Source of the DNA: Gammaproteobacteria bacterium
GTDB lineage: Bacteria; Pseudomonadota; Gammaproteobacteria; Eutrophobiales; Eutrophobiaceae
Length of the DNA: 64,000 nt
NCBI GenBank assembly: GCA_965116495.1
Contig: OZ220696.1
Location: 32,001 to 96,000 of the forward strand
Direction: 5' to 3'
In this document: one piece after another, positions 1 to 64,000 of the stretch
Layout: the number at the start of each line of letters is the position of its first letter
Numbering within the stretch: the first letter of the stretch is position 1
Translations under genes and position numbers: made by a program
The notes under the pieces: generated by a model
Told to the model about the DNA's origin: nothing
The model's database searches: none
What the model saw: the letters and a program-made list of their open reading frames with translations, nothing else

Positions 1-402
1 AGTAAGTGGGCCCTGGAAGGGATGTCGGAAGGGTTGCGTTATGAAGTGGCGAGATTCGGGATCAGTGTATCCGTGATTGAACCCGGCGTATTCCGTACGG
101 AAATAGGAAGCAAATACAAGGTGTCGCCTGATTATCCGCAGGCCTCGCCTTACTCCAAGTTACTTGAATTTCGTGTCGGCAAGGTGGTTGAGGACTGCAA
201 AAACGGCGATGATCCGCAACTGGTAGCCGATTTGATCGTCAGTGTTGCAAAACAGGACAACCCGGAATTTCGTTATGTCGCCGGACAACAGGCAGAAAAA
301 TTCCTGCCGGAATTAAAACACATGGATGCATATGAACGGCATGACTTAATACGGAGTGCGGCAGCTATAGACTGGTGGCTGGAGGGTAGGGCCCCACCCT
401 GA
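1..402 (+). CDS. SDR family oxidoreductase, 5'-partial (starts before the window)
   Basis: Frame is open from base 1: SKWALEGMSEGLRYEVARFGISVSVIEPG, i.e. the end of the YxxSK motif followed by the typical SDR C-terminus; similar to 8582..9445. Confidence 0.9.
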   Translation, partial: SKWALEGMSEGLRYEVARFGISVSVIEPGVFRTEIGSKYKVSPDYPQASPYSKLLEFRVGKVVEDCKNGDDPQLVADLIVSVAKQDNPEFRYVAGQQAEKFLPELKHMDAYERHDLIRSAAAIDWWLEGRAPP

Positions 403-422
403 AACGGCTGAATGATATTTAA

Positions 423-503
423 GGAAGCTCTGATCAAGTCCGTCCGGGACTTGTCAGAGCACATCCCTGTACCGTAGGAACCTCTGACTTAATCAGAGGT
501 TCC
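423..503. mobile_element. MITE-like element with terminal inverted repeats, flanked by TTAA on both sides
   Basis: TAAGGAAGCTCTGATCAAGTC (420-440) matches the reverse complement of 486-506 (TAAGGAACCTCTGATTAAGTC) at 19/21; TTAA at 419-422 and 504-507; two internal hairpins. Confidence 0.6.
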
Positions 504-507
504 TTAA

Positions 508-1995
508 TTACAGTGCGGTTATCACCGATTTCAGTTCGGTATATTGCTCAATTCCTTCCCAGCCGAGTTCCCGGCCCCAGCCGGATTGTTTATAACCGCC
601 GAACGGAACGGACGGGTCCGGGATTCCATGGGCATTAATCCACAATAGCCCTGCTTTAATGTCTGCGGCGAGCCGGTGAGCCCGGTTTATGTCTTTAGTC
701 CAGATACTGGCTGCAAGACCATAACTGGTATCATTGGCCAGGTTTTTCAAATCTGAAAGATCATCGACGCGCATCACCGATAGCACAGGACCGAATATTT
801 CCTCCCGGAGAATTTTCATTTCATGTGAAGTATTTGCAAAGACAGTGGGTTCGAGAAAATAGCCCTGTGTGCCGATTCGTTTGCCTCCGGTCACCAGTTC
901 ACCCCCTTCCTTGCAACCGCTGTCAATATAACGACTGACACGGTCCAGTTGCTTTGCAGAGATCAATGGTCCCATATCCGTATCAGGTGACATACCCGGA
1001 CCGACCTGGATGTTTTCAGCGAAATCGACAATACCCTGTAAAACACGATCATAAATTGCTTTTTCCACGTAAAGGCGTGAACCGGCAATGCATACCTGGC
1101 CGGCATTATTGAATATCGCCTGTGCAGTGCCTGGTACGGTATGTTCGAGATCTGCATCGGCAAATACAAACATGGGGGACTTGCCGCCAAGCTCCAGTGA
1201 TACTTTTTTCAGGTTGCCCGCGGCGGACTGGAGAATTTTTCTGCCGACCTCGGTTGAGCCGGTAAATGCAATCTTGTCGATACCGCTATGACGACTGATT
1301 GCCTCACCGGCACTTTCTCCCAGGCCGGGGACAATATTGACCACACCCGCCGGCAGGCCGGCTTCGAGAAACAGTTCACCAAGTTTCAATGCGGTCAACG
1401 GTGTTTCTTCGGACGGCTTGAAAACGGAGGTACATCCGGCTGCCAATGCGGGTGCAAGTTTCCAGGAAGCCGCTGTTACGGGACCGTTCCATGGGACTAT
1501 CTGGCCTACAACTCCTACCGGCTCATATTGTGTGTAGGCGTGAAACTGCCTCCCTGCCACTGATAATTGCGGTGTTTTGCCTTCGATTTTGTTACTCCAA
1601 CCGCCATAGTATCGAAAGGTCCTGGCGGCAAAAGGTATATCACCGTTTTTCGCGGCAAGATAGGGCTTGCCGTTTTCCAGGGTAGTCAATTCAGCCAGCG
1701 TGTCGGTGTTCTGTTCGATCAGATCGGCAATTCGCCAAAGCAGTTGCCCGCGCTCCGTCGGTGTCATGCCATTCCATTCCGGACTTTCAAACGCCGCGCG
1801 CGCCGCTGCAACGGCACGATCTATATCATCAGCAGCGGCCACAAAAACCCTGGCAAAAGGCCGGCCGGTCGCGGGATTAATTACGTCGAGAACGTCTTTA
1901 TTGGTCGACTCGACCCAGTTTCCCCCGATCAGCATAGGCCGGGCTGTCTGCAGAAACTGATTAACTTCCTCGTTTGGCGAGAATATGCCGGCCAT
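508..1995 (-). CDS. Aldehyde dehydrogenase (phenylacetaldehyde dehydrogenase-like)
   Basis: IVPWN, FTGSTEVG, LELGGKSP, catalytic Cys in AGQVCIAG, EEIFGPV, PFGGYKQSG; ATG at 1995 overlaps the upstream TGA. Confidence 0.95.
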   Translation of the reverse strand: MAGIFSPNEEVNQFLQTARPMLIGGNWVESTNKDVLDVINPATGRPFARVFVAAADDIDRAVAAARAAFESPEWNGMTPTERGQLLWRIADLIEQNTDTLAELTTLENGKPYLAAKNGDIPFAARTFRYYGGWSNKIEGKTPQLSVAGRQFHAYTQYEPVGVVGQIVPWNGPVTAASWKLAPALAAGCTSVFKPSEETPLTALKLGELFLEAGLPAGVVNIVPGLGESAGEAISRHSGIDKIAFTGSTEVGRKILQSAAGNLKKVSLELGGKSPMFVFADADLEHTVPGTAQAIFNNAGQVCIAGSRLYVEKAIYDRVLQGIVDFAENIQVGPGMSPDTDMGPLISAKQLDRVSRYIDSGCKEGGELVTGGKRIGTQGYFLEPTVFANTSHEMKILREEIFGPVLSVMRVDDLSDLKNLANDTSYGLAASIWTKDINRAHRLAADIKAGLLWINAHGIPDPSVPFGGYKQSGWGRELGWEGIEQYTELKSVITAL

Positions 1996-3569
1996 CACAG
2001 TTCATCTTCCGCCAGGCCAAAATCTTCCAGCATGACATTGGCGGTTACCATACCCATTGCCGTTATGCCTCCGCCGGGATGGCAGGACGCGCCGGTCATA
2101 TACAGGTTTTTGATCGGCGAACGGTATTGGGAGTATCCTGGTACCGGCCTGAAATAACCGGATTGCGCCAGCGTCCTTTCTCCACCATTAGTAGTGCCGC
2201 CGACAAGGCAGGGATTCGCCATCTCGATTGTTTCAGGTGTGTCAATGTAGTAGCCAAGAATATTGCTGTCATCCATATTGCCGGTATATTGTCTGAACCT
2301 GGTGAGTAATGTATCGGCAAAACTCTCCTTTATCTCGTCCCATTGCCGACCCTCGGCCAGTTTATTTGGCACGAAGGTATCGAGAATCAGGGTATGTTTT
2401 CCATCCGGGGCACGGCCTGGATCGAGTATAGTCCAGCATGCCGCCCAGACAAACGGGTTAGCGGGCGGTAACCCCAGGGCAATGTCGGAATACTGATCCT
2501 GCAGCGCATCCGTTGACAAAAAGATCCTTTGAAAAGACGTTTTTTCCATTTCCATGCCATTCAGGAATTCCGGCGCTGCATTAATCGCATAGTGCACGCG
2601 GAATACGCCGATGTTACCGAAGGAAAACCCTTTGACCATGGATATAAAGTCACTGTGAAGTATCCCGTCATCAACCAGGTGTAAAAAACTTTGCCTTGGG
2701 TCAAGTGACGTTACCGTGGCCATTCCAGCCAGAATTTCACTGCCGTCTTCCAGCTTCAAGCCTTTGGCTTCATTGTTGCGGACAATAAATTTATCTACCG
2801 GCGCATCGACTGCTACCCTGCCGCCATGTGCTTTAACGTATCGGGCAAGGGCTTCGGCCAGCACCTGGCTGCCACCTTCAGGAATTGACTGACCATAGAC
2901 ATGGATGCCGGGGATCATAATATAAAAAGTCTGCCCAACTGCCTCCTGTTCCGGTGTAATCTGCGGAGCTATTGCCCAACCGAGAATAAAATTCCGTACA
3001 TGAGGGTTTTCAAAATTTTCCGATACGTATGCCTTCGCACTGAGATTGTAATTTCTCAGCATCTTCAATCCTTCCGGACTGTTCTCCATTACCGCCGGCA
3101 GAAAGCTCGGCGGAGACGGCGGAGAAAACATCCCCTTGATAAAACCATCCTTTATTTCAATAAAACCATCGAATATCTCGCGGTAACGCCGTGCATCTTT
3201 CTTTGAATATTCTGCGATACTGTCACAGGTCTTGTTGATATCCTTGTACACAATAATACCCGGGCCGTCTTTATTGGGATGTCCGGTGATGTGGTCGGAC
3301 GCATAGATATATTTCAGGCCATACTGCGCAAGTTCAGGTTCCAGTTTTTTAAAATAAGGGTTGGCATGAATCCAGACATGGCTTGACCCGAACAGGTCGT
3401 GCTTGAATCCGGGCAATGTGACTTCTTTTGTCATGGTGGCGCCACCGACACAGTGATTCCTTTCTGCAACAAAAACCTTCAAACCGGCTTTTGACAATTG
3501 CGCGGCACAGGCCAGGGCATTATGACCCCCGCCTGCGATCGCTACATCGAAGTCATATGTATCAGTCAT
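1995..3569 (-). CDS. FAD-dependent oxidoreductase, phytoene desaturase/PYROXD2-like family (paralogue A)
   Basis: N-terminal GGGHNALACAA...VAERN...GG FAD fold; C-terminal YRSPIKNLYMTGASCHPGGGI. Confidence 0.88.
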   Translation of the reverse strand: MTDTYDFDVAIAGGGHNALACAAQLSKAGLKVFVAERNHCVGGATMTKEVTLPGFKHDLFGSSHVWIHANPYFKKLEPELAQYGLKYIYASDHITGHPNKDGPGIIVYKDINKTCDSIAEYSKKDARRYREIFDGFIEIKDGFIKGMFSPPSPPSFLPAVMENSPEGLKMLRNYNLSAKAYVSENFENPHVRNFILGWAIAPQITPEQEAVGQTFYIMIPGIHVYGQSIPEGGSQVLAEALARYVKAHGGRVAVDAPVDKFIVRNNEAKGLKLEDGSEILAGMATVTSLDPRQSFLHLVDDGILHSDFISMVKGFSFGNIGVFRVHYAINAAPEFLNGMEMEKTSFQRIFLSTDALQDQYSDIALGLPPANPFVWAACWTILDPGRAPDGKHTLILDTFVPNKLAEGRQWDEIKESFADTLLTRFRQYTGNMDDSNILGYYIDTPETIEMANPCLVGGTTNGGERTLAQSGYFRPVPGYSQYRSPIKNLYMTGASCHPGGGITAMGMVTANVMLEDFGLAEDEL

Positions 3570-3643
3570 TGTTTAATATAATGATAATAATCACTAATTT
3601 GCCTGTATTATGGCTATAGTTTTGCTGACAGGGCAACCATTGT

Positions 3644-5209
3644 ATGTCTGAGTATGACATTGTACTAGTGGGGGGTGGCCACAATTCGCTGGCCTGTGCT
3701 GCAGTATTGTCAAAGGCAGGACTCAAGGTGCTGGTTGCTGAACGTAATGCATGGCTGGGCGGCGGCGCAGTCACACAGGAGCTTACCCTTCCCGGATTTA
3801 AATCTGATTTATTCGGGTCAAACCACGTCTGGATCCACGCAAATCCGCAAATCAGTGATTTACTGCCGGAGTTGGAGCAGTATGGGCTCAAGTACCTGTG
3901 GGCGGATGACGAAATCATGGGCCATCCCATGCAGGAAGGTCCGGGTATCGTTGTATTCAGGGACGTGGACAAAACCTGCGATAGTATTGCTGAGTATTCC
4001 AGGAAAGACGCAGCTCGATATCGCGATATACACGACGGATTCGTCGAGATTAAAGATGGATTTGTAAAAAATATGTTCTCGCCACCTGTTCCCCCAAGTT
4101 ACATGCCGGCAAGCATGGAGAAAAATCCTGACGGGCTGAAAATGTTACGTAACTACAACCTCAGCGCCAGGGCATTTGTCATGGAAAACTTTGAAAACCC
4201 GAATGTTCAGGCCTTTTTAATCAGTTGGGCGCTCGGGCCAAATATCAAACCAACCCAGCAAGGGGCGGGTTCGATTTTTTATATCATGATTCCGGCTATT
4301 CATGTTTACGGACAGGCAATTCCTGAAGGTGGAAGTATGGAACTGCCCAAAGCACTGGCCAGGTATGTCGAAGCCCATGGTGGCAACGTCCTGACCAACT
4401 CTCCCGTATCCCGGATCATCATTCGTGACGGACAGGCAAAAGCGATACGACTCGAAGATAATACCGAGATTCATGCAAGGAAGGCAGTGGTTACCACGCT
4501 GGAGCCTAAACAGACTTTTCTGCGCCTGGTCGACAGGGCACACCTGGAAGATGATTTTATCCGTATGGTGGAAAATTTTGCATTTGGCGACGTGGCCTCA
4601 TTTCGCGTCCACTTTGCGCTGCGTGAAGCGCCGGAATTTATTGGTGATGAATTATTGAGCAAGGCCCCGTTTCAACGAACAATTGTGCCTCTTCAGGAAA
4701 TAGACAGGCATTTTGCAAACATCTCGGTCGGTGCGGCGCCCGCTGGTCCGCCGGTCCACTGTCATTGCTGGACACTGCGTGACCCGACGCGTGCGCCGGA
4801 AGGAAAACACACATTTATGATTGATACATTCGTGCCGAGTAAACTGCGCGACAGAGACTGGTCAGATTACAAATCGGAATATTCGGAAGAGTTGCTCAAA
4901 ACGCTGCGCAGGTTTTCAACCAATATGTCAGATGGCAATATCATGGCGCAATATCCGCATTCGCCTGATGATATGGAGGCGCTTAATCCGTGTTTTGTCG
5001 GTGGAGTGCCCTCCGGCGGAGAACGGACGATTGCGCAACTTGGTTATTTCCGCCCGTTTCCGGGATATTCTCAATATCGCTCACCAATCAGGAACCTGTA
5101 CATGGCCGGACCCTCCTGTCATCCAGGTGGCGGTATCAGCGGTATGGGAGTAATCACTGCCAATATCATGTTAAAAGATTTCGGACTGGTTGATGACGAT
5201 GATCTTTAA
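3644..5209 (+). CDS. FAD-dependent oxidoreductase, phytoene desaturase/PYROXD2-like family (paralogue B)
   Basis: GGGHNSLACAA...VAERN; YRSPIRNLYMAGPSCHPGGGI; colinear with paralogue A. Confidence 0.88.
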   Translation: MSEYDIVLVGGGHNSLACAAVLSKAGLKVLVAERNAWLGGGAVTQELTLPGFKSDLFGSNHVWIHANPQISDLLPELEQYGLKYLWADDEIMGHPMQEGPGIVVFRDVDKTCDSIAEYSRKDAARYRDIHDGFVEIKDGFVKNMFSPPVPPSYMPASMEKNPDGLKMLRNYNLSARAFVMENFENPNVQAFLISWALGPNIKPTQQGAGSIFYIMIPAIHVYGQAIPEGGSMELPKALARYVEAHGGNVLTNSPVSRIIIRDGQAKAIRLEDNTEIHARKAVVTTLEPKQTFLRLVDRAHLEDDFIRMVENFAFGDVASFRVHFALREAPEFIGDELLSKAPFQRTIVPLQEIDRHFANISVGAAPAGPPVHCHCWTLRDPTRAPEGKHTFMIDTFVPSKLRDRDWSDYKSEYSEELLKTLRRFSTNMSDGNIMAQYPHSPDDMEALNPCFVGGVPSGGERTIAQLGYFRPFPGYSQYRSPIRNLYMAGPSCHPGGGISGMGVITANIMLKDFGLVDDDDL

Positions 5210-6224
5210 TGGAAAGCTCTCAATAAAACATCTGACCGGTATGTTGCTGTCAATCAGTGTGTTTATGAATTACGCCCATGCCGCAGACACGTTGAATGAA
5301 ATCTTGTCCCGGGGCTATCTGCGTTGCGGTATTACCGAATCAGGCCCCGGCTTCAGTTATATCAATGACGATGGAGAGCGTGTTGGTTTTGAAATTGACC
5401 ATTGCAAGACAATGGCAGCGGCGGTATTTGGAAAACTTGAACTTGAGTATGTAATTGTCACACCGCAAACCGCGTTTACCTTGTTACAATCCGGTGGTAT
5501 TGATATTTTTCCTGCAGGCGCAACGCTCTCTTTTTTGCGTGATACCAGGATGGGGCTGGATTTTGCCGGTGTGTACTATTATGGCGGACAGGGATTTATG
5601 GTCAGAAAAGATAGTGGCGTCAACAACGTGGTTGAACTGGAGAATGCTACAATTTGCATTACCCAGGGCACTACCCTGGAACAAAATACGGCAGATTATT
5701 TCGGTGCGCGCCGGTTAAAATATGAGCCGGTCACATTTACCAGTGTCGAAAAGGCAATGGAGGCATACCATACCGACCGGTGTGACGCGGTTACCATGCA
5801 GCGGGCGGCGCTCGCCGCCCGTTTGGCATCGATGCCGGACCGAAACGAACATGTCATTCTGTCCGAAATGATATCCAAAGAACCGCAAGGCGCCCTGGTG
5901 CGTCAGGGTGACCCGCGCTGGCGGGATATTTCTTTCTGGTCCTTCAACGTTCGCCTTGCCGCAGAGGAACTGGGCATTAACCAGGAGAATGTGACGGAAA
6001 TCAGGGAGAATTCAGAAAATCCGGAAGTACAGAGGTTGTTGGGCGTATATGATAATTTTGGTGAGACCCTCGGCCTCAATAATGATTGGGCCTATAACAT
6101 TATCTACCTGGTGGGAAATTACCAGGATATCTGGCAACGTAACCTGGCACCCGTCGGTCTTGAGCGGGGACCAAATGCATTGTGGGCGGATGGCGGGATA
6201 ATGATCGCTTTACCATTCAGGTGA
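5199..6224 (+). CDS. Amino-acid ABC transporter substrate-binding protein, AapJ/BztA-like
   Basis: Signal peptide; RGYLRCG, ICITQGTTLE, ISKEPQG.LVRQGDPRW, ERGPNALW..GG.M.ALPFR; start uncertain (5190-5199). Confidence 0.88.
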   Translation: MIFNGKLSIKHLTGMLLSISVFMNYAHAADTLNEILSRGYLRCGITESGPGFSYINDDGERVGFEIDHCKTMAAAVFGKLELEYVIVTPQTAFTLLQSGGIDIFPAGATLSFLRDTRMGLDFAGVYYYGGQGFMVRKDSGVNNVVELENATICITQGTTLEQNTADYFGARRLKYEPVTFTSVEKAMEAYHTDRCDAVTMQRAALAARLASMPDRNEHVILSEMISKEPQGALVRQGDPRWRDISFWSFNVRLAAEELGINQENVTEIRENSENPEVQRLLGVYDNFGETLGLNNDWAYNIIYLVGNYQDIWQRNLAPVGLERGPNALWADGGIMIALPFR

Positions 6225-6231
6225 ACGCAGC

Positions 6232-6351
6232 ATGAAACTATACGGTACGGCTGCATCACCGTTTGTTGCCCGGGTGCGGATCCAGATATACAGAAAGAAA
6301 TTGCCGGTTGAAATTCTGGCGGAAATGGAAACGGCGATACGGGCACGATAG
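6232..6351 (+). pseudogene. Glutathione S-transferase remnant (39 aa)
   Basis: MKLYGTAASPFVARVRIQIYRKKLPVEI is a typical GST N-terminus (SPF..RVRI); stop after 39 codons. Confidence 0.65.
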
Positions 6352-6375
6352 GCGCTTCATTCTTATGAAAAAATC

Positions 6376-7674
6376 ATGACCAGGATTACCGGGGCCAGAA
6401 CCGTAGATTTGAGGTTCCCCACTTCGCGTCATGCGGACGGCTCTGATGCGATGAACCCGGACCCGGATTATTCAGCGGCCTATGTGGTTCTGGAAACGGA
6501 CCAGGCCGGCCTGGAAGGGTGCGGGATGACCTTTACCATCGGCCGCGGCACTGATCTCTGCGTTGCCGCGATCGATTTGTTGTTGCCGCGTGTCGTCGGA
6601 AAAAAGCTGGATGCCATCACCGGCGACATGGCTGGGTTTTGGCGTGAGATCACGGGAGATAGCCACCTGCGCTGGTTGGGCCCGGAAAAAGGCATCATTC
6701 ATATGAGTACCGCGGCTGTTGTAAACGCCGTCTGGGACCTTTGGGCAAAGGCTGAGAACAAACCGTTATGGAAACTGCTCTCGGACATGAGTTCGGAGCA
6801 ACTTGTGTCATGTATCGATTTTCGCTATATCACGGATGCTCTGACCCCGGAACAGGCGCTGGCTATCCTGGATGACAATAACGAGGGGCGCGCCCGGCGG
6901 GAAGCGTTTCTGTTGAGGAACGGTTATCCGGCCTACACGACTTCCGCCGGCTGGCTGGGTTATGTTGATGACAAGCTCAGGGCGTTGTGCCGCCAATGTG
7001 TCGAGCAGGGCTGGTCGTACATGAAATTCAAGGTGGGAGGAGACCTTGACGATGACCGGCGCAGGCTTGCCATTGTCAGGGAAACTGTTGGTGATGGTAT
7101 GCATATCATGATTGATGCAAACCAGGTATGGGACGTTGAGCAGGCTATCCGGTGGGTGAATGAACTCGCGGAATTTCGACCGTTATTTATTGAAGAACCG
7201 ACCAACCCGGACGATGTGCTCGGCCACAGGAAGATACGGGAGAACGTCAGGCCGACAGGCGTCGCAACGGGAGAAAATTGCCATAACCGGGTTATGTTCA
7301 AGCAGTTTTTCCAGGCACAGGCAATTGATTACTGTCAACTGGACAGTTGCCGCCTGGGAGGGGTAAACGAGGTGCTGGCAGTACTGCTGCTGGCGGCGAA
7401 ATACCAGGTGCCGGTCTGGCCGCATGCCGGGGGGGTCGGTCTGTGCGAATACGTCCAACACCTGTCCATGGTCGATTTTCTACGCATATCCGGCACCATG
7501 GAGAACCGGGTGATTGAATACGTCGATCACCTGCATGAACATTTTTTGCATCCCTGTATCATCCGGGAAGGGAACTACGTGGCGCCTGCCGCGCCGGGTT
7601 ACAGCATACAGGTGCACAGCAAAAGCCTGGAAGATTATGCGTACCCGTACGGAAAAATGTGGAATTTGTCGTGA
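6376..7674 (+). CDS. fucD: L-fuconate dehydratase (enolase superfamily, ENOSF1-like)
   Basis: DLRFPTS..DGSDAMNPDPDYSAAY, WLGPEKG, YPAYTTSAGWLGY, DANQ, IEEPT, HAGGVGLCE, EYVDHLHEHF. Confidence 0.9.
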   Translation: MTRITGARTVDLRFPTSRHADGSDAMNPDPDYSAAYVVLETDQAGLEGCGMTFTIGRGTDLCVAAIDLLLPRVVGKKLDAITGDMAGFWREITGDSHLRWLGPEKGIIHMSTAAVVNAVWDLWAKAENKPLWKLLSDMSSEQLVSCIDFRYITDALTPEQALAILDDNNEGRARREAFLLRNGYPAYTTSAGWLGYVDDKLRALCRQCVEQGWSYMKFKVGGDLDDDRRRLAIVRETVGDGMHIMIDANQVWDVEQAIRWVNELAEFRPLFIEEPTNPDDVLGHRKIRENVRPTGVATGENCHNRVMFKQFFQAQAIDYCQLDSCRLGGVNEVLAVLLLAAKYQVPVWPHAGGVGLCEYVQHLSMVDFLRISGTMENRVIEYVDHLHEHFLHPCIIREGNYVAPAAPGYSIQVHSKSLEDYAYPYGKMWNLS

Positions 7675-7679
7675 ATCGG

Positions 7680-8445
7680 CTAATGGCGCAGGATCTGGCT
7701 CAGGAACTCTTTGAGCCGCGCTGACGAGGGGTTGTTAAAGAAGCTTTCCGGGTTGTTTACCTCTATAATCCGGCCTTCATCCATAAAGATTATCCGGTTT
7801 GCCACCTGGCGGGCAAAGCCCATTTCATGGGTTACGCATAACATGGTCATGCCGGAGGCAGCCAGTCCCGTCATGGTCTCCAGCACCTCGCCGATCATTT
7901 CCGGGTCCAGTGCGGACGTAGGTTCATCGAAGAGCATGATCTTGGGCTTCATGCACAGCGCCCGGGCGATAGCTACCCGCTGTTGCTGGCCGCCTGACAA
8001 CTGTGCCGGGAATTTGTCGGTGTATTCCTGCATCTTGACCCTGCCCAGGTAATGCATGGCCGTTTCATGCGCCTCTTTTTCACTGAGATTCCGTACCCGG
8101 ACGGGGGGCCAGGACCAGGTTTTCCATTACGGTCAAATGAGGGAACAGGTTGAACTGCTGGAATACCATGCCTACATCTTCCCGCACGGCGCGGGTATCC
8201 TTGTTGTCGTTCAGGGTTGTGCCCTGGACCGCCAGCGAGCCTGACTGGTAGCTTTCCAACGCGTTGATACAGCGGATAAGGGTGGATTTGCCGGAACCGG
8301 ACGGCCCGCAGATGACGATCTTCTCGCCGGCCCTGACCTGCAGGCTGATGTCTTTCAGCACGTGGAATTCGCCGTACCACTTGTTCAGGTTATCGATATG
8401 GATAATATCGGCAACAACGCCGGGTTTGGTGTCGGTCGTTTTCAT
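7680..8445 (-). pseudogene. Amino-acid ABC transporter ATP-binding subunit (AapP/GlnQ-like), split by a frameshift
   Basis: Walker A GPSGSGKS in 8080..8445; LSGGQQQR and FDEPT in 7680..8057; removing one base from the G6 run at 8103-8108 joins the two frames. Confidence 0.85.
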
Positions 8446-8581
8446 TGGTCATACCGGAACATAATGTATACTCAACTCAACTGGTCCCGGGAGATGGCTT
8501 AAATCATACTCCCAATATCGATCGAATAGCAAAAGAAGGAGCAATCTTCTGGACACAGCCGGACTGGTAGTGCGTCAGGTG

Positions 8582-9445
8582 TTATCCTTTTTCACTCCAC
8601 CATTCGGTGCCGGATACCTGACGCAAAAAAGCATCCCGTTCAGAATCAGTTTGCCCAAGCATCGTGTTGAGAACTTTTTTTGCAACATCGCCCGCCGGCC
8701 AACGGAGCTGTGTCCCGTCTGAATTAACAATATCGACTAACAGCTTTCCTATGGTTTCCGGGTCCGGTGCAGTCGGGATACGATCCTTTAACGCCTGGTG
8801 TCTGTATTCAACAAGTTGGCGATAGGGTGAAGCGTGCGGGTAATAATCCGGTAATAAGGATTTTTCCGGTATGCTGCTTGAAAAAATTCCGGTGGCGTAC
8901 AAGCCTGCTTCAACCAGGGCCAGTTTAATACCCCAACGATCAACTTCATGCCGTAATGCTTCAGTTGCTCCTTCCAGGCCAAATTTACTGGCGCTGTAGA
9001 CGACATCACCCGGCAAACCTGCAATACCTGAAAGCGAGCTGATCATGATGATATAGCCGTTTTTTTGTTTCCGCATATACGGGAGCACGGCGCGGGTCAG
9101 CAAAAGTGGGCCGAACAGATTTGTTTCAATAACTTCACGGAGCATCTCTTCAGACAAATCTTCAAGTGCTCCGGCGCGCAAAATACCCGCATTATTTACC
9201 AGGACGTCTATGGATCCTGTTTCGTCCAGAATTTCTTCAAAAAGAGATGTAAAAAAAACCGGCTGAGTAACATCCAGTTGTCTGATACGTATTTTGAGTC
9301 CTTCGTGTTCAGCAGCATTCCGCAACGCTTCAGCCTTGTCCAGGTTTCTCATGGTGGCATACACGGTATCCCCGTTCCGGGCAAATGCCAGTGCCCCTTC
9401 CAGACCAAAACCACTACTACTGCCTGTCAGTATAATTGTAGACAT
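8582..9445 (-). CDS. SDR family oxidoreductase
   Basis: TGSSSGFG, VNNAG, YSASK. Confidence 0.93.
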   Translation of the reverse strand: MSTIILTGSSSGFGLEGALAFARNGDTVYATMRNLDKAEALRNAAEHEGLKIRIRQLDVTQPVFFTSLFEEILDETGSIDVLVNNAGILRAGALEDLSEEMLREVIETNLFGPLLLTRAVLPYMRKQKNGYIIMISSLSGIAGLPGDVVYSASKFGLEGATEALRHEVDRWGIKLALVEAGLYATGIFSSSIPEKSLLPDYYPHASPYRQLVEYRHQALKDRIPTAPDPETIGKLLVDIVNSDGTQLRWPAGDVAKKVLNTMLGQTDSERDAFLRQVSGTEWWSEKG

Positions 9446-9578
9446 ATATCAGTCCTGGTTAATGTACGGTGTAAGTAAGCAATTTCTTGTACAAAATTGT
9501 GCTTTTCCAGGTCAGCTTCCATTTATTATAAATTGTTGTAAAACTGTGACATTCAATATTACTGTAGTCAACAAAGCC

Positions 9579-9607
9579 TTGACAGAAATATAATTTATGC
9601 TTAAAGT
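9579..9607 (+). promoter_or_regulatory. Sigma70-type promoter of the TonB-dependent receptor gene
   Basis: TTGACA (9579-84), 17-bp spacer, TAAAGT (9602-07). Confidence 0.6.
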
Positions 9608-9710
9608 AATCTAACGGTTTTATCAGCCACATTCGATTGTGAGAATGGAGGCTGGTAGCGTTGAAAAAACATGCATTAACAATAAGTATGAATCTTTCAA
9701 GAGGGTCCAG

Positions 9711-12281
9711 ATGAAAATCAAAAATTGTTTATTTGCCGCGCTGGCAGCATCCATTGCTATCCCCGTCTACTCCCAGGGAACGTTGGAGGAAATTGTTGTA
9801 ACGGCACAACGCAGGGAACAGAGTCTCCAGGATGTACCTGTCAGTGTTACTGCATTCACCGGGGATACACTCGAAAACCTGAAGATTACTGAAGCTTCCC
9901 AGTATTTACAGATGACGCCGAACGTCAGTTACACCGAGGATGGGCAAGTCGGCGCCCGCGGTATCAGTATCGCAATGCGCGGTGTGAGTAACGTCAACAC
10001 GGACGAAAGCGCGTTCATCCAGTCGATCGGCGTTTACCTGGACGAGTTCAGTATATCGGCAGTTGCCAATGGAACGGCGAACCCGCAATTGCTGGACCTC
10101 GAACGGGTGGAAGTGCTGCGCGGGCCACAGGGTACTTATTTCGGTCGTAACTCGGTAGGGGGCGCACTGAATATTCAAACCAAACGGCCAGGTGACGAAT
10201 TCGGCTATAAAATCTTAGCCGGCGGGCATGGTTATGAGACGACAGGCTCCCAGTGGAATGCCGGAGCGATCGTGAACGTGCCCTTCAGCGACAATTTCAA
10301 GGCGAGAGCGGTGCTCTTTTATGAGGATAATTCCGGCATTGTGAAAAACATCGTCCCCGATGGCGGAGATAGTGGTCATGACTTTGTGATGGGCCGTATT
10401 AATGCCGAATTTACCCCTTCGGATGCGACGAGTATAAATGTCACGTTCATGCGCACGGTTGAAGAACAAGGCCTTGATGAAACGGTACCGGCCGGCGTCT
10501 GGGATACCGATACGGTCGCCACTTTCGGTCTTAACAGGCCGGACGGGGCAACTTTCAACACCGCCCAGGATGACGGCACGGGTTTCTGGCCCCATAACCG
10601 TGACAAGGTGGCGCATTCGGCAATCGGCGAGCGCAACGACAACAGTTCAACTATCAGCATTATCAATGTATCCCATCAATTAACGGATGAAATCACCATC
10701 AAGTCGATTACCGGTCGAATCGATACAGAAAATGAAAAGATATTCGACAATGACCTGGTGCCTGAAGACCTGGTGAATCGTTACCAGTCAAGGGAAGCCG
10801 AGTCCTGGAGTACCGAGTTGAGGGTTGAGTTTTCCAATGAACAGTTCGACTGGGTTAGCGGATTTCTGTACGCGGAGGACAGGATAGAGGATGTCCCGCT
10901 GGAGGGCACTCCCGGTGGTGGTATCGGCGTTGTTACCGGTGTGACTACGGCCGTGGACGGTGGTGAATTTCTCGGACCGGTACCGGGTGGAAACCCCAAT
11001 GCGCCAATAGTAATGCCGGGTGTGGTGGATTTTGCTCTGACGGGAGCGCTTCCACCTTTGTTTGATTTATCTGGTGGCGCAGTTCCGGGAGGTCTTCATC
11101 TCTGGCATTTCGTAGGTGGTGGCACACCTGACGGGCAACCACCGCTTTGCTTGGGTTGTGGTCTGAGGAAATTGCACAATGACAGTTGGTCAATATTCTC
11201 CGATATCACCTGGCATGCCACCGAACAACTGGACCTGACGGTTGGTTTTCGTTACACGGAAGATGACATATCGGCAAGCACCAGGAGGATTGGATTGGTC
11301 CGGAAACCGAGACTTGCGGATATGCCGGTATTTTCAAATGGCGACACCTTCGATGATTTTACCCCGCGCTTCTCCGTCGGCTGGCAGGCGACCGACGATA
11401 TGAGGTTGTATGGCACCGTGTCGAGAGGCTACAAGGCAGGGGGGTATACGCTTGATTTCAATTCGGCCGACGGGGCGCCCAACAGAGGAATAGTCAATGA
11501 GAAATTTGACGAAGAGACACTCTGGAATTACGAGATAGGTCTCAGGTCGGAATGGCTGGACCGCAGACTGAGGCTGAATATTTCAGCATTTTATCTCGAA
11601 TGGGATAACCTGCAGTTACAGACATTTTTCTTCACGGTACCTGGTGACGCCACATCAAATATTCAGAAGACCATCAACGTGGGTGAAGCGGAGGCAAAAG
11701 GCTTCGAAGTGGAACTGGCCGCTGCCCCTGCTGAACGCTTCCTGATCACCGCAGGGCTGGGTTACGCCGATACGGAAATAAACAGTGATGACTATGCAAG
11801 TATCAGCGGGAACCTGAGGGTATCTCTGAAAGACCATCCCTTGCCCCGTTCCCCAGAGTGGACCTGGAATATGGCGGCGGAATACAGTTGGCCCTGGGAC
11901 GGTAACGAGATGTATATCCGCGGTGAGTGGATTTACCGGGACAGCCAGTTCTCCACTATCGAAGATGTCACTTATCGTCAGACCAGCGGCGTGGCCGTGC
12001 CTGGTAACCCGTTATTGCCGGCTACCGGAGATAACGTCATAGCAGTTATACCGGATCGTTCGGACGGTTTTCCGTTTCGTTCACCGGATTATCACCTGGT
12101 CAATATCAGGGCCGGAGCTATCATCAATGAAACCTGGGAGTTCAACGTCTACGTGAATAACGTATTTGACGAGGAATATTATACGGGTACGGGCGAGAAC
12201 TTCGGGTTGAGCGGATTCCGGTTGCGTCCGCATCCGCGCTATTTCGGCGGCGGTGTCAGTTACAGTTTTGGCGGTATCTGA
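9711..12281 (+). CDS. TonB-dependent receptor
   Basis: Signal peptide; LEEIVVTAQRREQSLQDVPVSV; LERVEVLRGPQGTYFGRN plug motif; C-terminal beta strand GVSYSF; ATG 9711 follows GAGG. Confidence 0.95.
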   Translation: MKIKNCLFAALAASIAIPVYSQGTLEEIVVTAQRREQSLQDVPVSVTAFTGDTLENLKITEASQYLQMTPNVSYTEDGQVGARGISIAMRGVSNVNTDESAFIQSIGVYLDEFSISAVANGTANPQLLDLERVEVLRGPQGTYFGRNSVGGALNIQTKRPGDEFGYKILAGGHGYETTGSQWNAGAIVNVPFSDNFKARAVLFYEDNSGIVKNIVPDGGDSGHDFVMGRINAEFTPSDATSINVTFMRTVEEQGLDETVPAGVWDTDTVATFGLNRPDGATFNTAQDDGTGFWPHNRDKVAHSAIGERNDNSSTISIINVSHQLTDEITIKSITGRIDTENEKIFDNDLVPEDLVNRYQSREAESWSTELRVEFSNEQFDWVSGFLYAEDRIEDVPLEGTPGGGIGVVTGVTTAVDGGEFLGPVPGGNPNAPIVMPGVVDFALTGALPPLFDLSGGAVPGGLHLWHFVGGGTPDGQPPLCLGCGLRKLHNDSWSIFSDITWHATEQLDLTVGFRYTEDDISASTRRIGLVRKPRLADMPVFSNGDTFDDFTPRFSVGWQATDDMRLYGTVSRGYKAGGYTLDFNSADGAPNRGIVNEKFDEETLWNYEIGLRSEWLDRRLRLNISAFYLEWDNLQLQTFFFTVPGDATSNIQKTINVGEAEAKGFEVELAAAPAERFLITAGLGYADTEINSDDYASISGNLRVSLKDHPLPRSPEWTWNMAAEYSWPWDGNEMYIRGEWIYRDSQFSTIEDVTYRQTSGVAVPGNPLLPATGDNVIAVIPDRSDGFPFRSPDYHLVNIRAGAIINETWEFNVYVNNVFDEEYYTGTGENFGLSGFRLRPHPRYFGGGVSYSFGGI

Positions 12282-12306
12282 TACCTGCGCATCGTTTAAT
12301 ATTCAG

Positions 12307-12341
12307 CCCTTACCGGCATGACGGCCGGTAAGGGTTTTTTT
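12307..12341 (+). terminator. Rho-independent terminator
   Basis: CCCTTACCGGC-ATGACG-GCCGGTAAGGG followed by T7. Confidence 0.9.
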
Positions 12342-12386
12342 CGCGGCTATGGAAGCTGAGACCATTATTTCATCCCGGAGAATTCA

Positions 12387-12896
12387 ATGAATAGAATAAT
12401 CGCGACATTGGTTTTCCTGTGTATGCCGCACGTATTCTGTATTGCTCAGGAACGATCAAACATGAACACTGAAATTGATCAACACTCTTATCGTTTAGGC
12501 GGCCTGTCAACCTTCGCGGAAATGGTCAGAGTCGGCGTCAAAACCCTCGCCCTGAGCGCGGCCATGACGCCCGATGAAATGAATGATTTCGTGGGTGGTG
12601 CAGAGCGCATCGCTCAGGAAGAAGGCGTAATGCTCTATCGCGAGACGGATTTGATCGTCACCGACCTGTTCCCTGCCGACGTCGCTGAAGGCAAGCATGT
12701 GCTGTTGATCTACCAAGGCACAACCCTGGATGAGTACCTGGCGCTTAAGAAGAGAATATCTGAATTAGTGGAAACAGGTTCTTATGCGGGTGAGGCGCGC
12801 CGGGACATAGCCAGAGAGTTCGGGAAACTGCTCAGTTATCCCGATGCTGTTGTCGAAAAGATGATAGATAAAAACCTCGGGACGTCCACGCGCTGA
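12387..12896 (+). CDS. Hypothetical exported protein
   Basis: GGAG RBS, signal-peptide-like N-terminus, 169 aa; no family recognised. Confidence 0.7.
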   Translation: MNRIIATLVFLCMPHVFCIAQERSNMNTEIDQHSYRLGGLSTFAEMVRVGVKTLALSAAMTPDEMNDFVGGAERIAQEEGVMLYRETDLIVTDLFPADVAEGKHVLLIYQGTTLDEYLALKKRISELVETGSYAGEARRDIAREFGKLLSYPDAVVEKMIDKNLGTSTR

Positions 12897-12933
12897 TAGC
12901 AGTCGTTCAACTCACTATCGGATACGTTTGCTG

Positions 12934-13416
12934 TCATGGAATCGGCAGGTACAGGGAGAACGGATTATCAGCAAAGGCAATAAATCCAAAATGCTCATAA
13001 AATGATTTTGCTTTTGTGTCCTTGGCGTCTGCGATCAGGGCGTATGCGGCCACTTCTCGTCTTGCCCGCAGACAGCGGTCTACCGCGCAACCCAGTAAGC
13101 GTTTCCCCATACCCCGGCCCTGGATATTTTGTCGAAGCGCGAACCGTCCCATACGAAAACAAGGGACAGGGTAGCGTGGTAGATGCTTTCTTTCCGGCTC
13201 TGATATCTGGTCTATCTCAATATGGGCAGCGCTCAGCGTGTAATAGCCGAGGACCTCGGCCGGCTTATCGGTATCAACCAGAACATAGAGTTGAGATAGA
13301 TTACGCCTGCGGTCCTGAGTCGCATATCGCGTAAGATAATCGTTCAGTTGGGGCGTTCCACAATCAAAATCGGCACAGTTATGGAGTTGGGAATCAAGCG
13401 GCTGTTCTTCAAGCAC
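12934..13416 (-). CDS. GNAT-family toxin (TacT/AtaT-like)
   Basis: FDCG...LNDYL, GYYTL, PRYPVP...GR.A, QGRGMG, DAK...A.SFYEHFGF. Confidence 0.9.
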   Translation of the reverse strand: MLEEQPLDSQLHNCADFDCGTPQLNDYLTRYATQDRRRNLSQLYVLVDTDKPAEVLGYYTLSAAHIEIDQISEPERKHLPRYPVPCFRMGRFALRQNIQGRGMGKRLLGCAVDRCLRARREVAAYALIADAKDTKAKSFYEHFGFIAFADNPFSLYLPIP

Positions 13417-13681
13417 GATTTACGTCCTTGCGTGCCGTAGCCAGCGCTTCCTGCAGGGGCTTGTTGGGAGTAAAAGCCTGGTTTAAAGCTGTACTGAACG
13501 CACCGAAATCCCGCCGGGTCAGAACCAGTCTGGCCTCTTGATCAATAACCTCCCGCGCTTTTTCTTTTGCGGCAGCACGCACAAATCCCGCCATAGTGGT
13601 GCCCATCAGGGTTGCAGCCTCGGCAAACATATCCTTGTCTTCTTTATCCAGTTTCAGGTCAAAGCGAGCTAACGTTGTCAT
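13409..13681 (-). CDS. DUF1778 ribbon-helix-helix antitoxin (TacA/AtaR-like)
   Basis: ARFDLKL..EDK.MF.EAA.LMG.TMAGFV..AA; PNKPLQEAL; overlaps the toxin start. Confidence 0.9.
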   Translation of the reverse strand: MTTLARFDLKLDKEDKDMFAEAATLMGTTMAGFVRAAAKEKAREVIDQEARLVLTRRDFGAFSTALNQAFTPNKPLQEALATARKDVNRA

Positions 13682-13723
13682 TACAATCTCCCCGGATTCG
13701 AAGTGCTGTATTTATATCTATAG

Positions 13724-13758
13724 ATACGGTATTTTACCGTATTAAAGAGGTGTGTCAA
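13724..13758 (-). promoter_or_regulatory. TA promoter with palindromic operator
   Basis: Minus strand TTGACA (13758-53), 16-bp spacer, TAAAAT (13736-31); perfect inverted repeat ATACGGTA-TTT-TACCGTAT (13724-42) covers the -10. Confidence 0.72.
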
Positions 13759-13767
13759 TACTCACTG

Positions 13768-14397
13768 CTACGACAACAAAGAACGTGTAATTCGTAGTAT
13801 GGTTTTTTTGAGGCATTCCCAGTCTGCAGCTTCAACCAGTTCTGCCGGTGCCAGCCAACTTCCGCCTACGCAGAACACGTTTTCCAGTTTAAGGTAATCC
13901 CCGGCATTGTCTGCATTCAGGCCGCCGGTAGGGCAGAACCTGATTTCGGGGAACAGTTCCCGGAACATGCGCAGGGCCCCGATGCCGCCTGCCGACTCTG
14001 CCGGGAAAAACTTCAGGTAACCTAATCCCATTTCCCGGGCAGCCATGACCTCTGATACGGTGCTGACACCTGGCAGATACGGCATGTCCAGTTTTCCGGC
14101 AGTATTGACCAGGCGTTCCGTCATGCCCGGGCTGACACAGAACCGGGCGCCTGCCTCCTTTGCCCGCTGCAGTTGTCCGAGAGAGGTGACCGTGCCGAAG
14201 CCCACGTGCATACCGGGGCATTCGTTGATTACGTTTTCAGCAGCCTTGAAAGCGCTTTCCGTTCGCAGGGTAATCTCGATGAAATGGATGCCGCAATCCT
14301 GTAACGTCCGGGCCAGGGACACTGCCCGGTCCGGGTTGTCTATGGTGCAGACGGGAAGAATACTGCCCGCAGGGATAATGTCCGTGATGGATGCCAT
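13768..14397 (-). CDS. eda: KDPG/KHG aldolase
   Basis: IEITLRT, GTV, VSPG, LKFFPAE..GG, FCPTGG, VGGSW. Confidence 0.95.
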   Translation of the reverse strand: MASITDIIPAGSILPVCTIDNPDRAVSLARTLQDCGIHFIEITLRTESAFKAAENVINECPGMHVGFGTVTSLGQLQRAKEAGARFCVSPGMTERLVNTAGKLDMPYLPGVSTVSEVMAAREMGLGYLKFFPAESAGGIGALRMFRELFPEIRFCPTGGLNADNAGDYLKLENVFCVGGSWLAPAELVEAADWECLKKTILRITRSLLS

Positions 14398-14450
14398 GTT
14401 AATCGCTTAAACTATACTGTCCTGATGATTTTAACCTATTAACGGCAAAA

Positions 14451-15413
14451 ATGATTAACTGGACAATCAGCGGACCTGCCAGGGTCGCGGCAATCGGTGA
14501 ATGCATGATCGAGCGCAGCACCGGTGCTTCCTATGAAGCCTCTGCGTTATTTTCAGGCGATACGCTCAATACGCTGACCTACGCAGCAAGATTGCTCGGC
14601 AAGGACAGGGCAGACCTGTTTTATATCACTGCGGTTGGGGAAGATGAGGACAGTAGCGCCATGCTGGCGGCCTGGGAGGCTGAAGGCATCAATACGGGGT
14701 TTGCCAGGCGTTTACGGGATAAATTACCGGGCAGCTACACCATCGCAACCGGACCGGGCGGAGAGCGCCGTTTCGATTACGACCGGGGCAGGTCCGCTGC
14801 GCGTGAGTTGTTCAGGGATGATTTTGCTGCGAGCCTGCAAGATTCCCTGAAAGCGTTTCACGTGGTTTATTTATCCGGCATATCGTTCGCCATACTCAAT
14901 AATGAATATCGGGAGATCCTGCTCGACTTATTGAAATCCTTGCGCCAGGCAGGCGTTATCATCGTGTATGATCCGAATTACAGGGCTGCATTATGGAAGT
15001 CCCCCCGGGACGCGAGGGACTGGGCCGAACGTATCTACCGCGAAGCCGATGCAGCCTTGCCCGGTTTTGACGATGAGGAAGTGCTATTCAATGATGCCAC
15101 ACCGGAACATACCTGTGCCCGCCTGGCTGACCTCGGGCTTACGGAGATCGTTGTGAAAAACGGTCCATCTCCTTGTACGGTGGCAACAGGAAAGGATATC
15201 AGCCGCTTTCCGGTAACGGGACAGAACCGGGTCGTTGACACCACTGCCGCGGGAGACTCCTTTAATGCCGGGTATATTTCGGCGCGCCTGTGCGGCAGTG
15301 ACATCGCCACCTCTGTCCGGGCAGGGCAATCACTGTCAGAACTTGTCATCCAGTATCCCGGCGCCATTATTCCCCGGGATGCCATGCCGTCATTACCTGA
15401 ACTGGTTATCTGA
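14451..15413 (+). CDS. kdgK: 2-keto-3-deoxygluconate kinase (PfkB family)
   Basis: IGECMIE, GDTLNT, DPNYR..LW, VVDTTAAGDSFNAG, IQYPGAIIP. Confidence 0.9.
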   Translation: MINWTISGPARVAAIGECMIERSTGASYEASALFSGDTLNTLTYAARLLGKDRADLFYITAVGEDEDSSAMLAAWEAEGINTGFARRLRDKLPGSYTIATGPGGERRFDYDRGRSAARELFRDDFAASLQDSLKAFHVVYLSGISFAILNNEYREILLDLLKSLRQAGVIIVYDPNYRAALWKSPRDARDWAERIYREADAALPGFDDEEVLFNDATPEHTCARLADLGLTEIVVKNGPSPCTVATGKDISRFPVTGQNRVVDTTAAGDSFNAGYISARLCGSDIATSVRAGQSLSELVIQYPGAIIPRDAMPSLPELVI

Positions 15414-15435
15414 AACCAAATACTGAAAACTGACG

Positions 15436-16806
15436 ATGCATTCCAGCCCACAGCCCATCAAGACTTGGTCGTCCAGGCTGACGTTCCTGTGCGCAACGGT
15501 CGGCGCGTCCATCGGCCTGGGGAATCTATGGCGTTTTCCCTACGTTGCTGGTGAAAACGGTGGCGGCGCCTTCATCATCGTATACCTGGCCATCATCCTG
15601 TTATTATGCGTGCCCCTGATCATGGTCGAACTGGCCATGGGCCGACGCGGCGGCAAAAGTCCGGTGATGACGATGGTGAGTCTGTGCAAGGAGGGTAACC
15701 ATCATGGTTTCTGGAAGATCATCGGCTGGTTGAGCGTCATCTCGCCGGTTTGCGCCCTGTGTTTTTATGCCGTCGTCGCCGGCTGGTCCCTGGATTACGC
15801 GTTCCATGCCTTGCGCGGCGTTTTTGTTTCCATCGCACCCGTGGATGCTGAAGGACAGTTTGAAAGACTGCTTGCCTCTCCTTACCGGATGACACTCTGG
15901 TATTCCATATATATTGCGGGAACTGTCTGGGTAATTGGCATGGGCGTCAAGCGCGGTATAGAGACGGTAACCACGTTCATGTTGCCGACATTATTCATCA
16001 TGATAGTCATGTTGGTTATATATGGACACATCGAAGGTTCGCCCGCCCGGGCCTGGCAATTCATGTTCACTCCGGATTTCTCCAGCCTCACCTGGAGAAG
16101 CCTGCTGATGGCCCTGGGGCAGGCCTTGTTTTCCATCACCGTCGGCACCGGCGCGCTGCTGACATATGGCGCCTATTTATCCAAAGATATCTCCCTGCCC
16201 GGACCCTCCTGGTTGATTGCAATCAGCGATACCATGGCGGCCATGTTGGCCGGGCTGGCCATTTTTCCCATTGTGTTTGCTTCCGGACTGGACCCGGCAG
16301 GCGGGCCCGGTCTGATGTTTATTACCTTGCCGGTTGCCCTCGGGGGCATGCCGGCCGGCCATTTTTTCAGCGTGATATTTTTTGTGTTGTTATTTTTTGC
16401 TGCTTTTACATCATCCCTGGCCATGCTGGAACCCTTTGTCTCATTCATGGAAGACAAGGGGTATAAACGTTTTACGATGTCGGTGATCAGCGGTTCGGTG
16501 ATCTGGCTCGTCGGCCTGACTGCCGTACTGTCATTCAACGTAATAAAGGATTTCAAGCCGCTGTCATTTATCCCTCTTTATGACGGCAAAGGCATGTTCA
16601 ATATAATTGAATTCACGGTGTCGAATATCATGCTGCCGCTGACCGCGTTGCTGATAGCATTGTTTGCCGGCTGGGTTATGTCCGGCAGGTTGTTACGGGA
16701 GGAAATGGGTATCAGGAACGATGTGGCTTTTCAAACCTGGCGCGTGCTTACCCGCTATGTTGCTCCAATCGGGGTTGGCTGCGTGCTGGTATTCGGTTTA
16801 ATGTAA
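15436..16806 (+). CDS. Sodium-dependent transporter (NSS/SNF family)
   Basis: WSSR..F...VGASIGLGNLWRFPY.AGENGGGAF; multiple TM segments. Confidence 0.93.
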   Translation: MHSSPQPIKTWSSRLTFLCATVGASIGLGNLWRFPYVAGENGGGAFIIVYLAIILLLCVPLIMVELAMGRRGGKSPVMTMVSLCKEGNHHGFWKIIGWLSVISPVCALCFYAVVAGWSLDYAFHALRGVFVSIAPVDAEGQFERLLASPYRMTLWYSIYIAGTVWVIGMGVKRGIETVTTFMLPTLFIMIVMLVIYGHIEGSPARAWQFMFTPDFSSLTWRSLLMALGQALFSITVGTGALLTYGAYLSKDISLPGPSWLIAISDTMAAMLAGLAIFPIVFASGLDPAGGPGLMFITLPVALGGMPAGHFFSVIFFVLLFFAAFTSSLAMLEPFVSFMEDKGYKRFTMSVISGSVIWLVGLTAVLSFNVIKDFKPLSFIPLYDGKGMFNIIEFTVSNIMLPLTALLIALFAGWVMSGRLLREEMGIRNDVAFQTWRVLTRYVAPIGVGCVLVFGLM

Positions 16807-16859
16807 CCCGGCCCCAGGCTGTGGAATATCCGGACTGGCTGCCGTATTACGGCGCCTGT

Positions 16860-19151
16860 TCAGAACCTGAATGTATGTCCCAACCTGATCGTGACCTGTG
16901 TCTGGTCCGGGTCAAAGTGGCCGGGAAAATTGTTGCTTTTCATATCCGCAGTCTGGCCTACCGCGACAAATACTTCGGTTTCCGGCCGGGGAAACCAGCG
17001 GTACCTGGCTGAAAAGGAAAACCGGTCCGAAATGTTGTCGTACTGCATCTGGGTATCGATCTGCATGTCGGGAGTGAAATTGATACTGCCGTCCAGCGAG
17101 CCGATATGCACCGTCAGGTTTCCCGCCGGCAATTCAAATTTTTGCATGTTGTGCTTGGCGGTCAAACGGAAATGTTTGGACAGCCTGAATTCCAGTGAAT
17201 TGTCCAGCCCCAGGTAGTCTCCATCATAGAAGCGGCAGCACGTTAGGCCGAGATAGGCGATGACTTTTCTTGATCTTGAAGATACCAGTGAAACATCAAA
17301 CTGGTTGAAATGGTAATCTCCCACAGGGACCGGAAGCTCTCCGGCTATCAGGAAGGGTTGATTGATAACCTCCCGTAAATTATTGGCTTTAACCTTGAAT
17401 TCATCTTCACTTTGATTCCGGAATGCAGTAACCAGGGTGTAGTTATGGGTTTCAATGTTATTATCCAGGTCGGTAACAACATTGCCTATCACGCCGCCTT
17501 CCCACCACATAACCCAGCTGTCCTGAAACCGTTTCCTCCTGACATAGTCCCCGTTGTAATCACGGATACTGCGGCGGTTGACAAATCCCAGGGCAGGCTC
17601 AAACCGCTCTCCTATCTCCTTGCCGCTGATAAACCAGCGTAATAAATCATTCGGATAGCCCAGGAAAAATCCGAACATATCATCATCCTTTCCCGCTGCA
17701 GGCCCATGGACATCGTTGGAAAAACTGCGCTGGTAGAAAATATCGGCAAGAAAACGGCCCCGGTTGAACATGCTGGAGTTCTGGTACTGGAAGTCGACGC
17801 CCGCCAGGGTATTATTACCCGTGCTGTCCGGATCGCCATGCGTCAAAATCGCGCCTATACGGGATTCATCAAGTATGTCTGCCGACAACCTGGCGACGCT
17901 GAGGGTCTCCGCATCGATATTGTCCGAATTATCCATTCTTACACCCAGGGCGCCCACGTTCAGGTTGCCGACCCTGCCGGATATTTTTCCACCGGCGACG
18001 AGGTCGACGATTTCATCATTCACGATACCAATCTTGCGGGTAAAGAACGGCAATCCGTTTATGGCTGTGTTCGGCGGGGTCATAGCCCTGCCCCCGAACT
18101 CGAATATTGACCTGTCCTGGAGAAAGAAATCCCTGGTCTCGGGAAAAAACAATGAAAAGCGACCCGTATTTACCTGCCGTTCATCCAGGGGGGAATCGGA
18201 AAAATCCGTGTTAAGCGTCAGGATTCCCGTCAGTGACGGCGTTATCTTGTAGTAAATATTCCCGCTCGCCTCCGGGGTAAAACTGTCATCACGGGGACGC
18301 TGCATCCAGTCCCTTTCATAATCGATCTTACCGAACGCCTGCACGTCCAGGCCAAGGCCCCGGTTGGTATCCCGTATTCCGGAAAGTCTACCTATTTCCG
18401 AAACGTTCCAGGGGGGAAGGAATTGATCGATCTGGGACCATCTTACCGTCTCGTTCTTGTGGCGCATTTGCCGCATTATCTCGAACCCCCACTCATCGAC
18501 ACCGGGGTCAAACGAGATGCTGCGAAACGGGATTGCCATCTCCGCGGTCCAGCCATCATCCGTGCGCCTGGCCTCCACGTCCCAGATCGTATCCCACTCG
18601 GGGTAAAAGTTGCTGTTGTTTTCTATCAGCAAGTCCAACTGTGTGCCCAGGGAATTGACCATGAAGGCCATTGCGTCCCTGGCGCTGTTGTACGGATCCA
18701 GGTAAATGCGAATATTATCGTCCTGCCATAATTCGCGGTCCCGCTGCATAACGGTGGCCAGGATGTTATCCGGTTGTGAATCCCGGCAGTCAAATGCGAA
18801 ATACAGGTTATTTTCATCGTACGCCATGTAAACAACCGTGAGTTCGGAAGGCTTGGCGCCCCGGACCGGTATTGTCTGGTAAAACTTGTCTATACGGGTC
18901 GCTTTCGACCAGACAGGGTCGGAGATGTCGCCGTCGATTTTCGGCGCTTCGCTGCCGGCGATTCTTGCTATTTCAGTTTTGGGTTCATACTGCTGAAAAT
19001 CAATCGGTACGTCTTCTGCCTTCAACGGCAGACTTGTGATTACCGTAAGAATTACCAACCTGCCGACGAGAAGAGATTTCAGGCGCAAAAAAGACAAGCA
19101 AGGGCGCATCAAGCGCAGTCCGTAATGTCGAAAAAGTGAGAATACTACCAT
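16860..19151 (-). CDS. CBM9-like domain plus DUF5916-type outer-membrane protein
   Basis: PKIDGDISDPVW, YDENNLYF, GWTAEMAIPFRSI, NTDFSD...D..QVN.GRFSLFFPETRDFF; C-terminal F; start uncertain. Confidence 0.75.
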   Translation of the reverse strand: MVVFSLFRHYGLRLMRPCLSFLRLKSLLVGRLVILTVITSLPLKAEDVPIDFQQYEPKTEIARIAGSEAPKIDGDISDPVWSKATRIDKFYQTIPVRGAKPSELTVVYMAYDENNLYFAFDCRDSQPDNILATVMQRDRELWQDDNIRIYLDPYNSARDAMAFMVNSLGTQLDLLIENNSNFYPEWDTIWDVEARRTDDGWTAEMAIPFRSISFDPGVDEWGFEIMRQMRHKNETVRWSQIDQFLPPWNVSEIGRLSGIRDTNRGLGLDVQAFGKIDYERDWMQRPRDDSFTPEASGNIYYKITPSLTGILTLNTDFSDSPLDERQVNTGRFSLFFPETRDFFLQDRSIFEFGGRAMTPPNTAINGLPFFTRKIGIVNDEIVDLVAGGKISGRVGNLNVGALGVRMDNSDNIDAETLSVARLSADILDESRIGAILTHGDPDSTGNNTLAGVDFQYQNSSMFNRGRFLADIFYQRSFSNDVHGPAAGKDDDMFGFFLGYPNDLLRWFISGKEIGERFEPALGFVNRRSIRDYNGDYVRRKRFQDSWVMWWEGGVIGNVVTDLDNNIETHNYTLVTAFRNQSEDEFKVKANNLREVINQPFLIAGELPVPVGDYHFNQFDVSLVSSRSRKVIAYLGLTCCRFYDGDYLGLDNSLEFRLSKHFRLTAKHNMQKFELPAGNLTVHIGSLDGSINFTPDMQIDTQMQYDNISDRFSFSARYRWFPRPETEVFVAVGQTADMKSNNFPGHFDPDQTQVTIRLGHTFRF

Positions 19152-19298
19152 AATCCATTGACAGCAAACCTGTTTCCGTTAGCAACAAGCGGCCTGGTGA
19201 GAAATCTGGGTTGAGGGTTGCAATAGATAACCGGTTTGCTTGTTTCAACCAACGGATGAAGATAACATAAATTCTGAAAGCGGATTGGACCGAGTTTA

Positions 19299-20507
19299 AT
19301 GAAAATTATCGAAGCCAGAGTCATTGTAACCTGCCCGGGGCGCAATTTCGTTACCCTGAAGGTGGAGACTGACGCGGGGGTTTACGGGTTGGGTGACGCC
19401 ACGCTGAACGGGCGTGAACTGGCTGTCGTTTCATACCTGCAGGACCATGTTGTGCCTTGCCTGATCGGGCGCGACCCACGCCGGTCGGAAGATATATGGC
19501 AGTTTCTTTACCGCGGGTGTTACTGGCGGCGCGGGCCGGTGACCATGACGGCTATCGGCGCGGTGGACACGGCGCTGTGGGATATCAAGGCAAAACTGGC
19601 GGAGATGCCACTTTACCAGTTGCTCGGTGGCAGCAGCCGCAACGGGGTCATGGTTTACGGGCATGCCAATGGAGAAGATATTGAGCAAACCGTTGATGAG
19701 GTGGGTCGCTATATCGATATGGGTTACAAGGCCGTACGCGCGCAATCCGGGATCCCGGGCCTTGCCTCCACCTATGGCGTGGGGAAAGACCGGCTGTTCT
19801 ACGAACCTGCGGCTGCGGATATGCCGGTAGAGAATACCTGGTCAACGGAAAAATACCTGGACCACGTACCTGTCCTGTTCGACAAGCTCCGGCAGCAATA
19901 CGGTTATCAGCCCCATTTACTGCATGACGTACACCATCGCCTGACACCGGTTGAGGCGGCGCGCCTGGGCAAATCGCTGGAAGATTACCGCCTGTTCTGG
20001 CTGGAAGACGCGGTGCCGGCCGAGAACCAGGAAGGGTTTCGATTGATTCGCCAGCATACGGTAACGCCGCTGGCAGTCGGAGAGATATTCAATACCATCT
20101 GGGATTGTAAGGACCTGATCCGGGAGCAACTGATCGATTACATACGAACGACCGTGGCACATGCAGGAGGAATCACCCACTTGCGCCGGATTGCCGACCT
20201 CGCCGCGCTGTATCACGTCCGCACCGGTTGTCATGGGGCGACGGACCTGTCGCCGGTCTGTATGGGAGCGGCCCTGCATTTCGATACCTGGGTGCCGAAC
20301 TTCGGGATCCAGGAATACATGCGTCACAGTGAAGAAACCGACCAGGTGTTTCCCCGTGCCTATACGTTCAGGGACGGATTTCTTTATCCGGGTGAGGCGC
20401 CGGGTCATGGCGTCGATATGGATGAGGAACTGGCCGCAAAATTTCCCTACCAGCGCGCCTACCTGCCGGTGAACAGGTTGGAAGACGGCACCCTATGGAA
20501 CTGGTGA
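19299..20507 (+). CDS. manD: D-mannonate dehydratase ManD/RspA
   Basis: [62 protein letters not shown]. Confidence 0.93.
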
Positions 20508-20541
20508 TTTATTTTAAGTACTCGAAAGGACATTTCACTGA

Positions 20542-20565
20542 ATACCGGGTCAAGCCCGGTATGAC
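20542..20565 (-). repeat. REP-like palindrome, GTCATACCGG family
   Basis: Reverse complement GTCATACCGGGCTTGACCCGGTAT; related copy at 28273. Confidence 0.7.
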
Positions 20566-20599
20566 GACGTTGTATAAACGCAGCTATGGATGACTTCTG

Positions 20600-22081
20600 A
20601 TGTCTGCTTTACCCGTGGAATTATATACTGCCGGTCAAGTACGGGAACTGGATCGAATCGCGATTGTAGAACGGGGAATTCCATCGCTTACGTTAATGGA
20701 ACGGGCAGGGGATAGTGCCTTTGGCGTGATCACCAGGCGTTATCCCGATGCAAAAAATCTTGTTGTTATCTGCGGTGGCGGAAATAATGCCGGTGACGGT
20801 TATGTGCTGGCGCTCCTTGCGAAACAGGCGGGACTTGAGGTCAGGGTGGTGGCCCTGGTCGAACCTGAACAGCTCGGGGGAGATGCCGCTACCAGTGCGC
20901 AAAAGTACCTGCGTACGGGTACTGTTGAAGATATTCAATCAATTGACGACGCCGATTTAATCGTCGACGCCATACTGGGAAGCGGTCTGAACCGTCGCGT
21001 GGATGGTGTTTATGCCCAGGCAATCGGATTGGTCAATGAAGCAGCAGCCCCGGTCCTTGCCCTGGATATCCCCTCTGGATTGAATGCAGATACGGGAGTG
21101 TGCATGGGGACGGCTGTGCGGGCCGATGCTACAGTGACGTTCATCGGGTTGAAACGGGGACTGTTTACCGGAGAAGGACCCGGTTTCTGTGGTGAGATAT
21201 TGTACAGTGACCTGGCAACACCCGCTGACATCCACGCTTCAGTCAACGCCGATGCGCAACTGATTGAACCGAAGGCCGTGTTGCAGAACCTGCACGCCCG
21301 TCCGCGCCATGCCCATAAGGGCCGCTACGGTCACGTACTCGTCATCGGCGGTGATTACGGTTACCTGGGCGCAGCCATCCTGGCCGCGTCTGCGGCGGCC
21401 AGGACCGGGGCCGGGCTGGTTACGGTGGCGACACGGGTGGAGCACGCCGGAAATATAGCGCTGTTCCGTCCCGAATTGATGACCGCGGCCGTGACCTCGG
21501 CGCGGGACCTGGACGCGGTATTAAACAGGGTAAGCGTAGTCGCGATTGGACCGGGGCTGGGCCAGTCAGACTGGGCAATATCATTGTTTGCCAAGGTGTT
21601 GCAGACACGGCTTCCGCTCGTGGTGGACGCCGATGCCCTGAACCTGCTGGCCCTTGAACACCAGCGCCGGGAAAACTGGGTGCTGACACCGCACCCGGGT
21701 GAGGCGGCCCGGTTGTTGGATGGGACGACCGGGGAGATTCAAGCGGACAGGTTTGCGTCTATCGGATTATTACAGGCTGAATATGGCGGTGTTGTCGTCC
21801 TGAAGGGAGCCGGCAGCCTGGTCATGGAAGAGTCCGGTCCGATCTACCTCAATCGTAGTGGCAATCCGGGGATGGCCGGCGGCGGAATGGGTGACGTCCT
21901 GACCGGCATCATTGCCGGCTTGATGGCCCAGGGTATGGCGCCCGGCATGGCTGCAAAATCCGGGGTTTACCTGCACGGTCATGCAGCAGACCTCTGTGCC
22001 GGCGCCGGCGAAAGAGGGATGCTGGCCGGTGATCTCCTGCCTGTCATTCGTTCTGCCGTTAATCCGAAGCGATGCGCTTGA
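20600..22081 (+). CDS. nnr: NAD(P)H-hydrate epimerase/dehydratase
   Basis: LMERAG, GGGNNAGDG, DIPSG, HKGRYG, TPHPGEA, GMGDVL. Confidence 0.95.
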   Translation: MSALPVELYTAGQVRELDRIAIVERGIPSLTLMERAGDSAFGVITRRYPDAKNLVVICGGGNNAGDGYVLALLAKQAGLEVRVVALVEPEQLGGDAATSAQKYLRTGTVEDIQSIDDADLIVDAILGSGLNRRVDGVYAQAIGLVNEAAAPVLALDIPSGLNADTGVCMGTAVRADATVTFIGLKRGLFTGEGPGFCGEILYSDLATPADIHASVNADAQLIEPKAVLQNLHARPRHAHKGRYGHVLVIGGDYGYLGAAILAASAAARTGAGLVTVATRVEHAGNIALFRPELMTAAVTSARDLDAVLNRVSVVAIGPGLGQSDWAISLFAKVLQTRLPLVVDADALNLLALEHQRRENWVLTPHPGEAARLLDGTTGEIQADRFASIGLLQAEYGGVVVLKGAGSLVMEESGPIYLNRSGNPGMAGGGMGDVLTGIIAGLMAQGMAPGMAAKSGVYLHGHAADLCAGAGERGMLAGDLLPVIRSAVNPKRCA

Positions 22082-22551
22082 CCGTTGCGGACCCGGAGGA
22101 AATGGGCCTGTTTGCGGCCTGCTGCGCCAGGTTCATCACAGGCGGTTTTAACCTGTACCTGCACGGCGAACTGGGCGCAGGCAAGACTACGTTCGTCAGG
22201 GGATTGTTGCGGGCGCTTGACTACCGGGGAGTCGTCAAGAGCCCGACCTACACCCTGGTTGAATATTACCATGCCGCTTCCTACCGTATTTTCCACTTCG
22301 ACCTTTACCGGATAACCACGCCGGAGGAGTTGATCGACATTGGTTACCGGGACTATTTTGACGGCCGCAGTATTTGCCTGGTGGAATGGCCGGAGCGGGG
22401 CAAAGGCTGCCTGCCTGACCCTGATTTAATCATTGATATCAGCATCAACCGGTCCCGGCGCGACCTGGACTGTAAGGCACATACCGCTTCAGGTGATCAA
22501 TACCTGAAACAACTCATTTCTGCCTACCCTCAAAACAGACCGGAATTGTGA
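22072..22551 (+). CDS. tsaE: tRNA threonylcarbamoyladenosine biosynthesis ATPase
   Basis: GELGAGKT, VKSPTYTLVE, HFDLYR, EWPE. Confidence 0.95.
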   Translation: MRLTVADPEEMGLFAACCARFITGGFNLYLHGELGAGKTTFVRGLLRALDYRGVVKSPTYTLVEYYHAASYRIFHFDLYRITTPEELIDIGYRDYFDGRSICLVEWPERGKGCLPDPDLIIDISINRSRRDLDCKAHTASGDQYLKQLISAYPQNRPEL

Positions 22552-22575
22552 GGGGGCGGATTTAAGTCCGTCCCC
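22552..22575. repeat. Short GGGG...CCCC palindrome
   Basis: GGGGGCGGATTTAAGTCCGTCCCC; related copy at 53131. Confidence 0.55.
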
Positions 22576-22617
22576 GGATGCGGCATCGCTGAAAGGTAAA
22601 AAAAACAGTCAGATAGG

Positions 22618-22646
22618 TTGACTTTCTAAATAAATGTTGAGATAAT
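22618..22646 (+). promoter_or_regulatory. Sigma70-type promoter upstream of amiB
   Basis: TTGACT, 17-bp spacer, GATAAT with upstream TGn. Confidence 0.55.
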
Positions 22647-22679
22647 TGTCTTTAGTATTGAAGCGCAAGGGTCTGGCAA

Positions 22680-23978
22680 ATGGTGCGTTTTATCTCAAGT
22701 TATTGTTTATTCCTGATTTTTTCTTTGTCTTGTAGCGCGGGTGAAGATGTCCGCCTGAAAAACATACGGATCTGGGCTGCGCCTGACAACACCCGCGTCG
22801 TATTCGATGTATCCAGCCCGGTCAAGCACGACCTGAAACTGTTGTCGGAGCCTTTTCGTGTCGTTATCGACCTCGAAAATACCGACCCGTTCTCCAACCT
22901 GCCGCAACTGGTAATGCGCGACGAATATTTACAGGGGATCAGGAGTGGGCAGCATGGCGACTTCCTGAGAATCGTCCTGGATTTGAAAAAACACGCGCAG
23001 GCAAAGAGTTTCCTGCTGGCGCCGAACCAACACTATGGTCACAGACTGGTAGTGGATATATCGGATGGAAGAGAACAGCAGGCAGTAATTGGACAGGAAG
23101 TACCGGCATCCGGTTTTCGTGACGTTGTGATCGCTATTGATGCCGGTCACGGAGGTGAAGACCCGGGAGCGATAGGGCCGCGGGGGTCCCATGAAAAGAC
23201 GGTCGTATTGCAGATTGCAAAGAAACTGGCCCATTCCATCAATATGGAGCGCGGGATGCGGGCGGTGTTGACCAGGCGTGGTGATTATTACCTGCCGTTA
23301 CGCAGGCGTGTCGAGTTGGCGCGCAAGCACAAGGCCGACCTGTTCATTTCCATACATGCCGACGCGTTCACCAATTCCAAAGTACGCGGCTCATCCGTAT
23401 ACGTCCTGTCCAGACGAGGCGCCAGTAGTGAGCATGCGCGCTGGCTGGCTGAGCGGGAAAATGCTTCCGACCTGATCGGCGGGGTAAGCCTGGACGACAA
23501 GGACGGCCTGTTGGCCTCGGTGCTGCTGGACTTGTCCCAGACGGCAAGCCTCGAGGCCAGCATCGATGCGGCCGAGAGAGTTCTCGAGGGTTTGAAAAAA
23601 GTAGGAAGGCTGCATAAGCCCGGTGTGGAATCCGCGGCTTTTGCCGTTTTGAAATCGCCGGATATTCCCTCTTTGCTGGTCGAAACCGCGTTTATTTCCA
23701 ATCCCCAGGAAGAAAAGAAACTGCTGAGTGCCGCGCACCAGCAGAAACTGGCCCGGGCGCTGGCCGTTAGTGTTAAGCGCTATTTTGAGGGTAATCCCCC
23801 GAATGGCACATTACTGGCAACCCGGTCGCACATCATAGCGCGTGGCGATACACTGACTGAGATTGCAAAGCAGTACCGCGTCAGCCTGCGCAGTCTGCGC
23901 ACGCTGAACAGATTAGCCGATGACAGTATCAAAGTAGGGCAGGTAATAGCCATCCCGGATACCATCAGCGACGGCTGA
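22680..23978 (+). CDS. amiB: N-acetylmuramoyl-L-alanine amidase (AMIN, Amidase_3, LysM)
   Basis: IDAGHGGEDPGA, FISIHADA, LVETAFISN, C-terminal LysM; position between tsaE and mutL. Confidence 0.9.
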   Translation: MVRFISSYCLFLIFSLSCSAGEDVRLKNIRIWAAPDNTRVVFDVSSPVKHDLKLLSEPFRVVIDLENTDPFSNLPQLVMRDEYLQGIRSGQHGDFLRIVLDLKKHAQAKSFLLAPNQHYGHRLVVDISDGREQQAVIGQEVPASGFRDVVIAIDAGHGGEDPGAIGPRGSHEKTVVLQIAKKLAHSINMERGMRAVLTRRGDYYLPLRRRVELARKHKADLFISIHADAFTNSKVRGSSVYVLSRRGASSEHARWLAERENASDLIGGVSLDDKDGLLASVLLDLSQTASLEASIDAAERVLEGLKKVGRLHKPGVESAAFAVLKSPDIPSLLVETAFISNPQEEKKLLSAAHQQKLARALAVSVKRYFEGNPPNGTLLATRSHIIARGDTLTEIAKQYRVSLRSLRTLNRLADDSIKVGQVIAIPDTISDG

Positions 23979-23987
23979 AACATCATC

Positions 23988-25712
23988 ATGAAAGTGCCCA
24001 GGATTGCCGAATTGCCCGCAACCCTGGCAAGCCAGATCGCGGCAGGGGAGGTCATTGAACGGCCGGCGGCCGTTGTCAAGGAATTACTGGATAACAGTAT
24101 TGACGCTGGCGCCGGTAAGGTGGTGGTAACGATAGCCGAGGGTGGGCACAGGCTGATTTCGGTCAGTGATGACGGCCACGGTATCCATCCCGATGATATT
24201 CAACTGGCATTGCGGCGCCACAGCACCAGCAAGCTCAATACGCAGTCCGACCTGGACTGTATCAACAGTCTGGGATTTCGCGGTGAGGCCCTGGCCAGCA
24301 TTGCAGCCGTTTCAAGGTTCTTACTTGTCTCAAGAACCGCGCAGTCAGAATCCGCCTGGTCATTGTCGTTCGATCCGGTCAGCGGCAATTCAATTCTCAA
24401 ACCGGCGGCGCAGTCCCGGGGGACCACCGTAGAGGTTGCCGATATTTTTCAGGCGACACCGGCGCGGCGCAAGTTTCTGCGTAGCCGTACAACCGAGTTC
24501 CTGCATATCAGCGAAGTATTCAAGCGCGTGGCCTGCAGTCGTTTCAACATCACTTTTATACTGGCACATAACAATAAACAGGTACTACGCTATCGCGCCT
24601 GCCGGGACGATATGACTGAAAGGGTGGCAGACGTATTCGGCCATCAGTTTGCGAGCCAGTCCATCCCTGTGGATTATGCATCCTCGGGGATGAGATTGTG
24701 GGGCTGGCTGGGAGGAAGCAGTCTCAACCGCAGCCAGTCCGATCGCCAGTTTTGTTTTGTTAACGGCCGGGTAGTCCGGGACAAGAAGATCTTTCATGCG
24801 GTTCGCTCCGCGTTCGATGATGCGCTGCCTGTGGGCCGTTTTCCGACCTACCTGCTGAACCTGGATATCGATCCGTCGGTCACCGACATCAATGTCCATC
24901 CGACAAAAAGTGAAATACGCTTCAAGGATGTGCGGGGTGTTCATGATTTTGTTCATATCAGCCTGCGGGATGCACTGAAAACCGCACAATCGCCTGCATT
25001 AAACATTACCGGCAATATGCCTGAAAGCAGGTCGGCGCCGGGTCCGGGACCCCGGTCTCACGGCCACAGGCTACAGGTCAGGGAAGCTGGCCTGTTCTAC
25101 AAAAATATCGCTCCCCGTGAGGGGCAGGATAACCTGCTCGATAAGCAGGCCGGACTTGGCGCGCCCCTGGCGGCATTCACCGGCCGGCTGGTAATGACGC
25201 AAAGAGACGAGGAATACGTGCTGTTGGACTACCAGACCGCAAGAAAGTATGTTCTGGGTTACCGGTTAAGGCAGGAATACCTGGCCGGGCCCGTCCGTCA
25301 GCGGCCGTTATTGGTTCCCGTACACGTGGAAACAGGTCCCCTGCAGGTTGAACTTGTCGAGAAGCATGCCGACCTGCTGGAAACGCTCGGACTGTCATTG
25401 AGGGCTGTTTCAACCGGTGTTATCTCCATCAAGGCTATTCCCGTACTGCTTGAGGGAGCAGATATCATGACCCTGTCGACAGCCGTATTGGAAAAGCTGC
25501 AGCGCCTGGACAAAAATCCGGCCCCGGCAGAACAGTTACTGGCTGTCATATCGCAAAGTCCGGGAAGCGCCGTGGAAACGCCGTCCGGTCCCGGGATGCA
25601 GAGTTTACTGGACGACCTGGACAGGACTGATCTTGATACTGCGCAAAGACATCACAAGGGTATGTGGCGGACGCTATCGATAGATGAACTGCGAGCTTTG
25701 ATCGATGAATGA
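23988..25712 (+). CDS. mutL: DNA mismatch repair protein MutL
   Basis: IAAGEVIERP, GFRGEALASI, DINVHPTKSEIRF. Confidence 0.95.
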   Translation: MKVPRIAELPATLASQIAAGEVIERPAAVVKELLDNSIDAGAGKVVVTIAEGGHRLISVSDDGHGIHPDDIQLALRRHSTSKLNTQSDLDCINSLGFRGEALASIAAVSRFLLVSRTAQSESAWSLSFDPVSGNSILKPAAQSRGTTVEVADIFQATPARRKFLRSRTTEFLHISEVFKRVACSRFNITFILAHNNKQVLRYRACRDDMTERVADVFGHQFASQSIPVDYASSGMRLWGWLGGSSLNRSQSDRQFCFVNGRVVRDKKIFHAVRSAFDDALPVGRFPTYLLNLDIDPSVTDINVHPTKSEIRFKDVRGVHDFVHISLRDALKTAQSPALNITGNMPESRSAPGPGPRSHGHRLQVREAGLFYKNIAPREGQDNLLDKQAGLGAPLAAFTGRLVMTQRDEEYVLLDYQTARKYVLGYRLRQEYLAGPVRQRPLLVPVHVETGPLQVELVEKHADLLETLGLSLRAVSTGVISIKAIPVLLEGADIMTLSTAVLEKLQRLDKNPAPAEQLLAVISQSPGSAVETPSGPGMQSLLDDLDRTDLDTAQRHHKGMWRTLSIDELRALIDE

Positions 25713-26649
25713 CACGGTCATCTTTCTCATGGGACCCACGGCCAGCGGCAAGACTTCCCTGGCGGTTGAACTGGTAAAACACCTGCCCCTGGAGATAATC
25801 AGCGTTGATTCGGCCATGGTGTACCGGGGAATGGATATCGGCACGGCGAAACCAACCCGGGAAGTGCTGGAGGTCGCCCCCCACCGTCTGATTGACATAT
25901 GTGACTCGACCGAGGCTTATTCCGCCGGCAGGTTCCGGCGCGATGCCATGACGGCCATTGAAGAAATCCGGGGAAACGACCGGATACCCGTCCTGGTCGG
26001 CGGCACGGGGTTGTATTTTCGTTCCCTGGAACAGGGATTTTCCGACTTGCCATCCACGGACCCGGCATTACGGACACGCCTCACACGGATGTTGCGGGAA
26101 CGCGGTTCCCCGGCACTGCACGCAGAATTAAGCCGGGTCGATCCGGCCTCTGCCGGGCGTCTCCATCCCAATGACTCGCAGCGCATCCAACGGGCGCTGG
26201 AAGTGTATGAAATGACAAAGACGCCACTTTCCGTCCTGCTCGAAGAAGGCCGGCTAGGGGCGTTGCCCTATAAAGTTATCAAGCTGGCTCTGGCCCCGCC
26301 GGACCCGCGTATTATTCGCGAACAGGCCCGGCAGCGATTTGTCCGGATGCTGGATAACGGCCTGGTAGATGAAGTAAATGGTTTCTTCACGCGGGAAGAT
26401 ATGCACGCGGGCCTGAGTTCCATGCGCATGGTCGGGTACCGGCAGGTATGGTGTTACCTGGCAGGCCGTTTCAGTTATTCCGAGATGCTGGAACGCGCCG
26501 TTATCGCGACGCGGCAACTGGCAAAACGCCAGTTGACCTGGTTGCGAGCAGAGCAGAATACCACCTGGTTCGATAGTTCCAGGCCGGAGATTGCACGGGA
26601 AGTTACGGAGTTTTTGCGCAACAGTCCCGCGTTTTCTTCCGGTTTGTAA
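25705..26649 (+). CDS. miaA: tRNA dimethylallyltransferase
   Basis: GPTASGKT, DSAMVYRGMDIGTAKP, TRQLAKRQLTW. Confidence 0.97.
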   Translation: MNDTVIFLMGPTASGKTSLAVELVKHLPLEIISVDSAMVYRGMDIGTAKPTREVLEVAPHRLIDICDSTEAYSAGRFRRDAMTAIEEIRGNDRIPVLVGGTGLYFRSLEQGFSDLPSTDPALRTRLTRMLRERGSPALHAELSRVDPASAGRLHPNDSQRIQRALEVYEMTKTPLSVLLEEGRLGALPYKVIKLALAPPDPRIIREQARQRFVRMLDNGLVDEVNGFFTREDMHAGLSSMRMVGYRQVWCYLAGRFSYSEMLERAVIATRQLAKRQLTWLRAEQNTTWFDSSRPEIAREVTEFLRNSPAFSSGL

Positions 26650-26759
26650 TATACTTGTATCAACCCCGCGATTAAGTCCAGCCGTTATCGGTTACAGGGA
26701 TAAACCGGAAAGGGGGTACAGACAATAATAATCAGAACAAATAGTAATGAGGTTTTATT

Positions 26760-27002
26760 ATGAGTAAGGGGCATACACTCCAGGATCCATTCCTCAACAC
26801 TTTGCGCAAGGAACGGATTCCCGTATCGATTTATCTCGCCAACGGTATCAAACTGCAAGGACATGTCGAATCATTTGACCAGTTCGTAATACTGCTGAAA
26901 AACACGGTGAGTCAACTGGTATACAAACATGCAATCTCAACGATTGTGCCTGCCAGGAACGTAAGGTTGCCACTGGCGGATGACGAGAGCAGTGAGTCCT
27001 GA
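26760..27002 (+). CDS. hfq: RNA chaperone Hfq
   Basis: [27 protein letters not shown]. Confidence 0.98.
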
Positions 27003-27019
27003 TCAGGGCCGCGACATAA

Positions 27020-28252
27020 CTATACTGTATCTTTTTGTCGTGGAGGTTTCATCGCGGCAACGAAAATAATAATGATTAACAGCAGCGCCGCGTTCAACTG
27101 GAACGCCGGGGAGAAAGTCCCCGCTTTGTCGCCGATATAGCCGGCGATGACGGGTCCCAGCATGGCCGCTGTAGTGATGAAGTTCATGGTACCCAGTAAT
27201 TCAGGATTGTCTCTCTCTCCGAAATAATTCAGCAGCAGTAAGGCGGTAGCCAGGAAGCACATACCGAAGCCAAAACCTTCGCCGACGGCAAAGAAGACAA
27301 GGGCAGCCGGGTTATCCGCAACAGAGAGAGCCAGCATACCTATCAATTCACCGATCAATGCCGCAACCAGCAGCCATTTGGGATCAATCCGGGTGGCGAT
27401 CATTCCTCCCAGGGCGCGGGACAAGGCGTTCACCGCGCCATCCGCGCTCAGTACCAGCGTGGCGAGCGCGGTTGATATGCCAAGCATGCCCAGGTGGGTA
27501 AATGCCCAGCTGTTCATGGTCAGCGTACAGAATAATGTCAGCGTCAACGCTGCAACAATCACGTAATACTGTGGTGTACGCAGCGCGTCCCGGTAGCGCC
27601 ATTCAGTCTTTGTCTTGAACACCTTGTCGGAGGTTTTCTCTTCTTTTAATGTGTTTGCATCCTTCTTCTCACCTGCCGGCCGTTTGTTTATGAACGCGAT
27701 TGCAAGCACCATGAGGGTCAGGACAGCAGCGGTCATGGACCACCAGTGTACCCGCCAGGAATCCGTGTTGCTGACGATGAAGGTGACGACAGGGGGACCG
27801 GCCACGGCGCCCAGCCCGCCCAAGGTCATATACAACCCGATAGCGAATGAACGTCTGTGGGGCAACCAGTCATTAATCAGGTGGATGCCCGGCACCGTCG
27901 CGCACAGGGCAAAGCCCAGTCCGAGCAGGCTCGTTCCGAGCCAATACTGGTACAGCCCGGTCCCGGTGGAAATCAGGACAAAGCCGCAAGCCATGGTAGC
28001 TGCACCGATAACATAGGTCGCCTTGATCCCGAAGCGCCGGATAGTCCAGGCCGGAACGGTGCCTGCCAGTCCCACCAGTAGTGCCAGCAAGGAAAAACCC
28101 GTGCCGGCCTGGGACCAGCTCCAGGAAAATTCCTCGATCATATAGGGCAGCACGACACCCAGGGAGCTGAATGTAGCAGCCGTGATAAAGAAGAAGAAAG
28201 CACTGGCCAGGGCGAACATCCACCAGCGTTTGAATTCCGGTGCTTGCATCAT
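27020..28252 (-). CDS. MFS transporter
   Basis: About 12 hydrophobic segments; motif-A-like IRRFGIK. Confidence 0.88.
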   Translation of the reverse strand: MMQAPEFKRWWMFALASAFFFFITAATFSSLGVVLPYMIEEFSWSWSQAGTGFSLLALLVGLAGTVPAWTIRRFGIKATYVIGAATMACGFVLISTGTGLYQYWLGTSLLGLGFALCATVPGIHLINDWLPHRRSFAIGLYMTLGGLGAVAGPPVVTFIVSNTDSWRVHWWSMTAAVLTLMVLAIAFINKRPAGEKKDANTLKEEKTSDKVFKTKTEWRYRDALRTPQYYVIVAALTLTLFCTLTMNSWAFTHLGMLGISTALATLVLSADGAVNALSRALGGMIATRIDPKWLLVAALIGELIGMLALSVADNPAALVFFAVGEGFGFGMCFLATALLLLNYFGERDNPELLGTMNFITTAAMLGPVIAGYIGDKAGTFSPAFQLNAALLLIIIIFVAAMKPPRQKDTV

Positions 28253-28272
28253 TCCAGAGAAGCCTGGCCCCA

Positions 28273-28298
28273 GTCATACCGGCGCAAGCCGGTATCCA
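28273..28298 (+). repeat. REP-like palindrome, GTCATACCGG family
   Basis: GTCATACCGGCGCAAGCCGGTATCCA. Confidence 0.7.
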
Positions 28299-28321
28299 TG
28301 TGCAGGGTCTGGCGGGAGTCT

Positions 28322-29140
28322 TTAATTCTCAGCATGGAACACCACACTGGTCATACTCAGTGATTTATGTACGATAAAGTCGGTTTCAATGCTGACCGTA
28401 TCTGTCTCTTCACTTGCTCCCAGGGTGTACAGCAGGGGACATAAATGCTCTGCTGAGGGCACTGCGAGTGCGGCGTCCTGGCCGAGACGTTGATATTCCC
28501 AGATACCTTGCGGGTCATTATCCAGGATATGCCCCTTAATGCTGTTATTGAACCTTACCGCCCAGTCATAAGGGGGAGATGCGGGATTCGACCAGTCCAT
28601 CAAGGCCAGGTTATGTACGATATTGCCGCTGCCCATAATCAATACGCCTTCCCGCCGTAACGGTCGCAGACACTGTCCAATCCTGTAGTGCCAGTCCAGC
28701 GGCTTATCCAGATTGAGACTGAGCTGGACTACCGGGATATCCGCGTCCGGGTGAGATTTGATTAATACTGACCAGGCGCCGTGGTCAAGTCCCCATGATT
28801 GATCCATCGTTACGGGTACCGGCGCCAGTAACTCGCGCACCCGTTCAGCCAATTCGGGTTTGCCAGGAGCAGGATATTGCAGATCGAATAACGGCGCCGG
28901 CAGAGGCCAGCCGAAATCATGGATCGTCTCCGGCGCATCCATGGCGGTGACCGCACTGCCGTGTGTGTACCAGTGCGCCGAGATACACAAAATGGCTTCG
29001 GGTCGTTCCATCCGGCCGGCAATACGATACCAGGTACGTGTTGCCTCATTATCTTCGATGGCATTGGCAGGGCTGCCATGTCCGAAGAAGATAACGGGCG
29101 TGACGGATTGAAGGGCCTCGTTACGATGGTCTGTATGCAT
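28322..29140 (-). CDS. ygiD: 4,5-DOPA extradiol dioxygenase (LigB family)
   Basis: FFGHGSP, ISAHW, TIHDF, WGLDHGAW, PVVQLS, GSGNIVHNL, EHLCPL. Confidence 0.88.
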   Translation of the reverse strand: MHTDHRNEALQSVTPVIFFGHGSPANAIEDNEATRTWYRIAGRMERPEAILCISAHWYTHGSAVTAMDAPETIHDFGWPLPAPLFDLQYPAPGKPELAERVRELLAPVPVTMDQSWGLDHGAWSVLIKSHPDADIPVVQLSLNLDKPLDWHYRIGQCLRPLRREGVLIMGSGNIVHNLALMDWSNPASPPYDWAVRFNNSIKGHILDNDPQGIWEYQRLGQDAALAVPSAEHLCPLLYTLGASEETDTVSIETDFIVHKSLSMTSVVFHAEN

Positions 29141-29310
29141 TTCACAAAGTATAACTGAAAATGCGCCGGAAAAGCCTGATCCCGGTCGCACCCCTCACGA
29201 TATGTAAATTACCGGCTTATAGTATAACCCGTGACGTGATAGTACAATTGAATGGCAACAAATCAATTTACCGATATTTTTCTGTGACCGGAAGTGAGTG
29301 AAAGAATGAC

Positions 29311-30630
29311 ATGATTACGATTCCGCTATGGCTGCTGCTTTCCGTACCAGCCCTGATCATAGCGCTGCTGGTCGTTATACTCGGCAAATTGTCTGCGAAC
29401 AGTAAAGGGGAAACGGAAGAAATTGTGCGCGAGGAGTTTCGCACGAGCCGGCAGGAAGCCACTGGCAGCGCCCGCAGCCTGCGCGAAGAAGTAGCCAGGA
29501 TGCAAAAAGACGCCAATGACAGCGTTATCAAAGTGATCGGTGAGATGGGCAAGGCCCAGCAGACGCGCCTTGATGCGGCCGAGTTGAGGATTAAGGAGTT
29601 GAGCGACAAAAATGAAACAAGGATAGGCCAACTCAGGGACACCTTGGATACGAAAATGAAGACCTTGCAGGACGGTAATGACAGGAAACTCGAACAGATG
29701 CGGCAGACGGTGGATGAAAAACTGCAGAGCACACTGGAAAAGCGCCTGGGTGAGTCATTCAAAATAGTCAGCGAACGTCTGGAGGCGGTACAACGCGGGC
29801 TGGGAGAAATGCAGAACCTGGCAACCGGGGTGGGAGATCTCAAACGGGTATTAACCAATGTCAAGGCACGGGGCACGTGGGGAGAGGTGCAACTCGGCGC
29901 CATTCTGGAGCAGATGCTGGCCCCGGAACAGTATGAAAACAACGTCAGGGTTCGTCCCGAGTCCGCAGAGGTGGTCGAGTTTGCCATCCGGCTTCCCGGC
30001 GCCGGTCCTGACATTGACGAGAGCGTCTGGTTGCCGATCGATGCAAAATTTCCACAGGAAGATTACCAGCGCCTGCTCAACGCCACAGAAAGCGCCGATG
30101 CGGATGCAGTCGAGCAATCAATGAAGTCACTAACCCGCGCCATAGAGGTTTCTGCAAAGGACATATCGGAAAAATATATTTCGCCCCCGGCAACCACCGA
30201 CTTTGCCATCATGTTCCTGCCCACGGAGGGCCTGTATGCTGAAGTGCTCAGACAACCCGGCCTGCTTGAAAAACTCCAACATCACCACAGGGTGATTGTA
30301 GCCGGACCGACAACCCTGTCTGCGATTCTGAACAGTTTGCGCATGGGTTTCCGCACCCTTGCCATCGAAAAGCGTTCCAGCGAGGTCTGGCAGATACTGG
30401 CGGCCGTGAAGACCGAGTTCGGCAAGTTCGGAGAGGTATTGACCAGGGTCAAAAGACAGCTGGACACGGCCTCCAACACAATTGATCAGACAGGGGTACG
30501 CACCAGGGCCATGGAAAGGAAGCTCAGAGATGTAGAAGCCTTGCCCGGGGAAGAATCCGACAAACTACTGGAACTTTCCGATGAATTAGTAGATGGAGAG
30601 GATGTAGAGAACACAGAAGGTAGAGAGTAA
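29311..30630 (+). CDS. rmuC: DNA recombination protein RmuC
   Basis: N-terminal TM and coiled coil; RGTWGE, PIDAKFP, FLPTEGLYAE. Confidence 0.93.
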   Translation: MITIPLWLLLSVPALIIALLVVILGKLSANSKGETEEIVREEFRTSRQEATGSARSLREEVARMQKDANDSVIKVIGEMGKAQQTRLDAAELRIKELSDKNETRIGQLRDTLDTKMKTLQDGNDRKLEQMRQTVDEKLQSTLEKRLGESFKIVSERLEAVQRGLGEMQNLATGVGDLKRVLTNVKARGTWGEVQLGAILEQMLAPEQYENNVRVRPESAEVVEFAIRLPGAGPDIDESVWLPIDAKFPQEDYQRLLNATESADADAVEQSMKSLTRAIEVSAKDISEKYISPPATTDFAIMFLPTEGLYAEVLRQPGLLEKLQHHHRVIVAGPTTLSAILNSLRMGFRTLAIEKRSSEVWQILAAVKTEFGKFGEVLTRVKRQLDTASNTIDQTGVRTRAMERKLRDVEALPGEESDKLLELSDELVDGEDVENTEGRE

Positions 30631-30650
30631 CGACAGGGTTTATTATCGAC

Positions 30651-32930
30651 CTAATCTGCAGATACAGCCATTCGGGTTGTTTCTTTTTCCTCAATCTCAA
30701 TAGTCAATTCGTCGTCTTCCGCCGAAACAATGACGTGGCCGCCGTGCAGCAGTTTGCCGAACAGGAGTTCCTCAGCCAGTTCTTTCTTTATCTTTTCCTG
30801 GATCAGGCGTGACATGGGCCTGGCGCCCATGATCTTGTCATAGCCGTGTCTGCACAGCCACAGCCGGGCGGCTTCGTCCACATCGATGACGACTTTCTTG
30901 TCGTCGAGTTGCGCCTGTAATTCAACCAGGAACTTATCCACTACGTTGAGGATGGTCTTGTGGTCCAGCGCATTGAATTCGATTATGGCGTTCAGGCGGT
31001 TACGGAATTCCGGGCTGAAGGTCTTGATGATGGCTTCCATGGCGTCCGAACTGTGGTCCTGCTGGGTAAATCCGACTGAAGCCCGGCTGATTCGGTCCGC
31101 CCCGGCATTGGTGGTCATGATGATGATCACGTTGCGGAAATCGACGTGACGACCGTTGGTGTCCGTGAGAGTACCATGGTCCATTACCTGCAGCATCAGG
31201 TTAAAGACATCGGGATGTGCCTTTTCCATTTCGTCCAGGAGCAGCACGCAATGGGGATGCTTGTTGATCTCATCGGTCAGGAGACCGCCCTGGTCGAAAC
31301 CCACGTATCCCGGCGGCGCGCCGATGAGGCGGGAGACCGTGTGACGTTCCATGTATTCGGACATATCAAAGCGGATCAACTGGATACCCATGGCATTGGC
31401 CAGTTGTTTGCTGATCTCCGTTTTCCCGACACCGGTTGGTCCGGCCAGCAGGAACGCGCCTATCGGCTGTTCCGGGTTACCCAGTCCCGAGCGCGCCATC
31501 TTGATGGCCGTGGCAAGGCTTTCGATGGCCTTATCCTGGCCAAAGACGACCATTTTCAGGTTGCGATCAAGGTTCTTCATGATATCCCGGTGCGATGTAG
31601 TAACCGCTTTCGGCGGAATACGGGCGACCTTGGCGACAATGTTTTCAATGTCCTGTACCCCGATGGTTTTTTTGCGTCTTGAAGGCGGCAGCAATTGCTG
31701 TGATGCGCCGGCTTCATCTATGATGTCTATGGCTTTATCGGGAAGGTGGCGGTCGGTTATATAGCGTTCCGAAAGTTCTGACGCCGATCGTAATGACTGG
31801 TTGGTATAACGCACCTGGTGGTGATCTTCAAAACGGGATTTCAATCCCTGTAATATTTTGACGGTTTCATCGATGGAAGGCTCGGTCACGTCGATTTTCT
31901 GGAAACGGCGCGCCAGGGCCCGGTCTTTCTCGAAAATACCGCGGAATTCCTGGTAGGTAGTGGAGCCTATACACTTGATGTCACCGGACGCCAGTACCGG
32001 CTTGATAATATTGGAAGCATCCATCACACCGCCCGAGGCGGCGCCGGCGCCGATAATGGTATGTATTTCATCTATGAACAGAATAGCGCCATCGTAACGC
32101 ATGAGTTCGGCAATGACGCCCTTGAGCCGTTTTTCAAAATCTCCGCGATACTTGGTTCCGGCAAGCAGGGCACCCATATCCAGCGAAAAAATTGTGCAAT
32201 CCAGCAATACTTCCGGCACCTGGTTATCGACAATCTGTTTGGCAATGCCTTCGGCGATAGCGGTTTTGCCGACTCCGGCTTCGCCGACGAAGAGCGGATT
32301 ATTCTTGCGCCGCCGGCACAGGATCTGGATAGTTCGTTGCACCTCGTTTTCGCGACCGATCAGCGGATCAATCTTGCCGAGTTCCGCCTGTTGATTCAAG
32401 TTGGTCGTGTAGCTTTCCAGTGGATTGTTGCCGCCTTCATCCTGGCGTGTCTCATCATGGTCGCCGGATGCGGGTGAATCACCGGTTTCGTCCTCCGGAC
32501 TTTTTGTGATGCCGTGAGCGATGTAATTCACCACGTCGAGTCTGGCGATGTTTTGCTGGTGCAGGAAAAAAGCGGCATGGGTTTCACGTTCGCCAAAGAT
32601 GGCAACCAGGATATTGGCGCCGCTGACTTCTTTTCTGCCGGACGACTGTACATGCTGAACAGCCCGCTGGAATACCCGTTGAAAGCCCAGTGTGGGTTGG
32701 GTCTCACGCTCGTCATTGTCGCTGAGACGCGGTGAATTGTCCTCGATAAAACGTGTAAGTTCGCTATGTAATTCCTCCATATCGGCGCCGCAGGCCCGCA
32801 ACACCTTGATCGCGGCCGGGTTGTCCAGCAATGCCAGTAATAAATGCTCAACCGTCACAAATTCGTAGCGCTTGTCGCGTGCACTGCGGAACGCGTCATT
32901 CAGTGTCTGTTCCAGGTCTTTATCGAGCAT
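30651..32930 (-). CDS. clpA: ATP-dependent Clp protease ATP-binding subunit ClpA
   Basis: GEAGVGKT, GPTGVGKT, FDMSEYME; immediately downstream of clpS. Confidence 0.97.
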   Translation of the reverse strand: MLDKDLEQTLNDAFRSARDKRYEFVTVEHLLLALLDNPAAIKVLRACGADMEELHSELTRFIEDNSPRLSDNDERETQPTLGFQRVFQRAVQHVQSSGRKEVSGANILVAIFGERETHAAFFLHQQNIARLDVVNYIAHGITKSPEDETGDSPASGDHDETRQDEGGNNPLESYTTNLNQQAELGKIDPLIGRENEVQRTIQILCRRRKNNPLFVGEAGVGKTAIAEGIAKQIVDNQVPEVLLDCTIFSLDMGALLAGTKYRGDFEKRLKGVIAELMRYDGAILFIDEIHTIIGAGAASGGVMDASNIIKPVLASGDIKCIGSTTYQEFRGIFEKDRALARRFQKIDVTEPSIDETVKILQGLKSRFEDHHQVRYTNQSLRSASELSERYITDRHLPDKAIDIIDEAGASQQLLPPSRRKKTIGVQDIENIVAKVARIPPKAVTTSHRDIMKNLDRNLKMVVFGQDKAIESLATAIKMARSGLGNPEQPIGAFLLAGPTGVGKTEISKQLANAMGIQLIRFDMSEYMERHTVSRLIGAPPGYVGFDQGGLLTDEINKHPHCVLLLDEMEKAHPDVFNLMLQVMDHGTLTDTNGRHVDFRNVIIIMTTNAGADRISRASVGFTQQDHSSDAMEAIIKTFSPEFRNRLNAIIEFNALDHKTILNVVDKFLVELQAQLDDKKVVIDVDEAARLWLCRHGYDKIMGARPMSRLIQEKIKKELAEELLFGKLLHGGHVIVSAEDDELTIEIEEKETTRMAVSAD

Positions 32931-32945
32931 AACGTTATCCTGTAT

Positions 32946-33269
32946 TTAGTGGTCTTTCTCCATTGTACATTTCAATGGATGTTCATGTTCCCGTGAGTAA
33001 TGATTTACCTGCACGACCTTGGTCTGGGCAACATCATGGGTAAATACACCACACACTCCCATACCGCGCGTGTGTACTTCCAGCATGATCCGCGTTGCGG
33101 TTTCCCGGTCCAGGCAAAAAAATATTTCCAGGATGTGTACCACAAACTCCATGGGGGTGTAGTCATCATTAAGCAGGATGACCTTGTACAGGGGCGGTCG
33201 TTTTAACTTGGGCTTGGCCTCCAGTAACGCCAGGTCTTCGTTATAACGCTCGTCAGTTTTCTCGGACAT
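32946..33269 (-). CDS. clpS: Clp protease adaptor ClpS
   Basis: [27 protein letters not shown]. Confidence 0.97.
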
Positions 33270-33425
33270 TGCGGTCCCGTATCGTGTGTTTTGTTAATGA
33301 TAGCGTAACAGGTTGTGACTGCCAATATTGCAGTTTCAATATCGCTACTGGGTGGTCGTAACGGATTTGCAGGCAACGCAGCGGCAGTGTAGACTGGCCA
33401 TTTTCGTTTCGTTAAGGAGAATTGA

Positions 33426-34715
33426 ATGAACAATGCAATAAAGCAGATTGAGCGGGACTGGGTAGAGAACCCTCGTTGGAAAAATGTCAGGCGGGACTAT
33501 GGCGCCGCTGACGTGGTGAAATTGAGAGGTTCCGTACAGGTCGAGCATACACTGGCAAAACGCGGCGCGGAGAAGTTATGGGACCTGGTGAACAACGAGG
33601 ATTATATAAACAGTCTGGGCGCGGTAACCGGCGGTCAGGCCGTACAGCAGGTCAAGGCCGGCGTAAAAGCTATCTACCTGTCGGGTTGGCAAGTGGCGGC
33701 CGACGGCAATACTTCAGAGACGATGTATCCTGATCAATCACTTTATGCAGTCGATTCAGTCCCCACCGTGGTTCGACGCATCAATAATGCCTTCAAGCGG
33801 GCTGATGAAATCCAATGCGCCAGGGGTGCAGGGAACGTGGATTACTTTGCGCCTGTAGTTGCCGATGCCGAAGCCGGGTTCGGCGGGGTCCTGAATGCGT
33901 TTGAATTGATGAAGGGCATGATTGAAGCAGGAGCCGCCGGCGTACATTTTGAGGACCAGCTTGCCTCCGTCAAGAAATGCGGGCACATGGGAGGAAAAGT
34001 ACTGGTGCCCACCCAGGAAGCTGTCCAGAAATTGGTGGCGGCAAGATTGGCGGCGGACATAATGGGCGTACCGACCATTGTCCTGGCCAGGACAGACGCC
34101 AATGCCGCGGCGCTGCTGACCTCCGATGTGGATGAAAGAGACCATCCGTTCATCACCGGCAAGCGGACCGCAGAAGGATTTTATGTCACCAGCGCCGGGT
34201 TGGGCCAGGCGATTGCCCGTGGCCTGGCCTACGCGCCGTACTCGGATCTACTCTGGTGTGAAACAGCGGTGCCGGACCTGGACGAAGCCAGACGTTTTGC
34301 CGAGGCAATCCACAACGAATATCCGGACCAACTGCTGGCCTATAACTGCTCGCCGTCTTTCAACTGGAAAAAGAACCTGGATGATATCACCATAGCCAAA
34401 TTTCAACGTGAGCTGGGGGCGATGGGTTATAAGTACCAGTTCATTACCCTGGCGGGTATCCATAACATGTGGTACCACATGTTTGATCTGGCCCATAATT
34501 ATGTAAACAGGGGCATGACCGCCTATGTCGAGATGATACAGGAACCGGAATTTGCTGCGGCGAAAAAGGGCTATACGTTCGCCTCGCACCAGCAGGAAGT
34601 GGGCGCCGGCTATTTCGATGAAGTGACTAATGTTATACAGGGTGGCCGCTCATCGGTAACGGCGTTGACGGGCTCCACGGAAGAGGAACAGTTTGATAAG
34701 GCGGCCAGTAACTGA
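33426..34715 (+). CDS. aceA: Isocitrate lyase
   Basis: [36 protein letters not shown]. Confidence 0.97.
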
Positions 34716-34784
34716 GGAGAGAACAAAAAGAACCGGGAAGGCGGGGGCGCCGAAACCCGCCCCTGCGCATCCCCGGGCAGTCTC

Positions 34785-35435
34785 ATGAGTTTCACAACAT
34801 TGTTCCTGCAGCGTCTGGCAGAGCTTAAGGAACGGAAACCGCAAACCTTCCCCGCACACCTGCTTCCCGGCAAATTCTCCAGTGCCGCCGTTTTATTGCT
34901 GTTCTGGCCGGGTCCGGATGATGCCGTTGAAGTGGTTTTCACCAAACGTACTGAGACTGTTTCCAGTCATCGCGGCCAGGTGTCCTTCCCCGGCGGCGTA
35001 TTTCATGCCGGTGATGAGGACATGGCTGCTACCGCGTTACGGGAGACACAGGAAGAACTCGGAATTGATCCCGGCGCCGTCACCATAATGGGCCGTCTGG
35101 ATGACGCCTACAGTATCGCCGGCCATCACGTGATCCCTTACGTGGGTTGGGCCGACAGGATGCCTGAGATTACCGCAAATGCCGGTGAAGTGGCAGAGGT
35201 GATCATTGCCGACGTCCGGTTGCTGTTACTCCCTGAAGTGAATACCTCGCATACCGTTGACTTACCCGGCAAACCACGGACGACCCATGCCTTTGACTGG
35301 GACGGCGGTTACGTCTGGGGTCTTACCGCCGATTTGCTGCTGGAATTTCTTATCTGGCTCAAACAGGAATCCTCCGACCGCTTCCAGTTGCGCCTGCAAA
35401 AAATGAGCGACCTGACCGGGTATAAGGCGGGTTAG
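34785..35435 (+). CDS. CoA pyrophosphatase (Nudix, NudL-like)
   Basis: HRGQVSFPGG...ALRETQEELG; VWGLTA. Confidence 0.88.
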   Translation: MSFTTLFLQRLAELKERKPQTFPAHLLPGKFSSAAVLLLFWPGPDDAVEVVFTKRTETVSSHRGQVSFPGGVFHAGDEDMAATALRETQEELGIDPGAVTIMGRLDDAYSIAGHHVIPYVGWADRMPEITANAGEVAEVIIADVRLLLLPEVNTSHTVDLPGKPRTTHAFDWDGGYVWGLTADLLLEFLIWLKQESSDRFQLRLQKMSDLTGYKAG

Positions 35436-35479
35436 CCAGTGCCTGGCATCGCTGGAATCCCGGAGCAGGCCGGATTTCC

Positions 35480-36607
35480 CTAATACCTGATCATCAGGCG
35501 CGTCAGGATTGCCTCGTACAGGGCCGACAGCATTTCCAGGTCGGCGCTGCGCACGCATTCGTTGACCTTATGAATGGTGGCGTTTACCGGCCCCAGTTCC
35601 ACCACCTCGGCGCCGGTTGGAGCAATGAAGCGCCCGTCGGAAGTGCCACCGTCCGTGGAAATCTCCGGCTTGATGCCGCAGATGTCCGCAACCGCGCCTT
35701 GAACCGCGTCCAGTAGTTTCCCTGATTGCGTCAGGAAGGGCTGGCTGCAGGGCCGCCACAGGATGTCGTATTCCAGTCCGTGTTTTTGCAGCAGGCCCTC
35801 AATAGCATCCTTGAGTTTCTGTTCGGTCCATTCGGTGGAAAAGCGCAGGTTGAAACTGACTTCCACGGAGGCCGGTATCACGTTTTCTGCGCCGGTACCG
35901 GCATGGATATTGGAGACCTGAAAGCTGCTGGGGGGATAATGGACGTTGCCATTATCCCATACCCGCTGACTCAACTCCACCAGGGCCGGGCCGACCAGGT
36001 GCACGGGATTTTTTGCCAGTGCGGGGTAGGCCGTATGTCCCTGTATGCCGGAGACGGTCAGCACGCCGGACAGTGAGCCGCGCCGCCCGTTCTTGATTAC
36101 ATCTCCGAGTGTTTCACGGCTGCAGGGTTCGCCTACCAGGCACCAGTCAAGCCTGATGTTGTTCCGCTCCAGGTATTCCACAACTTTCACTGTGCCGTTT
36201 ACTGCGATACCCTCTTCATCGCTGGTCAATAACAGGCAGATAGTCCCGTCATGCAGGGGATTTGCTGCGACGAAACGCTCCAGCGCGGTCACCATGGCGG
36301 CGATGCTGCCTTTCATGTCGGCCGCGCCGCGACCGTACAGGTAGCCGTTCCGTTCCCGGGGTTCAAACGGTGCTGAATCCCAGTCTGATTCAGACCCTGC
36401 CGGCACCACGTCGGTGTGGCCCAGGAAAGTGAAGCAGGGCGCCCCCCGGCCGTGAGTGGCCCACAGGTTGGTCACGTCCGCGCAGGGCATGTGGGTGATG
36501 TTGAACCCGCATTTTTTCAGGCGTTCAGCAATCACCGACTGGCAGCCGGCATCGTCGGGCGTTACCGAGCGCCTGGAAATGAGTTCCCTGGTCAATGCAA
36601 GTGTCAT
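35480..36607 (-). CDS. dapE: Succinyl-diaminopimelate desuccinylase
   Basis: GHTDVVP, GRGAADMKG, SDEE, GRRGS, GGTSDGRF, TIHKVNE. Confidence 0.96.
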   Translation of the reverse strand: MTLALTRELISRRSVTPDDAGCQSVIAERLKKCGFNITHMPCADVTNLWATHGRGAPCFTFLGHTDVVPAGSESDWDSAPFEPRERNGYLYGRGAADMKGSIAAMVTALERFVAANPLHDGTICLLLTSDEEGIAVNGTVKVVEYLERNNIRLDWCLVGEPCSRETLGDVIKNGRRGSLSGVLTVSGIQGHTAYPALAKNPVHLVGPALVELSQRVWDNGNVHYPPSSFQVSNIHAGTGAENVIPASVEVSFNLRFSTEWTEQKLKDAIEGLLQKHGLEYDILWRPCSQPFLTQSGKLLDAVQGAVADICGIKPEISTDGGTSDGRFIAPTGAEVVELGPVNATIHKVNECVRSADLEMLSALYEAILTRLMIRY

Positions 36608-36686
36608 GGGATATTACCTGACGACAATGGACGTGATGGCGCTATCGTACCACCTTGTGTGTGTGTTTAGCCGGGATTTTCCCGCG

Positions 36687-37253
36687 TTAGCCTGCAGAGG
36701 AGAAGGCGCCACTATCCTGTATGATACCTTCGTACAGTTTTTCAAATTGTGTATGGACTACCTCGCCGAATAACGGGTCCTCAACCTGGGAAATATTATC
36801 ATTTATCATTTTCCATTCCGTGTCCTCCAATGTGCCTCTCGCTTTTGGGAAAATGACGCCTTCCTCCATGTCCATATGTTTCCATAACAGGTTGATGTAC
36901 GCCCTGGCATTGTCCAGTATCACGTCCATGGGTATAATCGCTCCGTTGATTACACCGTTCAGAGCGTCTTTCAAAGCCAGCCCGGTGACGGCCAGTTGTT
37001 TGTGCTCGTTATTCAGTTCGCGGACCTGGGGGGAACTGTCCGGATCAAGTGCTCTCAGCACATCAAAGATGAGTTCCTCATGGGGATGATGAAAAGTATC
37101 AGGAAAACTGACCATGTAGTTCGCGATGTCGTACATGCGCACGAAATCGGCTTCTTCTCCCTGTTCCAGCTTGTCTGCTTCCGCGCTCAACAAGCCCAGT
37201 AGAACTGCATAATTCTTGTGTTCTTCATGGAGGGTTTCGAGTAAGGTAGCCAT
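36687..37253 (-). CDS. Hemerythrin-like (HHE) domain protein
   Basis: HEEH, HHPHEE, EH, HMDMEE..IFP ligand pattern. Confidence 0.85.
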   Translation of the reverse strand: MATLLETLHEEHKNYAVLLGLLSAEADKLEQGEEADFVRMYDIANYMVSFPDTFHHPHEELIFDVLRALDPDSSPQVRELNNEHKQLAVTGLALKDALNGVINGAIIPMDVILDNARAYINLLWKHMDMEEGVIFPKARGTLEDTEWKMINDNISQVEDPLFGEVVHTQFEKLYEGIIQDSGAFSSAG

Positions 37254-37433
37254 GGCTAAAATTATCCCGGATTAGTTGATATTATAGCAGTTCATGGCCA
37301 GGCGTACATTGGAATGTGATAATGATAAAAGGCCATAATTAATATCTGTCATAACATGCAAGCCCTGCATGCAGGAGGTGCAAGGACCAGGGCGTGGTTA
37401 CAACAATAACGATAACTGATTGGAATACTTGTT

Positions 37434-38720
37434 ATGCATGACCTGCAACAACTGGCGTTAATCTGGGCCAGTGTATTTATCGCTTCCTGGCTGGCGGCCA
37501 GGACCAAGCTTACGCCGGTGCTGTACTTCCTCGCCGCGGGTTGCATCCTGGTAAACCTGGGCTGGTTGCCCACCCACGCTACGCCTTTCATCAGCGGGAT
37601 TTCAGAGGTGGGCATTATCCTGATCATGTTCGCCCTGGGGTTTGAAGCAAACCCGGGTCATTTTGTCCAAAGCGCCAAACGCAGCTGGGGGATTGCCCTG
37701 TTCGGCGCGCTGGCCCCGTTTATTGCCGCCTGGTCCTGTGCGCAATATTTCTGGGGGGATGACAAGATCGCCCTGTTGTGCGGCCTGACCATGACTGCGA
37801 CGGCCGTATCACTGACCATGGTCTCATTGAAAAGTGAAGGGCTGCATTTATCCGGCGCAGCCAACGGCATCATGACATCGGCAATAATAGATGATGTAGC
37901 CTCCCTGGTCCTGGTTGCCATTCTGATCCCCATAGCTACGGGGTCAGGGGACCTGTCCGTCACCGGGATAGGGATGATTCTGCTCAGAGCGCTGTTTTTC
38001 TTTGTCCTTATAGTCATTATTGCAGCCTGGATCATGCCCCACAATGCCGAGAGGGGATTGCTGGCCCGCTACCCCGTCCTGCGCCGCTTCGGCATGGTTA
38101 ACCTGCTTTCCATAGATAACGGCAGCAAGGCCACCCTGGGGATTTTACTGGTCGCCATCTCGATCAGCCTGCTTGCTCATCACCTGGGACTGCATCCGGC
38201 CATCGGCGCCTACATGGCGGGCCTGATCATCAAGGAGGAATATTTTCATTTCGGAAAAGGAGAGAACCGGGAAACCCTGTACCAGGACACCCGTAAAATT
38301 GTCGATGATGTTGCTTTCTCATGGATTGGCCCTATCTTTTTCGTTAACCTGGGCACTGAACTCGTGTTTGACGCGGGGATCTTCATTTCCGTCCTTGATG
38401 AGGCCCTGATCGTGCTTGGTAGCGTGTTTTTTGCCCAGGTGATATCAGCCTCTGCCGCGGCGCGTTACACCGGCAGTTTTAACTGGCAGGATTCCGTAAT
38501 GATAGGGTTTGGCATGCTGGGGCGGGCGGAACTGGCGTTCGTAGTCATGAATATCGCATACATACAGCACGGTCTCTTCACCGAGGAAGTATTTTATACT
38601 CTCATGATTACAATTTTCTGGTTAAACGTTGCCGTCCCCGTCACTATCAGGTTCTGGCGCCCATATTATGCGGGGGAAAAACCGCTACCCGCGATCTTGA
38701 GAATCAGGAACTTAGAATGA
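37434..38720 (+). CDS. Cation:proton antiporter (CPA2-like)
   Basis: Multi-TM; ATAVSLT, AIIDDV, PIFF..LG, GRAELA. Confidence 0.88.
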   Translation: MHDLQQLALIWASVFIASWLAARTKLTPVLYFLAAGCILVNLGWLPTHATPFISGISEVGIILIMFALGFEANPGHFVQSAKRSWGIALFGALAPFIAAWSCAQYFWGDDKIALLCGLTMTATAVSLTMVSLKSEGLHLSGAANGIMTSAIIDDVASLVLVAILIPIATGSGDLSVTGIGMILLRALFFFVLIVIIAAWIMPHNAERGLLARYPVLRRFGMVNLLSIDNGSKATLGILLVAISISLLAHHLGLHPAIGAYMAGLIIKEEYFHFGKGENRETLYQDTRKIVDDVAFSWIGPIFFVNLGTELVFDAGIFISVLDEALIVLGSVFFAQVISASAAARYTGSFNWQDSVMIGFGMLGRAELAFVVMNIAYIQHGLFTEEVFYTLMITIFWLNVAVPVTIRFWRPYYAGEKPLPAILRIRNLE

Positions 38721-38843
38721 TGGACCATGATGCGGCATTATTTATGTCGCTGTGTATAATTCCTAACCTGGCCAAGCCAGAACCAAACAGGATTCTTGAT
38801 CATTTTTCACAGGATTTTACTCGTAAGAGACTAATTCTTAATT

Positions 38844-39012
38844 GAAAGGTTGTTCGGGGAAATGACCTCCTGCCAGAACCCCGAACGGGTCAACCGCGTG
38901 GTGGTTTCGGCTAAGGGAGATGTCCCTCCACCACCACTACCAGTACTCCCTGTACTGATTTAGTCCATCAAGTTGAAATGTTTACGTAACAAGCTCCATC
39001 TTGTGGACAGGC
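38844..39012 (-). ncRNA. Candidate CsrA/RsmA-sequestering sRNA
   Basis: Minus-strand hairpins ACAAG-ATGGAG-CTTGT and CAGTAC-AGGGA-GTACTG, further ATGGA/AGGGA/AGGA motifs, terminal GTTCGGGG/CCCCGAAC stem then TTTC; no plausible ORF. Confidence 0.55.
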
Positions 39013-39018
39013 ATGGAA

Positions 39019-39064
39019 AGTCTACCTGGAAGGGAAGATGTTTGATGTGGGAAAAGTCACATTT
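39019..39064 (-). promoter_or_regulatory. CRP-type box with -10 element in class II geometry
   Basis: Minus strand AAATGTGA-CTTTTC-CCACAT (core 39046-61, centre 39053.5); TAGACT at 39024-19 implies +1 at 39012, placing the box at -41.5. Confidence 0.62.
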
Positions 39065-39108
39065 TGTTAAAAAAACAATAAAAATGTTACAGGCAGGCTG
39101 CAGGATGA

Positions 39109-39828
39109 CTATTTTTTATAAGTTCCTATCGTATCCTGGATCATGTTTTCAAGTTTTACCACGTCGTTTATTCGCAGCCAGTTTTTCCCTTTATAGATCA
39201 CGCCGGATGATGCGAGCTGCGTCAACTCCCGTGTGATAGCTTCCCGGTGCGTACTGATCCGGCTTGCGAGCTCAATATGCCTGGGCGCCGGTGATATTGT
39301 CGCGGTATTGGAATTATCCATATTCTGCAGGGCTAAACGGAGTAGTTCAGCATGGAGTCTGTTTCTTACGTCCAGGGAACTGAATTCAACCACACGTTCC
39401 GATAATAACCTGATCAGTTGGGCAAAGCGCGCCAGTGTACGGGTCATGATCGAAGGATAAAGCTGCATAAGCCAAAGAAAATTCTGCGCGGACATGGTCG
39501 CGAGAATGGTCTCTGACAAGGTTAAAACATAAGCGGACCGGGATTTGTTGTCCACGGCAGCGATTTCCCCGAACATTTCCCCCGCTACCTGGTCACGAAA
39601 AGAGATTTCCTTTCCTGAAGCGGAATAGATGGCCACTCTTACCTTACCGCTGATGATAAAATGAACATCGCTGTCAATATCGTTATGGGACGTGACGATA
39701 TCTCCCGCAGCAAATTTTTTTCCGTGGCATTTATCGGCAACCACCTTGCGATCGTTAAAGGAAAGGTCATAAAACAATTCTACTGCGGTCAGTGAGCCCG
39801 CCGTTATCTCAATGGATGCGTTTGTCAT
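39109..39828 (-). CDS. Crp/Fnr-family regulator with cNMP-binding domain
   Basis: GEMFGEIA...RSA cNMP pocket; HTH IELASRISTHREAITR carries the CRP-like RE...R recognition residues. Confidence 0.92.
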   Translation of the reverse strand: MTNASIEITAGSLTAVELFYDLSFNDRKVVADKCHGKKFAAGDIVTSHNDIDSDVHFIISGKVRVAIYSASGKEISFRDQVAGEMFGEIAAVDNKSRSAYVLTLSETILATMSAQNFLWLMQLYPSIMTRTLARFAQLIRLLSERVVEFSSLDVRNRLHAELLRLALQNMDNSNTATISPAPRHIELASRISTHREAITRELTQLASSGVIYKGKNWLRINDVVKLENMIQDTIGTYKK

Positions 39829-39913
39829 TTTTTCACCATATTCAAATTATTCCGTTAATCGTATCTTGCGTCGGGCTGGTTTTTTCCGTCTCCTGTACTG
39901 TCCCCACTATGGT

Positions 39914-41830
39914 TCAATGATTTTTCGGGTTTCCGGCCAGGGAGTAATGATGGTCAAGCAATTCCGGATGAAGTCTGACTTGCTCGGGAAAGTCTTCTTC
40001 CAGTACCCAGATAATCCGCTTGTGCAAATGTTGTCGTACGCGTTTCAATATGCTTTGATACGCCACCTCGCGCATCAATACCCACTTGAACGTGTAACAG
40101 GCGTCTTCCGTATCTCCTGTTTTTACCAGTAACCCGGACCTGCACAGGGTGTTCAATGCATAATCGAGCTTATCCCGGTTTTGTGTCCAGATCTTTGTGA
40201 TCAGGCGATAGCTGAATTCCTGCCCCAGGGCAGCAGCAATCTGTGCCACTTCACGGGAGATTGAGTGCTGGTCGAGTCGCGCCATCAAAACAGCATGCAC
40301 TTTTTTGGGTATTTCTAAATCTGCAGGGACTGGCTGTAAATTCCCGGTTCCGGCCGGCTGTGTCTGTAAAGCTGTCCTGGTTAATTCTTCCAGGAAGAAA
40401 GGGATGCCGTCGCCCCCGGCAATAATCCGGGAGATAAGTTGTGTGGAAATTCGTTTCTCTCCGACTACCTGGCGAATGAACAATTCTGCGGCAGACCGTT
40501 TAAGTGGGCGCAAGGAAATTCTTTCCACATGGTCGTGTTCAAACCATTGTGGCGGCGGTCTGAAATGAATCCGGTGCGATATTGCCAGCAGCACCGGTTT
40601 CCCCCTTATTTTCGGTATCAGCTTGTCGAGCAACCCCAGCGACACCGGATCCATCCAGTGCGCGTCTTCCAGAATAATCAAATGGGGTTTCGCTTCAACC
40701 GGCTTTGCTGCCGGATTTTTTTCCGCAACGGACTCCGTACGGGCTGGCTCGACTGAAGCCTGGATTTGCTCGAGACAAGAGTACAGGTTGTCCTTGTTTT
40801 GTAGCGGTGAGCAGCGGAAAATGAACTGGTCTGATTTTTCCAGGGAGACATATGTGCGCAGTGTCTCCAGCAGGTTTGATTTTCCTATACCCGTCTCACC
40901 GCAGACCAGCACTACCCGGCCATTCCGGTGCCGGGCCAGCTTCCATTGCCCGATGACACGTTTGAATTCCTTGTTTCTGCCTACCAGTCCCGCCGGGTTG
41001 ATTTGCCCGGTGGTATGCAGGCGCTGTTCCATATCGGCGCTATTAACTACCTGCCACAGCATCTGTCGTTTGCTGAATCCTGCTAATGCATGTACCCCGA
41101 TATTCGCCAGCCTGAACCGGTTTTGTATGATATTGCGGGTTTCGGTGCTTACGATTACCGTATCGGGTTGCGCCAGTGTCTGTAATCTTGCGGCCAGGTT
41201 GGGAGCCTCTCCGATTACGGTTTCCTGCGGCTCGGCGCCGGCCCCTATTGGGTTGCCCACCACGACTAGCCCTGATGCAATCCCTATGCGGATGGAAATC
41301 CTGTTCCCGTTCCCGTCCCCCAGTCGGGTTTCCCCGGATTTAATCGAGGCGAGCAAATCCAGGGCCGCGGATACAGCACGCTCCGCATCGTCTTCATGGG
41401 TCTGGGGATAACCGAAATAACTCATAACGCCATCACCCATATTGCACGCGACGAAGCCGTCGTATTTGTTAATTATTGCAATGCAGAGGTTCCTGTAGTT
41501 CTGGATAACCTGTAACAGTTCCTCGGGGTCCAGTCTTGTGGCCAGACCGGTGGAATTAACCAGGTCACAGAACATGATGGTGAGATAGCGGCGTTCAACC
41601 CGGTTGATGGGATCAATATTTTCAACCGGCCCGTCATCGATAATCCGGCTGTAACAGGCATCTTCTTCCCGTATTGTTCCGGGTAACGGGTACCGACAGT
41701 TAGTGCAAAACCGGGATGCCGGTTCCCTGCCCGCATCGCAGCAACCACATTGCAATACCAGTGACGCCCCGAACCAGGAGCAAAAGTATCGCTGTTTAAG
41801 GCTTTCGCGATGGCAAGGAATATATTCCAT
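39914..41830 (-). CDS. Class III nucleotide cyclase with N-terminal Cys cluster and AAA/NTPase domain; short, no TPR tail
   Basis: CGCC...FCTNC; MFCDLVNST, MGDG, GEAPNLAARLQ; P-loop GETGIGKS; EDAHWMD; start uncertain. Confidence 0.85.
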   Translation of the reverse strand: MEYIPCHRESLKQRYFCSWFGASLVLQCGCCDAGREPASRFCTNCRYPLPGTIREEDACYSRIIDDGPVENIDPINRVERRYLTIMFCDLVNSTGLATRLDPEELLQVIQNYRNLCIAIINKYDGFVACNMGDGVMSYFGYPQTHEDDAERAVSAALDLLASIKSGETRLGDGNGNRISIRIGIASGLVVVGNPIGAGAEPQETVIGEAPNLAARLQTLAQPDTVIVSTETRNIIQNRFRLANIGVHALAGFSKRQMLWQVVNSADMEQRLHTTGQINPAGLVGRNKEFKRVIGQWKLARHRNGRVVLVCGETGIGKSNLLETLRTYVSLEKSDQFIFRCSPLQNKDNLYSCLEQIQASVEPARTESVAEKNPAAKPVEAKPHLIILEDAHWMDPVSLGLLDKLIPKIRGKPVLLAISHRIHFRPPPQWFEHDHVERISLRPLKRSAAELFIRQVVGEKRISTQLISRIIAGGDGIPFFLEELTRTALQTQPAGTGNLQPVPADLEIPKKVHAVLMARLDQHSISREVAQIAAALGQEFSYRLITKIWTQNRDKLDYALNTLCRSGLLVKTGDTEDACYTFKWVLMREVAYQSILKRVRQHLHKRIIWVLEEDFPEQVRLHPELLDHHYSLAGNPKNH

Positions 41831-42070
41831 TACAGCTAGAACATGGAGAGAATTAGTGACGGAAAAGCAGGGGAGCGGTCAAAAATGACGCAAGGCATTC
41901 CATCGCTGTCCCAATCCATTAAAGTCCGGGTGAGGCCTTTCCTTCTGCAGGTTTACTTCCAAAACCATCCACTGCAATACCGCTTGTGGTTTACAATATG
42001 TCCAGCTTAAACCAGATAACAACTACTGTCAATTCCCGTATCCTGTCCCTGGCCTCCGGTTCTTTCCAGC

Positions 42071-43138
42071 TCAGGGGCAGAATGCCTCATTGACCGCATC
42101 ACTCAGCCCGGCAAATTGTTCCAGGGCAGAGTTTGCAGCATTGATCTGTCCCCTCGCCCTGATCTCACTGTGTGTGCTGTGGCTGCTGAACCGCTCCGAG
42201 TCCCATGAGAAATAATCCTCGTTCAAGGCATCGGCACAGAAGCGGGCGGCCAACTCGAGGTATATCGTCAATGTTGCCGGCGGAATGGCGAGCCACTCCT
42301 CCCGTGTAAGCAACGTTCCAGCATGCCTGGCATAGCCTCTGAGCGCCGCGCGGCAGTGTGCCATTGAGAAATACCCGTCAGTCGTATCTTCGCCTGACGG
42401 GTTACACCAGGAACGCAGGGCGTCGCCCAGTTCCAGGTAAACCGGCATCTTGTTCAAGGTATCGAAATCCACCATGCATTTCACTTCCCGGTCATCGCTT
42501 GTGAAGATAAAGTTGGATATTTTCGGGTCACCGTGTACCAGCCTCCCGGCAACTGGGGGCAACCTGGGGAGTTGTTCCAGGCGCATCAGGATGGTTTCTC
42601 CCAGCGGTTTGATCGCGCTGTATCTTTTATGACTCCTGTTATTCTCCAGCGTGTTTTTCAGATGCAGGGTATGGCGGGACGTATCATGGGTGCCCGGCCG
42701 GGAGGTCTGTAACTCATAATCGAGCAGCGCCAGTCCGGTATGCAGGCGTCCCAGCATGGCGCCTGCCGCCCCTGCCTGCCCCGGCTGTTTCAGACGCTGA
42801 TGAATATTACCGCTGATATAACTGAATAAGCGCCAGATTTGGCCTGATTCCCGGTAAAATAGCATCCCGTGCCGGTCAGGCAGCAGCCTGGGGGTCAATA
42901 TGCCTGATTTCTCCAGGTGGCGGGTTACCACATCGATATCCAGGTTCACTTCAGGAGGAAACATCCTGTTTACAGCCTGCAGGATATATTCCGGTCCATT
43001 GACATCCATGACTCGATAGGTCTTGTTGATCAGGCCGCTTTCAACAGGTCGAACTCGGGCGGGACTGATTGCGTAAGCCGCGAGGACGTCACGGATATGG
43101 GCAGGTATCGGCGCTGTCATGACATGACAGAATCTCAC
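42071..43138 (-). CDS. Phosphotransferase, APH/choline kinase-like family
   Basis: GLINKTY, HGDPKISN, VDFDT. Confidence 0.85.
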   Translation of the reverse strand: MRFCHVMTAPIPAHIRDVLAAYAISPARVRPVESGLINKTYRVMDVNGPEYILQAVNRMFPPEVNLDIDVVTRHLEKSGILTPRLLPDRHGMLFYRESGQIWRLFSYISGNIHQRLKQPGQAGAAGAMLGRLHTGLALLDYELQTSRPGTHDTSRHTLHLKNTLENNRSHKRYSAIKPLGETILMRLEQLPRLPPVAGRLVHGDPKISNFIFTSDDREVKCMVDFDTLNKMPVYLELGDALRSWCNPSGEDTTDGYFSMAHCRAALRGYARHAGTLLTREEWLAIPPATLTIYLELAARFCADALNEDYFSWDSERFSSHSTHSEIRARGQINAANSALEQFAGLSDAVNEAFCP

Positions 43139-43246
43139 ACCGGTTGATTACATGCAATTTCAGTTTCCGGCTAAAATCCGGATATCAACCGGCGGACAGA
43201 CACTTCCAGGCCGGGGGAAAGCCGCACAATGACGGTGACGGGAAAC

Positions 43247-43282
43247 GTACCGGCAGTACCGGCAGTACCGGCGGTACCGGCA
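43247..43282. repeat. 9-bp tandem repeat (GTACCGGCR)x4
   Basis: GTACCGGCA GTACCGGCA GTACCGGCG GTACCGGCA. Confidence 0.9.
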
Positions 43283-43540
43283 ATTGCGCGTGTCCGGTTC
43301 TTGTTATAGAATAATCAATGATTGGACCTGGGGCCGGAATTCAGTTTTTCATATTCATTTAATATTTACTATTGTATAATCGCCGCTTGTCTGCTTGACT
43401 CTCGCCTGAACGGGCAGAATAATTTAAAAAAACTACGTGTGGATATCAAAAAGCCGATCAACTGAAGTGGATTAAGCAGTCCATATGCAGGGATTTTTGA
43501 GATTTGCCTTATATTATCACCGCGGGGAGGTTATTTCCTT

Positions 43541-44320
43541 ATGGGTATTATGAAAATATTAGTAACTTTGAAGAAGTTATTAGTGTTGGGTCTTATATTC
43601 GGATTCAGTTCGATCAGTTATAGCCAGGATGCGGTTGACGAGGTTGTGGAAGAGGGTGTTGCCCGTAACCAGGATGCTGTCGAGTCGCAGAAACGTATCG
43701 ACACAACGGCGAGTGAGGCGGAGAAACTGGCCTCGAGGTATCGGCGCGAACTGAAAGTCATTGACGGACTGAAGGTCTATAACGCACTGTTGCAGAAACA
43801 GGTGGATGATCAGAACCGGGAAAAACGCACGATTGCCGAATCGATTGACGAAATAGCGGTAGTGGAACGCCAGATCTTTCCTCTCATGCTCAGAATGGCG
43901 AATACCCTGGAACAGTTTGTCGAGCTTGACCGTCCTTTTCACATGGAGGAACGCCGCAAAAGAGTTGCAGACCTGAAAGCTTATATCGGCGACGCCGGAA
44001 TCAGCGCAGCGGAAAAGTTGCGCCTGGTGCTTGAAGCCTATCGAATCGAGACGAGTTTCGGCGGTGACCTGGATGAATACAACGATGTCATCGAGATCAA
44101 CGGTCAGGAACGACCGGTGAATGTTCTGCGGTTTGGTCGTCTGGTGCTGGCCTACCAGACCGACGACGGCAAGGAGAACGGTGTCTGGGACCAGGAAGCC
44201 AGGGAATGGGTACCGTTGGAATCTGCAGAGTATCGCAATTATATCCGCCAGGGATTGAAAATTGCCAGAAAACAGCTTCCGCCCGATATATTCATATTGC
44301 CGGTGAGTGCGGCGCAGTAA
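43541..44320 (+). CDS. DUF3450-family periplasmic protein (TtpB-like)
   Basis: Signal peptide; coiled coil; D.PF..EER..R, AEK.R.VLEAY.IE, LR.GR; first gene of the ton operon. Confidence 0.82.
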   Translation: MGIMKILVTLKKLLVLGLIFGFSSISYSQDAVDEVVEEGVARNQDAVESQKRIDTTASEAEKLASRYRRELKVIDGLKVYNALLQKQVDDQNREKRTIAESIDEIAVVERQIFPLMLRMANTLEQFVELDRPFHMEERRKRVADLKAYIGDAGISAAEKLRLVLEAYRIETSFGGDLDEYNDVIEINGQERPVNVLRFGRLVLAYQTDDGKENGVWDQEAREWVPLESAEYRNYIRQGLKIARKQLPPDIFILPVSAAQ

Positions 44321-44336
44321 CAGAGGAGACCCAGAC

Positions 44337-45713
44337 GTGAAACTTTACCAATACCTAATCGTTGTTTTATTGCTTTCTGGTTATCTCTCTCCCGCAGTTG
44401 CCGCCGATGAGGCGATGTCGCTTGATTCGCTTCTGGATCAGGTGCAGCAAGGCAGGATCGATGAATCCAAGGAGAACCTGGCCAGGGAGGAAGCATTTGA
44501 ACGTAACAAGGCCAGCCAGGCTGGGCTACTCCAGAAGGCGAACCAGGAAAGGGCCGCCCTGGAGGCGGTCAGTGAACGTTTGGAGAAGGAGTTTGAGACC
44601 AACCAGGACGATATAGACCTGTTGAAACAGGATTTGCAGGATGCCCTGGGGTCATTAAAGGAACTGTTTGGTGTACTGCAGACTGCTGCGGGTGATTCCC
44701 GTGCTACATTCGACGCTTCATTGACCAATATCGAATATCCGCACCGCGGTGATTTCATGACCGTGCTGGCTGAGAAAATGGGCTCCGGCAGCGAACTGGC
44801 ATCCCTGGAGGAAATTGAAGAGCTCTGGTTCGAGATCCAGCGGGAGATGACCGAGACCGGCAAGGTGAAGCGCTTCACGGGGAACGTTGTCCTGCCTGAT
44901 GGGCAAGAAGTGGAAAAAGACATCATAAGGGTAGGCGTATTCAACCTGGTTGCCGACGGCAAATATCTCAAATATGACCCGGAAACACAGAAGATTTCCG
45001 AACTGCTGCGCCAGCCGGAAGACCGGTTTGTCAGTGGCGCCGAAGACCTGGATGAGGCTGAAGGAGGTTTTGTCCCCTTCGGGCTGGACCCGACCAAGGG
45101 CCAGTTGCTGGGACAGTTGGTTGATGTTCCCAGCTGGTATGAGCGGTCCACGACCCAGGGCGGGACAGTGGGCTGGATTATCATCGGCCTGGGCATCTTC
45201 GGCATCACTGTCGCCCTGCTCAGGATACTTTACATGATGGGTGTCAGCATGTCGGTTGCCAAGCAGGTACGTAATGTGAATAATCCGTCCGGCAATAATC
45301 CGCTTGGCCGGGTATTGCTCGCCTATCATGAGAACAAGGATATCGATGTGGAATCCCTGGAATTGAAGATGGGCGAAGCGGTGCTACGCGAGGTTCCCAA
45401 GCTGAGTCGGTTAAATACGCTGATCAAGGTTATCTCCGTGGTTGCCCCGTTGCTGGGGTTGCTGGGAACGGTTATCGGTATGATCGTGACGTTCCAGTCC
45501 ATCACCTTGTTCGGTACCGGTGACCCGAAACTCATGGCAGGCGGTATTTCACAGGCCTTGATTACCACCATGCTGGGCTTGTGCGTTGCCATTCCGACGG
45601 TGTTCCTGCACAGCATGATGGCCGGCCAGAGCCGCAGGATCATCGAGACACTGGAAGGGCAGGCAACCGGTTTTGTCGCAGAGGCATCGGAGCAACAGCA
45701 CCGGACAGCATGA
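44337..45713 (+). CDS. Long MotA/TolQ/ExbB protein with periplasmic N-domain (TtpC-like)
   Basis: GTG start after GAGGAG; DPTKG; APLLGLLGTVIGMI; GGISQALITT. Confidence 0.88.
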   Translation: MKLYQYLIVVLLLSGYLSPAVAADEAMSLDSLLDQVQQGRIDESKENLAREEAFERNKASQAGLLQKANQERAALEAVSERLEKEFETNQDDIDLLKQDLQDALGSLKELFGVLQTAAGDSRATFDASLTNIEYPHRGDFMTVLAEKMGSGSELASLEEIEELWFEIQREMTETGKVKRFTGNVVLPDGQEVEKDIIRVGVFNLVADGKYLKYDPETQKISELLRQPEDRFVSGAEDLDEAEGGFVPFGLDPTKGQLLGQLVDVPSWYERSTTQGGTVGWIIIGLGIFGITVALLRILYMMGVSMSVAKQVRNVNNPSGNNPLGRVLLAYHENKDIDVESLELKMGEAVLREVPKLSRLNTLIKVISVVAPLLGLLGTVIGMIVTFQSITLFGTGDPKLMAGGISQALITTMLGLCVAIPTVFLHSMMAGQSRRIIETLEGQATGFVAEASEQQHRTA

Positions 45714-45734
45714 TTCGGCTTTTGCTATTGACAG

Positions 45735-46316
45735 ATGACTGATCTTATTTATTTAATCCTGCGCGGCATTACCTCCCTGTTCGGCCTCGAGCAGGGCTTC
45801 ATCAATATGTGGGAAGCCATTCGTGATTTCCTGGAACTGGGGGGGCCTGTTTTATACCTGGTAGCCCTGGTGCTGGCGATTATGTGGCTGTGTATTGTGG
45901 AGCGGTTAATTTATTTCTCGTTGCGCCAGCCGCGTCTGTCGGAAGATGCCGTCAAGCGCTGGGACACGCGTCCGGAAAGGAAATCCTGGAATGCCCACCG
46001 GGTGCGGGAAGCCATGATATCGGATGTCAAGATCCAGGCGAATCAATTCCTGGGAACCATCAAGGTCTGTGTCGCCCTGTGCCCGCTGGTAGGTTTGCTG
46101 GGAACGGTAACAGGGATGGTCACGGTATTTGAGGTGATGGCTTTTCTTGGCACCGGCAATGCCAGGGCAATGGCGGCCGGGGTATCACAGGCCACGGTGC
46201 CGACCATGTCCGGCATGGTTGCGGCGCTGTCCGGTTATTTTATCAGTGTATGGTTACAGAGCAAGGCTGATTCAGAGGTTGAGAAACTGAGTGAGCACTT
46301 GACTATGGACCATTAA
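45735..46316 (+). CDS. exbB: ExbB-family protein
   Basis: CPLVGLLGTVTGM; MAAGVSQATVPTMSG. Confidence 0.88.
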   Translation: MTDLIYLILRGITSLFGLEQGFINMWEAIRDFLELGGPVLYLVALVLAIMWLCIVERLIYFSLRQPRLSEDAVKRWDTRPERKSWNAHRVREAMISDVKIQANQFLGTIKVCVALCPLVGLLGTVTGMVTVFEVMAFLGTGNARAMAAGVSQATVPTMSGMVAALSGYFISVWLQSKADSEVEKLSEHLTMDH

Positions 46317-46342
46317 CATATCTGCTGTGAGGAAGGTTAAAC

Positions 46343-46744
46343 ATGCGTAGAATCACCAGTGTATCCACCGATGACGAATCAGAGGTCAATATCACGCCTT
46401 TGATTGATATCGTATTCATCATGCTGATTTTCTTCATCGTGACTGCAACCTTTGTCAAGGAGGCGGGCATCGATGTGAACAAACCTGACGCACCGACTGC
46501 CGAAGTGAAGAAAAAAGCGAACATCCTGATAGCCATTGACGCCAACAACAATATCTGGCTGGACCGCAGGAAGATCGATGTCCGCTCCGTCATTCCGAAT
46601 ATCAAACGCCTGCGCTCCGAGAACCCGGAGGGATCAGTTGTCATACAGGCGGATGAGGAGTCCAAGAATAAAATGCTGGTCGAGGTCATGGACGCGGCGC
46701 GCCAGGCAGGCGTGACCAATATAGCGCTTGCAGCCGAAAAATAA
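46343..46744 (+). CDS. exbD: ExbD-family protein
   Basis: NITPLIDIVFIMLIFFIVT; IQAD; VMD. Confidence 0.92.
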   Translation: MRRITSVSTDDESEVNITPLIDIVFIMLIFFIVTATFVKEAGIDVNKPDAPTAEVKKKANILIAIDANNNIWLDRRKIDVRSVIPNIKRLRSENPEGSVVIQADEESKNKMLVEVMDAARQAGVTNIALAAEK

Positions 46745-46761
46745 CTGCGGGTCCTGGTCTG

Positions 46762-47391
46762 ATGCTAGCTCGAAGCTTATTCGTTGGCCGTTACATCGTA
46801 GCCGGTGGTTCTGCACTGGTTGTCGTATTCGGCCTGTTCTGGCTGATGCAGTACCTGATTAACATAGCTGACCGGGAACTGGATAAGGATGAAGCGGGCA
46901 GGATGCTGGAGTTTGTCCGGGTCAATCCCGAGGAGGTGGTCAACCGTCGTAAGCCGCCGCCGAAAAAACCTCCACCCCCGGATCAGCCGCCTCCGGAACC
47001 GCCGCCTCCTGCCATGGACAATATAACGCCGGAAGCCCAGAGCGTACAGGTGTCGGCAGCCCCGGTGAATACCAATATCAACCTGGACGCAAGCGGGTTT
47101 GGCCTGGCGCCCAGTGACGGTGAATATCTACCCATCGTCAAGGTCCAGCCCATCTATCCCCGACGGGCACAGTCGCGAGGTATTGAGGGTTACGTGATCG
47201 TTGAGTTTACCGTCACCAAAACGGGTACAACCAAGGATATTCATATAGTCGAAGCCGTCCCCCCGGGCATTTTCGACAAGGCCTCGCTACAGGCTGCAGC
47301 CAAGTTCAAGTATAAGCCCCGCGTCGTTGACGGCCAGCCCATAGAAGTGCCCGGCGTACAGAACAAGATCACTTTTGAACTTGAGGATTAA
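46762..47391 (+). CDS. tonB: Energy transducer TonB
   Basis: N-terminal TM, Pro-rich linker, PIYPRRA...IEGYV.VEF, FKYKP. Confidence 0.92.
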   Translation: MLARSLFVGRYIVAGGSALVVVFGLFWLMQYLINIADRELDKDEAGRMLEFVRVNPEEVVNRRKPPPKKPPPPDQPPPEPPPPAMDNITPEAQSVQVSAAPVNTNINLDASGFGLAPSDGEYLPIVKVQPIYPRRAQSRGIEGYVIVEFTVTKTGTTKDIHIVEAVPPGIFDKASLQAAAKFKYKPRVVDGQPIEVPGVQNKITFELED

Positions 47392-47409
47392 CGTTGGAGA
47401 TTGATGCTT

Positions 47410-48747
47410 ATGACTATTCGCTATACAACGGTTAAGCCCCTGCTTCTTCGAGCGGTGCTGCTGGCGCTTGCGCTCGTTATAGTCCCTGCTCTCGTTGTGT
47501 CAACTTCACCTTGGGTGTTCGCGCAGGAATCATCAAATAAGGGAGAGAAGCGGAAAACCCGGAAAACGCCTTCGATGAGTGAAAAGGTCTACAACAAATT
47601 GACGGAAGCGCAGGAACTGATTGAGGCAAGGAATTACGAAGCGGGATTGGCAGCCCTGAGTGACTTGGCACAGGAGCCGAAGTTGTCGAGCTATGAAAGA
47701 GCGCAGTTGTACAATTATTTTGCCTATACCTATTTCACCCTGGAACGATACAAGGACGCCATATCCTCGTATGAGAAAGTGCTGGCGCAACCGGACCTGC
47801 CTGAGGCGCTGGAAACTAATTCCCTGTATACCCTCGCCCAGCTTTATTTCATTATCGAAGATTATAAAAAGGCGGTAGACATCATCAACAGGTGGTTTGC
47901 CGTGACGGAAAAACCCACTGAAAATGCCTACATGCTGCTGGGTCAGGGCTATTATCAGTTGGAGCAATACAAGAATTCGCTGGTTCCCCTGAATAAGGCT
48001 TACGCCATGGTCAAGGCCCGTGGCGACATACCGAAAGAAAACCTGATGCTGTTGCTCCGGGTGGACTACTTCAATCTCGGCGATTACGACAATATGCTGA
48101 AGATTTTAAAGGAGCTGGTCATCTATTATCCCAAGTCGGAGTACTGGCTGACCATGGCCGGTACTTACTCGGAATTGAAACGACTGGACAAGCAGATGTC
48201 CATCCTGGAAATGATGTATGAAGCAGGCACGCTGCAGAGAGGCAACCAGCAACTGAACCTGGCCAACCTGTACATGCTGCATGAAGCGCCCTACAAGGCT
48301 GCGGTATTGCTGGAAAAGGGAATGGAAGAGGGGAAAATCGAGGAAAATATCAGGAACTTGAGACTGTTGTCACAGGCCTGGCTGCAGGCCCAGGAGAATG
48401 AAAAATCACTTCCGCCTTTACAACATGCTGCCCGGTTATCCAAGGATGGCGAACTGGATATGCGCCTCGCCCAGGCTTATATCAATCTGTACAGGTATGA
48501 TGAAGCCATTAAATCCCTGCGCACTGCGTTCAAGAAGGGCGGTCTGAAGCGTGGCGACCAGGCCAATATCATGCTGGGGCTTGCCCTGTTTGAGACACAG
48601 AAATTTGATGCATCCCTTAACGCCTTCCGCGAGGCCAGCAAGGACAAGAGGAGCCGCAAGGCCGCAGAAACCTGGCTGGGCTACGTTAACAGCGAGAAAG
48701 AAAGAAAGAAGCAGCTTGAAGAGAGCCTGAAACAACGCCGCAGTTGA
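47410..48747 (+). CDS. Tetratricopeptide-repeat protein (TtpD-like)
   Basis: N-terminal hydrophobic segment, repeated TPR-like helices, APYKAA; last gene of the ton operon; start uncertain. Confidence 0.82.
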   Translation: MTIRYTTVKPLLLRAVLLALALVIVPALVVSTSPWVFAQESSNKGEKRKTRKTPSMSEKVYNKLTEAQELIEARNYEAGLAALSDLAQEPKLSSYERAQLYNYFAYTYFTLERYKDAISSYEKVLAQPDLPEALETNSLYTLAQLYFIIEDYKKAVDIINRWFAVTEKPTENAYMLLGQGYYQLEQYKNSLVPLNKAYAMVKARGDIPKENLMLLLRVDYFNLGDYDNMLKILKELVIYYPKSEYWLTMAGTYSELKRLDKQMSILEMMYEAGTLQRGNQQLNLANLYMLHEAPYKAAVLLEKGMEEGKIEENIRNLRLLSQAWLQAQENEKSLPPLQHAARLSKDGELDMRLAQAYINLYRYDEAIKSLRTAFKKGGLKRGDQANIMLGLALFETQKFDASLNAFREASKDKRSRKAAETWLGYVNSEKERKKQLEESLKQRRS

Positions 48748-48973
48748 TTTGAATTACAGCTGACGCAAAAGTTTGCGATTATATTTTATATCAGCGCAGG
48801 TTTTCCCGGCAAATCTAACTGTAAATTTCCCTGCAGCACAGAATACACTGGGAAATGTTTTATGTTATCTACGTAAATCCATGCCCCCCTGCTGACGACA
48901 TGCAAGGGCAGGCTCTGTATGTTTGAAGCAGGGGTGCGTAATCTGCGGATAAATTACCCACCTGTGAATAATC

Positions 48974-50635
48974 ATGACTGAGTCAGTGCAGCGCGAAGCC
49001 ATGGAATACGACGTGGTCGTTGTCGGCGGAGGACCGGCGGGACTGGCGACGGCCATTCATCTCAAGACCCTGGCGCAACGGCAGGGCCGGGATGTCAGCG
49101 TCTGTCTGCTGGAGAAAGGATCCGAGGTCGGCGCCCATATCCTCTCGGGGGCCGTGCTTGAACCGCGCGCCCTGGATGAACTGATCCCTGACTGGAAACA
49201 ACGGGGACCCCCGTTAAACACACCGGTCAGCCAGGACCTCGTGTACTTTCTGACGAGCGAAAAGTCCGCTATCAGGGCTCCCGGCATCGTTGTTCCCGCA
49301 AGCATGCACAACCGGGGCAATTATATTGTCAGCCTGGGGAACGTCTGCCGCTGGCTGGCGGAGCAGGCGGAGGCGCTTGAGGTTGAGATATATCCCGGCT
49401 TTGCGGCGACGGAAATCCTGTACGATGCTGCGGGTTGTGTAACAGGCGTGGCAACGGGAGACATGGGGATATCCGCTGCCGGAGCGATGAAGGACGCCTA
49501 TGAACCTGGCATGGAACTCCATGCCAGGTATACCGTGTTTGCCGAGGGCAGTCGGGGACACTTGGGCCGGCAACTGATTGACAGGTATAAGCTTGACGAG
49601 GGTTGTGACCCACAACATTACGGTCTGGGCATCAAGGAACTGTGGGAGGTGGACTCGCAGAATTTCCAGCGCGGGCTGGTGGTGCACGGTTCAGGCTGGC
49701 CGTTATCCGGTGATGCGTCCGGCGGTTTTTTCCTGTATCACCTGGAACAGAACCAGGTGGTGGTGGGATTGATCATGGACCTGAATTATTCCAATCCGCA
49801 CATAAGTCCTTTTGATGAATTTCAACGCTTTAAACACCATCCTCTGGTAGCGAAAACTCTGACCGGTGGCCGGCGCCTTGCCTATGGCGCCCGTTCTATC
49901 ACCAAGGGGGGGTTGAATTCGTTGCCGAAGATGTCCATGCCCGGTGCATTACTGGTTGGGTGTGACGCAGGAACGCTGAATTACGCGAAGATAAAAGGGA
50001 CGCATACCGCCATGAAATCAGGTATGGTCGCCGCGGAAACCCTGATGCCCGAACTCGAAACGGAAGGCGCTGCAGGAAAAGACCTGGTTGCCTATGGCGA
50101 CAATTTTCTGGCCTCCTGGGCTCATGACGATATACATCGGTCCCGGAATTTTGGTGCTGCCCTGCACAAGTTCGGACTGTACCTGGGAGCTGCATTCAAT
50201 TTAATCGATCAGTCAGTTTTTTCCGGCAGGTTGCCGTTCAGCCTGCGTGACGGACAAGCGGACCATGAATGTCTGAAGCCTGCGGTGGACTGCAGGGAGA
50301 TCGACTATCCGAAACCTGACGGTGTATTAAGTTTTGACAAGCTCTCATCGGTATTCATCTCCAATACCAACCATGAAGAGGATCAACCCTGCCATTTGAC
50401 CCTGAAAGACGACAGGGTTCCCATAGACACGAATTTGAAACTGTACGCAGCGCCGGAGCAGCGCTATTGCCCCGCTGGCGTCTACGAGATCATTGCCGAA
50501 GATAACAATCCGAAATTACAGATCAATGCGCAAAACTGCGTGCACTGCAAGACCTGTGATATCAAGGACCCGACCCAGAACATTATCTGGGTAGCCCCTG
50601 AGGGCGGGGGAGGACCGAACTATCCGAATATGTGA
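48974..50635 (+). CDS. Electron transfer flavoprotein-ubiquinone oxidoreductase
   Basis: GGGPAG, EKGSEVGAHILSGA, KIKGTH, YCPAGVYE, NCVHCKTCDIKDP, PEGGGGPNY. Confidence 0.96.
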   Translation: MTESVQREAMEYDVVVVGGGPAGLATAIHLKTLAQRQGRDVSVCLLEKGSEVGAHILSGAVLEPRALDELIPDWKQRGPPLNTPVSQDLVYFLTSEKSAIRAPGIVVPASMHNRGNYIVSLGNVCRWLAEQAEALEVEIYPGFAATEILYDAAGCVTGVATGDMGISAAGAMKDAYEPGMELHARYTVFAEGSRGHLGRQLIDRYKLDEGCDPQHYGLGIKELWEVDSQNFQRGLVVHGSGWPLSGDASGGFFLYHLEQNQVVVGLIMDLNYSNPHISPFDEFQRFKHHPLVAKTLTGGRRLAYGARSITKGGLNSLPKMSMPGALLVGCDAGTLNYAKIKGTHTAMKSGMVAAETLMPELETEGAAGKDLVAYGDNFLASWAHDDIHRSRNFGAALHKFGLYLGAAFNLIDQSVFSGRLPFSLRDGQADHECLKPAVDCREIDYPKPDGVLSFDKLSSVFISNTNHEEDQPCHLTLKDDRVPIDTNLKLYAAPEQRYCPAGVYEIIAEDNNPKLQINAQNCVHCKTCDIKDPTQNIIWVAPEGGGGPNYPNM

Positions 50636-50637
50636 TT

Positions 50638-50820
50638 CAATTGGGAATTAGGAATTAGGAATTACGAATTACGAATTACGAATTGGAGGTATGTCACTGT
50701 TTGCCTTAATCCAGCTTTCTGAAAGCCTGCGACTCATTGATAACCAGCCTCCGCAGGAGGCACGTTCATTCCTAATTCCTAATTCCTAATTCGTAATTCG
50801 TAATTCCTAATTCCTAATTG
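50638..50820 (+). repeat. Heptamer-array inverted-repeat element, copy 1
   Basis: 7 GAATTAS-type units at 50638-86, ~80-bp core, 7 STAATTC-type units at 50772-820. Confidence 0.9.
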
Positions 50821-50825
50821 TTTTT

Positions 50826-51782
50826 TCACTCCCATTCCAGTTCGGAGAAGGCCTTGGAGACGTTGCGTTTGTGGTATTGTTCGTGCAGCAGCCACCTGGT
50901 TTTTTCAGATTTGCCGACCTTATTGAGCACCTCTTCCATGAAGGTCCACTCTTCGATTTCCTTCCTGGTCTCGCTTAACAGCGAGTTCAGGTAGCGATCC
51001 TGGGCGCTTGAAGCATCGGGCCAGGGCAGGGTGATGGCGCCGTGACCGGGGATGACGTGGTTTGCCTGCTGTAATTTTAATGTCTCCATGGTCTTCAACC
51101 AGCCTCTCAGGCTGCCGTCCAGGACCGGGATTCTTTCAATGAAAAGCAGGTCGGAGAGCCACAGGGTCCCGGTATTATTATCGTAAATCGATAAATCGGT
51201 ATAAGAGTGGGACGGGGGGTGCGCATTGAGGGTGATCACACGGTTGCCCAGATCCAGTTCAAGCCGGTCGGAAACGCCAATATCAGGTCCGATAATCGAT
51301 GCGTCACCTGGGTTTTCTCCCAGGTTTGCTGCAAAGTCCGACAGGAAAAAGGAACGGTTTTGTTCCATCTCTCCGATGAGGTTTTGATGCCCGACGAATT
51401 CAGGTTCATACTCTTTGAATGCAATATTACCCAGCACATGGTCGAAGTGCACATGGGTATTTATGACATAGCAAACCGGCAGGGGGGATATGTGTTTTAT
51501 GGCACTTTTAAGCGCATGGCCGATGTTGACGGAACCGCCCGTGTCAATGACGGCGATACATTCATCCCCCGTTATAAAGCCGATGTTGGCGATGTCGTCA
51601 TGGTCAACATGTTCCAGGCCGACGTGTTTCCCCTGGTGAACGTAAATACCCTGGCTGATCTCGGTCAGGTTGAACGTCTCCGTATTGTCCGTGCCGGCGT
51701 AAGCATTGCCGATCAGCGCAAGTATCAACCATGTTCTGGAGATCGTAACCACAATTCCAGGGATGTTGATGCAGGCGATCAT
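50826..51782 (-). CDS. Exported MBL-fold metallohydrolase (SoxH-like / quinoprotein relay type)
   Basis: ANIGFI.G, IDTGG, NTHVHFDHVLGN, SDLLF..RIP.LDG, IPGHG, ELEWE; start uncertain. Confidence 0.82.
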   Translation of the reverse strand: MIACINIPGIVVTISRTWLILALIGNAYAGTDNTETFNLTEISQGIYVHQGKHVGLEHVDHDDIANIGFITGDECIAVIDTGGSVNIGHALKSAIKHISPLPVCYVINTHVHFDHVLGNIAFKEYEPEFVGHQNLIGEMEQNRSFFLSDFAANLGENPGDASIIGPDIGVSDRLELDLGNRVITLNAHPPSHSYTDLSIYDNNTGTLWLSDLLFIERIPVLDGSLRGWLKTMETLKLQQANHVIPGHGAITLPWPDASSAQDRYLNSLLSETRKEIEEWTFMEEVLNKVGKSEKTRWLLHEQYHKRNVSKAFSELEWE

Positions 51783-51934
51783 CAGGAACGAGATACGGAC
51801 TGAAAAATAAAATGATGGGAAAATGTCATGCTGCCAATAATAAGATATATTTTGCTTGTAGTCTGTGAAAATATAGACTAACTTTTAATTGTGTTCTTTC
51901 CATTCCGATTTTACCGAACCCGAAGGAGGCTTCT

Positions 51935-52162
51935 ATGTTCGAATATGAGCAGGAGATCGTCAATGCTTTGCTGAGCGAAAATGAAAATTTTAAGCGGCTT
52001 TATTCAAGACATGGCGAGTTGAAGGAGAAAGTGAAGAATGCTAATTCCGGGGCTGAACCGTTGGATGGCTACGAGTTGGATAACCTGAAAAAAGAAAAAC
52101 TGTTTGTCAAAGATAAACTGGCGGCAATGATCAGCCAGTACCGCCAAAGCCACCTGAACTGA
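51935..52162 (+). CDS. YdcH/DUF465-family small protein
   Basis: GGAGG RBS; F.RL...H..L; LKKEKL..KD. Confidence 0.85.
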   Translation: MFEYEQEIVNALLSENENFKRLYSRHGELKEKVKNANSGAEPLDGYELDNLKKEKLFVKDKLAAMISQYRQSHLN

Positions 52163-52178
52163 GGAGCCCCGGCATTTC

Positions 52179-52224
52179 CAGTTACATAAAAGACCCCGCA
52201 ACAGCGGGGTTTTTTATGTAACTG
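52179..52224. terminator. Bidirectional terminator
   Basis: CAGTTACATAAAAGACCCCGC-AACA-GCGGGGTTTTTTATGTAACTG between convergent genes. Confidence 0.85.
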
Positions 52225-52999
52225 CCAGACGTCCACCAATGAGTAACAGCATCAAGGCAAGCAGCATCCGCATGAATTTTTCCGGTATATGCAGGCCGGT
52301 ATGGCTGCCCAGGTAGATGCCCGGAAGCGATCCGATAACCAGGCTGAGCAGCAAGTGGAAATCGACTGAGCCCAGGTGCCAGTGTCCCAGGCCTGCTATC
52401 GCGGTGATGGGTACCGCATGGGCGAGGTCCGTGCCCACGATCCTGACGGTACTCAGACGGGGATAGAGAAAAAATAAAAATGCCGCACCGAGAGCGCCGG
52501 CGCCGACTGATGAGAGCGTCACCAGTATGCCGATGATAATGCCGGCAAGGATGGTCATCGGTGTGCATAATTTCCTGTGGATCATACGGATGAACTGGAA
52601 CGGCTCTGTCCTGCCGAGAGACTGTAGGCGGTTTTTAAACAAAATGACCAGTGACGTCAATATCAGGGCGATGCTGAGCGTGGAGGTAATGATGGGCTCG
52701 TAGTTGATGCCCCTGTTTGCCAGTTGTTGAAGTATAAATACCGCGGACAATGTCGCTGGGATACTGCCCATTGACAGTAACCTGACTACCCGCCAGTCAA
52801 TGGTTTTCTGCCTATGGTGGGAAAAAATACCGCCTCCTTTGGTGATGGCAGCATATAACAGGTCGGTCCCAACTGCTATCGCCGGTTTAATACTGAACAC
52901 GAGTACAAGAACCGGCGTCATCAGCGAGCCGCCGCCGACTCCGGTAAGACCGATAATGAAGCCGACTATAAAACCGGCGAAGGTAAATCCAATGTCCAT
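52214..52999 (-). CDS. TauE/SafE-family sulfite exporter
   Basis: GLTGVGGGSLMTP, AVGTDL, SSVGAG, VGTDLAHAVP. Confidence 0.9.
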   Translation of the reverse strand: MDIGFTFAGFIVGFIIGLTGVGGGSLMTPVLVLVFSIKPAIAVGTDLLYAAITKGGGIFSHHRQKTIDWRVVRLLSMGSIPATLSAVFILQQLANRGINYEPIITSTLSIALILTSLVILFKNRLQSLGRTEPFQFIRMIHRKLCTPMTILAGIIIGILVTLSSVGAGALGAAFLFFLYPRLSTVRIVGTDLAHAVPITAIAGLGHWHLGSVDFHLLLSLVIGSLPGIYLGSHTGLHIPEKFMRMLLALMLLLIGGRLAVT

Positions 53000-53106
53000 G
53001 ATATTAATTGAAAATAATCTGGTTCAATAAAAGAGTGCTACTTTAATGCCAAACATATATACTTAAAAGTAATTATTTTCTATATTTTTAGCACTAAATA
53101 TCATAA

Positions 53107-54160
<1,054 letters not shown>

Positions 54161-54162
<2 letters not shown>

Positions 54163-54288
54163 TTAGGAATTAATGTGTCGCCGGCAGCGGCAATTTATCA
54201 ATGCATCGCATCTTATCCGCAAGCCGGATCAAGGTACACAGTGATGTACACCACCAATTCGTAATTCGTAATTTCTAATTTTTAATTC
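54161..54288 (-). repeat. Heptamer-array inverted-repeat element, copy 2 (inverted relative to copy 1)
   Basis: Short arm GATTAGGAATTAA; 5-unit arm at 54254-88; core colinear with copy 1. Confidence 0.85.
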
Positions 54289-55006
54289 CAAGGTTGCCTG
54301 CGTGCAGTCCGCATTCCTTCCTGGTTTCTTCTTCCCACCACCAGCGGCCTTCGCGTTCATGCTGGTTGGGTAATACCGGGCGGGTACAGGGTTCGCAACC
54401 GATACTGGTGTAACCCCGGCCATGCAGTTCATTATAGGGTACGTCCTGCGCGCGAATATAGCTCCAGACCTGTTCGGAAGTCCAGTTTGCCAGGGGATTG
54501 AATTTATACAGTGTATGATCGGCAGTCGAGAAAGCTGTATCTGCCTCCATTGTCCGGACATTTGTCCTGGTAGGGCTCTGGTCTTTTCTCTGACCGGTGA
54601 TCCAGGCATCGAGCGTGAGCAATTTCCGTCGTAACGGCACGATTTTGCGAACGCTGCAGCACTCCTTGTGCCCATCCTTGTAGAAACTGTATAAACCTTT
54701 TCCTTTGACGAATTTTTCCAACTGCACGTTATCCGGCGACAATATTTCCAGCCTGATGTTATAACGTTCTCTGACCTGTTCCAGAAAACGGTAGGTTTCG
54801 ATATGCAGACGTCCGGTATCCAGCGAAAAAACCTGGAGATCCGGGTTTATCCGGCTGGCCATATCGATGAGTACAACATCCTCCGCGCCGCTGAAGGAAA
54901 TGGCTATATTGTCAAAATTCCGGAAGGCAAATTGCAGGATGTCGGTCGGATCTTTGTCCTGATAGTCCCTGGCATGGGTTTCAATGTCAAATTTTTCGGT
55001 TGTCAT
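54275..55006 (-). CDS. cysH: Adenylyl-sulfate reductase (CysH family, 4Fe-4S type)
   Basis: [41 protein letters not shown]. Confidence 0.93.
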
Positions 55007-55058
55007 GATGCTGTCGTAATAATAAAGACGAGCATTCTAACAACAATATATATTCCAA

Positions 55059-55811
55059 TCAATAATAAGTAATACTAGTTATATTACGATTTGATATAAG
55101 ATAACTGCCTGGTGCCTTTTCTTCATCCCGGTTTACCCACTGTATATCCATTTGATCTGTCAGCCTTTCCCAGAGTGATGCAGGGTCGTCAGTGAATATC
55201 ATGGCAGCATCCACCCTGAACAAATGCCAGTCTCCGCGCAGGAGTTCCTTCTCCAGTTGCCCCGGATACCAGCCCGCGTAACCGGCATACAGACGCAGAC
55301 TAAACTGCCCCATCTCCTGTTGCAGCAGGTGCTGTACACCCCGCAAATCCGTGATTTGAAAGACGTTGTCAATTACCTGGTAGTCTTCGCCAAGGTCCAG
55401 CCCGGTTTGTACCAGGAGCCGCAGGCTGTTCATCCGTACCGGCCCACCCAGGTAAAGGTTGAGTGAATCCAGTCCCAGTTCCTGTAATTGCGGCAGGATT
55501 TCCACGGCAAGTTTTTCCAGGGGACGGTTCAGGACAAGTCCGAGGGTTCCGGTTTCATCATATTCCGTAATCAACAGCACCGTTTGGGCAAAATTTGGGT
55601 CTGTCATCGACTTTTTGGCGATCAGGATAACACCGCGGGCAAGTCTGACCTGTTCCTGTACTCCCTGCATTGGCTGCTTCAGGGAGTAACTGTCGACCGG
55701 CTGTATCAACTGTCTGTGATCCTGGGCCCGGCTGCCGCTATTCACACCCGGCAGAAAGATAAAGACCAGCAAAATCGTTAATGCGCACCGGACTTTCCTG
55801 CCGGGCAACAT
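55059..55811 (-). CDS. YqgE/AlgH-family protein with N-terminal signal-like segment
   Basis: DPNFAQTV, GLVLNRP, YLGGPV, GYAGW.PGQLE.EL.RGDW; start reassigned to ATG 55811 to avoid overlap with sseA. Confidence 0.85.
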   Translation of the reverse strand: MLPGRKVRCALTILLVFIFLPGVNSGSRAQDHRQLIQPVDSYSLKQPMQGVQEQVRLARGVILIAKKSMTDPNFAQTVLLITEYDETGTLGLVLNRPLEKLAVEILPQLQELGLDSLNLYLGGPVRMNSLRLLVQTGLDLGEDYQVIDNVFQITDLRGVQHLLQQEMGQFSLRLYAGYAGWYPGQLEKELLRGDWHLFRVDAAMIFTDDPASLWERLTDQMDIQWVNRDEEKAPGSYLISNRNITSITYY

Positions 55812-55888
55812 AACATCCGCAATTTTATGATACATTTCGGGCAAGCTACTATCGTAAATGTTGAATTCATTATAGGTAACAATCAAAC

Positions 55889-56731
55889 ATGTACAATACG
55901 TTAATTGAAGCAGAAACCGTACACAAGCATCTCGCCGGGTCTGGCTGGACATTCGTGGACTGCCAGTATGATCTGGCGGACAAAAACGCAGGCTACCGAT
56001 CCTACCTGGCAGGTCATATACCGGGCGCCGTTTATGCCAGCCTGCACAGGGACCTCAGCGGTCAGCCGGATACCGATTGCGGGAGACATCCCGTGCCTTC
56101 CCGTGGAGCCCTGGAAACAACATTTTCCGCTCTGGGGATAAGCAATCACAAACAGGTGGTGGCTTATGACAATTCCGGCGGAACATTCGCCGCGCGCCTG
56201 TGGTGGTTGTTGAATTATGCAGGTCATACCCGGGTGGCGGTTCTGGATGGGGGCCTGAATGCCTGGAAACAGGCGGGTTATAATCTGAAAAATAATGAGG
56301 AACATGCCGTCATGGGAAGCTTCAAGGCCGTCCTCAACGGTGCGTCCCTGGTCAGACTGAACGAGGTGGCCACCGTACCCCGGCTGATTGATTCACGTGA
56401 ACCCGACAGGTATGCCGGCAAAACGGAACCCATAGACTCCGTTGCCGGCCATATTCCCGGGGCAAAAAATCATTTCTGGAAAAACAACCTGGACGGCCAG
56501 GGAAAATTTTTGGCCCCGGCGCGCCTGGGACAGGCACTCCGGAAAGTGTATGCCGGTACCCGGGCGGAAGATGTCGTGTTTTACTGTGGTTCCGGCGTTT
56601 CGGCGTGCCATAACCTGTTGGCGGCGGTCCATGCAGGTTATCCGCTCCCTGGATTATATGCCGGCTCCTGGAGCGAATGGTGTTCAGACCCGTCCCGTCC
56701 CGTTGCAGTCGGTATTGAAGCCGGTGAATAA
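55889..56731 (+). CDS. sseA: Tandem-rhodanese sulfurtransferase
   Basis: HIPGA twice, GRHP, AARLWW, YCGSGVSAC, YAGSWSEW. Confidence 0.9.
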   Translation: MYNTLIEAETVHKHLAGSGWTFVDCQYDLADKNAGYRSYLAGHIPGAVYASLHRDLSGQPDTDCGRHPVPSRGALETTFSALGISNHKQVVAYDNSGGTFAARLWWLLNYAGHTRVAVLDGGLNAWKQAGYNLKNNEEHAVMGSFKAVLNGASLVRLNEVATVPRLIDSREPDRYAGKTEPIDSVAGHIPGAKNHFWKNNLDGQGKFLAPARLGQALRKVYAGTRAEDVVFYCGSGVSACHNLLAAVHAGYPLPGLYAGSWSEWCSDPSRPVAVGIEAGE

Positions 56732-57692
56732 CAAAGGATTATTAAGCTGTCTTCTGGATAATGAATATCATTCAGGCAGCAGGTTGTCTGCACACCTGGG
56801 CGTAAGTCGCACGGTCGTCTGGAAGGGGATCAAACAACTCCGGGAATTGGGGTTACTCATCGATGCCAGGCATGGCAAGGGCTACCGTCTGCGGGATGAG
56901 ATTGACCTGCTGGACGAAGCTGAAATCGCCGGCGAACTGGGGCAGTATGCGTGCGGTTGCCGGATTGACATCCTGTTTGGTACTGAATCAACCAACAAAT
57001 GCCTGACTGAACGCTTTGGTCAACCTGATCTGCACAACCGGATAGTCATTGCTGAGAGCCAGCATGGCGGCAAGGGCCGGCGCGGCAGGACCTGGGTATC
57101 CCCGTTCGCCCGGGGCCTGTACCTGTCATTGGGCTGGCATTTTGCCATGGCGCCGGCGTCGCTGAATGCCTTGTCCCTGGCTTCCGGCGTAGCGCTGGTG
57201 CGGGCATTGAACGCGCTGGACCTGACGGGGACTTTTCTCAAGTGGCCCAATGACCTGGTCTGGGATAATAAAAAAATGGGTGGGATCCTGCTGGAAGCAA
57301 GGAGTGAAACAGCGGCATCCTGTGACGTGGTAATCGGTATCGGCATCAATATCCGTCTGACAGACGAATTGAAAGACAACCTGGATCAGCCGGTTACCGA
57401 CCTGGCAGGTATTCACCAAAACCTGCCTTCCAGGAACAGGCTGGCGGGCAGGATTATTGCAGAGCAGTTATCGATGTTGAACCGTGTAGCCGCCGGCGGG
57501 ATGAGGGAATACGTGGCGGAATGGCGCGGCCTCGACTACCTGTCAGGCAGGCAGGTGGAATTGCTCATGCCGGGCCAGGTATTGCACGGTCGGGTCAGGG
57601 GAGTGGATGATAGCGGCCAGTTGTTGCTGGAAACCTTGGACGGGACCGAAAAATTCAGCAGCGGCGAACTGCGCGTAAGGGCGACAGGTTGA
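56724..57692 (+). CDS. birA: Biotin-protein ligase/repressor BirA
   Basis: HTH SG..L...LGVSR..VWK, STN, GKGRRGRTW, KWPND, KMGGIL; GTG start overlapping the sseA end. Confidence 0.93.
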   Translation: MNNKGLLSCLLDNEYHSGSRLSAHLGVSRTVVWKGIKQLRELGLLIDARHGKGYRLRDEIDLLDEAEIAGELGQYACGCRIDILFGTESTNKCLTERFGQPDLHNRIVIAESQHGGKGRRGRTWVSPFARGLYLSLGWHFAMAPASLNALSLASGVALVRALNALDLTGTFLKWPNDLVWDNKKMGGILLEARSETAASCDVVIGIGINIRLTDELKDNLDQPVTDLAGIHQNLPSRNRLAGRIIAEQLSMLNRVAAGGMREYVAEWRGLDYLSGRQVELLMPGQVLHGRVRGVDDSGQLLLETLDGTEKFSSGELRVRATG

Positions 57693-58480
57693 AATTACTC
57701 GTGGATATCGGTAACACCCGGGTCAAATGGGCCTGTGGGGATAATATCACCCTGTTCGACCACGGTGGTTTTACCTGCACACAGGACACGCTTCCTGAAC
57801 GGCTCGCGCATAACTGGCGCGCAATGGTACAGCCGGAACACGTATATATTGCCAGTGTGGCCGATGCGGAAACGACCGGTATGGTCCGGGAGTATGTCCG
57901 GGCTGCCTGGTCTCTGGAACCACGGCTGGCCGTGGCCGAAAAGGAACGGGCCGGGTTGAGAAACGCCTATGCCGATGTAACGGCTATGGGTGTTGACCGC
58001 TGGCTGGCGATGCTGGCAGCCTGGAACAGGTATAGAAGGCCCGTATGCGTGATTGACTGCGGCACGGCGGTTACGGTGGATGCCATCCTGGAAGACGGCC
58101 GGCATGCCGGGGGGTTTATCCTGCCCGGTATGGCGCTCACAGCTGCTGCCCTGGTGCGGGAAACCCATGGTATTCGCATGCATCACGAAGCGGATGCGCA
58201 ACTGGAGTTCGGCCGTTCTACTGAGGCTTGCATCCGCAACGGTTTTGCTTTTGCGCTGGCGGGCCTGATAGAGCGGTGTGCCGGAAAAATCAGGGAAGAA
58301 GAGGGCGCCGAACTGCTGTTCATCGTCACCGGCGGCGGGGCGGAACAGGCGCTGCCCCTCCTGCCCGGTCAATATTTCCATGAGCCTCATCTTGTCCTGG
58401 AGGGCCTGAACCTCATTTCACGCGCTGAAAAACAGCATCCGGGGACGCCGGGGATGGTCGGGGACCCGAATATCTGGTAA
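57689..58480 (+). CDS. coaX: Type III pantothenate kinase
   Basis: LVDIGNTRVKW, MGVDRW, DCGTAVTVD, GG.ILPG, TGG, LVLEGL. Confidence 0.95.
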   Translation: MKLLVDIGNTRVKWACGDNITLFDHGGFTCTQDTLPERLAHNWRAMVQPEHVYIASVADAETTGMVREYVRAAWSLEPRLAVAEKERAGLRNAYADVTAMGVDRWLAMLAAWNRYRRPVCVIDCGTAVTVDAILEDGRHAGGFILPGMALTAAALVRETHGIRMHHEADAQLEFGRSTEACIRNGFAFALAGLIERCAGKIREEEGAELLFIVTGGGAEQALPLLPGQYFHEPHLVLEGLNLISRAEKQHPGTPGMVGDPNIW

Positions 58481-58580
58481 ATTAGGAATTAGGAATTAGG
58501 AATTACGAATTACGAATTAGGAATTAACAGCCTGGATGAGGTTTTCCCATTCGTAATTCGTAATTAATAATTCGTAATTA
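58479..58580. repeat. Heptamer-array inverted-repeat element, copy 3 (short core)
   Basis: 7 GAATTAS-type units at 58479-527, 20-bp core, ~4.5 inverted units at 58548-80. Confidence 0.88.
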
Positions 58581-58582
58581 AC

Positions 58583-58807
58583 ATGAGATGGTTGGCTTTG
58601 CTGTTGCTTGTGGGCAACGTTGGATACCTGGGCTGGGAGCTTGATCGCGAGACGAAAGCCCTGGTTGCCAACAGCCGCCCGGCGATTAAAATTCCGACCG
58701 GGACAGCAACACTGAAAAAAATTGATGAATCGACCAATCTGCGGGAGTTAAAAATTGTCCCCGTGTGGTACGGGCCGCGCCGGATCCTGGTACCGGTTCA
58801 GCATTGA
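58583..58807 (+). pseudogene. Truncated membrane-anchored protein; N-terminus resembles the SPOR-domain gene that often follows coaX
   Basis: MRWLALLLLVGNVGYLGW anchor; only 74 aa; stop abuts the ubiA stop. Confidence 0.55.
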
Positions 58808-59692
58808 TTACAGGCTCAGCGCGATACCTGAAAAAATAATCAGGCCTACCCAGTTGTTGTTGAGAAATGCCTTGAAACACTTGCCCGGCGTACGGTCATA
58901 AATCAGGTATTGCTGGTATGCCAGCAGAGCCGCGGCGAGCAGCAGGGCAACGTGATAAACTGTGCCAAGCCCTGACTGGTGGCCGATGCTGTACAGGGCC
59001 GCTATAAACATGACCTGGATGATGCCGATGATGAGGCGGTCGGCGTCGTCCAGCAGGATGGCGGTGGATTTAAGCCCGACCCGCAGGTCATCCTCCCGGT
59101 CCACCATGGCATACATCGTGTCGAAGATTAATACCCACAGCATGTTCGCGGCAAAGATCAACCACGCCATGGCCGGGACGGTGTTGGTTGAGGCGGCATA
59201 CGCCATGGGGATACCCCAACTGAATGCGAAGCCGAGAAAAACCTGCGGCAGATAGGTATAGCGTTTCATGAAGGGATAGAGCAGGGTGATGCAGACGGCA
59301 AAAACTGATAGCAATACGGTCAGAAGATTGGTCGTCAGTACCAGCAGGAATGCACACAGCGTCAAAACGGCAATGACCGCACGGGCCTCTTTCACCGAAA
59401 CCTTGCCGGTAGCAAGGGGACGTTCTTTTGTGCGCTCGACAAAGGCGTCAAAATCCCTGTCCGCCAGGTCATTCACGGCAGCCCCGGCTGAGCGGGTCAG
59501 AAATACCCCCGCAATGAACACTACCAGTAAATGCAGGGATGGTATGCCCTCGTTGGCAAGCCACAATGCCCACAGGGTAGGCCATAACAGCAATAACCAG
59601 CCGATGGGTTTATCGAGCCGGATCAGTTGCGCGTAAAGAACGTACTTTGTTCTAACCGTGGGCCAGGTGAGTCCGCAGACCGAGGCAGCCAT
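58808..59692 (-). CDS. ubiA: 4-hydroxybenzoate polyprenyltransferase
   Basis: RLDKPIG.LLLLWP, NDLADRDFD..VERT..RPL, YPFMKR, DTMYAMVDREDD; ATG 59692 follows GGGGAG. Confidence 0.95.
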   Translation of the reverse strand: MAASVCGLTWPTVRTKYVLYAQLIRLDKPIGWLLLLWPTLWALWLANEGIPSLHLLVVFIAGVFLTRSAGAAVNDLADRDFDAFVERTKERPLATGKVSVKEARAVIAVLTLCAFLLVLTTNLLTVLLSVFAVCITLLYPFMKRYTYLPQVFLGFAFSWGIPMAYAASTNTVPAMAWLIFAANMLWVLIFDTMYAMVDREDDLRVGLKSTAILLDDADRLIIGIIQVMFIAALYSIGHQSGLGTVYHVALLLAAALLAYQQYLIYDRTPGKCFKAFLNNNWVGLIIFSGIALSL

Positions 59693-59775
59693 TGCGTGGT
59701 CTCCCCCCTGCGGCGCCCCGTTTTCTTTCGTTTCAGGATGGGCGGCTTCTTTGCCGTTTCCATCCATCCCGAGGT

Positions 59776-61875
59776 TTAAACTTTGCTGAAGTGAAATTTT
59801 GTGTTTAACCATCGCGCTATCAGTTTATCTGCCCGGCCGGGGTACTGCGCCAGAATAATATCAGCAGTTCGTTGTACCCGCGGTATCAGGTGCGCATCCC
59901 GAACGAAATCAGCGATGTGCAGTTCCGGCACTCCCGTTTGTTTTTTTCCCAGTATTTCCCCGGGTCCGCGCAATTCCAGGTCACTCTTCGCTATGGCAAA
60001 ACCGTCACTGGTTTCCCGCATCCTGTTCAGCCTCACCCGGGCGTTCTCCGACAAGGGTGTCTGGTAGAGCAGGACACAATCACTTGCCTGGGCGCCGCGG
60101 CCAACCCTGCCGCGCAACTGGTGCAGTTGGGACAACCCGAGCCGCTCCGCATTTTCAATGATCATGAGGCTGGCGTTGGCGACGTCAACACCCACCTCGA
60201 TGACCGTCGTCGCAACCAGCAGGTCTATCCGCCCGCGTTTGAAATCATCCATCACCGCTTCCTTCTCGGTGTTTTTCATTCTGCCGTGGATGAGGCCGAT
60301 AGTTAATTCAGCCAGTTGCCGGGCCAGGTGTTTCCGGATCTCTTCCGCCGCCTGTAATTGCAGTGTTTCCGAATTCTCAATCAAGGTACATACCCAGTAA
60401 GCCTGCCGTCCCTGCTTGCAGACTTCATGGATGCGTTCGATCACTTCTTCCCTTTTTTCATTCGAGATCACCGTCGTCTTGATCGGCTGTCGCCCGGGAG
60501 GCAGTTGATCGATGACGGAAATATCCAGGTCTGCAAACAATGTCATTGCCAGGGTCCTGGGTATAGGTGTCGCAGTCATGATCAACTGGTGGGGCTGCCG
60601 GGTTTTTTCCATGCCTTTTTCCAGCAGGGCAAGCCGTTGGTCAACACCGAAGCGGTGTTGTTCGTCAATAATGATCAGGCCTACGTTGCTGAAAGTAACC
60701 TGGTCCTGGAACAGGGCATGGGTGCCGACGACGACCATCGGTTGTGCCGAGCCAAGCTGCGCCAGCACTTCTCCTTTTTCGTTACGCGACTGTTTCCCGG
60801 CCAACAGCAATACCGGGATGCCGATAGGTGAAAACCATTGTCTGATATTGAAATAGTGCTGATCCGCAAGAATTTCAGTGGGCGCCATGAGGGCAACCTG
60901 GTAACCGGAGTGAATCACCTGCAGGGCGGAAATGGCGGCGACCACGGTTTTGCCCGAGCCCACGTCTCCCTGGACAAGGCGCAGCATCGGTACGGGCCGC
61001 AACATGTCGTTCCGGATTTCGGCCAGGACCCGTTTCTGGGCATGGGTCAGGTCAAAAGGGAGGTTGTCCAGAAATGTGTTGACTCCAGCGCTTGCGCCCT
61101 TGTGAACGGCAAACGCCGACTGTGCCTGCACCGTCTTCCTGACCAGGCGCAGGCTCAGGTGGTGCGCCAGCAATTCTTCGAATGCCAGGCGTTGCTGGGC
61201 CGGATGATTACCGTCCATCAGGCTGTCCAGGTCGGCGTCCCGCGGCGGCCTGTGGACATACCTGATCGCCTGTCCGAGGCTGAACAGGGCGAATTGATTC
61301 AAAATCCCGTCCGGCAGCAACTCCGTCAAGCCGGTCTTGTCCCTGGACAGGGCATCCAGGGCTTGTCCGGTCAGGTTACGCAACTTGAATTGGGAAATTC
61401 CCTGGGTCAGTGGATAGACAGGGGTCAGGGTCTGTTCCAGGACGACGTCCTCATCGGCATCAACCCGCTGGTATTCGGGATGGGCCATTTCCATGGAGTG
61501 ATTGACGATTCTTGCCTGGCCCCAGCAGCGCAGGGTCATGCCCTGCTTCAGGTTGGCCTGCTGTGTCCAGGAGAAATGAAAAAACCGCAGGGTCAGGGCG
61601 CCGGTGCCGTCGCTGATGCGGCAGAGCAGGCTGCGCCGCCGGCCGGTCAGTACCTGGACCAGTTCAACCGTACCCTGGCACAGGGCGCTGTCCCCCGGCC
61701 TCAGACTGCCGATGGGGATAAGCCGGGTACGGTCTATGTATCGATTGGGCAGGTGAAATAACAGGTCCTGGATTACCCGGATACCCAGGTGTTGCAACCG
61801 TTCTCCGATCCGTGGGCCGACACCTTTCAGGGTGTTAACGGGGGCGTTGAGAGTTGGGAGTTGTTCGGATCCCAC
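59776..61875 (-). CDS. recG: ATP-dependent DNA helicase RecG
   Basis: QGDVGSGKT, DEQHRFG, MTATPIPRT, QLHQLRGRVGRG, DLELRGPG. Confidence 0.97.
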   Translation of the reverse strand: MGSEQLPTLNAPVNTLKGVGPRIGERLQHLGIRVIQDLLFHLPNRYIDRTRLIPIGSLRPGDSALCQGTVELVQVLTGRRRSLLCRISDGTGALTLRFFHFSWTQQANLKQGMTLRCWGQARIVNHSMEMAHPEYQRVDADEDVVLEQTLTPVYPLTQGISQFKLRNLTGQALDALSRDKTGLTELLPDGILNQFALFSLGQAIRYVHRPPRDADLDSLMDGNHPAQQRLAFEELLAHHLSLRLVRKTVQAQSAFAVHKGASAGVNTFLDNLPFDLTHAQKRVLAEIRNDMLRPVPMLRLVQGDVGSGKTVVAAISALQVIHSGYQVALMAPTEILADQHYFNIRQWFSPIGIPVLLLAGKQSRNEKGEVLAQLGSAQPMVVVGTHALFQDQVTFSNVGLIIIDEQHRFGVDQRLALLEKGMEKTRQPHQLIMTATPIPRTLAMTLFADLDISVIDQLPPGRQPIKTTVISNEKREEVIERIHEVCKQGRQAYWVCTLIENSETLQLQAAEEIRKHLARQLAELTIGLIHGRMKNTEKEAVMDDFKRGRIDLLVATTVIEVGVDVANASLMIIENAERLGLSQLHQLRGRVGRGAQASDCVLLYQTPLSENARVRLNRMRETSDGFAIAKSDLELRGPGEILGKKQTGVPELHIADFVRDAHLIPRVQRTADIILAQYPGRADKLIARWLNTKFHFSKV

Positions 61876-61887
61876 GAGCCGGCAGGC

Positions 61888-63999
61888 TTATCTTCTGCTG
61901 ATTTTGGATACGTGGGGAATATTCCTGATCCGCCTGATAATGTTAGCCAGATGCAGCCGGTCGGAGACTTCCACAACAAATTTCAAGGTCGTATAGCGAT
62001 CATCCTTGTCATTCATTTCCACACTGACGATATTGGCGTTACGCGCAGCGATTTCAGTTGCAATCTTGGCCAGAACACCGCGTTGGTTGGTAACATCCAC
62101 CCTGATATTGGTCGGAAAGCTGCTGCCGATCTCCTCTTCCCAGGCTACGTCAAGCCATTTATCCGGGTGGTTCCTGAATTCCGTCACGTTCGGGCAGGTC
62201 TGGTGATGCACGACAATACCGCGGCCGGTTGTAACAAACCCGAGAATAGGATCACCGGGTATGGGACGGCAGCACTTGGGGAAGTTTACTACCATGCCTT
62301 CGGTGCCTCTTATGGTCAGCGGCGCGCTGTTGCGGCTGGTTCTCTTTTTTGTCCTGACCGGTTTTTCTATCAGTTGCCTTGCAACGATGGCGGCAATCCT
62401 GTTGCCCAGGCCCACTTCCTGTAGTAATTCGTTCTGGTTGTCCAGGTTGAATTCCTTCACCAGCTTGTTCCATTGGGGAGGTTTGATTTCATCATAACTG
62501 GTCGAATAAAGCTTGAGTTCCCTGACGAGCAGGCGTTTACCCAGTGAGCGCGCCTCACTCTTGCGGAGATTTTTCAGATAGTGCCTGATGTTTGCCCTGG
62601 CCTTTGCCGTCACGGCAAAATTCAGCCAGGCCGGGTCGGGTTTTGCGCCGGGAGCGGTGATGACCTCGATAGTCTGTCCCGTGGCGAGATGGGTACTCAA
62701 GGGCGCCAGGCGCCGGTCAATCCTGACACCCACGCAACTGTTGCCCACGTCGGTGTGGATTGCATAGGCAAAGTCTACGGCTGTGGCGCCTTTTTGCAGT
62801 TCAAAGATATCTCCCTTGGGCGTGAACGCATAAACGGATTCCGGGAACAGGTCGATTTTAACGTGTTCCAGGAAGTCCTGTGGATTGCCCGCCGCGGTTT
62901 GCATTTCCATGATGTGTTGCAACCACTCCCGGGCGCGTTTATGCGCGCCGGTCCGATCAGCAGGAGGCCCCGATTTATACAACCAGTGTGCCGCAATGCC
63001 AACCTCGGCGACGTCGTTCATGTCCGTGGTCCTGATTTGCACTTCCAGGGGTACGCCGTAGGGTCCGAACAGGACGGTATGCAATGACTGGTAGCCGTTC
63101 GACTTGGGTATGGCCACGTAATCCTTGAATTTTCCCGGAACAGGCCGGTACAGGTTGTGTGCGGTGCCGACCACGCGGTAACAGGTATCCACGTCATCGA
63201 CAACGATACGAAAGGCGTAAACGTCATAGACTTCGCTGAAGGAAAGGTCCTTCTCCAGCATTTTCTGGTATATGCCGTAAAGGTGTTTTTCCCTGCCGAT
63301 TACCTTGGCCGGAATTTTTTCCTGCCGTAAGCGGCGCTTGATGGAGTTTTTTATCTTGGCAATGATTTCTTTGCGATGTCCCCTGGCCTTGATGATCTGT
63401 TCGTTCAGGATGCGGTAGCGCATGGGATAGAGTGTTGCAAAACCCAGGTCCTCAAGTTCCAGGCGGATGCTGTTTATGCCCAGACGCTGGGCTATGGGCG
63501 CATATATCTCCAGGGTTTCCCTGGCTATGCGCCGGCGTTTAGCCGGTTCGAGGGCGCCCAGGGTACGCATGTTGTGCAGCCTATCAGCCAGTTTCACGAT
63601 GATCACGCGGATGTCATTGCTCATGGCCATCAGCATTTTACGAAAGTTCTGGGCCTGGGCTTCCGCATGGGAATCGAATTCAACCTGTGCCAGTTTACTG
63701 ACGCCGTCGACCAGTTCCGCGATACCTTTGCCGAAGCGGCGCACGATTTCTTTTTTTTCGGTGTCGGTGTCTTCTATGACGTCATGCAGAATAGCTGCAG
63801 CCAGGGTCTGGTGGTCCATGTGCATATCGCCAAGAATACCGGCTACTTCCAGGGGGTGGCTGATATAAGGCTCGCCACTTTTGCGATGCTGACCCTCGTG
63901 AGCGGAAGCGCTGAACTCATAGGCGCGGCGTACTTTCTCAACCTCATCGGAGGTGAGATAGCCACCTATCCTTTTTTCAAGTTCGGAAATGGTAGTCAT
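61888..63999 (-). CDS. spoT: Bifunctional (p)ppGpp synthetase/hydrolase SpoT
   Basis: H..Q.RKSGEPY, LHDVIED, KLADRLHN, KDY..PK.NGYQSLHT, TGS and ACT domains. Confidence 0.96.
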   Translation of the reverse strand: MTTISELEKRIGGYLTSDEVEKVRRAYEFSASAHEGQHRKSGEPYISHPLEVAGILGDMHMDHQTLAAAILHDVIEDTDTEKKEIVRRFGKGIAELVDGVSKLAQVEFDSHAEAQAQNFRKMLMAMSNDIRVIIVKLADRLHNMRTLGALEPAKRRRIARETLEIYAPIAQRLGINSIRLELEDLGFATLYPMRYRILNEQIIKARGHRKEIIAKIKNSIKRRLRQEKIPAKVIGREKHLYGIYQKMLEKDLSFSEVYDVYAFRIVVDDVDTCYRVVGTAHNLYRPVPGKFKDYVAIPKSNGYQSLHTVLFGPYGVPLEVQIRTTDMNDVAEVGIAAHWLYKSGPPADRTGAHKRAREWLQHIMEMQTAAGNPQDFLEHVKIDLFPESVYAFTPKGDIFELQKGATAVDFAYAIHTDVGNSCVGVRIDRRLAPLSTHLATGQTIEVITAPGAKPDPAWLNFAVTAKARANIRHYLKNLRKSEARSLGKRLLVRELKLYSTSYDEIKPPQWNKLVKEFNLDNQNELLQEVGLGNRIAAIVARQLIEKPVRTKKRTSRNSAPLTIRGTEGMVVNFPKCCRPIPGDPILGFVTTGRGIVVHHQTCPNVTEFRNHPDKWLDVAWEEEIGSSFPTNIRVDVTNQRGVLAKIATEIAARNANIVSVEMNDKDDRYTTLKFVVEVSDRLHLANIIRRIRNIPHVSKISRR

Positions 64000-64000
64000 A

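Follow-up and report, generated by a model that had tools for sequence, protein, structure and literature searches.

Two forms of CsrA control are distinguished in a genome survey: RNAs made under BarA-UvrY, and FliW. In the part of the survey used here, the genomes of its tree had at least one of the two (PMC4682653). UvrY binds an 18-nt palindrome, and its specific site lies far upstream (PMC4682653). The BarA-UvrY and GacS-GacA systems combine csrA with non-coding RNAs bearing GGA loops (CsrB, CsrC, RsmX, RsmY, RsmZ); the repeat of CsrB is CAGGA(U/A/C)G, with an ANGGAN loop (PMC7652899). CRP also touches this network: it represses CsrC in Salmonella (PMC7591399), and in Yersinia it acts on UvrY, which acts on CsrB. 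The nearest precedent for the locus described here is the CRP-McaS-CsrA system of E. coli. McaS is a CRP-induced sRNA which binds CsrA via two exposed GGA motifs (PMC13501541, PMC4098024); it is an Hfq-dependent auxiliary beside UvrY-driven CsrB and CsrC, and its activator is the canonical cAMP-CRP. McaS and Spot 42 are dual-use sRNAs (PMC4098024, PMC13501541). Crp-like proteins associated with class III cyclases are represented by Clr of Sinorhizobium meliloti (CyaD1, CyaD2 and CyaK) and CgrA of Rhodospirillum, with class I or class II spacing. Both belong to Crp cluster G, which is marked by activation through cAMP and/or cGMP. Among the direct targets of Clr is SMelC181, a small RNA of unknown function that it induces (PMC10127613).

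The window, the whole 64,000-nucleotide stretch of DNA that was analysed, carries on its minus strand a cyclase ORF, a crp ORF, a Crp-type box, a -10 hexamer and a structured RNA gene, RNA1, in that order (Table 1). Coordinates and Pfam domains agree with this series as the original prediction gave it from the sequence; the box starts 44 nt past the crp stop, where about 45 bp had been estimated. An aph gene lies upstream throughout the congener regions listed, including those of four genomes in which no cyclase was found. There is no minus-strand ORF of at least 60 aa between the promoter and the convergent antiporter gene, which ends at 38720. The explanation favoured here, with a probability of roughly 0.6, is that Crp drives CsrA-decoy RNAs, with feed-forward onto other targets, in the place of GacA.

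Table 1. Features of the cyclase-crp-RNA1 locus (positions are those of the window)
Feature	Position	Strand	Basis
APH-family phosphotransferase, upstream neighbour	42071..43138	-	Pfam
Class III nucleotide cyclase with AAA-type module	39914..41830	-	638 aa; Pfam, alignment to CyaB 3R5G, tallies over 17 orthologues
Crp/Fnr-family activator, STHREAxxRE subfamily	39109..39828	-	239 aa; Pfam, alignment to CAP
Predicted Crp-type box TGTGA-N6-(C/T)CACA, centre -41.5 (class II spacing)	39043..39064	-	Sequence; congener conservation
-10 hexamer TAGACT, predicted +1 at 39012	39019..39024	-	Promoter comparison; one RNA contig, single study
RNA1, structured non-coding RNA, ~165 nt	38848..39012	-	Fold, alignment A1, covariation, strand test, covariance-model search
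RNA1 5' stem-loop, conserved open loop at 38980-38993, possible pairing seed	38963..39009	-	Alignment A1, consensus fold
RNA1 GGA hairpin 2, predicted CsrA site; loop AGGGA in this genome, AGGAN in most relatives	38941..38957	-	
RNA1 GGA hairpin 3, weaker and variable, possible third CsrA site	38916..38929	-	
RNA1 GGA hairpin 4 (CAGGAG), predicted CsrA site at the tip of the last long stem (38848-38895)	38863..38875	-	
Na+/H+ exchanger (antiporter) gene, convergent, downstream	37434..38720	+	Pfam; locus marker, outside the proposed circuit

The Crp protein contains a cNMP domain (PF00027) and a Crp helix-turn-helix (PF13545), which place it in the Crp/Fnr superfamily. In a genome-wide profile search its gene is the sole one with PF00027, and a PF00027 gene is found in all 18 good-quality congeners. 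The recognition helix, H-R195-E196-A-I-T-R200, aligns with R180, E181 and R185 of CAP, and R195, E196 and R200 are invariant in 21/21 congeners; this is the R-E-x3-R helix expected for TGTGA. The cNMP pocket (G87-E88, R97-S98) is likewise as predicted, with G-E...R-S kept in the same 21 congeners (one E to D). The protein falls outside canonical CRP/Vfr, scoring 58.8 bits on model NF008732 against a cut-off of 266. Its similarity to CAP (E 4.9e-13) is at least as high as that to Clr (E 1.8e-11), and a protein atlas places it in generic Crp/Fnr clusters, nothing more specific. The adenine-contact pair T127-S128 of CAP is Leu-Ser, not Thr-Ser; Leu142, at the T127 position, is Leu in 21/21 congeners and in all 14 sequences of alignment A2. 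Changes of T127 to Leu or Ile are found in E. coli CRP* alleles, which are thought to reduce the cAMP requirement (PMC2743635, PMC11445507). The shared Leu suggests that Crp may be relaxed in its ligand requirement; identity is only ~25-30%, and the effect of a single residue is not transferable at that distance.

The box is a 22-mer, AAATGTGA-CTTTTC-CCACATCA, read from 39064 to 39043. TAGACT follows after 18 nt, and the box is centred at -41.5 if transcription starts at G39012, as predicted. The gap between box and -10 is 18 in 18 of 19 RNA1 promoters and 19 in the other; it was also read by eye as 18 in G014 and G017, giving the same spacing in 20/21. The -10 in relatives may be TATACT, TAAACT, CAGACT or TACGCT. 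The -35 is poor, so a generic sigma-70 scan is blind to this promoter. With a matrix derived from congeners, 19 sites are recovered in the genome, versus 2 in each of two controls; 12 of the 38 site orientations have a -10 at gap 37. Nine of the 19 sites lie within one 22-kb cluster, and many boxes recur as part of repeated units. Boxes at class I spacing precede a multicopy RNA family, RNA2, and comEA. The box thus heads a genome-wide promoter set, and RNA1 lies away from crp in 4/21 genomes; the notion of a dedicated local circuit is unsupported on both counts.

Congeners share ancestry, and counts of box conservation among them are not independent. A wider comparison covers 126 genomes of the family. 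The strict box is present in 24 of the 28 with a Crp orthologue, the pattern missing G010, G084, G109 and G115. Among the 98 genomes negative for the orthologue, 88 have no strict box, nine have one site, and G012, an incomplete congener, has 4. Pairs within a genus differ in the same way (6 boxes in G092 against 0 in G073; 2 in G080 against 0 in G023). The 79 metagenome loci around Crp homologues of non-congeners hold 65 box orientations, versus 2 in a reversed control; of the 65, 13 have a -10 at gap 18, and no other gap has more than 2. Crp very probably binds the box, judging from the helix and this co-occurrence. It likely also switches on the RNA genes, since conserved RNA genes sit behind a Crp-type box. 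A TfoX_N domain was found in just 1/5 genomes searched, and a co-activator of the Sxy/CRP-S type is therefore not general.

RNA1 matches the structured sequence of ~170 nt without ORFs that had been predicted downstream of the promoter. Its fold (-65.8 kcal/mol, z = -3.1) is equalled by 0/200 shuffles. Compensatory changes occur in 15/35 helix pairs, a number reached by 0/500 shuffles. A covariance-model search finds RNA1 in 21/23 congeners and in G092, a genome of another genus which was outside the training set (E 7e-7). The box and its spacing are kept with it among congeners, which answers the question of conservation at homologous loci. RNA1 is lost in G011. A genome-collection scan returned five congeners only.

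The predicted ANGGA loops stand in part. Of the four ANGGA motifs in this copy, the two 5' ATGGA motifs are base-paired within a stem; just 4/21 homologues have the first of them. The conserved loop motifs are instead two CAGGA(N)G/AGGGA hairpins, kept in 19/21 each, and such loops agree with the CsrB repeat and its ANGGAN loop. In hairpin 2 the GGA is unpaired in 18 homologues and the stem shows compensatory changes; in hairpin 4 it is unpaired in all 19, with 7/12 helix pairs covarying. Hairpin 3 has GGA in 20/21, unpaired in 11/21. Compared with shuffles, the six GGA of this copy are not in excess (fraction 0.17); the four ANGGA are matched in a fraction of 0.01. In a genome-wide scan for clusters of ANGGA hairpins, RNA1 is one of ten windows that hold three hairpins, so motif density alone cannot identify it. 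From the conserved, unpaired GGA loops it is nonetheless probable, at about three chances in four, that RNA1 binds CsrA. Rfam has no Csr/Rsm or other model with a gathering-level match in the window, and nothing below E 1.5 for five RNA1 and RNA2 loci. A five-codon ORF lies in the 5' stem, with a stop in 15/21 homologues (by eye) and no ribosome site.

The box precedes other GGA-rich sequences as well. RNA2 is ANGGA-rich with four ANGGA sites, and the genome has three copies. Over 26 copies the middle base of the motif is A, C, G or T while A and GGA are constant. Its consensus fold does not discriminate between strands (-27.1 vs -30.1), and its strand therefore rests on the promoter and motif bias. 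In RNA runs, the copy at C1:1887560 is uncovered beyond a 67-nt piece at 87%. The comEA leader also carries ANGGA sites. In G084, G109 and G115, from another genus, the Crp orthologue is divergent from a box with gap 18 (-41.5) followed by an unrelated RNA. These RNAs have 7, 5 and 6 ANGGA per 120 nt, respectively, counts matched by fractions of 0, 0.009 and 0 of 2000 shuffles. A DNA search with the G115 RNA is uninformative: it matched nothing in five genomes of that genus, among them two with the analogous RNA. None of 79 distant metagenome loci has more than four ANGGA in 130 nt, and the RNA output is therefore confined to this family.

A csrA gene, whose presence the original prediction depended on, is found here and in 22/23 congeners. 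Its usual controllers were not found in the genomes searched. No UvrY/GacA above cut-off was detected in 37 family genomes, nor in 5 further genomes; 8 of 24 class-level genomes pass. Around uvrC, a uvrY-like match is seen at 0/4 loci and in the control, G041. FliW was not found in 5/5 genomes searched. The BarA search is uninformative because a UvrY-positive control was, like the rest of the five genomes, under the cut-off. These genomes, which come from uncultured Gammaproteobacteria, thus have csrA, with neither UvrY nor, where searched, FliW found.

The favoured explanation joins these observations as follows. Crp would bind the TGTGA-N6-TCACA box and activate the adjacent ~165-nt RNA1, whose two or three GGA hairpins would bind CsrA and, on balance, titrate it. 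From class I spacing, Crp would also activate the RNA2 family and comEA. It would thereby transcribe its targets and also free them from CsrA repression, a dual action which would make a coherent feed-forward loop. Crp would hold the role that GacA/UvrY has in most Gammaproteobacteria, and it is likely that a Crp-family activator replaced GacA as the driver of CsrA decoys. The predicted sponge output is in this respect well supported by comparison, from Crp through the box to a GGA RNA; its confinement to a local circuit is not. A stronger version would have a CRP*-like, cyclase-independent Crp driving all decoys (three RNA types) and a comEA-type DNA-uptake feed-forward, as a third mode of CsrA control; this is put forward tentatively.

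The adjacent cyclase raises a different possibility, namely that Crp requires its cAMP or cGMP and that the neighbouring RNA sponge is the dedicated output. The ORF encodes a class III cyclase (PF00211, E 3e-19) with an AAA_16 domain, and alignment to CyaB 3R5G shows the catalytic residues D89, D133, N211 and R215. Among 17 orthologues, both metal aspartates and the Arg are kept in 17/17 and the transition-state Asn in 16/17, also in G005, G006 and G011, which have a deletion of the AAA part. Such a coupling is also favoured by the contiguity of cya, crp and RNA1 in 12/23 congeners, by the intact Crp pocket, by the absence of a second class III cyclase from most genomes, and by a cyclase-like C-terminus adjoining the Crp orthologue in G092, G109 and G115. 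It is nevertheless unlikely. No class III cyclase was found in 6/23 congeners. G002, G008, G018 and G020 (94-97% complete) have no match to class I, class III or CYTH cyclases; aph immediately precedes crp in them, and crp, RNA1 and 6-13 perfect boxes are kept. Of the purine-specifying positions, Lys and Asp/Thr, the Lys also argues against it: it is present in 0/17 orthologues (C129 stands there in this genome). Thr is found at the other position in 11/17. A cyclase lies near the Crp homologue in 7/80 metagenome loci, many of them short, and the boxes are distributed genome-wide. Since some relatives without a cyclase keep crp, box and RNA1, the cyclase is probably dispensable rather than a necessary part of the circuit; it may tune Crp where both occur.

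Three further readings concern RNA1 and its promoter. RNA1 might act chiefly by base-pairing, or by binding another protein, through its 5' loop, with the GGA motifs secondary (stability, part-time titration) and RNA2 the real sponge; control by Crp is common to this and the favoured explanation. The loop sequence is conserved though unpaired in the consensus, and it is still present where both main GGA loops are gone, in G004 and G017, two genomes that retain csrA and the RNA fold; dual use is established for McaS and Spot 42. However, a duplex scan against the start regions of ORFs of at least 150 aa in the genome singles out no target (the lowest energy, -19.4 kcal/mol, lies on a smooth tail), the G092 homologue keeps the GGA hairpins and little of the loop sequence, and RNA1 has no U-tail typical of Hfq-bound RNAs; this reading is somewhat improbable. 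The box might instead be read by a different protein, for instance a response regulator distantly akin to GacA, with crp a mere neighbour; this would fit the palindromic UvrY site and a spacer more constrained than in typical CRP sites. One candidate, a NarL-type protein encoded next to a kinase of its own, reaches 178 bits on the UvrY model, far under the cut-off of 280, and neither G011 nor G017 has it, though both carry boxes and crp. Box presence follows the Crp orthologue, the identical box and gap recur near distant Crp homologues, and the far-upstream site of UvrY is unlike -41.5; such a regulator is very unlikely. Still more improbable is that the RNA1 stretch has no transcript of its own and is a crp 3' trailer or the terminator region of the convergent antiporter gene. 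A contig of RNA run X2 (38910-39083) does cross the promoter, and a generic scan finds no intrinsic terminator within 38600-39300. Yet box, -10 and RNA move jointly away from crp in G004, G005, G007, G013 and G092, and the consensus fold is specific to the minus strand (-31.3 vs -6.0). One contig of run X3, from a single study, ends at 39012; the runs give contigs only, and start, strand and level are therefore unreadable from them.

Against the described systems, the likeness to McaS is a Crp box before an sRNA with GGA loops, CsrA binding being predicted here. The differences are that UvrY was not found, that Crp belongs to a distant subfamily, that the RNA gene adjoins crp, and that three unrelated types of GGA RNA stand behind the box. 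With two or three GGA loops, RNA1 is nearer to McaS than to CsrB, which has 22 GGA; CsrB, RsmY and RsmZ are marked by at least five sites, a number that RNA1 falls short of and the G084, G109 and G115 RNAs (5-7 ANGGA) reach. Within the searches made, RNA1 also differs from these RNAs in its lack of an Rfam match, a UvrY/GacA driver and an intrinsic terminator. The original prediction knew of no described example. McaS is already a CRP-activated sRNA that titrates CsrA (PMC13501541), so that view stands for the present system alone: the literature searched (main texts without supplements, few subscription papers) held no description of a Crp-driven CsrA-decoy system.

Direct activation of decoys by Crp would be a concrete alternative to both surveyed controls of CsrA. 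The locus also offers two RNA families without an Rfam match, a compact regulon of fixed spacing under a Crp subfamily that is widespread but uncharacterised, a natural experiment in cyclase loss, and a predicted link between CsrA and comEA. The box of the genus is mostly TGTGAG-TTTT-CTCACA, in which it differs from that of Clr; the account of Clr used here reports no link to CsrA (PMC10127613). Boxes near G092 and several metagenome homologues match the Clr core, GTNNCNNNNGNNAC.

The locus carries, on the minus strand, what the original prediction described: a class III cyclase gene, a Crp-family gene, a Crp-type box (TGTGA-N6-(C/T)CACA) at -41.5, a TAGACT hexamer and an ORF-free stretch encoding a structured RNA (RNA1). 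Box, RNA and promoter position are also conserved at homologous loci of congeners. The box and the -10 are separated by 18 nt in 18 of 19 tabulated RNA1 promoters (19 nt in the other); two further promoters, inspected by eye, also have 18. RNA1 adjoins crp in 17/21 genomes. A scan of the RNA1 locus found no terminator downstream. Three short repeats just beyond the 3' end of RNA1 (~38726-38763, 38761-38787, 38786-38838) have further copies at other places in the genome. The whole locus is present twice in G019 (C1:3234 and 3445361) and G009 (C3 and C5), possibly through assembly overlap.

Features of the RNA1 locus and of box-associated elements (unprefixed positions, window; G000, its genome; C1, contig; L-numbers, extracted loci)
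Feature	Position	Strand	Remarks
Class III cyclase-AAA gene	41830-39914	minus	
Crp-family gene	39828-39109	minus	
Box	39064-39043	minus	centre -41.5, given +1 = 39012
TAGACT hexamer (-10)	39024-39019	minus	
ORF-free stretch		minus	lies before convergent antiporter gene
APH-family phosphotransferase	42071-43138	minus	remains upstream of crp even where cyclase is gone
Rsm-like RNAs	L053:2347 (+), L054:2346 (+), L055:1394 (-)		5-7 ANGGA; divergent from Crp orthologue
RNA2 paralogues	G000:C1:3772754 (-), 3357715 (+), 1887560 (+)		behind three of the best boxes; also L145, L173, L266
comEA-like gene	G000:C1:2924514-2924903	minus	box at gap 37; L270, L274-L277, L281
tRNA-like elements	G000:C1:3646958-3647097 (+), 3651473-3651612 (-), 3660381-3660520 (-)		L278
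Repeat-rich cluster of short ORFs	G000:C1:3646896-3668594		box at gap 37-38 before each; L283-L285

RNA1 folds more stably than 200/200 shuffles (z -3.1). Its fold is minus-strand-specific, and it has no match in Rfam. DNA searches find the stretch in 19/22 congeners (G011, which has lost RNA1, by its box only) and in 0/38 other genomes. A covariance model built from 21 homologues, excluding the duplicate copies of G009 and G019, identifies it in 21/23 congeners and also in G092, which belongs to another genus (22/126 family genomes). Compensatory changes occur in 15/35 pairs, a level reached by 0/500 shuffles, and 94.5% of the structure is paired versus 32-52% in slid controls; the structure used in the covariation test was derived from that same alignment. 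The ANGGA loops originally described are partly borne out: GGA is retained in two hairpin loops (19/21) as CAGGA(N)G, the form of the CsrB repeat (PMC7652899), but the two 5' ATGGA motifs are paired within a stem. A third hairpin has GGA in 20/21, yet unpaired in only 11. In G092, the homologue lies away from crp, with a possible tandem second copy (E 0.17; L269:492-686, 779-901). The 5' stem also contains a five-codon ORF (38998-38981, minus), whose stop codon position is occupied by TAA, TGA or TAG in 15/21 homologues; it has no ribosome-binding site.

The original prediction of a local circuit does not hold; the box network is a regulon rather than a cassette, heading sites genome-wide, a second RNA family (RNA2) and comEA. 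With a matrix built from 45 congener sites, 19 sites are detected in G000, against 2 and 2 in controls; nine of the 19 fall within a single 22-kb cluster rich in repeats. Of the 38 orientations of these sites, 12 have a -10 at gap 37, which places the centre at -60.5 (class I by the ranges in PMC10127613). RNA2 is a ~250-nt non-coding element with four ANGGA sites and a box at class I spacing. It is multicopy in many congeners, with tandem arrays in G006, G011, G018 and G008, and has no Rfam match. Across 26 copies the middle base of the four motifs varies while A and GGA are constant; RNA2 is a better candidate CsrA decoy than RNA1. Six genomes from two genera (G000, G002, G010, G012, G017, G092) have the box in front of comEA (TIGR00426, above cut-off). 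Its leader has three ANGGA motifs in G000 and none in G017; an RNA2-like tandem GGA pair is found in G000, G002 and G012.

The Crp gene is the sole PF00027 match in G000, and the domain is present in 18/18 good congeners. Its R-E-x3-R helix can be aligned to that of CAP and does not vary among congeners (21/21). Among 126 family genomes, a strict box occurs in 24/28 with a Crp orthologue; of 98 without, 88 have none, nine have a single site and one, a congener 83% complete, has four. As relatives are not independent, this is a pattern rather than a test. Next to 79 distant Crp homologues from metagenomes (some loci being near-duplicates), boxes occur in 65 orientations versus 2 in the control; gap 18 accounts for 13, any other gap for at most 2. 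In three genomes of another genus, the orthologue (45-47% identical) diverges from a gap-18 box and an unrelated RNA, with 7 (G084), 5 (G109) and 6 (G115) ANGGA motifs within 120 nt; none of the 79 distant loci has such an RNA. In G080 (C6; L056/L262), a gap-18 box lies between two tandem Crp paralogues.

The reading we favour (probability about 0.6) is that the box is bound by Crp, which thereby switches on RNA1 at class II spacing, and RNA2 and comEA at class I spacing; the RNAs would bind CsrA, releasing CsrA-repressed messages, possibly including comEA. That RNA1 acts chiefly by base-pairing, a reading which agrees on Crp control, is rather doubtful. Both main GGA loops are gone in G004 and G017, though csrA is retained; the 5' stem bears an open loop conserved in sequence, for which no target was found. 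Slightly less probable still is an obligatory cyclase cassette. The cyclase, present in 17/23 congeners, was originally taken as part of the circuit, but it is probably dispensable: in G002, G008, G018 and G020 crp directly follows the phosphotransferase gene, class I and CYTH cyclases were also not found, and RNA1 persists with 6-13 perfect boxes.

Another regulator reading the box is very unlikely; G011 and G017 lack the sole NarL-type regulator yet have boxes. Least probable is that RNA1 has no independent transcript: a contig of RNA run X2 (38910-39083) does read through the promoter, but RNA1 and box travel together away from crp in four genomes (G004, G005, G007, G013). In run X3 one contig covers only 38868-39012, stopping at the predicted +1; these data are contigs, and the end at +1 comes from one study only. 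One run containing RNA1 is labelled sponge metagenome.

In its working, the proposed Crp circuit would resemble those of Gac/Rsm and Csr. It departs from them in its activator and its number of sites, and in that neither an Rfam match nor a terminator was found. In PMC4682653, control of CsrA is divided between two alternatives, BarA-UvrY and FliW. No UvrY match passes the cut-off in 37 family genomes (8/24 class-level genomes pass) or in five additional genomes or loci, nor is there a uvrY-like match around uvrC in four genomes, in contrast to the positive control genome; FliW is found in 0/5 tested. The nearest precedent is McaS, which is induced by CRP and titrates CsrA via two GGA motifs (PMC13501541, PMC4098024, PMC5207318). 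CRP represses CsrC in Salmonella (PMC7591399), and Clr turns on an sRNA that has no assigned function (PMC10127613); PMC11882849 contributes nothing on Crp activation. Among the literature listings searched and the papers cited here, none was found to describe Crp in the place of GacA.

Where present, the cyclase keeps its catalytic D, D, N and R; the purine lysine is missing in 17/17, and three genomes have a deletion of the AAA part. Crp keeps its phosphate pocket and has Leu at the CAP T127 position in all sequences; this residue occurs in CRP* alleles, where it may reduce the need for cAMP (PMC2743635, PMC11445507). Crp may act without ligand or obtain one from another source.

The short ORFs of the repeat-rich cluster encode a hydrophobic N-terminal helix followed by repeats, and similar arrays are found in G006 and G008. 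Three elements, which received no ARAGORN call and which we take to resemble tRNA-Leu, are each preceded by a hairpin and a box at gap 37; their anticodon-loop sequences differ.
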